Assembly: GCA_964016885.1 (NCBI GenBank)
Contig: CAXHJY010000183.1
Location: forward strand, 15,769 to 79,768
DNA: 64,000 nucleotides
From: Eledone cirrhosa
Lineage: Eukaryota
Direction: 5' to 3'
This document shows, piece by piece, positions 1-64,000 of the stretch. The position numbers were made by a program, and so were the translations under genes. How positions within the stretch are numbered: the stretch's first letter is position 1; each line of letters begins with the position of its first letter. The notes below the pieces were generated by a model that saw only the letters and a program-made list of their open reading frames with translations, was not told where the DNA came from and searched no databases.

Positions 1-734
1 TTTTGAATGGCTGAAATGACTCGTGTTCTAATTGCTTCAGTTTCAACATACAGTTTTAGATCAAGTCACCTGTGGCTAAAATAACTCTTCCAGCATAAGA
101 TTGATTTAGTTTCAACACACTACAATCTCAGATCAAGTCCCTTGCCAGATAAGTACAATTGTGATAAAATTACTCTTCCACAATGTAATTGTTTTAATTT
201 TAACAGGGTCTCAGATTAAGTCACTTGCCAGGCATGTACAACTCCAAAAATTAAAGGGAATAAAGAGGGAATGCAACAAACACAAAATGAAATAAAAATA
301 ATGCAAATGGGGCTTAGAAAGGGTCAGGACCAGGCAACTAAAATATCTTCTTTTTGTATATATATTTAACTTCATATATTTATGAATATGGGAAGAACAC
401 ATCTTTGAGTCATTAACCTTCAAAATTTTCAAGATTTCATTTGGAAAAACATTCAAGTATCAATAGTTTAAAAAGACATATAAATTTTACCATTGCATCA
501 TGGTAGAATGACAGTTGTCATTAAAAATAAACATACATCCCAGTATTCACTTTTGCTTTAGTAATGTATATATATTAATAAATTTATAAAATGACATTAC
601 TACAAGATGCTTAGTGCACTTATGGCATTGTAATACCATAACACACATCACCTTATTCAATGCTAACTGAAATGAATTCAGGAAAACAGAATATTCACAG
701 AATCAGTGGTGTAGTGGCAATTTTGAACAGATTA

Positions 735-783
<49 letters not shown>

Positions 784-876
784 GAGATATATATATAGTA
801 AGATATTAAGTAATTTTGTTGATTATTGGAGGTGGTACCAATGTGAGTACTTGATGCTAGAGCAGAGTGTACATAT

Positions 877-1140
877 TAAGTTTGATATGATGAAATTTCA
901 CTTTAAATCGCTTTTATTGAATATTAACCATTACATTTGTTTCACAAATGATTGGCTCAATATCTATATCTATTTGGCTCAATATCAATATCTATATAAT
1001 CTATATGTCTGAGGAGCAGATCAATATTGGAGTCAATTCTATCACATGAAAACAGATCTCGAGCCAATCATCTATGAAATATATGTAACAGGTCAATACT
1101 CAATAAAAGCATTTTAACATGAAAATTTCATATCAAACTA
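877..1140. mobile_element. Diverged fold-back element (~80-bp inverted arms) carrying a degenerate hammerhead motif; Penelope-pLTR-like relic
   Basis: 877-958 is the reverse complement of 1061-1140 with several mismatches. CTGAGGA at 1009-1015, GAAA at 1076-1079, then TATATG-TA-ACA and AATAAA, ending in (TA)n. Confidence 0.55.
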
Positions 1141-1519
1141 AATATATATATATATATAATATATATATGATGATGATGATAGTTATATATATATACTTTT
1201 ATTGACTTCAATGACTATTGAGACACAATTTAGTCTCCCCAGCACACACAATATCATTAGTCATATAAGTAGAAATCAAGAATATATAGATGCCTTTCTA
1301 TGTGTTTCATTATAAAATTTAGAATGTATACAACACAAATGAAATTAAAAAAATTTTAAACAATTACCCAAGACACAAATTATTGATAAAGATAAATTAT
1401 GTTATTTTAAATTTTCATTTTATTTTATATAATTCACTGAAATTGTCACTTAAGCCAGAAGAATTTGAATTGTCTATGACAACGTCGAGAAGAAAGATAA
1501 ATGAGAATGTACATCATTA

Positions 1520-2355
1520 TTATAATCATCATCCACCATCTTATGTTTGCTTTTCATGCTAGCATGGGTTTGCCAGGTCATCAAAGTCTGAGACTACACA
1601 AGTTAGTGAACCACATCTTGCTCATATGTTTCATATTTTGGCATGATTTCTATGGTTTGATGCTCTTCCTAAGGCAAACCATCGTGCAGATTGTACTGGC
1701 AATATTTTATAATAGTAATAGAGCTACCACTTTACAGAGTGTACTGAGAGCATCTTATTATAGTAATAATACTACCCTTTACAGAGAATACTGAGAACAT
1801 CTTATCATAATAAAGGCACAGATTGTACTGGGAGTATCTTATGGCAATAACACTACCACTTTACAAAGTGTACTGGATGTATTTTATCAAGGTAACATCA
1901 CTACCACTTTACAGAGGCACCAGAACTATGACTTTACAGAGTGCACTGAGAATATCTTCTCATGGCAACAGCATTATCACTTTACAGAGTGTACTAGGTG
2001 AATCTTATGGCAACAGCAGGTGAAAGGTTGTCATGTACCCAGAAGTTCTCTCAGAGTCCTCTCTATTCAAGAAATGTTTCCATTTATAATGAGCATAAAG
2101 GAACCAGATGCAGCATGAAATAGAGAAGATTGCACTGGTATGAACACATCATGGATGATGGTGGTTGGGTGTAGAGGAGGCAGGAGATCATAGTAGAAGG
2201 AAGCTGGAGAAGAGGAAGACCGGGGCAGCTGTGGTGAAAATTAATCACAAAAATGACTAATTAATGCAACATGTGGAGAGAAGCTGTGGTGGAGAAGACT
2301 TTTAACCCATGCAAACATGGCGATACAGATGTAAAATGTTGATGACAATGATGTA
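1520..2355. mobile_element. Old RTE-derived composite with RTE tails at both ends in opposite orientation and an internal ~44-bp tandem array
   Basis: Left end (cat)n...catgctagcatgggtt and right end aacccatgcaaacatgg...gatg resemble the RTE 3' tail. About 7 copies of 'ccactttacagagtgtactg...' lie at ~1680-2020. Confidence 0.5.
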
Positions 2356-2799
2356 GCTTATCAGTTAATAGTGAAGTTCAATTCATCTGAACTCTGCCAA
2401 TGAAAATGATGCAATTAGAGAAATTCAATCTTGTATTAACTGTTCCTACATAATTCTATTTAATTTCTAAAATGAATTTATTTTGAATTTTACATCTAAT
2501 TAAAGCTCTCATCAGACAACTTTACTTTTCTTTACACACTATAACAAATGAAAACAACCCCAAAATATTGTATATTAAATGTTGGAGGTTAAGAAAAGAA
2601 GGATGAACAAAGATAAAAACAAGGGATTCAGGTAGTGCTTGAAATAAAGTAGTAAATAAACCTTTAAAACATAATGTTTAATTTTGCAATTATATATATA
2701 ATTTTTTTATGAAACATCTCTAAAGATGGTATTACCTTCTAGATACAAACCTGCCCCAAACTGCCTCTTTGTTTATGAATAATAATAATAATAATAATA

Positions 2800-3477
2800 C
2801 ACCATATTTACAAGGAAGAGGCTTGCCCACTGTGTAGGATCTGTGGAGAGAGAGAGGAGACTGTGGCTCACATTCTATCCGAGTGTAAACACCTAGCCCA
2901 AAATCACTATAAAGGCTGGAGACATGATGTGATAGGCAGGGTGATCCACTGGCATCTATGCAAAGTAAACAATTTACCACATTCTGAGAAGTGGTATGAG
3001 CATAAGCCAGAATCGGTGATAGAAAACGATCAGGCAAAGGTGTTGTGGGATTTTAGGAACAGACGGACAAGAAATTAGAACACAATAGGCCTGACCTGGT
3101 GGTTTTGGACAAGGAAAAAAGATTGTGCCTGATTGTAGATGTAGCCTGCCCATTTGACACGAGAGTGCAAGAAAAGGAGAGGGAGAAAATTAACCGATAC
3201 CAGGACTTAAAGTGGGAGGTAAAAAGGATTTGGAACTGCCATGAAGTCAGAGTCGTTCCGATTGTCATAGGGGCACTAGGTACTATCTCAAAGAGTTTCC
3301 AAGGATGGTTAAAGAAGATTACTCCAGCCCTGCTTTTTGGAACACTTCAAAAGGCATGCTTGCTGGGAACAGCAAGAACCCTCCGATACATCCTGACTAT
3401 CTGAGGCTGCAGGTAGTGGCTTGACATTCATTTCAACAAACTTTCCAGTTAAATAACATCAATGACTGAGACTCAGA
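2800..3477 (+). mobile_element. 5'-truncated R4/Dong-type non-LTR retrotransposon (CCHC finger plus restriction-like endonuclease), frameshifted
   Basis: CxxC...HILSEC, RHD, NRPDLVV...IVDVACP...EKINRY and VVPIVIGALG motifs in ORFs 2863-3078 and 3099-3404. Flanked on both sides by (TAA)n, the known Dong target. Confidence 0.85.
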
Positions 3478-3519
<42 letters not shown>

Positions 3520-4451
3520 CTTTAATGGTTTCCTATTTAAATTTAAATTTAACATAATTTGATATAAGAACCTCTTTTTAAATCGTGTTACAAATTCCAT
3601 TTTTATAATCTTATAATTTTAGTAAATCTTTCCAAACTCTTCGTTAAATTTTTTAATTTAATCAATTAAAAAACTGTGTTTCATTAGCTCTGTAGTAATG
3701 AAATGGTTAGGTTTTTTTTAAAGAATAAATCTACAGAAGTGTACATAAAAAAAGGAAAGGAAAAGAGAGATACTGACAAAGCTTCAGTTAACCCAAGGCT
3801 ATGGTAAAAATCACTTGATTAAGATGCCATTGTGATATCAAAGCAGAGACTTGAGGATTCTGAAAAAAAACTTCTTCCCTGTATATAACTTTATACCACT
3901 AAAGTAAAATGAAAATAAAAAAAATAGGTGGGATAGGGGTTCACATCTATGTAAGTTTAGCTGGCCTCTTACGCAGTTGCATCTAAAATGAGGATTCTTG
4001 GCTGTTCTCATGACAGGGACCCAGTTTTATCATGACAAGCAACATGAAATGAAGTTTACTGTCTAAGTATTGAACCTACAATCCAACAACCTGGCCATCA
4101 GACCACACACCTTCAGACCATTAAAGTAATCAGCTAATAAAATCTGTTCTTCCCCTAACTGTTTCAAGAATAAACAGCCTAACACCATATACCTATAAAG
4201 TAAACAAAATATACTCCCTGCAGGTAGTACAATTATGAAACAAATGTTGAACATGAACACAGGTGTTATATAGTGATAATCTACATAAATTCTAGACTTA
4301 CAATCTAAGCACATGGGAAAGATAATCATTATAGATATTATAAAAAGTTTGACTTCATTTATACATATGGTTAACTTTGTGGTACATACACATATATATA
4401 CACATACATATATATATATATATATACACACATTTATACACACACACATAT

Positions 4452-4492
<41 letters not shown>

Positions 4493-4614
4493 CATAAACA
4501 CACACACACACATATATATATACATACATACACACACACATATATATACATACACACATACACACACACATATATACATACACACACACACACATATATA
4601 TATATACGAGGTGG

Positions 4615-4912
4615 TTATGTTGGTACCACAACATCCAGCCCGAAACAAATGAGGTCGTGTAGGTGTCACGACAAAAAAAACACACAGTCCACGCTGTAAT
4701 GTGGCCGTGTAGGTAACACGGTAAAAACCTCCCAGTTCCACACTGTAAATGTGGTTGGTGTTAGGAAGGGCATCCAGCCGTAGAAAACCCACCAGACAGT
4801 CCTATGCGAGCAAGACAACCACTCTTGCCTCAAGTGGGAAAACTCCCATCCAAACCCATGCAAGCGTGGAATATGGACGTTAAACGATGATGATGATGAT
4901 GATGATGATGAT
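4615..4912 (+). mobile_element. RTE (family B) 3'UTR fragment inserted into the mariner TIR
   Basis: Matches 56217-56620 and has a (GAT)n tail. TSD GAGGTGG at 4608-4614 and 4913-4919. Confidence 0.85.
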
Positions 4913-4970
4913 GAGGTGGGTCAGAAAAGTTCCAGGACTGATGTCACAAAAGATCTATTTCAAACACAAA

Positions 4971-5600
4971 CTAAGAGTTTTCTCCTTCAAAGTAATCCCC
5001 CTGGAGTCTAATGCACTTTTCCATCCTTTTCTGCCACGCTTGCATGCACTCCTGGAAGGATTCTTCAGGGATCCTCCGCAGTTCTGTTTTGATGACGTCC
5101 ACGTCTTTAAAACGGGTCCCCTTGATGACTCCCTTGAGCATCCATGACTCATCACTGGTGATGACTGTCCCTAGCAAGTCTGGTTCGGTTTCAAGACGCT
5201 CGAGGATGTCCAGGCACACTTGCATGCATCGACCCTTCTGGTCATTGTTCAGCAGTTTTGGCACCATCTTCGCACAGACTTTCCGCATGCCCAAATCTTC
5301 AGTGAGAATCTTCCAGATGCTGTCCCGATTCATGCCCAGCTCATTTGCCATCAGTCGAACAGTCAGCCGACGATCGCTACGCACCATCTGCCTGATGCGC
5401 TCAACGTTGACCTCAGTCCTGGTTGTTGAGGGCCTTCCGCTCCTGGGGTCATCTTCCACGTCCTCGCGTCCTTCTTTAAACCTCTTGCACCACTCAAAAA
5501 CACATGAACGTGACATCGTCTCATCTCCATACACTTGCTGCAGCAATCCCAGTGCTTCTGATGGAGTTTTCAAGTTTGTTCATTGCTCTGTGCTCATTGC
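4971..5600 (-). pseudogene. Mariner transposase pseudogene: HTH domains retained, catalytic core deleted in frame
   Basis: Motifs DDPRSGRP, KMVPKLL (WVPHEL-like), TSDESW fused directly to C-terminal LKG..RF, and GDYFE. There is a stop codon near the N-terminus. Confidence 0.85.
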
Positions 5601-5621
5601 TTGACGACCTAAAACAGAGGA

Positions 5622-5858
5622 CATTTCATTTCATTTCATTTTACGTCTGCTTTTTCCCTGCTTACAAGGGTGGGACGGGAACTGATTCTGGCTTGATTTC
5701 TACAGCTGGATGCCCTTCCTAACACCAACCTCATTTACAGTGAGTGCTGGGTGCTTTTTTGCCGTGGCACCTCCACGACCACTTTGCAGTGGAATGATAT
5801 GGACCCCAGTCCCTATCATCTCATTTCTACAGCTGAGTAAATTGGAGCAATGTGAAAT
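5622..5858 (-). mobile_element. 5'-truncated CORE-SINE with RTE tail, nested in the mariner
   Basis: Near-identical to the corresponding part of 23627-23965. Confidence 0.85.
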
Positions 5859-6031
5859 GTATATAAAATTATGAAGTAAAAAGTTTGATCGCTGCAGAGA
5901 GCTAAGATTACAATTACATACTCCAGGGGGATTACTTTGAAGGAGAAAACTCTTAGTGTGAAGTTTGGGTTTGAAATAAATCTTTTGTGACATCAGTCCT
6001 GGAACTTTTCTGACTCACCTCGTACATACAT

Positions 6032-6077
<46 letters not shown>

Positions 6078-6262
6078 TATACACACACATATATATACAC
6101 ACACACACACATATATATACACACACACACACATATATATACACACACACACACATATATATATATACACACACACACATATATATACACACACACACAC
6201 ATATATATATATACATATATACACACACATACATATATACACACACACATATATATATATAC

Positions 6263-6299
<37 letters not shown>

Positions 6300-6494
6300 C
6301 ACACACACATATATATATATATATATACATATATACACACATATATATATATACATATATACACACACATATATATATATACATATATACACACACATAT
6401 ATATATATACATATATACACACACATAGATATATACATATATACACACACACACATATATATACATATACACACACACACACATATATATATAT

Positions 6495-6722
6495 ATACAA
6501 AGTGTTAAAACGATCAAATTTTAGTTTAGAACATTTATTTGCTGACAATTGTTTCTTCCAGGGAAAAATCTGGATTCATCGGAGTGTAAGGAATGTCAAA
6601 ACATGTTTCTAAAATCCTAGACATTCCTTACACTCCGATGATTCCAGACTTCCCTCTGGAAGAAACAATTGTCAGCAAATAAATGTTCTAAACTAAAATT
6701 TGATCGTTTTAACACTTTGTAT
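6495..6722. mobile_element. Fold-back element (~103-bp arms, 22-nt loop) with a hammerhead-like motif on each strand
   Basis: 6495-6597 is the reverse complement of 6620-6722. Plus strand reads CCGATGA-ttccag/ctggaa-GAAA-CAATTG-TC at 6635-6673. The element is embedded between (TA/CA)n tracts. Confidence 0.75.
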
Positions 6723-6851
6723 CTCGGCTCTGTAAAACACTTGAAAGTTTGCATTGAGCCTTTTGTCATACCGGTAACCGGCTAGTACATAGTACTACCC
6801 TCCATATTTATAGTTGTATCAAACATATGTAAATATAAATATTCTTATTAT

Positions 6852-6943
<92 letters not shown>

Positions 6944-7009
6944 CATACATACATACATACATACATACATACATACATACATACATACATACATACATAC
7001 ACATACATA

Positions 7010-7250
7010 TCATTCATTTCATCATCATTTCATTTTACGTCCGCTTTTCCCTGCTTGCAAGGGTGGGACGGGAACTGATTCTGGCTTGATTTCTACAGCT
7101 GGATGCCCTTCCTAACACCAACCTCATTTACAGTGAGTGCTGGGTGCTTTTTTTCCGTGGCACCTCCATGTCCACTTTACAGTGTGGGCTGGGTGCTTTT
7201 TTGCCGTGGCACCTCCACAACCATTTTGCAGTGGAATGATAGGGACCGGG
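7010..7250 (-). mobile_element. Truncated SINE with RTE tail and an internal duplicated unit
   Basis: Same sequence as the 3' half of 23627-23965. The 'tttacagtg...gggtgctttttt.ccgtggcacctcca' unit is present twice. Confidence 0.8.
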
Positions 7251-7594
7251 GTATATATATATACACACACATATATACATATACATACATATATATACAC
7301 ACTCATACATACATATATATACACACAGATACATACATATACATACATACATATACACACACATACATACATATATATACATACATATACACACACATAC
7401 ATACATATATATACATACATATACATATATATACATACATATAGATACATACATACATATAAATACATATACATATAAATACATATACATATAAATGCAT
7501 ACATACATATACATACATACATATAGATACATACATACATACATACATATATATATATACATACATATATATATATACATACATATATATATAT

Positions 7595-7625
<31 letters not shown>

Positions 7626-7740
7626 ATATATATATATATACACACACACACACATATATATATACATATATATATATATGCACATACATACACATATACA
7701 CACACACATATATATTATAAGAATTTCAAAACATGGAAGC

Positions 7741-8940
7741 AGGGACAAGAAAGAAGGGGTCTCAAAGTCAACTTGACAAAGACTAGGGTCCTTGTAAGTA
7801 GACGAGAAAACAGAACCCAGATCCCCTCAGGAAAATGGCCTTGCTCACTATGTAGGAAAGGTGTAGGTAGGAATTCCATCCTCTTCCCCAAATTCAAACT
7901 ATGGGTACACAAGAGATGTAGTGGAAGCTTAGTTAGGAATGTAGGCTTTACATGTAGCAGCTGCACCGAGACAGTAAGTAACAAACGGCCACAGGAAACA
8001 AGTACTACCAATCTCTGGGAGGGCTCTACAGAAACAGTAGACAGCTTCTGCTACCTAGGTGACTGAATTAGCAGCAGGGGTAGCGGAGGTGGGTGTTCTG
8101 AAAGTAATGTAACCAGGGTAAGAACGGGATGGAAGAAGTTCAGGGAGCTACTACCACTGCTAGCTGCAAAAGGCTTTTCCCTCAAAATAAGGCAGACTGT
8201 ATGGTGCATGCATACGAACAGCAGTGTTACGTGGTAGTGAGACCTGGGTGTTGTCTGTAGAAGACTTGCGTAGATTAGAAAGAAATGAAGCTTGCATGCT
8301 CCGATTAATGTGTAATAGTAATATACGTGAACGACAAAGCATAAATGAATTGAGAGAGAGACTGAGCATAAGAGGTATCAAATGCTGTATGCAGGAGAGG
8401 AGGTTGCGTTGGTATGGACATGTGATGTGTATGAAGGATGACAGCTGCATAAAAAGGTGCAGAGCACTAGAAGTCGATGGAAACCTTGGAGTGGGGAGTC
8501 CCAAGAAGATCTGGGATGAGGTGAGAAAAGCTGACCTTGCCCAATTACACCTCTCAAAGGCGATGACACACGACAGTGACCTCTGGCATCATGCAGTAAT
8601 AAAGAAGACCCGACTTTCCACAGGAACAAGCCGAAGCTGAAGCATATAGACAATATGCTCCCACCACCTCTCACTGCAAAGTGGTCGTGGAGGTGTCATG
8701 ACGAAAAAGCACCCAGCCCACACTGTAAAGTGGTCGTGTAGGCGCCATGGTAAAAAAGCACCCAGTACTCACTGTAAATGAAATTGGTGTTAGGAAGGGC
8801 ATCTAGCTGTAGAAATCAAGCCCAAATCAGTCCTGTATGACCAAGAAGGTCACCCAACCTGGCATTGCCCACAACAAGACAACCCATCTAACCCATGCTA
8901 GCGTGGAAGAATGGACGTAAAATGGTATTGATGATGATGA
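7741..8940 (+). mobile_element. Degraded 3' fragment of an RTE LINE (RT C-terminus, zinc finger, 3'UTR)
   Basis: ORFs 7773-8066 and 8224-8640 are homologous to the C-terminus of 43800-46772, with a stop and a frameshift. (GAT)n tail. Confidence 0.9.
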
Positions 8941-8946
8941 TATGTG

Positions 8947-8978
<32 letters not shown>

Positions 8979-9366
8979 CCCACCCACTCATACACACACA
9001 CACAAATATAAATATATAGTCATGTGATTAGTGGTTAGGATATTTGTCTCACAATTGTAGGACCATGATTTTGATCCCTGGCAGGTATGCTGTGTCCTTG
9101 AGCAAGACACGTTACTCTGGTCCGCTCAGCTGGGAAAAAGGAGTTGCACCTGTAATTTGAAAGGCCAGCCTTATCATATTTTGTGTCACCCGGAATCTCC
9201 CTGAGAACTACATTATGGATACATGTGTCTGTGCAATACTTTTAAAGAACATATATATAAGAAGAAATTATAACAGAAAATTCACAAATGTTCAAACTGC
9301 CCACATAATATTAGATCAAACTATTTTGATATTTCATATCGAAACCAATATGTGATGTACAGTTAC

Positions 9367-9507
9367 TTGTTCTCAGCCATAAACCTGGGCTCCACTGACT
9401 GCAATGCAGAGGAGGATAGTCAGGCCCCAGTATTTGACTAACTGCTTCCTCTTTGTAATCTCTGTTGAGACCTCTGGGATCTTTGGTCCCCACACTACTG
9501 ATTTCCT
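9367..9507 (-). CDS. Possible host internal coding exon (141 nt, phase 1-1), product unknown
   Basis: Acceptor ctttctgactttacag and donor a|gtaact. Open frame EISSVGTKDPRGLNRDYKEEAVSQILGPDYPPLHCSQWSPGLWLRT. GC is higher than the flanks. No homology recognised. Confidence 0.25.
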
Positions 9508-9961
9508 CTGTAAAGTCAGAAAGATGGTGGCTCTATGAGGTGGAGTGGCTGTTGCAGTGAATGTCTCTGGCCATTCATTGTGCTAATCCTTTTGTTGTTT
9601 TTCAGCAGGGTGTGACTGAATTGTAATGACTGCACACCTCTCTTTCTCTTCTTACTTGATCTTTCTTTCTTTTTCTACTTTTCATTTTCTCTTTACTTAT
9701 CCCTTTTCTGTTCCCTTTATTAGTGTGTTTTGTTTTTATTAGATGGTGCTCAATCATTTTTATATGTTGAAAAAATAAATATTAGTAACAAAAAAAAAAA
9801 AAAAAATTTATGTCTCAATTATACAAATATTCATTCTGTTGGATTAAAGAAAAAATTTTTTAAATATACTCCTGTGTTTTTTCACTTTTACTGTATACCT
9901 ATAATCTTTGTTTTGTATGGAACTTTACACAAGTGTGTATATGTATGTATGTGTATATTAA

Positions 9962-10158
9962 CCCTTTACCATTTAAATTACTCCATATTTACTATTATAC
10001 TTTCACAGTAAAGGTTTTATCTCACATACTATCGAATCTATGAGATTTTGATATTATTTATTTTGAGAACAATACCTTAACATCAGTATGAGCAGCTGGT
10101 TACAAAGAAATAGGTGAAAGAATTCTGGCCGGATACAGCCAGTTTAAATGTTGAAGGG
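9962..10158. mobile_element. piggyBac-type MITE (TTAA-flanked)
   Basis: ttaa-CCCTTTaccattta...taaatgttgAAGGG-ttaa. Homologous to 37002-37222. Confidence 0.75.
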
Positions 10159-10191
10159 TTAATAAATAAATTTACAAATGTGAACATAATA

Positions 10192-10306
10192 AATAATTGT
10201 TTCTACTTTAGGCACAAGGCCAGCAATTACCCAGTGCATTACTGGTACTTTATTTTATCGACCCCGTAAGGATGAAAGGCAAAGTTAACCTCGGCGGGAT
10301 TTGAAC
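10192..10306 (-). mobile_element. 3' half of SINE family 2
   Basis: Reverse complement of the 3' half of 34236-34427. Confidence 0.85.
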
Positions 10307-11730
10307 ATAATAAATAATGAAAGAAAGATTACCGTTTGAAGAAGTTTAACCCTTTTGATACCAACCCAGCTAAAACTGGTGTCTAATTCTATGAAACAAA
10401 CCCACCAATTTTAATGGATTTCTATCTAAATCAAAATCTTCAAACATCATTTTATATAATCATCTTAGTAATGAAATAATTCTATTAAACCCCACTATAT
10501 TCTTTATAGTTAATTCAAATACAGCTTATTTCCTTAGAGATATTGTAATGAAAGGATCAAAACGAAAACCATGAGTCAGATTTTTTAATGAGTTCTGTGA
10601 ACATTGGAATCTAATTCTGACTCCAACAAAACATTTCAAGTGACAAACACAGAAATTGGTAATAGATATGAAAACAACATCACACCAATTTGTTCCATTT
10701 TACAAGACAGCCAATGTTGAAAGTGCATGCAAGTTAGACAGAAAGCCAACACAGAAATGTAAAACAGACAACATGAATCATAGCTAGATGAAAAGTAAAG
10801 AACCACATTTATATTGATATTCATATGTATAAAAGGGTATAGTAAAAGCAATATACCATAATATATTGATGTATATACTGTGGCCTAGTGGTAAGTGTAT
10901 GGGACATACAATCATAATGACATGGGTTCAATTTCTGGACTAGGTTGTGTGTTATTATCTTGAGCAATTCATTTCCTTTCATGTTGCTCCAGTATACTCA
11001 GCTGAAAATGAGTACCAACAATAATTGTATTCTCAGTCACTTCACACCACAGAAACCAGGATATGAACCGGCCTGATGAGCCTCTGGACTTAGATATAAC
11101 CATGGCTGGCACCTGGGTATATAATATGTATATAACCTGGGTATATAATACCTAAAGCTAGGTCTTGAATGAGTGCCCCTTCTCTCTAATAAAACAATTT
11201 CTGCTGAGTCTGGCAAGGTGATAAGCCTAGGTTTTGGCATTCTTTGCTCTAATAACAGTTAAGAAAATTACACAACAAAGTCCACACTCATCCACAGCAA
11301 ACCATGACAGGTCATGATAACATACAACCTTCTCCATTGCTTTAGATATTTCCACAATGGTTCAATGATTTGTTTATTGATCACAGGAAAGTTTTGAAAA
11401 TTTGTATAGAACTGTGATCCTTTAAGGGTCAGTAATGTGCTTCTCTGATGTCTGTGCCTCAAGCAATTACCTAATTGGCCTTGATTGTAGCACCAGCCCT
11501 GTATAAAACTGTGATCCTTTAAAGTTCAGTATCTCTCTGATGTCAGTGCTCTAGTTGACTGACACATTAGCCTAATGGTAGTGCCAACCATGACTGTACC
11601 ATATCCGTAATGACATTTATAAGACACATTTGCGTAAATATGAAATGGTATATACATGAACAGCAATATACCACATTTATATGAATAGTAATGTACAATA
11701 ATGTACAATGATATATATCACACATATATT

Positions 11731-12068
11731 GAAGGCACATGGTTTAGTAGTTAGAGCATTGGGTTTACAATTGTGAGGTTGTGAGTTTGATTCCTGGACC
11801 AGGCACCATGTTGTGTCCTTGAGCAAGACACTGTACTTCACGTTGCTCCAGTTCACTCATGGAAAAAATGAGTTCTGACAACAATGGTGCCAAGCTGTAT
11901 CGGCCATTGCTTTTTCCCTTGGACAACATTGGTGGCGAGAGATTGGTATGCAAGAGCGACTGCTGGTCTTACACAAAAACAGTTTGCTAGGGTTTATGCC
12001 ATGGAGAGGAACTTTCGAGGTGCAAAACATATGGTCAGTCATTATGACTGATGTGGGTCTTTACCCTT
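11731..12068 (+). mobile_element. tRNA-CORE SINE, alternative (non-RTE-A) tail subfamily
   Basis: Head with A/B-box-like 'tggtttagtagttagagc...gagtttgattcc' and CORE-like 'gtgtccttgagcaagacact...cagttcactca'. The tail is shared with 24355-24690. Older copies lie at ~9020-9240, ~10878-11016 and ~12160-12460 (minus). Confidence 0.75.
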
Positions 12069-12501
12069 TTTATGTGTATAGATATACAATAGTGAACTTT
12101 GACCCGATGATAATGTCAGTTTCTTGCAATCACTTTGGTAGAGTATGAGGTCTATCTAGGATATGATTGGCTATGGACTTCCACCTTGAAAGTTCTTCTA
12201 AAAGGCAAAAACCAAAGTAAGGTGTTTTTGTGGAAGACGCAGTAGTTGTCAAGGCATGCCAATCTCCCCTCTCCTTGCCACCAACATTTGGCAAGGGAAA
12301 GGTTAAGACTGATATAGCTAATAACCAATGTCAATGCAACTAATGTTTCTGGGTGGACTGAAACAATGTGAAATAACATGTCTTGCTCAAGGAGACACAA
12401 CATGCCACTTTGTCGAGTAATTGAAGTAATAACCTTATGAGTGTAACTCAAACACTAATCACTATATAATGCACATGACATTTAGAAGGATTATTAATAT
12501 A

Positions 12502-12690
12502 GGGCGGTGGATTGGCAGTATCGCGAGAGGGTCGGATGCTATGCTTTGACGTATAGAGTTACGGCCCTTGCCATTCTGAGTTCAAATCCCACCGAGGTTA
12601 ACTTTGCCTTTCATCCTTACGGGGTCGATAAAATAAAGTACCAGCAATGCTCTGGGTAATTGCTGGCCTTGTGCCAAACGTAGAAACAAT
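12502..12690 (+). mobile_element. SINE family 2 (tRNA-like head, 'gcctttcatccttacggggtcgataaaataaagtacc' body)
   Basis: B-box gagttcaaatcc. Direct repeat ttattaatatag at 12491-12502 and 12690-12701 (TSD). Confidence 0.85.
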
Positions 12691-13436
12691 TATTAATATA
12701 GTTTACACAAAAAGTAAGCAATTATTACTGCTACAAGCAGTAATTACTAGCCCTATGATACTTTATCCCTCTATATTTTGTGTTAAATGAACCTAATTAA
12801 GTAATCTGTTTTCATAATAGTAATTCTCAATGACAAGTAATTACAGCATAACTCATCTCAAATTGGCTGAAACTGGTAATTTTAGATATGAATATTTATC
12901 TGGAAACCTTCCATATATAATTTCATGTAAGAACATTTAAGTTATGCTGCAAACATCAGCTTAATGAGGAAGATAGATATATTTTGAAATTCTTGATTAC
13001 TTTCAAAATGATTGGGAAATTATAGGCCGTGTCTTTCATTAGCAATATTGTAATGGAAGGGTTAAGGTCCACAGAATTATACTGTGTGACAAGATTTTTA
13101 AGTGATAGAAAAGAAAGCACAATATTATTTAGCACATGATTAGGGGAGGGGCATATAGAGATGTAAAAAAAAAAAATCCATAATTTCTATAAGAGAAATA
13201 ATTCAAATATTCCATAATTAAGCACAACAACAGTGATTGATTAGCTTAAAACAGATTATTAAATGAAAAATGATGAACATTCCTCTTTTTCGTTGTAGGT
13301 TAAAACATGTGTAAAAAAAATAAAATGTTAAAAATGTATGTTGTTAACCAGATTTTAATTTTTTAGAATGTTAATCCTGAACATCTTGTACTGTATAAAG
13401 GTGAATTAGCAAGAGATTTGTTGAAAAGTATCATAC

Positions 13437-13628
13437 AAGTGGATTGGCAGTATTGGTAGAGGGTCGGACGCCATACTTTGACGTATAGAGTTACGGCCCT
13501 TGCCATTCTGAGTTCAAATCCCGCCGAGGTTAACTTTACCTTTCATCTTTACGGGGTCGATAAAATAAAGTACCAGTAATGCACTGGGTAATTGCTGGCC
13601 TTGTGCCAAACGTAGAAACAATTATTAC
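13437..13628 (+). mobile_element. SINE family 2
   Basis: Near-identical to 12502-12690. Confidence 0.85.
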
Positions 13629-13712
13629 ATAAACAAATTAAAAGCTTCACTAATGCTGAAAATTTACACAATTTTCTTTTAACTAGCAAAGACTGAATGA
13701 AACTTTTTCTTT

Positions 13713-16700
13713 CTATAGTATATGTTACAACCTCCCTCTATAGTATATGTTACAGCCACCCTCTATAGTATATGTTACAGCCACCCTCTATAGTATATGT
13801 TACAGCCACCCTCTATAGTATATGTTACAGCCACCCTCTATAGTATATGTTACAGCCACCCTCTATAGTATATGTTACAGCCTCCCTCTATAGTATATGT
13901 TACAACCTCCCTCTATAGTATATGTTACAACCTCCCTCTATAGCATATGTTACAGCCACCCTCTATAGTATATGTTACAGCCTCCCTCTATAGTATATGT
14001 TACAGCCTCCTTCTATAGTATATGTTACAGCCTCCCTCTATAGTATATGTTACAGCCTCCCTCTATAGTATATGTTACAGCCACCCTCTATAATATATGT
14101 TACAGCCACCCTCTATAGTATATGTTACAACCTCCCTCTATAGTATATGTTACAACCTCCCTCTATAGTATATGTTACAGACTCCCTCTATAGCATATGT
14201 TACAGCCACCCTCTATAGTATATGTTACAGCCACCCTCTATAGTATATGTTACAGCCTCCCTCTATAGTATATGTTACAGCCTCCCTCTTATAGTATATG
14301 TTACAGCCTCCCTCTATAGTATATGTTACAGCCTCCCTCTATAGTATATGTTACAGCCTCCCTCTATAATATATGTTACAACCTCCCTCTATAGTATATG
14401 TTACAGCCTCCCTCTATAGTATATGTTACAGCCTCCCTCTATAGTATATGTTACAGCCACCCTCTATAGTATATGTTACCATCCCCTCTATAGTATATGT
14501 TACAGCCTCCCTCTATAGTATATGTTACAGCCTCCCTCTATAGTATATGTTACAGCCTCCCTCTATAGTATATGTTACAGCCACCCTCTATAGTATATGT
14601 TACAGCCACCCTCTATAGTATATGTTACAGCCTCCCTCTATAGTATATGTTACCATCCCCTGTATAGTATATGTTACAGCCTCCCTCTATAGCATATGTT
14701 ACAGCCACCCTCTATAGTATATGTTACAGCCACCCTCTATAGTATATGTTACAGCCTCCCTCTATAGTATATGTTACAGCCTCATTCTATAGTATATGTT
14801 ACAGCCTCCCTCTATAATATATGTTACAGCCTCCCTCTATAGTATATGTTACAGCCTCCCTCTATAGTATATGTTACAGCCTCCCTCTATAGTATATGTT
14901 ACAGCCACCCTCTATAGTATATGTTACCATCCCCTCTATAGTATATGTTACAGCCTCCCTCTATAGCATATGTTACAGCCACCCTCTATAGTATATGTTA
15001 CAGCCACCCTCTATAGTATATGTTACAGCCTCCCTCTATAGTATATGTTACAGCCTCCCTCTATAGTATATGTTACAGCCTCCCTCTATAGTATATGTTA
15101 CAGCCTCCCTCTATAGTATATGTTACAGCCTCCCTCTATAGTATATGTTACAGCCACCCTCTATAATATATGTTACCATCCCCTCTATAGTATATGTTAC
15201 AGCCACCCTCTATAGTATATGTTACAGCCTCCTTCTATAGTATATGTTACAGCCACCCTCTATAGTATATGTTACCATTCCCTCTATAGTATATGTTACA
15301 GCCACCCTCTATAGTATATGTTACAGCCTCCCTCTATAGTATATGTTACAATCCCCTCTATAGTATATGTTACAGCCACCCTCTATAATATATGTTACAG
15401 CCTCCCTCTATAGTATATGTTACCATCCCCTCTATAGTATATGTTACAGCCACCCTCTATAATATATGTTACAGCCTCCCTCTATAGTATATGTTACAAC
15501 CTCCCTCTATAGTATATGTTACCATTCCCTCTATAGTATATGTTACAGCCACCCTCTATAATATATGTTACAGCCTCCCTCTATAGTATATGTTACAGCC
15601 TCCCTCTATAGTATATGTTACAGCCTCCCTCTATAGTATATGTTACAACCTCCCTCTATAGTATATGTTACCATCCCCTCTATAGTATATGTTACAGCCT
15701 CCCTCTATAGTATATGTTACAGCCTCCCTCTATAGTATATGTTACAACCTCCCTCTATAGTATATGTTACCACCCCCTCTATAGTATATGTTACAGCCAC
15801 CCTCTATAGTATATGTTACAGCCTCCTTCTATAGTATATGTTACAGCCACCCTCTATAGTATATGTTACCATTCCCTCTATAGTATATGTTACAGCCACC
15901 CTCTATAGTATATGTTACAGCCTCCCTCTATAGTATATGTTACAATCCCCTCTATAGTATATGTTACAGCCACCCTCTATAATATATGTTACAGCCTCCC
16001 TCTATAGTATATGTTACCATCCCCTCTATAGTATATGTTACAGCCACCCTCTATAATATATGTTACAGCCTCCCTCTATAGTATATGTTACAACCTCCCT
16101 CTATAGTATATGTTACCATTCCCTCTATAGTATATGTTACAGCCACCCTCTATAATATATGTTACAGCCTCCCTCTATAGTATATGTTACAGCCTCCCTC
16201 AATAGTATATGTTACAGCCTCCCTCTATAGTATATGTTACAACCTCCCTCTATAGTATATGTTACAGCCTCCCTCTATAGTATATGTTACAGCCTCCCTC
16301 TATAGTATATGTTACAGCCTCCCTCTATAGTATATGTTACAGCCTCCCTCTATAGTATATGTTACAGCCTCCTTCTATAATATATGTTACAGCCTCCCTC
16401 TATAGCATATGTTACAGCCACCCTCTATAGTATATGTTACAGCCACCCTCTATAGTATATGTTACAGCCTCCCTCTATAGTATATGTTACAGCCTCCCTC
16501 TATAGTATATGTTACAGCCTCCCTCTATAGTATATGTTACAGCCTCCCTCTATAGTATATGTTACAGCCTCCCTCTATAGTATATGTTACAGCCTCCCTC
16601 TATAGTATATGTTACAACCTCCCTCTATAGTATATGTTACCATCCCCTCTATAGTATATGTTACAGCCACCCTCTATAATATATGTTACAGCCTCCCTCT

Positions 16701-19700
16701 ATAGTATATGTTACAGCCACCCTCTATAGTATATGTTACAGCCTCCCTCTATAATATATGTTACAGCCACCCTCTATAGTATATGTTACAGCCTCCCTCT
16801 ATAGTATATGTTACAGCCACCCTCTATAGTATATGTTACCATCCCCTCTATAGTATATGTTACAGCCACCCTCTTTAGTATATGTTACAGCCTCCCTCTA
16901 TAGTATATGTTACAGCCACCCTCTATAGTATATGTTACAGCCTCCCTCTATAGTATATGTTACAGCCTCCCTCTATAGTATATGTTACAGCCACCCTCTA
17001 TAGTATATGTTACAGCCTCCCTCTATAGTATATGTTACAGCCTCCCTCTATAGTATATGTTACGGCCACCCTCTATAGTATATGTTACAGCCTCCCTCTA
17101 TAGTATATGTTACAGCCTCCCTCTATAGTATATGTTACAGCCTCCCTCTATAGTATATGTTACAACCTCCCCCTATAGTATATGTTACAGCCTCCCCCTA
17201 TAGTATATGTTACAGCCTCCCTCTATAATATATGCTACAGCCTCCCTCTATAGTATATGTTACAGCCTCCCTCTATAGTATATGTTACAGCCTCCCTCTA
17301 TAATTTATGTTACAGCCTCCCTCTATAGTATATGTTACAGCCTCCCTCTATAGTATATGTTACAGCCTCCCTCTATAGTATATGTTACAGCCACCCTCTA
17401 TAGTATATGTTACAGCCTCCCTCTATAGTATATGTTACAGCCTCCCTCTATAGTATATGTTACCATCCCCTCTATAGTATATGTTACAGCCTCCCTCTAT
17501 AGTATATGTTACAGCCTCCCTCTATAGTATATGTTACAGCCACCCTCTATAGTATATGTTACAGCCTCACTCTATAGTATATGTTACAGCCTCCTTCTAT
17601 AGTATATGTTACAGCCACCCTCTATAGTATATGTTACAGCCTCCTTCTATAGTATATGTTACAGCCACCCTCTATAGTATATGTTACCATTCCCTCTATA
17701 GTATATGTTACAGCCACCCTCTATAGTATATGTTACAGCCTCCCTCTATAGTATATGTTACCATCCCCTCTATAGTATATGTTACAGCCACCCTCTATAA
17801 TATGTTACAGCCTCCCTCTATAGTATATGTTACCATCCCCTCTATAGTATATGTTACAGCCACCCTCTATAATATATGTTACAGCCTCCCTCTATAGTAT
17901 ATGTTACAACCTCCCTCTATAGTATATGTTACCATTCCCTCTATAGTATATGTTACAGCCACCCTCTATAATATATGTTACAGCCTCCCTCTATAGTATA
18001 TGTTACAGCCTCCCTCTATAGTATATGTTACAGCCTCCCTCTATAGTATATGTTACAACCTCCCTCTATAGTATATGTTACCATCCCCTCTATAGTATAT
18101 GTTACAGCCTCCCTCTATAGTATATGTTACAGCCTCCCTCTATAGTATATGTTACAACCTCCCTCTATAGTATATGTTACCACCCCCTCTATAGTATATG
18201 TTACAGCCTCCCTCTATAGTATATGTTACAGCCTCCCTCTATAGTATATGTTACAGCCTCCTTCTATAATATATGTTACAGCCTCCCTCTATAGCATATG
18301 TTACAGCCACCCTCTATAGTATATGTTACAGCCACCCTCTATAGTATATGTTACAGCCTCCCTCTATAGTATATGTTACAGCCTCCCTCTATAGTATATG
18401 TTACAGCCTCCCTCTATAGTATATGTTACAGCCTCCCTCTATAGTATATGTTACAGCCTCCCTCTATAGTATATGTTACAGCCTCCCTCTATAGTATATG
18501 TTACAACCTCCCTCTATAGTATATGTTACCATCCCCTCTATAGTATATGTTACAGCCACCCTCTATAATATATGTTACAGCCTCCCTCTATAGTATATGT
18601 TACAGCCACCCTCTATAGTATATGTTACAGCCTCCCTCTATAATATATGTTACAGCCACCCTCTATAGTATATGTTACAGCCTCCCTCTATAGTATATGT
18701 TACAGCCACCCTCTATAGTATATGTTACCATCCCCTCTATAGTATATGTTACAGCCACCCTCTTTAGTATATGTTACAGCCTCCCTCTATAGTATATGTT
18801 ACAGCCACCCTCTATAGTATATGTTACAGCCTCCCTCTATAGTATATGTTACAGCCTCCCTCTATAGTATATGTTACAGCCTCCCTCTATAGTATATGTT
18901 ACAACCTCCCCCTATAGTATATGTTACAGCCTCCCCCTATAGTATATGTTACAGCCTCCCTCTATAATATATGCTACAGCCTCCCTCTATAGTATATGTT
19001 ACAGCCTCCCTCTATAGTATATGTTACAGCCTCCCTCTATAATTTATGTTACAGCCTCCCTCTATAGTATATGTTACAGCCACCCTCTATAGTATATGTT
19101 ACAGCCTCCCTCTATAGTATATGTTACAGCCACCCTCTATAGTATATGTTACAGCCTCCCTCTATAGTATATGTTACAGCCTCCCTCTATAGTATATGTT
19201 ACCATCCCCTCTATAGTATATGTTACAGCCTCCCTCTATAGTATATGTTACAGCCTCCCTCTATAGTATATGTTACAGCCACCCTCTATAGTATATGTTA
19301 CAGCCTCACTCTATAGTATATGTTACAGCCTCCTTCTATAGTATATGTTACAGCCACCCTCTATAGTATATGTTACAGCCTCCTTCTATAGTATATGTTA
19401 CAGCCACCCTCTATAGTATATGTTACCATTCCCTCTATAGTATATGTTACAGCCACCCTCTATAGTATATGTTACAGCCTCCCTCTATAGTATATGTTAC
19501 CATCCCCTCTATAGTATATGTTACAGCCACCCTCTATAATATATGTTACAGCCTCCCTCTATAGTATATGTTACCATCCCCTCTATAGTATATGTTACAG
19601 CCACCCTCTATAATATATGTTACAGCCTCCCTCTATAGTATATGTTACAACCTCCCTCTATAGTATATGTTACCATTCCCTCTATAGTATATGTTACAGC

Positions 19701-21410
19701 CACCCTCTATAATATATGTTACAGCCTCCCTCTATAGTATATGTTACAGCCTCCCTCTATAGTATATGTTACAGCCTCCCTCTATAGTATATGTTACAAC
19801 CTCCCTCTATAGTATATGTTACCATCCCCTCTATAGTATATGTTACAGCCTCCCTCTATAGTATATGTTACAGCCTCCCTCTATAGTATATGTTACAACC
19901 TCCCTCTATAGTATATGTTACCACCCCCTCTATAGTATATGTTACAGCCTCCCTCTATAGTATATGTTACAGCCTCCCTCTATAGTATATGTTACAGCCT
20001 CCTTCTATAATATATGTTACAGCCTCCCTCTATAGCATATGTTACAGCCACCCTCTATAGTATATGTTACAGCCACCCTCTATAGTATATGTTACAGCCT
20101 CCCTCTATAGTATATGTTACAGCCTCCCTCTATAGTATATGTTACAGCCTCCCTCTATAGTGTATGTTACAGCCTCCCTCTATAGTATATGTTACAACCT
20201 CCCTCTATAGTATATGTTACCATCCCCTCTATAGTATATGTTACAGCCACCCTCTATAATATATGTTACAGCCTCCCTCTATAGTATATGTTACAGCCAC
20301 CCTCTATAGTATATGTTACAGCCTCCCTCTATAATATATGTTACAGCCACCCTCTATAGTATATGTTACAGCCTCCCTCTATAGTATATGTTACAGCCAC
20401 CCTCTATAGTATATGTTACCATCCCCTCTATAGTATATGTTACAGCCACCCTCTTTAGTATATGTTACAGCCTCCCTCTATAGTATATGTTACAGCCACC
20501 CGCTATAGTATATGTTACAGCCTCCCTCTATAGTATATGTTACAGCCTCCCTCTATAGTATATGTTACGGCCACCCTCTATAGTATATGTTACAGCCTCC
20601 CTCTATAGTATATGTTACAGCCTCCCTCTATAGTATATGTTACAGCCTCCCTCTATAGTATATGTTACAACCTCCCCCTATAGTATATGTTACAGCCTCC
20701 CCCTATAGTATATGTTACAGCCTCCCTCTATAGTATATGTTACAGCCTCCCTCTATAGTATATGTTACAGCCTCCCTCTATAATTTATGTTACAGCCTCC
20801 CTCTATAGTATATGTTACAGCCACCCTCTATAGTATATGTGACAGCCTCCCTCTATAGTATATGTTACAGCCACCCTCTATAGTATATGTTACAGCCTCC
20901 CTCTATAGTATATGTTACCATCCCCTCTATAGTATATGTTACAGCCTCCCTCTATAGTATATGTTACAGCCTCCCTCTATAGTATATGTTACAGCCACCC
21001 TCTATAGTATATGTTACAGCCTCACTCTATAGTATATGTTACAGCCTCCTTCTATAGTATATGTTACAGCCACCCTCTATAATATATGTTACAGCCTCCC
21101 TCTATAGTATATGTTACAGCCTCCTTCTATAGTATATGTTACAGCCACCCTCTATAATATATGTTACAGCCTCCCTCTATAGTATATGTTACAACCTCCC
21201 TCTATAGTATATGTTACAACCTCCCTCTATAGTATATGTTACAGCCACCCTCTATAGTATATGTTACAGCCTCCCTCTATAATATATGTTACAGCCTCCT
21301 TCTATAGTATATGTTACAGCCACCCTCTATAGTATATGTTACAGAAACCCTCTATAATATATGTTACAGAAACTCTCTATAGCATATGTTACCATCCGCT
21401 CCATAGAATA
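13713..21410. repeat. 25-bp minisatellite/satellite array, ~310 monomers, consensus CTATAGTATATGTTACAGCC(T/A)CCCT
   Basis: Direct reading. Contains 24-bp variants (taccatcccc). No unique spacers. Confidence 0.98.
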
Positions 21411-22710
21411 TGTAACGCTCTATACTATATTAGACATTTTCTACTAAATTATCCTCATTTGATAGTTGGACATTGTAAGTTTACCTTAGAGTAATGGTTA
21501 TCGCAGTTGTCTGTTATAAAATAGATACATTTGTTAATTCAAATGTTTATAATATCTTTACTGATAAACATATCTTTGTGATTGAAAAATTTGCAGTGTT
21601 AGAGTAAAATGTTTAAATTTTAATAAGAAATTTTAATGTACTGTTTTGTACTTTTCAAGAATGTTTGCTAATGTGGTGTTATATGGTGTAGGACATAAAG
21701 AATTAATGTGATGCAGTCATGGTGTTGTTTTGTACTTTTTAAGAATGTCTTGCTAATGCAGTTTCATTTAGTACAGGATGTTAAGAATTAAGTATCTGAT
21801 TTTTTAAAAACTTTGTCCTTCAAGTTTAAGATCCAAAACATTCCACAGTAGATAAAGCTGACACCAAGTACACAATACCAGTTAAAGGCAAAAGAAAAGT
21901 TGGGTTAGTTCACTTGACATACAAAAATGCAATGTACAGCCAGGGACATTTAGTAAGAGAAAAATAAAAATACACAAAGCCTAAAGTTTGTAGCAGACTG
22001 GAATTCATTACAGATCTTAATTATAATTTTTAATCTATTAAACTGAATAATAAAAGGTTAGAAAAACTATATTTCAAGAGATGAAAAATCAATTACACTC
22101 TTAAGAGAATAATGGTAAAAATCAATATAACTCTTTTGATATTAACCCAACCCAACTAAAACTGGCACTGATTTTAATAAACAAAAGCTCCTATTTTAAA
22201 ATATTCCTTGTAATATAATTATATATATGAACCATATGTTAAGCTACTATCTTAGTAATGAAATATTGTCTGTAAACCCCTCAAAATTCCTAAGTTAACA
22301 TTTGAAATAATGTCACAAATGGGTTAACAGTTTATCCATTTATTTCAATATATATATTTTTTTTATAGCAATACAAATGATTCTATAATTATTACATGGA
22401 AGAATTTTAAAATATTTGTAAATAGCTACAATTTATATCATGTGAAGTTATCTGTTGCAAATAAAGCTAATGTTATAAATATAGAAATTTCATCATGTAA
22501 AAAATACAAAAACTCTAGGCCATGTGTGCAACTTAATATATTTTCACATAAAAAAACTTTTTTTTTTTTTAAATGATATAAAAAATGGAAAGCACAATAT
22601 CCAGCAAAATATTTAACAGACACAAAAATATTAAGTGAAAGAGCAACATAGAGCGAATTTGCCTGAGCAGCATTCCGGAAAACACGAAATATAAAATAGT
22701 TGAAACACAC

Positions 22711-22728
22711 CTGCTGGCACCTTGATAT
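22711..22728 (-). CDS. Candidate 18-nt host microexon ((D)IKVPA(x), phase 1-1)
   Basis: Minus strand: long pyrimidine tract ctctctttcttttccctgtccctctcTGCtcAG | atatcaaggtgccagcag | GTgtgt. Confidence 0.45.
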
Positions 22729-23626
22729 CTGAGCAGAGAGGGACAGGGAAAAGAAAGAGAGAGATATAAAGAAATCAGTTATACTTAGGTATTATATTCA
22801 ATAATTATAATTGCAATTAACCTGCTCATTTTTACACAACAAACATATGAGATAATAAAAAAAAAAGTAAATACAAGTTAAGAATCCTTTATCTGGAATT
22901 CCAAAATTTTAAAACCTCCCAAATCCCATCTTTCTGGTGCTGCCATAACTAAAAAGCAGCAATCATGATGTTTTTTAGTGCAAGTACAGTAAATACAAAA
23001 CATGAAATGTGGATTTGATCATATGAAAATGTATGTAAGTGTAACATGATTAGCATCCTTACCTGTATGGATACAACATTGAATAAAAAAAATTATATAA
23101 AACTGCTTTCAAGGGCATAAGAAATTTAGATAAAACTACATCAAGGATATATTTAATTTATATAAAATTACCTTTAGGAAAAATGTAATTTATATAAAAC
23201 TGGATTCAGGGTAAATGTAATACATAAGTTGTATTATGAGATGTAAATAGGTATCATATTTAGGTTTGGGTTCTACCCCAAAGCAATCCCATTTTATAGA
23301 TACTGAATATGCATTTACAAACATATGAAATCCTGAAATAGAGTTAGTTGCACATGTAAGAGATATATATAGGGAAGCCCCGATTTCATTAAACTCATTC
23401 GTTGATTGTCCTGTTTTTTTTTTTGGGGGGGGGGGGGGGGGGTTAATGTTTACCTTATTCTCTGCGTAATTGTTTGCAAGACATTTTGTATTTGTGTGTA
23501 TACATATATGACAAGCTTTTGATTCCAGAGTCGGACCAGATCAAGCCTTGAGCTGATCAATTGTGAAATGCATGTTACATCTCAATAAATGTAATGAAGA
23601 TCTAGCACCTCGTCATTATTATTATA

Positions 23627-23965
23627 TCATCATCATCATCATCATTTTACGTCCACTTTTTCCCTGCTTGCAAGGGTGGGACGGGAACTGATTCTGGCTT
23701 TATTTCTACAGCTGAATGCCCTTCCTAACACCAACCTCATTTACAGTGAGTGCTGGGTGCTTTTTTGCCGTGGCACCTCCACGACCACTTTGCAGTGGAA
23801 TATGGACCCCAGTCCCTATCATCTCATTTCTACAGCTGAGTAAACTGGAGCAATGTGAAATAAAGTGTCTTGCTCAAGGAAACAACACATCACCCGGTCT
23901 GAGAATTGAACTCACAACCTTTCGATTGCAAGGCCAATGCTCTAACCACTAAGCCATGTGCCTCC
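23627..23965 (-). mobile_element. Full-length SINE: tRNA head, CORE domain, RTE 5'UTR-like body and RTE 3' tail
   Basis: Head ggaggcacatggcttagtggttagagc...gagttcaattc. CORE-like ccttgagcaagacact...cagtttactcagctgtagaaatgag. Tail cccgtcccacccttgcaagcaggg...gacgtaaaa(tga)n matches the end of RTE 27254-30350. Confidence 0.9.
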
Positions 23966-24095
23966 ATATATATAGTGGTAAAAAACCGGGAAGGTATATC
24001 CATAGTAAGTAGAGCACTCAGTCCAGTCCAAAAGATGAATTCGGTGTAGAGTTAGTTTTACAACAAATTACCAAAATATACTCGAGGACGCACAT

Positions 24096-24359
24096 TTCAC
24101 CGAACGGATTTTCAACCTGTCTATGGCTGCAGTGGGAACAGAAAAATATATGAGCTAACTGTGAAGTATCTGTTATGTATTCTGACCCAAATAACCATAA
24201 ATCTTACCTGCAATGAACTAAGTCAAATGAAAATTGTCTAATTTGAGTTGTCTCCCTTGTCACCAAAATATCAGCATGTACCGCGCAGAATCCAGTCAGC
24301 TCATATACACTGCCATTCTCACTGCAGCCATACACGGGTTGAAAATCTGCTCAGTGAAG
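24096..24359. mobile_element. MITE-like element with ~42-bp imperfect inverted repeats
   Basis: ttcaccgaacggattttcaacctgtctatggctgcagtgggaa versus ttctcactgcagccatacacgggttgaaaatctgctcagtgaa. Confidence 0.55.
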
Positions 24360-24690
24360 CGCACGAGTTAGTGTTAGAGCTTTGAGGCTACCAAACATGA
24401 GGTTGTGGGTTCAATACTTGGACTAGGTGATGCATTGTGTCCTTAAGCAAGACACTTTATTTTATGCTGCTCCAGTTTACTCAGCTGTAGAAATGAGTTA
24501 CAACATCACTGGTGCCAAGTTGTATCAGCCATTGCCTTTCCCTTGGACAATATTGGTGGCATGGAGACTGGTCTGCATGGGCAACAGCTGGTTTTCCATA
24601 AACAACCTTGCCCAGACTGCTGCCTCAGAGGGGAAACTTTCTAGGTGCAAATCCCATGGTCATTTGTGACCATAGGAGGTCTTTACCCTT
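24355..24690 (+). mobile_element. tRNA-CORE SINE, alternative-tail subfamily
   Basis: Homologous to 11731-12068. Confidence 0.75.
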
Positions 24691-24711
24691 TACTCTTATA
24701 TATATATATAC

Positions 24712-24925
24712 TTTGGGAGGGTCATGCTGCCAATAAAAAACACGCACACCTGTTGGTTTTCACTTCAATTTATTATAAACTTCCAGTTGGTTAGTTTAAT
24801 ACCTGGATGGTTTATTTGTTTAATGTCACAGCTCTTTCATCACACATTCTGTGACCTCCTCAGTAGCTAATTTGTTATTTTGTGTCTCTCCTTTGTTCTG
24901 TCTTACACCACCTTGTTTTCAGCTC
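24712..24925 (-). mobile_element. Hammerhead-bearing repeat, same family as the arms of 57547-58193
   Basis: Shared terminus ctttgggagggtcatg(c/t)tgccaata. Minus strand reads CTGAGGA-ggtcaca/tgtgat-GAAA-GAGC-TG-tgac. Confidence 0.7.
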
Positions 24926-25330
24926 ACAAGACCCCCCCCCCCAGTATAATACGTTTTCAGATGAGAAATTTTGCAAAACAAATACAAAAAGGAAGTGTGT
25001 GTGTGTGTGTATATGTGTATATATGTATACATATATACACATACATACATACACACATGCAAGTGTGGGTACAAATGAAAGAAAAGAGCAATCATACACA
25101 TATATATTCAATAGTTGTTCGACATTAGGAAAAGAAAGCGGTAAATGTATCATTTGTGTCAAAAAACATATAATTGCAATAATATACAAGAGAAAACAAA
25201 CAGTGCAGCTGATTGTATTCAGAAAACAACAATTCAAGTAACACTACAACACAGTGTGAATGTGTGTGTGTATATATATATATATATTAAAATACAAATA
25301 TTAATAAAATAGATGTTCTTTTGATCAATT

Positions 25331-25387
25331 ATATTTTATTATACATATTTCGGATGTACAACAGTACGTCCTCATCAGACAAAATAT
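25331..25387 (-). ncRNA. Minimal type I hammerhead ribozyme
   Basis: atattttgt CTGATGA ggacgtac-tgtt-gtacatcc GAAA tatgta TA ataaaatat. Stem I has 9 bp. Stem III AUAUGUAU is self-complementary with G-U pairs. Confidence 0.8.
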
Positions 25388-25889
25388 GATACATGACATA
25401 CCCTGAGATGTTAAATGGTTAAGATTTAATCAAGGTAGTGATTAACCTAAGAGAAAGTTTAACATTTATACGCTAAAAATGAGAAAATGCGAAAACGTAA
25501 TAAATTCAATAGAAAATGTGTGAGTAGGAAAAACATTGCTTAATGTAACAGTTATAGAGATTTTAAAATGTATGATACTACAATTTATCTGGGAAAACAG
25601 TCAATGAGAGCCGCTGGGATAGGATATATAGTGAGAGGGAAGATAAGTGGTAATATATGTAGGAGATTTTCCGAAAGTTAAACGGTTAAGTTTCAAAATA
25701 TTTAATTTATGCTATTTTAGGGTGAAAGATCAAGATTTTAGTTTTTTTTTTTAAATTGCTGGTTATTTATATTTATTAATAACTCTGGAAAATTATTTTT
25801 CATCGAGTGCTTCCAATCTACTGTAAAACTCGTTCTTTGATATACTCATTGAATCTTGTTTAACTCTTTAATATATATATATATATCTC

Positions 25890-26127
25890 AAAAATTCGTT
25901 GGATTTTCTAATTGGATACCCTAACACTGGATACCAACACTGAATACACCTGAACTTCTACCAGGAAATCTTTCGTTGTCATTTCTGCTTGCATTTTACA
26001 TATATAGATATATATATCAATGGTTGCGTGGACCCCTCTTAAAGATTCGTTGGATTTTCTAATTGGATACCCCGAAACTGGATACCAATTACTGAATACA
26101 CCTGAACTTCTACCAGGAAATCTTTCA
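25890..26127 (+). repeat. Tandem duplication of an ~85-bp unit
   Basis: attcgttggattttctaattggataccc...cttctaccaggaaatctttc at ~25894 and ~26045. Confidence 0.85.
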
Positions 26128-27067
26128 TATCAGTGAAAATTTTCTTTTCTTTGCTTCATATATATATATTATATATACTTGTCCGCCATTGCAAAAGGCC
26201 ATCAATTCAAAATTTTGAAGAGAGAGGAAAAGAGAGAAGTGATCTATGAACTTGTAACATCTCACTGACCCCCCCCCCCCGTCACCACACTAACAATAAC
26301 GCCTACACTCGCTCTCCACCATCACCACATTACTCTAAGGTCGCTGTCCTGTCCCCTGTTGACATACTGCTGACTCTCTTTTGATGTATGTATGTGTATA
26401 TACATATGTGTATGTGTGTGTATATGTATATCTCAGTGGATGCGACCAGATTTCAACACAGCAACAACTACAACAACAACAGCAGCAACACCAACAACAA
26501 CAACAACAACAACAGCAACAACACCATCGTCTGTGTTGAATGTGTGTGTATGTATTTGTATATATGCGACAGCAATAACAGCATCAACACCATTGTCTGC
26601 AGCAACAGCAGCAGTGAAATGAAGGACAACAACAACAGTAACAACTACAATAACAACTACAGCACCAACAACTGCCACCACCATCACTGACCATCCACCA
26701 CCACCACGCTGATACCATCCACCACCACCACACTGACACCATCCACCACCGCCATTACCAGCGTAAACAAACAATTATTATTGTTATTGTTATTATATAC
26801 AAGCCGAACTGGACTGGGAAAGGTCAACAGTTGACAAGATAGTGATTTTGACGATTTTGATTTTGATTTTGATTTTGACTTTGATTTTGATTTTGTATCA
26901 GTACTGTCGGTAATATATGTATATATATATATGTTTGTGAGTGGTGTGTGTGATTGTATGCATGAATGAGTGTTGGTATGTGTGGTTGTGGTTTGTATGC
27001 ATGAGTATTGGTGTGTGAGTCGTGTCAATAAGTTTCCTTTTTTTTTCTTTTTTTTTTTTTTAATGAC

Positions 27068-30000
27068 CATGCTGTAAAATGGAGGGGTAGAGAGGGCCCT
27101 TGAGTCTAGTAAGACATCCTCTCTAGTGCTGGTGGCACAAATAAAAGCACCCAGTCCATGCTGTAAAGTGGCGCTGGTGTTAGGAAGGGCATCCAACCAG
27201 TGTATCAATGCCAAAAAGCTTATCAGCACAGCAACAAAACAGCATAGAAAAATATGAAGACGTCGCATCTCAGAGTTGCAACACTTAATGTTGGCACTCT
27301 CAGAGGTAGGTCTGCTGAAATAGCGGAGATGCTGGAGAGAAGGCAGGTGGATGTGTGCTGCGTGCAAGAGGTGAGATGGAGGGGTGCCTCTGCGAGACTA
27401 GTCGTAGGCAAGCGTCTTAGCTATAAGCTATTCTGGGTAGGTAAGGATGATGGGTTAGGGGGAGTAGGCATTTTCCTGGCTGAGAAATGGATCAATAAGA
27501 CAATAGAGGTAGTTCGAGTTAGTAATCGAATAATTAAGCTTAGATTAGTTGTAGGTAGGAGACTACTGACAATCATCTCGGTCTATGCTCCCCAAGCAGG
27601 CCTAGGCAAAGATGAGAAAGACTGCTTTTATGAGCAACTTTTGCAAACAACCACAATGACAGAGGACGGAGACATCGTTATGCTAGCAGGAGACTTCAAT
27701 GGTCATGTTGGACAGCTCCAGGATGGTTACACTGGGGTACATGGTGGGCACGGTTACGGTTCAAGAAATGAAGAAGGAGTGAGACTTCTTGAATTTTGTG
27801 ATGCAAGTACATTGACTATTTGCAACACAAACTTCCAGAAACCTGCCAATCACCTAATAACCTACAAATCTGGTGAGCACATAAGCCAGATTGACTTCCT
27901 GCTAGTTAGGCAGCGGGACAGGCAGATAGTGTCTAATACCAAGGCATACCCTGGGGAAGAATGTACCCCACAGCATAGGTTAGTTGTTAGTGATATCTCA
28001 GTAAGCAAGAGATGGAATGAGACATATAGGAAGGTGTGGAGAAGAAAGGTCTGGAAGCTAAAAGACCTTTCACTAAAATTCAAATTTAGGAAAGCCCTTC
28101 AAGATGTATATGACGAAAAAGAAGACGATTTAGAGACGTATGACATAGATAATAACTGGAAGTTCTTACGTGACAACTTGCTGAAGGCTACTGATGAAAC
28201 CTGTGGCTGGAGCAGAGCTCCAACCAGACAGAGAGTGACCTGGTGGTGGAACAGCAGTGTAGATAAGGCTATTAGAGACAAAAGACTAGCATGGAAGGCT
28301 TGGAATAAGGGTGGGAGTAGGGAAGAATATACAGCCACTAAGAGAGAAGCTAGACGTCAGGTGTACTTAGCACGCAGGGAGGCAGAGAGTAGGAGGTTTG
28401 CCAATGTTCTGCGACGGGAAGATCAGAGGCGTGCGGTGTTCCACATTGCAAGGCAGTGTGTCAATGCAAATCAGGATGTTGTTGGTGATAAATGTGTCCG
28501 GGATGATGCCGGTGTACTTAGTGTCACGAATGACCAGAAAAAGGAGGCCTGGAAATGTCATTATGAGAGACTGATGAATGTGGAGAACGAATGGGAGAGA
28601 GAGAAATTACCCTTGGTAGATCCGACAGAGGGACCAGCTATTGAGATTGACGAATATAGGGTCCAAGAGGCGATTAGGGAAATGAAAAATGGTAAGGCGG
28701 CCGGACCATCGGGAATAGTTGCTGAGATGCTGAAGGCATCAGGGGACGTAGGCACTAAACTGGTTGCACGCATAATCAATCAGGCTATATATGGTGGTGT
28801 CATACCCAAAGACTGGTGCAGCAGTATTCTCATAAATTGCTACAAAGGTAAAGGGGATGCTTTGGAGAGGAGCAATTATAGGGGTATAAAACTGATAGAT
28901 CAGGTTATGAAAGTGGCAGAAAGGATTCTAGCACAACTAATTAGAGAAAGGGTCAAACTAGATGAGATGCAGTTTGGTTTTGTGCCTGGGAAGAGTACAA
29001 CAGATGCCCTCTTCTTGGTGAGACAAATGCAAGAGAGGTTCTTAGAGAAGAATAAGCCACTATACTTAGCCTTTGTTGACCTAGAGAAGGCCTTTGATAG
29101 GGTACCCCGATCTGTCATCTGGTGGTCCCTAAGGAAGCTGGGTGTTGAGGAATGGCTTGTAAGGACAGTGCAAACTTTGTACAGAGGTACTCTCAGTAAA
29201 GTCAGGGTAGGAATGGAGTTTAGTGAGGAATTCCAGATACAAGTAGGAGTACATCAGGGTTCGGTCCTCAGCCCGCTCTTGTTCATTATAGTCCTCCAAG
29301 CCATAACAGAGGAGTTTAAGACTGGCTGTCCATGGGAACTTCTCTATGCTGACGATCTGGCTCTTATGGCAGAATCAGTAGAGGAGCTAGAGAATAAATT
29401 CCGGCTATGGAAACAGCAGTTGGAAGCAAGAGGACTGAGAGTAAATCTAGCTAAGACAAAAGTGTTGATGAGTAGAAAAGAGGACAAAACCCTGATTCCG
29501 TCAGGGAAATGGCCATGTTCGATATGCAGAAAAGGAACTGGCATAAATTCTATAAAATGCACACAATGTAGGTCCTGGGTACACAAGAGATGTAGCGGGA
29601 TAGCAGGCAAACTAACAGGTAGGGAGAAATATGTATGCAGTAGATGTACAGGGAAATTAGACAGTAGAAGTCGCACTGATAGACACATTTTTCAAATGCG
29701 AGAGGGCGCTATAGAAGTGGTGGATAGCTTCCGGTACCTAGGAGATCAGATTAGCATGGGAGGAGGGTGTTCCGAGGCCATAGTATCTAGAATAAGGACG
29801 GGTTGGAAGAAGTTTAGGGAGCTGCTTCCTCTGTTGACGAAGAAGGATTTCTCCCTGCGTACGAAAGGCCGGTTGTATGATGCCTGTGTGAGGAGCGCGA
29901 TGCTGCATGGTAGTGAGACATGGGCAGCTACCGCAGAAGATATGCGACGGCTGGAGAGAAATGAGGCAAGCATGCTCCGTTGGATGTGCAGTGTAAATGT

Positions 30001-30350
30001 GCGTGAACGACCCAGCATAAATGTGTTGAGAGAGAAACTGTGTCTGAGAGGGATAGAATGTAGTGTACGGGAGAGGAGACTGAGGTGGTATGGACATGTG
30101 ATGCGCATGGAGGATGACCGATGGGTGAAGAAGTGCCAGGAAATGCCAGTTGAAGGAAGACGTGGTAGAGGTAGACCACGAAAAACATGGGCGGAGGTGG
30201 TGAGAACAGACCTCAGATCATTGAAGCTCACGGTGGAGATGACGAGGGACCGTGACGAGTGGAGAGATGCTGTGCTGAATAAGACCCGTCCCACCCTTGC
30301 AAGCAGGGAAAAGCGGACGTAAAATGATGATGATGATGATGATGATGATG
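27068..30350 (+). mobile_element. Full-length, potentially active RTE-clade LINE (family A)
   Basis: Single intact ORF, short 5'UTR with the 'ggtgttaggaagggcatcc' motif, and a (GAT)n tail directly after the stop. The 5' boundary is approximate. Confidence 0.92.
27254..30322 (+). CDS. RTE polyprotein: APE endonuclease plus reverse transcriptase with a C4HC3 zinc finger
   Basis: TLNVGTL, VQE, VYAP, GDFN, QIDF and QHRLV (endonuclease). NYRGIKL, QFGF, FVDLEKAFD, GVHQGSVLSP, YADD and FRYLG (RT). Confidence 0.95.
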   Translation: MKTSHLRVATLNVGTLRGRSAEIAEMLERRQVDVCCVQEVRWRGASARLVVGKRLSYKLFWVGKDDGLGGVGIFLAEKWINKTIEVVRVSNRIIKLRLVVGRRLLTIISVYAPQAGLGKDEKDCFYEQLLQTTTMTEDGDIVMLAGDFNGHVGQLQDGYTGVHGGHGYGSRNEEGVRLLEFCDASTLTICNTNFQKPANHLITYKSGEHISQIDFLLVRQRDRQIVSNTKAYPGEECTPQHRLVVSDISVSKRWNETYRKVWRRKVWKLKDLSLKFKFRKALQDVYDEKEDDLETYDIDNNWKFLRDNLLKATDETCGWSRAPTRQRVTWWWNSSVDKAIRDKRLAWKAWNKGGSREEYTATKREARRQVYLARREAESRRFANVLRREDQRRAVFHIARQCVNANQDVVGDKCVRDDAGVLSVTNDQKKEAWKCHYERLMNVENEWEREKLPLVDPTEGPAIEIDEYRVQEAIREMKNGKAAGPSGIVAEMLKASGDVGTKLVARIINQAIYGGVIPKDWCSSILINCYKGKGDALERSNYRGIKLIDQVMKVAERILAQLIRERVKLDEMQFGFVPGKSTTDALFLVRQMQERFLEKNKPLYLAFVDLEKAFDRVPRSVIWWSLRKLGVEEWLVRTVQTLYRGTLSKVRVGMEFSEEFQIQVGVHQGSVLSPLLFIIVLQAITEEFKTGCPWELLYADDLALMAESVEELENKFRLWKQQLEARGLRVNLAKTKVLMSRKEDKTLIPSGKWPCSICRKGTGINSIKCTQCRSWVHKRCSGIAGKLTGREKYVCSRCTGKLDSRSRTDRHIFQMREGAIEVVDSFRYLGDQISMGGGCSEAIVSRIRTGWKKFRELLPLLTKKDFSLRTKGRLYDACVRSAMLHGSETWAATAEDMRRLERNEASMLRWMCSVNVRERPSINVLREKLCLRGIECSVRERRLRWYGHVMRMEDDRWVKKCQEMPVEGRRGRGRPRKTWAEVVRTDLRSLKLTVEMTRDRDEWRDAVLNKTRPTLASREKRT

Positions 30351-31640
30351 AGTGTGCATATCATTTGATTGTTTAAATACATTTAATTTTCGGGGTTTTT
30401 TGTATTTTTAAATTATATAGCTTATATATTTGACACTTATATGGGCTCGTAAACCATTCATTTATTTATTTTGAATCTGTGTTTTATGATTCAAGCAGTT
30501 TGATTTATATTTTTATAGTATGTCTTACATGATCCTAGTTGACTAATTTTTTCCACTTAACTTAATGTAAAACTTTATTTATAACACTAACAGTAATTAT
30601 ATTTATTATATTATATATAACTGACTAATATCGTTTTAAACTTTAAACAGTATACTATTTGTATAAATTTAGACAAATGCGTATATCTAGTTTAATAATA
30701 TCCTTTTTAAGTACATTTATGGCTTTTGGATACTTAAGGGCATTCTAATTTTAACTTTATAATTGTAATTATTTTCTAAATTATATAATGATTATTTTAA
30801 TATAATTTTTTTATATAATTTTTTAGTATAATTTAATTTGGATTACCTTCGGGTTGATGAAAATCTTAAGTCTTTTCTTTCTCATGTTTGCAAATACTTT
30901 AAATATGATATTATACTATAATATAAATCCTTATAAATTTTATAGTCAGAAATCTTATGCCATTAGATTAATTCACTATTTCTAACTAACATAAGGATTC
31001 GAAATTTAATGGTCATCCGGATGCGCCGGGATATATATATTTGATTAATTGACTATTTCTAATTAACTTAAGGATTCGAAAATAAACCGTCATATAACTA
31101 CACCCAGATATATATTTGATGTTTTGATTAATTGACTATTTCTAAATATTTTAAGGATTCGAAAATAATCATTCACCAAGCTATGCCCAAATATATATTT
31201 ATATATATATATTTACCTCATCTAATTATACGCTGTTTATCCACGTCAATACAAGTCTCCCTCCCTGTGTTTTATACTATAAAACTTATTTTTTCTCCTC
31301 TTCTCTCTATCCTTAATCAATTTTCTTTTGCTTTCGTGCATATGATAATTCTATATCTCTACTCATTCTCTCTTTCCTCATCTGTTTCTCTCTCTGTCTT
31401 TCACTTCCTCTTTCTACAATAATATGTTATCCAAATTATTTAAATTTCTAACAGTTATGTAGGTTTATATTATATTAGTAGTTGTTTATTATTATGTATC
31501 TCACACGCACCCTCTGTATTATATCTATTTTTTCATGTCTCAATCTTAAGGTATATAAATATTGAGTTTTGTCATAACTAATTCACTGCCATGACTGAAT
31601 TTTAACCATCAACTTAGTCAAGGTATGTCAAGAATCAACT

Positions 31641-31707
31641 TATTTTATCAGATGAGGACGTACTGTGGAAAATAGCTCAGTACCTCTGAAATATGTATAA
31701 TAAAATA
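31641..31707 (+). ncRNA. Degenerate hammerhead ribozyme (CAGATGA core), same family as 25331-25387
   Basis: tattttat CAGATGA ggacgtactg...cagtacctct GAAA tatgta TA ataaaata. The upstream ~100 bp is also homologous. Confidence 0.65.
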
Positions 31708-31849
31708 TACTTGATCACATGAATGTCTATATTTGTTAATATTTTGAATAATATTAATAACTCCGGAAAACCATTTCTGTGGAGTGCTTCTAATCTATTG
31801 TGAAACTTTATTCATTGATTTATTCATTGAACCTTGTTTAACCTTTAAT

Positions 31850-31908
<59 letters not shown>

Positions 31909-32984
31909 AGACCATTTTGAGCCAAGTACTCAATATTTTTGTCATATTTCAAGTATGATTAACGGAAAAACTTACAAACATCAACTACCAGCTAAATAAC
32001 AGAGCCTTATTCTTTGCCCATTTATTTGAGAGGGTTGTGGGAGCAAAGTCCTCAAAAACTCCTTCCAGCAAGTCATGTCAGAAGCAACCATTTTCAAAGG
32101 GGACAAGCTGAACTCATGGATATGATCCAACCATCTTGCTTGGAGGTCTACACCTGGGTCTCCTGCTGGTTGGTTTTGCACATAAAATCTGTCCACCAAT
32201 TCTTTCCTGAGATATTCTATCAAAATGCCCATAGTATCAGGACAACCAATCTAACCCATGCTAGCGTGGAAAATGGATGTTAAACGATGATGATGATGAT
32301 TTATAAGCAAAATATATGTTTCTGATTTAGGCACAAGGCCAATAATTTTGGGGAGGGAAAAGTCAAATAAATTGACTCCAGTACATTATTGGTGCTTTAT
32401 TTTATCAACTCCTATAAGGATAAAAGTCAATGTTAACCATGGCACAATTTGAACTCAGAACATAACTCTAAGCCATGAAGCATAGTGTCCAACACTCTAC
32501 TGATACTGCCAATCAACCAGCCATTTAAAGCAAAATATAAATGATTTGTTATATCTTATTAGGAGACACCGCAAAAGATACTTTTAAAATGTTAAAGAGC
32601 TAAAATAGCACAGCTGCACCAAATCTAAAATTCACACATTAAACATTTGATCATATGAATGTGTGACACCAGTGATAGAAGTAGATATAGGCTGTGTGGG
32701 TAAGGGGTTCACTTCACAACCATGTGATTTTAAGTTCAGTCACACAACATGACACCTTGGGCAAATATCTACTACTATAGCCTGGTTGTGCAATATTTTA
32801 GGAGCCATATTTGGTAGACAAAAACAGTGTGGAGACCAAGCGTGTGTGTGTGTGTATGTGTGCGCGTACTTCTGCCTCTGACTATATATTAGTTTACTAT
32901 TGTTCCATAGCTCAGAGATTAATAAAATTACTATAAGGTAAATATGATCAACAGACTCTCTACGAGGTAATATTAGGGCTAGAA

Positions 32985-33380
32985 GAAGCCGGTGACAGAG
33001 GTCAACCTGGAGGAGAAGAATATGAAAGTTAAAGGATCCATCAGCCAGTAACAATTTCAGAAGTATGTTGCTCAACGCTTTCAACATTAAGGAAGAGCAA
33101 ATACAATATAGAGGAGCAGTGGGAGTTCCTGAAAGATAACCTACTGAAGGCAACAAACGAAATCTGTGCTTGGAGCAGACCTCTAGGGAGCAGTAGAGTG
33201 ACTTGGTGGTGGAATAGTAGGGAAGATGAGATAATTAAGGCCAAAAGACAGGCATGGAAATAATGGCAGAATTAGGGAAGTAAAGAAGTCTACTAGAATG
33301 CTAGGAGAGAAGCTAGATAACAAGTATACTTTGCAACAAGGGAAGCAGAAAATAAAACACACAAGAAACTTCCTGAGATG
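32985..33380 (+). mobile_element. Old internal RTE fragment
   Basis: WEFLKDNLLKATNEICAWSRP...RVTWWWNS-like sequence with stops. Confidence 0.75.
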
Positions 33381-33741
33381 CACTCTCATATGAGGTCAGC
33401 TAAATCTACAAGATTGGGAGGATTTTTTTTTTCTTTACCAAATTACAAGCTTGTTCTTATGATTGTCAAGTAATGTAATAATTTAGCTTTATCAACAGTC
33501 TTCAATTCAATTTATTTACATGTTGTATTTCATTAAGGATCAGATGTATAAATAACAAGTATGTCAAGTTTATTTCAGTTCTGCACATATGATCAGTATG
33601 ATATTTAATATTTCTCATAATTTTTAAATGTGTTTTTAATTTAAGCTATTGTGTTGTTATTTTTTCCAAAGCCAGTTTAATAGTAATCCAATAGCTTGGT
33701 AATACATAGCAACTATTCATTGTTTTTTCCCCATCATTAGA

Positions 33742-33926
33742 AATAATTGTTTCTACTTTAGGCACAAGGCCAGCAATTACCCAGTGCATTACTGGTACTT
33801 TATTTTATCGACCCCATAAGGATGAAAGGCAAAGTCAACCTCGGCGGGATTTGAACTCAGATCGTAAAGGGACGTAACTATGCTGGAAAGCATGGCGTCC
33901 GACCCTCTACCGATACTGCCAATCCA
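33742..33926 (-). mobile_element. SINE family 2
   Basis: Reverse complement of 34236-34427. Confidence 0.9.
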
Positions 33927-34235
33927 TAGAAATAATCTGAGATAATTATGTAAGATAAAACCTTTACCACAAAAATACAATAATATATATAGAGTAACAT
34001 AAATGCTAAACGTTAATTTGGGTTTGACCCATACTAAACTAAAATTTTCTTCTCGAATATCATTATGCAGGAATGTATCACTATATATGGGTTGTTTCAA
34101 GATATTTTTACAACCCATATATAGTGATTCAGATTGGTGGAACAGAAGAGAGCAATATGGATCTCACACAATCTCAATAAGTGCTATATCATTTCATATA
34201 TATAGTTTTCTTTCATTATTTAAATGAAATGAATA

Positions 34236-34427
34236 GGGCGGTGGATTGGCAGTATCGGTAGAGGGTCGGACGCCATGCTTCCCAGCATAGTTACGTCCCT
34301 TTACGATCTGAGTTCAAATCCCGCCGAGGTTGACTTTGCCTTTCATCCTTACGGGGTCGATAAAATAAAGTACCAGTAATGCACTGGATAATTGCTGGCC
34401 TTGTGCCTAAAGTAGAAACAATTATTT
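34236..34427 (+). mobile_element. SINE family 2
   Basis: Full-length copy. Further copies at 48957-49147, 52246-52460 and a diverged one at ~32317-32520 (minus). Confidence 0.9.
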
Positions 34428-35123
34428 AAAAATATATACCATTTTACAATGTAGCATTTTTTAAATAGCATTTTTTAAAATATAATTTTCATTAATTCTG
34501 AAATGGGGTGGAATGAAGAAACATTTAATATTTTGATATCAAGCATTTTAAATATAATATTGTTTTTCAATATATCATTTTCTATTGCTTCTTTTTTAAG
34601 TATATATCATTCTATTATTTTAATATATATCACAATGTGCTGGTACATATCTGTTTTATTGTTTTTTTTTGTATATATTTCATTTTTTTTAATTGGCAAT
34701 TGGTGCAGGCAACAAGTGTTTTCTTGTTTCTAATACATAATACTTTTCTAAAATAAAAAAGAATTAAATGCAAAATAAAAATTATGAAGCTTTCAATTTT
34801 CTACTTATCAATTTAAACTTTCAAATTTCTAAATTTTGATTTTATGCAGAAAATATGCAGAGCTTGGAGAGAATTGAATCAAGCATGCTTCACTGGATGT
34901 GTAATTATGTATGAATGTGTATGAATGACATAGTCGAAATGAGCAGAAAGAAAAGTTGAAAATATGAGAAATTAGATGCAGTTTACAAGAGAGAAGCTTG
35001 CACTGATATGAACATATGGTGCATATGGATGATGATTGTTGTTGTATGAAGAAGAGCCAAGATGATTCCAGTGGAATGAAGATGTATAAAAGGAAGACTG
35101 AGGAAAATCTAGTCAGAAATGGT

Positions 35124-35465
35124 GTCATCATCATCATCATCATTTTATGTCCGTTTTTCCCTGCTTGCAAGGGTGGAACGGGAACTGATTCTGGCTTGAT
35201 TTCTACAGCTGGATGCCCTTCCTAACACCAACCTCATTTACAGTGAGTACTGGGTGCTTTTTTGCCGTGGCACCGCCACGACCACTTTGCAGTGGAATGA
35301 TATGGACCCCAGTCCCTATCATCTCATTTCTACAGCTGAGTAAACTGGAGCAATGTGAAATAAAGTGTCTTGCTCAAGGAAACAACACATCACCCGTTTT
35401 AAAAATTGAACTCACAACCTTTCAATTGCAAGGCCAATGCTCTAACTACTAAGCCATGTGCCTCC
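35124..35465 (-). mobile_element. Full-length tRNA-CORE-RTE SINE
   Basis: Near-identical to 23627-23965. Abuts an old RTE 3' fragment at ~34850-35123. Confidence 0.9.
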
Positions 35466-37001
35466 ATCTAAGAATTAATTAAATCTATGTACAGACTTAT
35501 AGGTAACAATTTGAAGATAAGTTGATCCAATTAAAATATAAAATATAAACTAAAAAGAAAAAGAAATTGAGTGAGAACACACAAGATTATTTTAAAACAT
35601 TAGCTAGTTTTATAGCTATCTGTTGCATGACAGTTTTCATTATATACGGTGCTTTAAAATTTGTTAAATCAGCAACACTAGTATGCTTTTATATACGTAC
35701 ATACTCACATACACATTATCATAATCAGCATAATTTATGTTCATTTTCTACGCTTGTATGGGTTAGACAGGTTATCACGTTATAAGACACGTTAGGTCAG
35801 GTGACCACATCATGCTCATATGGATCTGTATTTTGGCTTGGTTTCTATGGCCAGATGCCCTTCCTTACATCAACCATGTTACATTGTGGACTGAGTGCTT
35901 TTTATTGTGGTACCAAAACAACCACCTTACAGGATGGAATGGGTGCATATATATGTATATTAAGGAGTGCGCTAGTATGATAAAGTTATAGCTGTGTACA
36001 TATAGAGAGGGTAACTGAGACTGCACCAATGTGTATATAAATAGACACATATCTAACATGTAGGCAGGTAAACATGCCAGAAAATACAAATTTCCACTTT
36101 GGCTGCTAGCACATTTCGTAATATATGTCTTAATTAATTATGGAGACAAGTGCTAATTATATGCAAATTAGTACATCCATTTCAGAATAATACTAAGAGA
36201 AAATAGATATATATATACCCATCAAATACATGGTCCCTTATGGTTGTTTAGTTGATATCCACACTTTCTAATGAGGGTACAATTAGATCCAAAAATCAAT
36301 GAAAGGTGTTTATCATTTATTCAATTTACAATTTATGTATTTTCTTGCATGTTCACATATTAGATATGTGTATATATTTATATATGCAGTCTATGTATAC
36401 AGATATGACTTTGTGTGTGTGGAGATGGATTGACATGTATCGTGGTGTGTATAAGAGGTGAGAAGGAAGGGAGCGTCAATCAGTAGAAGGAAGCAGCAGT
36501 AAAGGAAGACCAAGGAAGACGGGGGCAGAGGTGGTTAACGCTGATCTCGAAACACTGAACTTCACAGAAGAGATGATAAAGGAATGAAATGACTAGAGTC
36601 AGACATGTTGGAAAGGATGGAAAACAACTGTAAAATGGTTATGATGAATATGATATGTGTGTATCTGAGTGCATGTGTGCATATACACATATGTATATAC
36701 ATTCCTACTCATTCACATGTGAAAATCCACATATGTCTACATGTGTGCCCATTAAGTAAATAAACTATTTTGACAAACTTTGTAAAGAAGGAAAGATATA
36801 TATGTGAGTGCATGTGATGATGAAACACACATTCACACACACAAATACAAATATATATATAGTCCTGTAGAAGCCATTTTTATAATAAATATATATATAT
36901 ACACACACATAAATATACACATATATATACATATATACATACATACTATTTCTTTAAATGTGATAAATCTTTGAATATTAGTTTTGCTTTCCCTGTTTTA
37001 A

Positions 37002-37222
37002 CCCTTTAGCATTTACATTACTCTATATTTACTATTATATTTTCATGGTAAAGGCTTTACCTCATATAATTATCTCACATAATATTGAATCTACGAGATT
37101 TTAATGCTATTTATTTTGAGAGCAATACCTTAACATCAGTATGAGTGACAGGTTACAACCAGTTGGAACAGAAAGAGGTAAGAGAATTCTGGCCAGATAT
37201 GGCCAGTTTAAATGCTAAAGGG
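37002..37222. mobile_element. piggyBac-type MITE
   Basis: TTAA flanks at 36998-37001 and 37223-37226. TIR ccctttagcattta. Partial copy at ~42400-42552. Confidence 0.8.
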
Positions 37223-38179
37223 TTAATAATATTTAGTACAGTTTGTTGCAGTTTACCCATGTAATATATTAAACTGAACAAAATGGAATTTATCAAATGT
37301 GAAAAGCGAATTTACTAACAGTAAAAACGGATTTACGGAAAATTTGAAACAGAAAATCTTGTACTAAACCACTATCATATGTGATGTAAAAAATAGTAGC
37401 ATAGCAATATAACCAAGGAAAATTATATCCCATCCATATCATCTCACTTTTGGCATGCTGTACCAATCAACCAGAATATAATGGCTCTTTTCAGTCTTTG
37501 AGTTTATGACCTCTTGTATACATGTATGTCTGTGTGGATTTATTTCCAGAGATTGACTGAGATGATAGTGCTGTCCAATTTTCCATTAACTTTGCCCTAT
37601 GTGCTCCCCCTCCTTTGCATATTATATATATTTATATATATATACACACAAACACACACACATATGCACCACACTGCATATAACATATGTATGAACACAG
37701 ATGTACATACACATATAGACATGCATATATGAATATTTGTGTGTACATAGACACATACACAAACAAGATATACACAAGACCTGTATTACAAAAATTACCA
37801 TATTTCTAAGCCATTGAAATACAAAAATATATATTTCTTTTAATATCTTTCCCTAAGTAGTAGAATTTTTTGTTTGTTTTTAAATATTCATAGAAACAGG
37901 ACTAAGAGCAGAAGATTACATTTACCAAAACAGAAGGGGAAGGTATAAAGAACAATAAAAACAATAGCATAGGCAGCAAAGTGAATGTGTTAATGAAACA
38001 ACTACAACACAAATGGATGAATATAACAACACAATAGAGAACTGTATGGGAGTGAGTGCAAGAGAATGAGTGAGGGACTGGGGAGGAGGTGAGAGACAAT
38101 GGCAGGAGTGAGTGTGATTCGATGTGCAGGGGGAGGGGATATATATAATGCTATGTAGCCTGTAGTCGAAAATGCATTC

Positions 38180-38218
<39 letters not shown>

Positions 38219-39344
38219 GTTTCCATTGTCTGTGTAAGGTGTTGTAATTCTGAAGGGCAGGTAATATATGATACCTATAACTATTAGTAGCATTGAAGAT
38301 ATTACTACTTCATGCTTCACATACACTACCACTGAAAATATCTGAATATTGCCACCAATTATGATACTGTTACAAAGTTTACTACACACACATACAATCC
38401 TCATCAGGATAATTTAATATCGGTTTTCATTGCTAGTAAGGTTTGGATGAGTTTACATAGACCAAGTCAGTACTGAAGAGTGGCTACTGACCTCCCAGGG
38501 AGGCTGGGGATCCTGCTTACGCATGGTCATATTGAGTGCAGAGGAGAAGTTTTCATGTCTTTTGACACAAATTTCAGTTCAACACATATGAGCAGTATAA
38601 TATTTCTAATAACCCATCATTAATTGCCTAGGAGCAGTGTTCGTATGTTATATCTGTCTTAATGATGACAGAGAAAAATATTTGTAAATTTCTGATATCA
38701 GAAATACTGAACTTCAACAGAGATATGAGACACTGCTAAGTTCAGTGAGTGACACATTGAATTAAAGTAACTGATGGAATTTCAATTTTAAGCTTGGGGT
38801 ATACACCACTGTTAATTCTATACAAGACATTAACAAAATCAGCACCAACAGCTTCAAATTTCTTTCTTTATTAATTTGGGTTTGAGCTATATTTCACTAA
38901 AATATATTATAGTTATCTCAAGCATTTTCCTGGACTAAACTAAAATTTTCTTCTCCAATATCAATATCATTATCATTATGCAGGAATGTATCACTATATA
39001 TGTGTTGTTTCAAGAGATTTTTACAACCAATCGACAATTTGTAATTCAGATTGGTGGAATAGAGGAGAGCAATATGGATCTCACACAATCTCAATATATA
39101 TATTGGTGTCACAATAAAAAAGCACCCAGTCCACACTGTAATGTGTTGGCATTGGGAAGGGCATTCAGCCATAGAAATCAAATCAAAATACAGATGTGCA
39201 TGATCAAGATGAGGTCACCTGACCTGACTAAATTCATATCAAGACAACCCATCTAACCCATGCAAGAGTGGAAAATCGGATGTTAAACAGTGATGATGAT
39301 ATATACACATAGGAATATACTATATATAAATATATATATATATG

Positions 39345-39382
<38 letters not shown>

Positions 39383-39417
39383 TTAGTCTTCAAATTTATC
39401 ATCATTACTATATATAT

Positions 39418-39740
39418 ATCATCATTTCATTCATCATTTTATTTTACACCCGCTTTTTCCCTGCTTGCAAGGGTGGGACGGGAACTGATTTTGGCTTGAT
39501 TTCTACAGCTGGATGCCCTTTCTAACACCAACCTCATTTACAGTGAGTGCTGGGTGCTTTTTTGCCGTGGAATGATATGGACCCCAGTCCCTATCATCTC
39601 ATTTCTACAGTTGAGTAAACTGGAGCAATGTGAAATAAAGTGTCTTGCTCAAGGAAACAACACATCACCCAGTCTGAGAATTGAACTCACAACCTTTCGA
39701 TTGCAAGGCCAATGCTCTAACCACTAAGCCATGTGCCTCC
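39418..39740 (-). mobile_element. tRNA-CORE-RTE SINE with a small internal deletion
   Basis: Matches 23627-23965, with a deletion between two gtgg microhomologies. Confidence 0.9.
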
Positions 39741-39957
39741 ATATATATATACACACACACATATATATATATACATAAATACATACATATGTGTGTGAGT
39801 GCATGCACATATACAGAGTTTCCTCCCAAATTCATCATTATCAACATCAATCTTAAATTTATCATCAGTGTCAATGACATCATCACTCACAGATATAATC
39901 TTTGAAAGAAAGGATGTTAGTAAATTTACAAGAAAAAGAGACATTGATATGTATATA

Positions 39958-41262
39958 CAGGGTGGGGCATAATTCCTGTTACAATGTTTTAAATCAATTT
40001 TAAAAATACATTATGTTGCTAAAATAACTAATATATGTGTATCAAATCCATGCACTATAACCATATTAACTATTTTTCAGAACATTACACCATTAACAAT
40101 TTGCAATGTCCATAGAATTGTAAAGAAAGTTCATAATAGAGAAGCATGAAAAAGACCTGACTCCACCCGAGATATTTAAACTGGGGAAAACTCTTATGAT
40201 CAATAGAATGTTGATCAAAAGGACAATCGATCGATTTAAGGAAACTTCCTCGACCAAAGACAGACCTCGTTCCGGACGCCCTCGCACCTCAAGAATACCA
40301 AAACTCATTAAAAGTGTGAGGGAAAAAATAAGGCGCAATCCAAGAAGGTCCATGACAAAAATGGCAGAAGAAGCAGAAACATCGCCGAGAACTATGCGGA
40401 GGATATGTCGAGATGATCTGGGGACGTTACCCTATAAGTTCCAAAAGAGGCAGCTTCTTTCTGCAGCCACAATTGAAAAGAGGCTCTCCAGAAGTAAACT
40501 GTTATTGACCCGCATCAAGGATGGCATGCTGCAAAACATCATCTTTACAGATGAGAAGTTATTCACTGTGCAGCCGTCTCACCATCATCAAAATGATCGA
40601 GTACTTGCAAAAAGTCTCAAATCAATTCCTTCAAGTGTTGGAAAAGTGTTCAGAACACAGAAACCAGCATCAGTGATGGTTTGGGCAGCCATTTCTAAAA
40701 GAGGGATGTCTCTTCTGATATTTGTGCCTCAATGAGTTAAAATTAACCAAGAACTTTACATAAAGGATATTTTGGAAGAAGCACCGATGCCATGGTGCAC
40801 ATCTGTTTATGGCGATGACATTTGGACTCTCCAACAAGATGGAGCAATGAGCCACACTGCTCGCGTAACACAACAGAAGTGTAGAGACCATTGTCCTGCA
40901 TGGGTCAGTAAGGAAGAGTGGCCTTCCACATCACCAGATCTCAACCCTCTCTATTTTTCTTTATGGTCAATTCTTGAGAGTGAAGCCTGCTCTACTCCTA
41001 GCCAAAATATTGAAACTCTAAAATCAAAACTGAATAAAGTATGGGAGAAAATACTCATGGAAACTGTTCGTGCAGCCATCGAAGACTTTCCTAGAAGACT
41101 TCGAGCAGTAGTGAGAGCTAGAGGAAAGCATTTCGAATAAATTTTTGTGCAGTTGTTTAATAGTATATTACTTACTATTTGTTAAAGTCAGATCTTGAAA
41201 TAAATGTTTTTTTCAAGAACTATTTGCATTTTATTTTGTAACAGTTTTCATGCCCCAAACTG
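39958..41262 (+). mobile_element. Tc1/mariner DD37D (maT-type) transposon, full-length but defective
   Basis: TIRs cagggtggggcataa...tgttacaa and ttgtaaca...atgccccaaactg with TA flanks. Motifs RSGRPR, IFTDEK, QQDGA and WPSTSPDLNPL. There are 37 residues between the second Asp and the third position, which is mutated to Tyr. Stop at 40733-40735. Confidence 0.9.
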
Positions 41263-41395
41263 TATATATATATATATAGAAATTTCGTATTTCTAAAGAA
41301 ATACGGTATGTTTACAGGTGAACATTTAGAAAGCCGTAGCTATGCAAAAAACACCAGGGCTAACGCCCTCTGGTGGTGTCCAGCAGAAGGGGGAC

Positions 41396-41441
41396 AACCG
41401 TCGATGCATTTCAAACTTAACTGGTCCTCATCAGGACGATC
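41396..41441 (-). ncRNA. Minimal type I hammerhead ribozyme within a ~335-bp element with inverted termini (41275-41611)
   Basis: gatcgtc CTGATGA ggac-cagttaa-gttt GAAA TGCA TC gacggtt. Palindromic stem III AUGCAU. Confidence 0.85.
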
Positions 41442-41781
41442 CCTCCCATGCTTGCGACTGCTGGATTTCAAAACAGTTGAGAATATATAGTTTTCTTGTC
41501 TGTGTAAATGAGGTGATTAATCTCATTTGCATATGAAGCTGCATAAGTTGGCTCAACTTATAATAGAATAGAATTAGGATTTAGATTCTTTAGAAACACA
41601 AAATTTCTATACATATCTGTATACAGCTATGCCTGAAGCTAAATGTGAGTCTTTAACTCCGTTTTTTTTTTAATTTGAGATATATATATATATATATATA
41701 TATAACGAAGGAAATGTGGTAAGGAACCAGGTGGACCATAACGCACCGAAGTACTCAATACATAGGGTAGTAGAGTGGGTA

Positions 41782-41897
41782 ATAGGAACGAGTAGGACCC
41801 CGACGGCTGAGCTCAAGCCGTTTCGACGGCTAATTCTGGACAGAATTAGCCGTCAAAACGGCTTGAGCTCAGCCGTCGGGGTCCTACTCGTTCCTAT
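41782..41897. repeat. Near-perfect palindrome (57-bp arms, 2-nt loop) containing the 3' half of a hammerhead
   Basis: One mismatch between arms. Minus strand reads GAAA-cggct(tgagctc)agccg-TC-gggg. Confidence 0.85.
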
Positions 41898-41935
41898 ATA
41901 TATATATATATATATACGTATATATAAATATATAT

Positions 41936-42040
41936 AAATGGCTTCTACAGGACTAGAACTGTTTTATTCGAAGGAAATCATTAGAGCTTTCCTGATGATT
42001 TCCCTTGAATGAAAGAGTTCTAGCCTTGTAGAAGCCATTT
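41936..42040. repeat. Fold-back element (~48-bp arms) with a hammerhead core
   Basis: aaatggcttctaca...tgtagaagccattt. CTGATGA at 41992-41998 and GAAA at 42011-42014. A terminal fragment also occurs at ~36862. Confidence 0.7.
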
Positions 42041-42599
42041 CTATATTAAATATTTATACTCCGATTGAACCTGGGATACAGAGAGAGATGATGATGATGA
42101 TAAATGGAACAGAATTAGGAAAAGAGTGAGAAGTAAAACAGAAAGAATTTGAAGGGAGGTGGCAAGGTAGGAACAAATGATTGTTATATAAAAATGACAG
42201 AGGATGAGGAGAAACAGACATATACACAAATAAACTTTTCAGAAATATATTCAAATCCAAATCCAGAGCCTGCTCACTCCGATAGGAGGAAAATATCCTT
42301 GGTTGACCTCACTGCTTTCTGTTTGATTTTAGTCATGCCAGCAGGTATATAGCTGTACTCACTACATTTGGCCAATCGTGGGTTGGTGAGGTTATTTAAC
42401 CCCTTAGCATTTACATTTCTCTATATTTACTATTCTATTTTCACAGAAAGGCTTTACCTCACATAGTATCAAAGCTATGAGATTTTGATTTTATTTATTT
42501 TGAGACCAATACCTTAACATTGGTATGAGTGGCCAATTACGGCTAGTTTAAAGAGAAAGAGGATTCATTATCATCATTATCAATAATCAACAACTGCTG

Positions 42600-43125
42600 T
42601 TCCACGCTAATCTGATCACCTAGGTACCGGAAACTATCAACCGCTTCTATAGAACCCACCTGCATTTGAAAAATGTGTATCACTGCGATTACTACTGCCA
42701 ACTTTCCCTGTACATCTACTGCATACATAGTTTTCCCTACCTGTTAGTTTGCCTGCTATCCCACTACATCTCTTGTATACCCAAGATCTGCATTGCGTAC
42801 ATTTTATAGAATTTATGCCAGTTCCTTTTTTACATATCAAACATGGCCATTTCCCTGATGGAATCAGAGTTTTGTCCTCTTTTCTACTTATCAACACTTT
42901 TGTCTTAGCTAAGTTCACTCTCAGTCCTCTTGATTCCAACTGCTGTTTCCATAGCCAGAATTTCTCTAGCTCCTCTACTGATTCTGCTATAAGAACCAGA
43001 TCATCAGCATAGAGAAGTTCCCATGGGCACTTGTTATGGCTTGGAGGACTATAATGAACAAGAGCGGGCTGAGGACCGAACCCTGATGTACTCCTACTTG
43101 TATCTGGAATTCCTCACTAAACTCC
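42600..43125 (-). mobile_element. Internal fragment of RTE family A
   Basis: Close match to ~29212-29755 with a small deletion. Confidence 0.9.
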
Positions 43126-43132
43126 ATATATA

Positions 43133-43320
43133 TATGGGGATGGTCATGTTGCCAGTATTGCAAATAAAAAAAAAGTGAGCATGTCATTTTCAGCTTTTCA
43201 CTTTATTTTTATTCCTAGTTATTGGTTAGTTCATCAAAGTTCTTTCATCACACAAACTGTGACTTCCTCAATTATTATTTGTTTTCTTTTGTGTCTCTTC
43301 TTTCTGGTCTTAATCTGTTA
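43133..43320 (-). mobile_element. Diverged copy of the 57547-type hammerhead repeat
   Basis: ggtcatgttgcca terminus. Minus strand reads ...gtcacagtttgtgtgat-GAAA-GAAC-TT-tgat. Confidence 0.6.
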
Positions 43321-43374
43321 CTGCACACATATACATGTGTATATACACATGTATATATATACACATATATATAT

Positions 43375-43408
<34 letters not shown>

Positions 43409-43799
43409 CATCATCATCATCAACGTTTAACGTCCGTGTTCCACGCTTGCATGGGTTTGGACGGGGGTAGTCCCACTTGAGGCAAGAGTGATTGTCTTGC
43501 TCGCATAGGACTGTCTGGCAGGTTTTCTACAGTTGGATGCCCTTCCTAACACCAACCACATTTACAGTGTGGGTCTGGGAGGTTTTTACCGTGTTGCCTA
43601 CACGGCCACATTACAGCGTGGACTGTGTGTTTTTTTGTCGTGACACCTACACGATCTCATTTGTTTCGGCCTGGATGGCGCGGCACCAACATAACTTTAC
43701 ATAGAACGGGGTGGTGTGGATGGGGTGGGGGTGGTGGTGGTGGGACGGGGTGTATTTTGTTAGAGATGCCTACTGGCTGGAGTAGGTTTTACTATATAT

Positions 43800-46772
43800 T
43801 TAGGTAAGGCGGGTCTTCTCTGTTACTGAGTACCGCCAAAGGTCTCGGTCCAGTGACATTGTCTTGGAGAGGTGTAAGTGTGTGATGTCGGAGTTTATCA
43901 GCTCGTCCCAGGTTTTTCTAGGTCTGCCTATTCCGTGACTACCGTCTATCTTTATTGCCCTGCACTTTGTTATACAGCTATCGACTTTCATGCGCATCAC
44001 GTGTCCATACCAACGTAGCCTTCTCTCGAGTAAACAACATCTGATCCCTCTTATCTCTAATTTTTTCCTTAGTTCGTTTATGCTTTGCCGTTCATGTATA
44101 TTACTGTTACACATCCAGTGGAGCATGCAAGCTTCGTTCCTCTCTAGTCTGCGTATATCCTCTGCACACAATGCCCAGGTCTCACTGCCATGCAGCATTG
44201 CTGTTCGTATGCAGGCATCGTACAACCTGCTTTTCATTTTTAGGGAGAACCCTTTAGCAGCTAATAGTGGTATAAGCTCTCTGAACTTTTTCCAACCAGT
44301 TCTGACTCTAGCTACAGTACTTTCAGAGCACCCTCCCCCACTGCTGATTTTATCGCCCAGGTAACAGAAGCTGTCCACTATTTCTATAGAACCCTCTGCG
44401 CAATTGAAAGAGCTAGTATTTTGTGGGCACTTGCTGCTACTTATTGCACCAGAACACCGGCCACATGTAAAATCTATGTTCTTAGTTAGCTTACCTGTGA
44501 TCCCACTACATCTTTTATGCACCCATACTTTGCATTTAGGACATAAAATGGAGTTTCTACCTACGCCTTTCCTACACACCGAGCACGACCATTTCCCAGA
44601 AGGGATCGCCGCCTTGTTTTCTTTCCTACAAACTAGAACTTTGGTCTTAGCCAGGTTAATTTTAAGTCCTTTTGACTCTAGGCCGTGCTTCCATGTTTGG
44701 AATTTCTTCTCTAGCTCGGCCATTGATTCCGCTATGAGTGTCAGGTCGTCTGCGTATAGAAGTTCCCATGGGCAGCCTGTCTTGAACTCCTCTGTTATAG
44801 CCTGAAGGGCAATAATAAATAGTAGGGGGCTGAGAACAGAGCCCTGATGGACGCCAACTTTTACGCTAAACTCTTCACTATATTCGTTGTTAATTCTAAC
44901 CTTGCTGACTGTTTCTTTATACATGGCTTGTATAGCCCTCACAAGCCATTCGTCAACGCCTAGTTTTCTAAGAGCCCACCAGATAATGGAGCGGGGGACT
45001 CTGTCGAAGGCTTTCTCCAAGTTGACAAAAGCTAAGTAGAGGGGTTTACCTTTAGCTAGGTACTTCTCCTGTAGTTGTACTATGAAAAGAGCGTCTGTGG
45101 TACTTTTGCCCGACACAAACCCGAACTGCATTTCATCTAGGTCAATTCTCTCTCTGATTAGTTGCGCTATTACTTTTTCCGTGACCTTCATGACCTGGTC
45201 GATTAATTTAATGCCTCTATAGTTACTCCTATCTAGGGCTTCTCCTTTACCCTTATAACAGTTAACGATGATGCTGCTATGCCAGTCCTTCGGAACAACC
45301 CCATTCTGTACGACTTGGTTAACTATGCGGGTGACCATGGTGTGTCCCACCGTGCCAGATGCCTTCAGCATCTCAGCAACTATTTCCGAAGGCCCAGCCG
45401 CCTTACCCGTCTTCATATCCTTGATTGCCTTACTTATTATACTCCCCTCGACTAACACTGCTGGTCCCTCTATCGGGTCGATATGGGGGAGACTGTCTTT
45501 CTCCCATTTATTCTCCTCATTTAGTAGCCTTTCATAGTGACACTTCCAAGCTACCTTCTTATCAGCGTCGGTGATGGCAAGTGTGCCATCGTCGTTTAGT
45601 ACACACTTCTCCCCGACAATATCACGGTTTTCCTTGACGCATTGCCTAGCAATCCTGAACACCTCACGTTTTTGGTCATCGCGTTGTAGAACATGCTTGA
45701 ACTTTCTTTCCTCAGCTTCCCTTCTTGCTAAGTACACTTGTCTCCTAGCTTCCCTCCTGGCCACTTGATAGTCTTCTCTACTTCCCCCATCCCGCCATAC
45801 TTTCCAAGCCTGCTTTTTGGCCTTAATTGACCCCTCCACCTTACTGTTCCACCACCATGTTACTCTCCTCCTGCCTACAGGCCTGCTCCAGCCACAGACT
45901 TCGTCTGTCGCCAACAGCAGGTTTGCTTTCAGAAATTCCCACTCTCCCTCTATATTGTTCGACTCTAAATGTTCTTCCTTACTGTCGAAAGCATCAAGTA
46001 ATATGCTTTGAAATTTATTCCTGGCTGTGGGGTCCTTTAGCTTCCATATTTTTCTCCTGAGGATAGTCCTCTTCTGCTGTCGAGTACGTCTCGTCCTGAC
46101 TATGAGGTCGCTAATTATCAGTCTATGTTGGGAGGTGCATTCTTCATGGGGGAGGGATTTAGTGTTTACAACAGACACTCTGTCACGTCTTCTGGTAAGG
46201 ATATAATCTACCTGGCTTGTGTGTTCCCCGGATCTATAGGTGATCAGGTGATTGTCACGTTTTTTGAAGTTAGTGTTACAGATAGTTAGGTTATTTGCAT
46301 CACAGAATTCCAGGATTCTGGAGCCTTCCTCATTTCTAGTACCAAACCCATAGCCTCCATGGATTTCATCGTAGCCGTCACAATGTTGTCCAACGTGACC
46401 ATTTAGGTCGCCTGCAATAATTATATAGTCACTGTCGGATATTTGGGAGGTAGTTAGCATCAGTGTCTCATAGAATCTGTCTTTTATAGTGCCGGGCAGT
46501 CCGGATTGGGGTGCGTACGCAGATATTACTGTCACCGTAGTTCTATTGAGGACAAGTCGTATTTTAATTATTCTGTCGTTCACTCTATTTACGTCTATTA
46601 TCTTATCTGCCCACTTTTCTGCTACCATGATTCCTACTCCACCCAGCCCATTGTCGTTTCCCACCCAGAAAAGCTTATAACATCGTTTTTTACCCTCAAT
46701 GAACCTAGCAGACCCACCCCTCCACCTGGTCTCTTGAATACAACAAACATCGACCTCCTTACGTTCAAGCAT
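43800..46772 (-). CDS. RTE endonuclease-RT polyprotein, open but probably RT-dead
   Basis: Same motifs as family A, but FVNLEKAFD (Asp to Asn, codon 45021-45023) and a one-codon deletion (FIVQLQE). The frame stays open upstream through FRVGTINVGTL without an ATG. Confidence 0.9.
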   Translation of the reverse strand: MLERKEVDVCCIQETRWRGGSARFIEGKKRCYKLFWVGNDNGLGGVGIMVAEKWADKIIDVNRVNDRIIKIRLVLNRTTVTVISAYAPQSGLPGTIKDRFYETLMLTTSQISDSDYIIIAGDLNGHVGQHCDGYDEIHGGYGFGTRNEEGSRILEFCDANNLTICNTNFKKRDNHLITYRSGEHTSQVDYILTRRRDRVSVVNTKSLPHEECTSQHRLIISDLIVRTRRTRQQKRTILRRKIWKLKDPTARNKFQSILLDAFDSKEEHLESNNIEGEWEFLKANLLLATDEVCGWSRPVGRRRVTWWWNSKVEGSIKAKKQAWKVWRDGGSREDYQVARREARRQVYLARREAEERKFKHVLQRDDQKREVFRIARQCVKENRDIVGEKCVLNDDGTLAITDADKKVAWKCHYERLLNEENKWEKDSLPHIDPIEGPAVLVEGSIISKAIKDMKTGKAAGPSEIVAEMLKASGTVGHTMVTRIVNQVVQNGVVPKDWHSSIIVNCYKGKGEALDRSNYRGIKLIDQVMKVTEKVIAQLIRERIDLDEMQFGFVSGKSTTDALFIVQLQEKYLAKGKPLYLAFVNLEKAFDRVPRSIIWWALRKLGVDEWLVRAIQAMYKETVSKVRINNEYSEEFSVKVGVHQGSVLSPLLFIIALQAITEEFKTGCPWELLYADDLTLIAESMAELEKKFQTWKHGLESKGLKINLAKTKVLVCRKENKAAIPSGKWSCSVCRKGVGRNSILCPKCKVWVHKRCSGITGKLTKNIDFTCGRCSGAISSSKCPQNTSSFNCAEGSIEIVDSFCYLGDKISSGGGCSESTVARVRTGWKKFRELIPLLAAKGFSLKMKSRLYDACIRTAMLHGSETWALCAEDIRRLERNEACMLHWMCNSNIHERQSINELRKKLEIRGIRCCLLERRLRWYGHVMRMKVDSCITKCRAIKIDGSHGIGRPRKTWDELINSDITHLHLSKTMSLDRDLWRYSVTEKTRLT

Positions 46773-47064
46773 TTCTACAACCTCGTTAGCGCGACCCTTT
46801 AGGGTGCCTACATTTATGGTACCAACTCTGAAGTTTTGGATTGCGTTTGGGGGTTGGGGGCGGTGGGCGATGGGGTTATGTTAGCCGTCCGCGGTCGAAA
46901 CAATGAGGAGTGCTCGCATTCTCGTCCAAGAGGTGAATTCGTCTTTATCTTTGGCATTGTCGCTGAGCGTCCAGATTTTTCTCTCTCTCCTCCACTCTCC
47001 AGGATTCCGCAGTCCATCCATCCATCATATATCGAAAGGCAACCAGGCAAGCGATAGTATAGGC

Positions 47065-47156
47065 CTCTGGCTTCTGATTGGTCCGCGTAATAATACTGGT
47101 GATGCGTGGGGGGGGGGGGCTCTGGCTTATGATTGGTCCACGTAATAGTAGTGGTG
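47065..47156 (-). promoter_or_regulatory. Duplicated CCAAT-box unit in the RTE-B 5' region; putative internal promoter
   Basis: Two ~37-bp copies of ...ggaCCAATca(g/t)aagccagag, 55 bp apart. Confidence 0.45.
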
Positions 47157-48917
47157 GTGGGGGCGGGAGGGAGGGGTGTTGGGTAGCTAGATAGGAGGTA
47201 ATGATTGAATGGGGTCCTTGCACATTTAACAAGCGATTAACAAAAATACAAAATTTGTTCTGTTCAATACGACCAAAAACTTTCGTATCTAACAATTAAT
47301 AAATACAAAAAATGTAGATTGTTTTAGCGATAGATTGGCTATTTGGACTTGATACGAAATATGGATTGTTTTGAAAATACGCTAGAATTAGGAATTGAGG
47401 TTTGTGGAGGTAGAGATGAATACGCTAGAATTATATTGATAGTCTGTGGTACTGGGAAGACCACAAATCAAAGAAGTACATCATACATAGTATGATAGAG
47501 TGGGTGTATTACTAAATGCTATTCTGTACTACAGAATATATATATATATATACAGATTTTTATGTATAGACACATGAAAATACCTTGTCTCTACATACAA
47601 TATCTTTGTGGTTAGAAAATACAACCAGATTACATTCAATCCTGTGTTGGGATTTCATCACAAACTGACTACCCTCTTGTTGTATGAAATTTATAAATTA
47701 ATATATTCTAACATAATTTTATCTAATAACCACTAGTTATCTAATAACCACATGTTACAATGAAATAATAATTTTAGTAAGTCCCTTAAACATCATGTAA
47801 AAATTTAGAAGAAAATATATAAAAATTGGCTTGTTAATTCAAATGTTTATCTTTTCTAGTGAACAGATTGTTGTGAAAATTAGCAGAATTAGAGTCAAGA
47901 CATCAATTTGTAATATGAGGCTATCATAGTGCTGCTTTGTATTTTTTAATAATGTCTTCTTAATGTAGCATCATGCAGTGGATTTTATTAGAAATACAGT
48001 TATCTTCTTCGTCTACTTCTTCCTGAGAGGGTCATGGGATAAGAGTCCTCAAACACGACTTCCAGCCGGTTGTGTCAGATAAACCAACTCCAATTAATTC
48101 AGCCGGATCGCCAAGTAAGACTTGCTGAGCTCATAGATGTTATCCAACCATCTTGCTAAAGGTCTACTCATGGTCTCCTACCAGTTGGATTTGCCTGTAA
48201 AATCTGTACAGCGATCAATTTTTTTATGAATTGCTTATGGAACTTCTAATTACAGTGTCAGTAAACTAGACACAACAATTTGCACATATGATGCATTGAT
48301 ATAGTAAGAGCTAAAATATACATATACACATATATATATATAGACACACATAAAAATACATTCAAATATGAGCCAGTGTTAGTCACAATTCTGTGTTTCT
48401 TTTCCCCAACACTCATATACATATGTGTGTGTGTGTGTATGCAGGATATCTGTAGATAAAAAGTCAAAGAAAACAATGCTCAATCTATTGCAAGGGAGCT
48501 TATATAGTATAATTAAAATTTCATACACTTAGTTTTGACCTGCACCTGATTAGTGACCAGCTTGAAATGGCTCCTCTACTATAGAGTGGTATCCATGACT
48601 AGACCCTGAAAGCTAAGATCACACGTATATATATATATATGTCCTACTCATGCTAGCGTGGAAGATGGACGTTAAACGATGATGATTATATATATATATA
48701 TATATATATATATTCTATGTAAATATAATACTTATTGTATCACAACAGGATTTTTTTAACCTAACTGTATTGTTCTTTGCAAAATACTAGATATGTGGTT
48801 TCCTATGATATTGGCAGTGTGCATCCATTTTGGGGTCTTGGATTTTTAGCTTCAATTCTCTCATTGAGCGATCATAGAGCGCCATGATTGTAAAATATTA
48901 TATATCAATCCCTTGAT

Positions 48918-48948
<31 letters not shown>

Positions 48949-49312
48949 ACACACATGGTGGATTGGCAGTATCGGTAGCAGGTCAGACGCCATGCTTTAC
49001 AGCATAGAGTTACACTCCTTTACAGTCTAAGTTCAAATCCAGCCGATGTTAACTTTGCCTTTCATCCTTACAGGGTCGATAAAATAAAGTACCAGTAATG
49101 CACTGGGATAATTGCTGGCCTTGTGCCAAAAGTAGAAACAATTATTTCTTATGGCCAAGTCAGAGTGATGTTAATCTGGAATTTTCATTGGGTATTCACA
49201 AGGAGCTTGCAGATACACAGGCAAACCTGCGAATTAACAGGACTCTGATTTAGCTTTAACATTGATTTCCACTAATGTATAAAGAATTAATTTTCATCAC
49301 TGTCAATACTAA

Positions 49313-49371
<59 letters not shown>

Positions 49372-49424
49372 AGAGTATTGAAGTTTGCTTGAAGCATTGT
49401 GGAATAATAAGATTTATTTTTGGG

Positions 49425-49534
49425 GTTGTTTTGGAAGCCTCAACAATGCAGATGGGTAAATCTCCGGGTAACAGAATCCGGATTCTGTTACCCGGAGATT
49501 TACCTACCTGCATTGTTGAGGCTTCCAAAACGAC
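49425..49534. repeat. Loopless palindrome with 55-bp arms
   Basis: Axis at gaatcc|ggattc (49479/49480), three mismatches, between (TA)n tracts. Confidence 0.9.
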
Positions 49535-50785
49535 AAAAAAAAAAAATCTCTATATATATATATATGTACATGCACACATACACACACATGTTCATATATA
49601 TGTGCATACACACACAGACAGATGCATGTAGACATACACATGCATGTGCACACACATTATACATACATATAACAGAGGGTGCTGCAATTTTCTCAAAGGA
49701 TTGTGGAATATAAAAAATGTGTAGATTTTGAAAGCTAATACAATGCAAATGGAGCTGTAAGTATCAAGGTAACAACACTGGATCATTAATTCTAGATTTG
49801 ACACATATTAGCTGTCAATATGAGAATTAAAGAACATTTCTTAGTGTCTGCAGATTCCACCAATCAGAAATTAGATACTTCTATCACACAGATACAATGA
49901 AGAAATTAAATTCAGTGAGTCATATGTTCACTGAATCTACACCAGGATGGAACTATTTTACCTGCGACATATCAACATAACCACTTCACATGCATTAATG
50001 GATCGTGAAAATGTTATTTATGCCCAGGTGAAAGATGGAGTATTCTCAGAAACCTATCTCCCAAAAAGAGATGCATGAGATACTCATTTTGATTTCTCCA
50101 ACCGCTGCTCACATGAAACAAAATTCATTTCAAAGTATTTTTTGAGGCCAGACAGAGTCTATAAGACACTCCTTAAGAATCATTGACTCTTATACATTAA
50201 CTGTGAACATAAATCAGACTCATTTATTAAACATTAGAGTTTTCAGCCTTACTTTAATCCCCTAGGCCCTAACGTTTATGCTACCTAATTACTCCCCTTT
50301 CCTTAGAACTCTTATATGAAAAAAGGTATTCAAGAAGTCAATCCACCATAATAGGGCGAACGGATGAGATTACGTATTTCAATATGCTAATGAAACACGA
50401 GTAATCGTGTTATGTAAATATTGTTGTAATTTAATTTAATTCTGTGTGTGTACATATGAAAGCATATACTATATGTTTATAAACAACAAACATATGGAAG
50501 CCTTGCTATCAAAGAAGAAATGTTTTCTCATTACAAAAAAAATTACTTTTTATCACTTTTGTTCGGTGAGCACATCACATTATATAAGTAGCAGTCTTGA
50601 AACAGCACTGTCTGGCATTCTCAACTGCTACTAACTTTCTGTGATGTGTTTAAAGAACAAAAGAGAGAAAAAATAATTTGTTTTTGATATGTTTATTATA
50701 TAGTATATGCTTATTTCCAGCAAATGTTCATTATGCAAACTTTGTATAGAACCTTGTCTATTTTCATGTCAGTACCGGTTGAATG

Positions 50786-50834
50786 ATGTTACTGATGAGA
50801 GATTAACAAATCTTGAAACAGTACTGTCTGATAT
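50786..50834 (+). ncRNA. Minimal type I hammerhead ribozyme
   Basis: atgtta CTGATGA gagatt-aaca-aatctt GAAA CAGTACTG TC tgatat. Palindromic stem III and GUC triplet. A partial upstream copy lies at ~50596-50640. Confidence 0.88.
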
Positions 50835-50987
50835 TCTTGACTGTTACAGACTTTCTGTAACAAGGTGAGTAAAAACAATTACTTTCATTACTTCTGAATT
50901 CACTAAACATAGTTTATAAGCCATTCACTATTTATTACCTAATTTTGGTAGTTGTGTTCATTACATATGTCTACATATGAGAGAGTC

Positions 50988-51022
<35 letters not shown>

Positions 51023-51410
51023 TTCTATGTAATTGTTTGTGCATCCATATATATACATGCAGGTGTGTTGTGCATGACTATGTGTGTGCATACACATATA
51101 TATAATAGTAAACATTTCAAACAGATCATGCTGGGATATACAACAGCAATAAGAAAAAATAAATAAGCTTTTTAACCTACTGGGTTTCCAGTGCATAGCT
51201 AATAGGAATGCATTCAAACCATTAGTAAAATATATTGAGTGTGCAACTAGATGCATTTTAATGTTAACTGGAAAATATATATGTATGTATATTTACAAGT
51301 GTAGCCTTATAAATATATATATTTATAAAGGTGACTTATTTATAGATGTATATATATATTTATATATGCACATATATTTATATACACACGCATTATTATA
51401 AATATATATA

Positions 51411-51583
51411 CAGGTAAAATTCCATTATAACTAATACCATGATAAATTTTTTGGTATAACAATTTTTTTTTTCAATCCCGAGAGACACACTTAATGTGTT
51501 AGGTCGATCTCGTTATAAAGAATTTTTCGTTACAACAAACTTTTTTTATACATCATGAATTTCATTATAATGGAATTTCACTG
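51411..51583. mobile_element. pogo/Tigger-like MITE
   Basis: TIR caggtaaaattccattataa and ttataatggaatttcactg with TA flanks. Confidence 0.7.
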
Positions 51584-51585
51584 TA

Positions 51586-51825
51586 CAGGTTGAGCATAAA
51601 GTCTTTCCTTGACTTTAAATTACCATATCTCGTATACTATTTAAAATTTTACTTTTTCATCATTTTAATTTATAAATTTCAAGTTTAAAATTTTTTCTGA
51701 AATATGTTTTACATTCTCTCTTCTATAGGAAGTAGTTGTAATTTTCAATAACGAAATGGCATCTATGAAAAAAAACCCCAAAACTCAGTGTGTTTTGTGG
51801 TTTCAAAGACTTTATGCTCAACCTG
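51586..51825. mobile_element. Tc1/mariner deletion derivative (MITE)
   Basis: TIR caggttgagcataaagtcttt and aaagactttatgctcaacctg. Retains a transposase-start remnant (QCVLWF). Confidence 0.75.
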
Positions 51826-52483
51826 TCCTCCTTATCATCATCGTCTAACATCCATCTTCCACACTAGCATAGGTTAGACTGTATATATATTTGCTGTATA
51901 AATATATATTTACAAAGGTGATATTATTATAAAGGCATATATATTTATATACACACATTATTATAAATACATATATATTTATTTATAAAGGTGGCATATT
52001 TATAAATGTATATTTATTATGAATATATAGATATATATTTACAAAGGTGACATTATTATATAATTATATATACACACATTATTATATACAAAGGTGAGAT
52101 TATTATAAAGGCAGTAATAGAGTAGAAATATTTTCATTAATTTCTCAAGAGGGTTTATGTCTTCTTATGATTTAAATTACTGGACGTTTGTGCTGCCAAG
52201 ATGAAATGTTGAATGTATTTATAACATGTTTATTATTATTATTAAGGGCGGTGGATTGGTAGTATCTGTACAGTGTCAGACACCATGCTTTGAAGCATAG
52301 AGTTACGGCCCTTTACGTTCTGAATTCAAACCCCAGCGAGGTTAACTTTGCCTTTCATATGGGGGTCGATAAAATAAAGCACCAGTAATGCACTGGGGTC
52401 GATATAATTGATTTGGCCCCTCCCCTTCAAATTGCGGGCCTTGTGCCTATAGTAGAAATCATCATTATTATTATTATTATCAT

Positions 52484-53320
52484 CCGGAGAACTTTCAGCC
52501 CAGGGCCTATGGATAACTTCCAAAAATCCCTGGCCTGGCAGTGCTACCGGGGAGCGCTGCCGGTTCGAGATAAGCTCTACAGGCACGGAAGTGCCGTCAG
52601 CCGAGCCTGTCCGAGATGCGCGCAGAGTGACGAAGCCGTCGTGCACGCACTCATTCAGTGTCCGAGCATTGCTGACTTGTGGAGCTATGTCGAACAGTTG
52701 CTGTCGCATGTCGGACTGATCCGGTTGTCGACTGAGTCCATTGTGCAGATCGTCTCGCCGTCTTCCTTCGAGGAGGAAGGGCAGGCGGTTTTCATCTGCC
52801 TGGTGGCCATGGCGAAAGAGATTGTGTGGTGGACAAGGTTGAAAGGGTTAAAGACAGATACTTTCCTCTTCGGCAAATCCCTAATTTACTTTATCAAGTT
52901 TCACTTGAAGAGGAAAATCAGAGTCGAGAGGCAAGTGCTGTCTTCTAGCAAGTTTGTTGAAAGGTGGGTGAATGTAGCGAGAATGGTCCAAGTGAACGGG
53001 ACCGCTCTGAATATACGCCTGTAGTTTGAGAAATGGAAAAATTGAGAGAGGGCGCTTGCCCTGGTGGTCAGGGTGGCCGTGGTCTTTTGTGTGGTTTTTC
53101 GCCACGAGTAACCCTTGGAGGTTTCCCCCCTATTGGGGAATTTTTAATTGTTTCAATTTTCATTTTTATTGTTTATATATATATATATATATGTTTCTAT
53201 GTCTTTTTCTTTTCTTATATAACTAATAAAAATATTGACATGCACAAAACCCACATCGTACCGTCCTGTGCTGTCTGTAATGTTTTTCTTGATATCAGCC
53301 CTTGTGGCCAATAAAGAAAT
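52484..53320 (+). mobile_element. 5'-truncated L1/Tx1-clade LINE (zf-RVT C-terminus plus 3'UTR)
   Basis: W..YRGALPVRDKL...CPRC...HALIQC. Ends cccttgtggccAATAAA. Flanked by similar aaatcat(tat)ncatc tracts. Confidence 0.85.
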
Positions 53321-53589
53321 CATTATTATTATTATCATCATCAGGCTTTATATTACATACTGGCATTGCCTTGGGTATATGTTTTATATTTTGGTGGTGG
53401 TCTTTAATATGTGTGCAATGCCCTGTAGTCCTATTTTCTGTATTGTGTGTGTATATCTGATGAGATGTCAAAAAGGAATCGGACCCCGTCACCTTGATTG
53501 TGCCCTGAGCTGATCGATAGCAAAACAATTGAATATACAAATAAAGTTTGTAAATATGCTGACTTCGATTCTTGTAAATCTCTCTCTCT

Positions 53590-53625
<36 letters not shown>

Positions 53626-53647
53626 AAAGTAAACAACACAATATAAC

Positions 53648-53719
53648 TACTCCATTACCAAAGGTTTCAGGACCCTAGACAATATTAACATACGCCTAGT
53701 TCACTCATCAGATAAAATA
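53648..53719 (-). ncRNA. Type I hammerhead ribozyme with a long stem II
   Basis: tattttat CTGATGA g..ctaggcg/tgtctag..t GAAA CC-ttt-GG TA atggagta. The base of stem II is imperfect. Confidence 0.7.
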
Positions 53720-53852
53720 TTGATATTATGGATATATGAAATAAAAATAAAATTCTATTGAAATTGAAAGTGAGGGAAATTTTAATTAAATACCTCTGTA
53801 TTATACGTAGAGCACTCTTTTTTCCTTTGCTTTTTCTTCGAAAATACCTAAC

Positions 53853-53883
<31 letters not shown>

Positions 53884-53919
53884 CATAAATAAATATATAT
53901 ATCTCTATATATATATATA

Positions 53920-53963
<44 letters not shown>

Positions 53964-53985
53964 TATAGATCTCTATATATATATA

Positions 53986-54033
<48 letters not shown>

Positions 54034-54059
54034 TATAGATCTCTATATATATATAGATG

Positions 54060-54091
<32 letters not shown>

Positions 54092-54113
54092 TATAGATCT
54101 CTCTATATATATA

Positions 54114-54171
<58 letters not shown>

Positions 54172-54272
54172 AATAAATATATATATATATCTATATATAT
54201 ATATAGATGTATATATATATATATATATAAATAAATATACACAGGTGTGTATGATTGTGTATAGAAGATTAT

Positions 54273-54582
54273 ATTAATAAAAGGAATTCCAACTTTGCCT
54301 GATTTACTCGTTTTATTTACAATCCTTTAAAATGTATAATGGTATTAGAATGAAATAGTATGGTAGAATATTAAATGTTAAGTGTAATTGAACAAGTTTG
54401 CAATTCTTGACTGTCACCACAGAATATGAATCTGAAGATCGCGAAAGCATGAAATTACTTGTTCAATTAACGCTTAACATTTAATATTCTACCATACTAT
54501 TTCATTCTAAGACCATTATACATTTTAAAGGATTGTAAATAAAATGAGTAAATCAGACAAAGTTGGAATTCCTTTTATTAAT
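54273..54582. mobile_element. Fold-back element (~125-bp arms) with a hammerhead in the loop
   Basis: 54273-54397 is the reverse complement of 54457-54582. Loop reads tgaat CTGAAGA tcgc-gaaa-gcat GAAA TTAC TT gttca. Confidence 0.8.
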
Positions 54583-55493
<911 letters not shown>

Positions 55494-56624
55494 CTAGCTC
55501 CTTCAACTGCGCAGAGGGTTCTATAGAAATAGTGGATAGCTTCCGTTATCTGGGTGACAAAATCAGCAGTGGGGGAGGGTGCTCTGAAAGTACAGTAGCT
55601 AGAGTCAGAACTGGATGGAAAAAGTTCAGAGAGCTTATACCACTATTAGCCGCTAGAGGGTTCTCCCTAAAAATGAAAGGCAGGTTATACGATGCCTGCA
55701 TACGAACAGCAATGCTGCATGGCAGTGAGACCTGGGCATTGTGTGCAGAGGATATACGCAGACTAGAGAGGAACGAAGCTTGCATGCTCCGCTGGATGTG
55801 CAATAGTAATATACGTGAACGGCAAAGCATAAACGAACTAAGGAAAAAATTAGAAATAAGAGGGATCAGATGTTGTTTACTCGAGAGAAGGCTACGTTGG
55901 TACGGTCACGTGATGCGCATGAAAGACGACAGCTGTATAACAAAGTGCAGGGCAATAAAGATAGACGGTAGCCACGGAGTAGGCAGACCCAGAAAAACAT
56001 GGGACGAGCTGTTAATTTCCGACCTCACACGCTTACACCTCTCCAAGACAATGTCACTGGACCGAGACCTTTGGCGGTACTCAGTAATAGAGAAGACCCG
56101 CCTTACCTAAATACAAAGTAAAAACCTACTACAGTCAGTAGGCACCTCTATCAAAACACACCCCCGTCCCACCACCTCCACCTCCACCCCACCCACACCG
56201 CCCCTTTCAATGTAAAGTTATGTTGGCCCCACAACATCCAGGCCGAAACAAATGAGATCGTGTAGGTGTCACGACAAAAAACACACAGTCCACGCTGTAA
56301 ATGTGGCCGTGTAGGCAACACGGTAAAAACCTCCCAGCCCACACTGTAAATGTGGTTGGTGTTAGGAAGGGCATCCAGCTGTAGAAAACCCGCCAGACAG
56401 TCCACGCTGTAATGTGGCCGTGTAGGCAACACGGTAAAAACCTCCCAGCCCCACACTGTAAATGTGGTTGGTGTTAGGAAGGGCATCCAACTGTAGAAAA
56501 CCCGCCAGACAGTCCTATGCGAGCAAGACAACCACTCTTGCCTCAAGTGGGAAAACCCCCGTCCAAACCCATGCAAGCGTGGAACACGGACGCTAAACCT
56601 GATGATGATGATGATGATGATGAT
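55494..56624 (+). mobile_element. 5'-truncated RTE family B copy with a ~115-bp duplication in the 3'UTR
   Basis: SSFNCAEGS...EKTRLT* is nearly identical to the end of ORF 43800-46772. The cagtccacgctgtaa...cccgccagacag unit is present twice. Confidence 0.93.
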
Positions 56625-56641
56625 GTATATATATATATATG

Positions 56642-56706
<65 letters not shown>

Positions 56707-56765
56707 GTATATATATATACATATATATATATATACATATATATATATATGTATATATATATATG

Positions 56766-56798
<33 letters not shown>

Positions 56799-56806
56799 GT
56801 ATATAT

Positions 56807-57255
56807 CATCATCATCATCATCAACGTTTAACGTCCGTGTTCCACGCTTGCATGGGTTTGGACGGGGGTAGTCCCACTTGAGGCAAGAGTGATTGTCTTG
56901 CTCGCATAGGACTGTCTGGCAGGTTTTCTACAGTTGGATGCCCTTCCTAACACCAACCACATTTACAGTGTGGGTCTGGCAGGTTTTTACCGTGTTGCCT
57001 ACACAGCCACATTACAGCGTGGACTGTGTGTTTTTTTGTCGTGACACCTACACGATCTCATTTGTTTCGGCCTCGATGGCGCGGCACCAACATAACTTTA
57101 CATAGAACAGGGTGGTGTGGATGGGGTGGGGGTGGTGGGACGGGGTGTATTTTGTTAGAGATGCCTACTGGCTGGAGTAGGTTTTACTATATATTTAGGT
57201 AAGGCGGGTCTTCTCTGTTACTGAGTACCGCCAAAGGTCTCGGTCCAGTGACATT
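56807..57255 (-). mobile_element. Short 3' fragment of RTE family B
   Basis: Near-identical to 43408-43860. (CAT)n on one side and (GAT)n on the other. Confidence 0.93.
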
Positions 57256-57281
57256 GATGATGATGATGATGATGATATATG

Positions 57282-57416
<135 letters not shown>

Positions 57417-57439
57417 ATATATATATATAAATATATATA

Positions 57440-58193
<754 letters not shown>

Positions 58194-58682
58194 TGGTTTC
58201 AACACACATTTTCAGATAAAGAATCTTGCTAAACAAATTCAGAAACGAAATATATATATATATATATATATAGATGTATATATATAGATGTATATATATA
58301 TATATAGAAAGAGATGTATATATATAGAGAGAGAGATGTATATATATATATAGAGAGAGAGATGTATATATATATAGATGTATATATATATATAGATGTA
58401 TATATATAAATATAGATGTATATATATATATATAGATGTATATATATAAATATAGATGTATATACCCTTGCAACCAGGGAAAAGCGGACTTAAAATGATG
58501 ATGATGCTGATATATATAGATATATATATATATAGATGTATATATATATATATCTATATCTATATGTATATATATATATATAGATATGTATATATATATA
58601 TATATGTATATATATATAGATATGTATATATATATATATATGTATATATATATAGATATGTATATATATATATATGTATGTG

Positions 58683-58824
<142 letters not shown>

Positions 58825-59176
58825 TAAAGTTAGTCCTTCATCAGTGATCTTCCAACCATCATTGGTATTTCATCGCTTTAAAGACCATATACCGGTTGGT
58901 GCGAGCAATGGCTAAAAAAGGTCGTTGGACTCACTCTCTGTTACTACCTCTCCTCCTCCTCGTTTGACCTGTGCGTAATTCTTTTCTTTCGCACACTTGG
59001 TCAGGCTGGTTCGCTTTTTTTTCTCTCTCTCGTCTACGATTTCACAGAACTTATGTTCACTGAATTCACGGACTAGACCCCTTCTTCCTCCCGTTAGACC
59101 TGTACGGAATTCCTTCCTTGCTCACATTTCAACCAGGTCTGATGGTCTTTATTCTCTCTCGTTCACGATTTCACCG

Positions 59177-63556
<4,380 letters not shown>

Positions 63557-63706
63557 TAGATTTTGAGTTTATGTTGGTTGTATACCAACACCTCAGTATG
63601 CAGGCTGGAGCACTCGACGAAGTGCGCAGGTTGGTTTGGTTACTCCGGAGTAGTGTAAAATAAAGTTAAATAAAAGTCAAATGATTAAAATTTAGCTTCG
63701 TTTATT

Positions 63707-63761
63707 ACTGCTATATATATTTCAGTGACAGCCATCTTTGGCTGTGACCTCTTCAGGCAGT
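63707..63761 (-). ncRNA. Minimal type I hammerhead ribozyme
   Basis: actgc CTGAAGA ggtcacagcc-aaagat-ggctgtcact GAAA TATATA TA gcagt, immediately followed by AATAAA. Confidence 0.88.
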
Positions 63762-64000
63762 TTGAATTAGTATGGTATAGACAAGTACATATGTTGTTTA
63801 GGTGTATGATATTGTCAATACTCTGATATGCCCAGTTCCTTGCTGGGTTGTTAATTCACTGGGGAACTGGAGTCATATGAATTCAAACAAACGAATTTTC
63901 GTGTCACAGGTCCCCTTCTCCTCTCATTGGTCAGTTATTAGTGTTGTCATTGTTGGAGTTAGCTTAAAAATTGATAAAATGGTAGAAGGGACAAGGTGTT

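What the first reader, a model, noticed from the sequence alone, without database searches (positions are those of the whole stretch)
41703..41897. Palindrome pivoting exactly on hammerhead stem II: footprint of snap-back cDNA synthesis
Seen: the minus strand reads cagaattagccgtc-GAAA-stem III-GUC-gggg and continues ~80 nt to (TA)n. Where CUGANGA and stem I should lie there is instead an inverted copy of the downstream sequence, with its axis in the would-be stem II loop. Inference: reverse transcription stopped in stem II, the cDNA folded back and self-primed, and a hairpin insertion resulted.
Basis: partly seen in the sequence, partly recalled or inferred. Interest (0 to 1): 0.8.

Follow-up and report, generated by a model that had tools for sequence, protein, structure and literature searches.

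The report
Back-to-back half-hammerhead repeat insertion
This palindrome is two head-to-head copies of a very abundant short repeat that carries what is likely the downstream half of a hammerhead ribozyme; it is likely an inverted insertion of the kind Penelope-like jumping genes are known to leave, not a new system.

Summary
The palindrome is real: 57-bp arms at 41782-41838 and 41841-41897, 56 of 57 matched, in (TA)n. Public runs show a very abundant family (17,306 contigs in one run), mostly single-armed: depth past the axis falls to about 1%, so it is no ordinary MITE. Monomers stop at about 41841 and abut (TA)n at 41782 or, likely, at 41705 (optional 77-nt tail). The window copy is a tailed monomer joined to an inverted tail-less one, the known inverted-pLTR layout of Penelope-like elements. 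GAAA-stem III-GUC exceeds chance (3 of 5000 shuffles). A longer relative has an imperfect helix II whose loop holds the axis. But none of 9 shown loose-end rows past the axis has CUGANGA or stem I (605 rows hidden). The perfect 'stem II' is made by the palindrome itself. Junctions mostly lack microhomology (8 of 9), so I favour joining of two target-primed cDNAs over snap-back; the two are not separated. No autonomous partner was found. Verdict: likely a new member of a known kind, modest interest.

The parts
41680..41704 (.). (TA)n run, left flank; likely the target, no TSD discernible
   Evidence: (12.5 copies, 100%)
41705..41781 (-). 77-nt optional extension ('tail'), present on one arm only
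   Evidence: relatives with (TA)n directly before 41782/41794 in all four runs (table 7)
41782..41841 (-). 60-nt core monomer of a very abundant repeat family, arm 1; most relatives end at about 41841
   Evidence: tables 2 and 7; depth ratios
41794..41801 (-). segment after GUC that would be the 3' strand of stem I; no partner strand seen
   Evidence: table 7
41802..41824 (-). GAAA, 6-bp stem III with near-palindromic loop, GUC: likely 3' half of a type I hammerhead
   Evidence: features as in PMC4209133
41825..41832 (-). likely 3' strand of helix II
   Evidence: pairs imperfectly with the continuation in a longer relative (table 7, by eye)
41833..41841 (-). 9-nt variable segment, likely loop II; holds the palindrome axis (spacer 41839-41840) and the monomer end
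   Evidence: table 7 (two colinear variants of this segment)
41841..41897 (+). inverted copy of the core monomer, arm 2; lacks the last 3 nt of the monomer end and the tail; GAAA decayed to AAAA at 41855
41895..41916 (.). (TA)n run, right flank

Best explanation
The feature is a tailed 137-nt monomer joined head-to-head to an inverted 57-nt tail-less monomer of a very abundant repeat family, inside a (TA)n run, and it was likely made by a Penelope-like retroelement enzyme that primed one cDNA from each target strand and joined their ends. Shown: the anatomy, the mostly single-armed family, its shared end near 41841, a second end on (TA)n at 41782, and other inverted junctions anchored on the 41841 end. 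Inferred: the RNA is the minus strand and derives from a pLTR whose hammerhead has lost its 5' half; reverse transcription starts at two internal sites (41705 and 41782); both cDNAs stop at the template end in loop II and are joined without homology, which puts the axis at the monomer end.
For:: 17,306, 17,804 and 478 contigs and 24,786 of 12.47 million reads lie on 176 nt. X1 depth is 4.42M at 41815-20, 0.62M at 41839-44 and 0.036M at 41863-68 (0.8%; X2 0.9%, X4 0.2%), while left-edge bins keep 18-38%. Loose ends before 41782 and 41794 are (TA)n in all 4 runs. Of 15 joints shown, 12 tie a variable point (41747-41811) to 41832-41843 in inverted orientation; 8 of the 9 listed as opposite-strand have no shared letters. 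One shown joint goes back 113 nt (partial tandem). Six of 24 shown pieces cross the axis. The layout (inverted 5'-truncated copy, tail at one end only, (TA)n bias) is described for PLEs in PMC8557442. A purified PLE cuts and extends both target strands and starts at two internal sites that define the tail (PMC11167929). The distal end lies 97 nt from GUC, against about 85-92 nt from cut site to the named start site in that element. Two complete palindromic-loop type I hammerheads lie in the window, one 270 nt from the element, against 0 in 60 shuffles.
Against: No ORF or autonomous partner was found (no genome held; the one protein hit is a tandem-repeat artefact). No CUGANGA or stem I was seen in relatives. 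The tail (77 nt) is longer than the 30-40 nt described. PLE 5' truncations are described as variable, while this family has a shared end. The arms share alleles at every polymorphic site shown, which one template (snap-back) explains more simply. A hairpin closing the GAAA loop (-8.0 kcal/mol) competes equally with stem III (-7.7). X1 and X2 are one sample and may be the assembly source; X16's drop at 41835 is likely a RAD cut site at AATT and is not counted. Two of the joint points (41747, 41788) sit beside sites where relatives differ from the window, so true junctions may lie further on. The 41705 end was at the edge of the laid stretch and is not directly tabulated.
Confidence: 0.5

Rival explanations
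1. Same PLE-type element, but the inversion arose by snap-back: one full-length cDNA folded on itself at its 3' end and copied back to the TA word at 41782.
For: Arms are 56/57 identical while axis-crossing relatives differ from the window copy at 12-21 letters; P(<=1 mismatch) is 0.018 at 10% divergence but 0.21 at 5%. Joints anchored on the monomer end with a variable partner point are also what fold-back predicts. Discussion of PMC3846280.
Against: No shared letters at 8 of 9 opposite-strand joints. The tip offers 1 bp and a 2-nt loop. Priming by helix II would leave the 9-nt loop unpaired, which is not seen here. The second arm ends exactly at the family's other common end.
Confidence: 0.28
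2. The family is a non-autonomous Helitron-like DNA element read on the plus strand (16-nt hairpin 41816-41831, about 10 nt, then CTAA); GAAA is just that hairpin's loop, and the palindrome is an aberrant dimer.
For: Shared end with a subterminal hairpin that is the preferred fold of the monomer. C+TAA follows in 5 of 6 loose-end rows at 41832/41841. No CUGANGA seen.
Against: The T required after CTRR follows in only 1 of those 5 rows; a seventh row reads CTAT; no 5' TC start; two alternative (TA)n-abutting ends; a longer relative runs through the 'end'. Defining features from PMC11417382.
Confidence: 0.12
3. A palindromic subfamily arose once and has since moved as a unit (MITE-like).
For: Three shown pieces cross the axis in the same register with no gaps (pieces 6-8).
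Against: Palindromes are a few percent of the family at most; two pieces cross with 5-6 gap letters; the element is asymmetric (tail on one side); arms match each other better than other palindromic copies.
Confidence: 0.07
4. Fold-back artefact of sequencing or assembly.
For: No shown record spans this exact locus.
Against: Axis-crossing contigs in three short-read runs from two samples; a CpG-type difference between the arms; clean (TA)n junctions on both sides; X1-X3 hold 65-67% of the region's words.
Confidence: 0.03

Closest known systems
Insertion units of endonuclease-positive Penelope-like elements (pLTR plus inverted 5'-truncated copy, optional tail; PMC8557442, PMC3846280, PMC11167929)
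   Same: Head-to-head inverted pair, tail on one end only, (TA)n flanks, hammerhead-type motif about 100 nt from the distal end, a hint of partial tandems.
   Different: No ORF found; most copies share one 5' end; tail 77 nt; only the 3' half of the hammerhead is present.
PLE type I / minimal hammerheads (PMC4209133)
   Same: GAAA, palindromic stem III region, C11.1 before GAAA, a helix II of about 8 bp in the longer relative.
   Different: No CUGANGA and no stem I; stem III (6 bp) is longer than the 1-2 bp usual in metazoan motifs.
Non-LTR retrozymes (PMC7229834; bioRxiv 10.64898/2026.07.22.740005)
   Same: Short, non-coding, high-copy, hammerhead-related, proposed to derive from PLEs.
   Different: Dispersed 60-137-nt units with half a ribozyme, not tandem arrays of 150-450-bp units with whole hammerheads.
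Non-autonomous HLE1 Helitrons (PMC11417382)
   Same: Shared end preceded by a short GC-rich hairpin; CTAA in several consensus rows.
   Different: No 5' TC, no consistent T after CTRR, two alternative ends on (TA)n.

Membership tests
Type I hammerhead ribozyme | GAAA, A15.1-U16.1, stem III and NUH triplet | tested here: met
   41824-41802 on minus; 3 of 5000 shuffles
Type I hammerhead ribozyme | CUGANGA core 5' of helix II | tested here: not met
   Absent in the element; absent in 9 of 9 shown loose-end rows past the axis, 605 rows hidden; 4 of 7 match in the longer relative
Type I hammerhead ribozyme | Helix II closed by G10.1-C11.1 | tested here: inconclusive
   Not formed by the monomer; imperfect helix of about 8 bp in a longer relative, judged by eye from a loose-end consensus
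Type I hammerhead ribozyme | Stem I partner for the strand after GUC | tested here: not met
   No cccc in the 4 nt visible at that place in the longer relative
Type I hammerhead ribozyme | Self-cleavage at GUC | not testable with these tools
   No RNA raw reads were listed; needs an assay
Penelope-like element insertion | Inverted truncated copy adjacent to the 5' end | tested here: met
   Window anatomy; 12 of 15 shown joints and 6 of 24 shown pieces
Penelope-like element insertion | Optional tail at one end only | tested here: met
   77 nt, longer than the 30-40 nt described; (TA)n before 41782/41794 in 4 of 4 runs
Penelope-like element insertion | Bias for (TA)n or AT-rich targets | tested here: met
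   flanks past 41841 are AT-rich and mixed rather than (TA)n
Penelope-like element insertion | Shared end sequence with an RT plus GIY-YIG ORF | not testable with these tools
   No genome held; the 45-residue frame found only a tandem-repeat artefact
Penelope-like element insertion | Variable 5' truncation | tested here: not met
   Most copies end at about 41841; a minority runs longer
MITE | All copies with two inverted ends, fixed length and TSD | tested here: not met
   Depth past the axis about 1%; asymmetric element
Helitron HLE1 | 3' hairpin plus CTRR, inserted between A and T | tested here: inconclusive
   Hairpin present; CTAA in 5 of 6 rows, T after it in 1 of 5
Helitron HLE1 | 5' TC end | tested here: not met
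   The other end begins on (TA)n with no TC
Non-LTR retrozyme | Tandem units each with a whole type I hammerhead | tested here: not met
   No tandem array here; no whole hammerhead

The most novel reading that the evidence does not exclude
The family is a SINE-like mini-element made of exactly one half of a split hammerhead: it starts in loop II and carries helix II 3' strand, GAAA, stem III, GUC and stem I 3' strand. A parent RNA would supply CUGANGA in trans, so a genome holding some ten thousand or more copies would encode trans-cleavable ribozyme substrates, with the palindromes marking where both cDNAs end.
Probability: 0.06. Interest if true: 0.8.

Novelty: new member of a known kind. 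Interest (0 to 1): 0.33.

Why it matters
As a single palindrome it is an ordinary by-product of a kind described for Penelope-like elements. Its use lies in the family: a huge set of short copies with a shared end and two (TA)n-side ends gives many independent inverted junctions. Sorting their arms by subfamily would tell self-priming from two-strand priming, which the 2013, 2021 and 2024 papers read here leave open. If the split-hammerhead reading held, it would be a natural trans-acting ribozyme pair spread by retrotransposition.

Tried and rejected
No whole genome is held, so the proposed genome BLAST could not be run. Rfam: no hammerhead family at gathering score in the window (1 tRNA-like match); in 41200-42200 all 35 matches are below gathering, mostly hairpin-driven. 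Pattern scans: 0 in metagenomes, 0 in viral contigs; a looser 20-nt pattern gave 2 metagenome and 1 genome locus, GC-rich with unrelated flanks, rejected as chance. No second copy of the core in the window. No RNA holder listed. The minus-strand open frame of 45 codons was rejected: a common variant adds 2 nt, and the only hit (P0001) is a 51-residue tandem repeat with 26-30% identity. HDV-like and tRNA-SINE readings were rejected by eye: no P1 partner, no A box. Strand bias of transitions (p = 0.004 in X1, 0.03 in X4, 0.12 in raw reads X16) was too weak to use. X16's 7270 molecule ends at 41835 were set aside as a likely restriction cut. Earlier-findings look-ups by sequence and place gave nothing.

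Full report
Observation. The element lies between two (TA)n runs (41680-41704 and 41895-41916) in a repeat-rich, apparently animal window that also holds two RTE-type LINE ORFs with RT and AP-endonuclease domains ('RTE' is my recalled label). It has 57-nt inverted arms, 41782-41838 and 41841-41897, with a 2-nt spacer. They differ at one place, 41824 C against 41855 A, a CpG-type transition. The fold has z = -18.4, and 0 of 200 shuffles reach it. This half-motif appears in 3 of 5000 shuffles of the 60-nt monomer, and 8 of 474 non-simple hairpins in window 1-53000 are framed that way. It is more than chance, though not unique. The 14-bp 'stem II' is circular evidence: any inversion with this axis makes it. 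The monomer's own 17 nt before GAAA do not fold, and a hairpin that closes GAAA as a loop (-8.0 kcal/mol) is as stable as stem III (-7.7).

The family. No genome is held, so I laid 4 of the 18 listed runs on 41695-41870. X1 and X2 are one sample and may be the assembly source; X4 is a second sample of that study; X16 is raw RAD reads from another study. 17,306, 17,804 and 478 contigs and 24,786 of 12,467,656 reads were laid, so the family is very abundant. My rough inference is ten thousand copies or more; the tool warns that depth is no copy number. X1 depth falls from 4.42M (41815-20) to 0.62M (41839-44) and 0.036M (41863-68), a ratio of 0.8% (X2 0.9%, X4 0.2%), while left-edge bins keep 18-38%. 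Most copies are therefore single-armed, and the 'ordinary MITE' refutation is not met. X16 is left out of this count because 7270 molecules end at 41835, likely a cut at AATT.

Ends. Table 7 shows 24 loose-end rows and hides 605. Before 41782 (96, 106, 9 contigs; 3568 reads) and before 41794 (a variant with 2 extra nt; 102, 105, 11; 1407) the letters are (TA)n, so many copies lack the 77-nt segment 41705-41781. Past the axis, copies like the window's end at 41841 in mixed AT-rich flanks (agreement 0.45-0.46). A second variant has a different but colinear 9-nt segment at 41833-41841. None of the 9 shown rows past 41832 carries the complement of CUGANGA. However, the X16 consensus (1737 reads, agreement 0.76) continues for 21 letters, and the contig consensuses of X1, X2 and X4 match it at 13, 12 and 13 of 21 places and at 8 of their 9 G/C letters (my count). 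A longer multi-copy form thus exists. Read on the minus strand, by eye, it forms an imperfect helix of about 8 bp closed by G-C just before GAAA, with 41833-41841 as its loop. The seven letters at the core position, allowing the extra nucleotide described in PMC4209133, match CUGANGA at 4 of 7, and no stem I partner is visible. So 'axis in the loop of helix II' is plausible, and the predicted intact parent was not found.

Junctions. Of 15 joints shown (8 hidden), 9 are opposite-strand and 3 are the same geometry mapped onto the second arm. All 12 tie a variable point (41747 twice, 41754, 41756, 41757, 41760, 41776, 41788 four times, 41811) to 41832-41843. Eight of the 9 have no shared letters. 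The points 41747 and 41788 lie beside places where relatives differ, so they are approximate, and several joints rest on sides under 30 nt. One joint goes back 113 nt, a partial tandem. Six of 24 shown pieces cross the axis with 12-21 other letters: three without gaps, one with one gap, two with 5-6 gap letters. Palindromes near this axis therefore recur. The window's arms (1 mismatch in 57) look more alike than these copies are to it (P = 0.018 at 10% divergence, 0.21 at 5%), which suggests separate origins or arm homogenisation.

Mechanism. The anatomy matches the described PLE insertion: an inverted 5'-truncated copy next to the 5' end, a tail at one end only, and a (TA)n bias (PMC8557442, passages; PMC8969392, passages). 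A purified PLE cuts and extends both target strands and starts reverse transcription at two internal sites that bound the tail (PMC11167929, parts 1-2 of 4 and passages). I infer that each target strand primed a cDNA, one at 41705 and one at 41782, that both ran to the template end in loop II, and that they were joined without homology (0.5). Snap-back is the main rival (0.28). It explains the matched arms, and self-priming was proposed for such palindromes in PMC3846280 (passages and Discussion). Against it, fold-back through helix II would leave the 9-nt loop unpaired, while here the loop itself is inverted around a tip with 1 bp and 2 nt. The data cannot exclude either. Why most copies share the 41841 end is unexplained: a truncated master, a stall at the helix top, or annealing of the following TA to the target would all fit.

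Context. Two complete type I hammerheads with palindromic loops lie in window 1-53000 (cores at 41434 minus and 50792 plus), against 0 in 60 shuffles. The first sits in an element at 41260-41626 with a short inverted end, its cleavage site 124 nt from (TA)n. Directly right of the finding, 41930-42046 is an older palindrome (85%) with a decayed hammerhead whose axis lies just 5' of CTGATGA. This AT-rich spot thus holds what look like three PLE-type insertions, which makes that reading likelier for the finding but does not prove it.

Against my reading: no ORF or partner, no core, no stem I, a long tail and a shared 5' end unlike the variable truncation described for PLEs. A Helitron end (hairpin, then CTAA in 5 of 6 rows) is a real alternative, but the following T appears in 1 of 5 rows and there is no 5' TC (features from PMC11417382, passages). 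It does not meet the retrozyme definition of tandem units with whole hammerheads (PMC7229834, passages; bioRxiv 10.64898/2026.07.22.740005, part 1 of 5).

Novelty. It works like an inverted PLE insertion; it is not a hammerhead by membership, and PLE membership is likely but untested for lack of a partner. I saw no description of this family in the listings of eight word searches or in passages of PMC13282606. These were not sequence searches, no supplements were read, and repeat libraries such as Repbase and Dfam, where it may be filed, were not on hand. The host is not established; that the window resembles an octopus genome is a recalled impression. One earlier AI note from another genome (e1-9995956) reached a similar verdict on another small palindrome; I did not check it and do not count it as support. 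Interest 0.33: the structure and the self-priming idea are in print, and the value lies in the family as a test set.

Noticed in passing
window 41260-41626 (hammerhead 41396-41441, minus): Complete minimal type I hammerhead (7-bp stem I, core at 41434, palindromic 4-nt loop III, H17 at 41403) in an element with a 41-nt inverted end; looks like a solo pLTR with an inverted stub.
   Followed up: partly
window 41930-42046: Second, older palindrome (55-nt arms, 85%) directly beside the finding, with a decayed hammerhead on the plus strand whose axis lies just 5' of CTGATGA at 41992.
   Followed up: partly
window 50785-50835 (plus): Complete type I hammerhead with an 8-nt palindromic stem III region.
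   Followed up: partly
window 46880-46930 (minus): Just upstream of a LINE ORF (43800-46880) the sequence looks by eye like a slightly decayed HDV-type ribozyme and shares two short words with the element around 41820-41833; the resemblance is recalled and untested.
   Followed up: no
window 47459-47505: 74% match over 47 nt to the element's tail; 0 of 300 shuffles score as high. It shares the window copy's two rare alleles (41748, 41762). Unexplained.
   Followed up: partly
window 41695-41870 (variants): G>A is shown at 7 of 9 CpG sites of the monomer and no C>T row is among the 40 shown (42 hidden); the bias is significant in contigs but not in raw reads.
   Followed up: partly
window 27248-30322 (plus) and 43800-46880 (minus): Two open LINE ORFs of about 1025 residues with AP endonuclease, RT and a PHD-like finger.
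   Followed up: partly
window 39670-39733 (minus): tRNA-like match at the gathering score, likely a SINE head.
   Followed up: no
window 4971-5579 and 40124-41140: Broken frames that look like Tc1/mariner transposases (label recalled).
   Followed up: no
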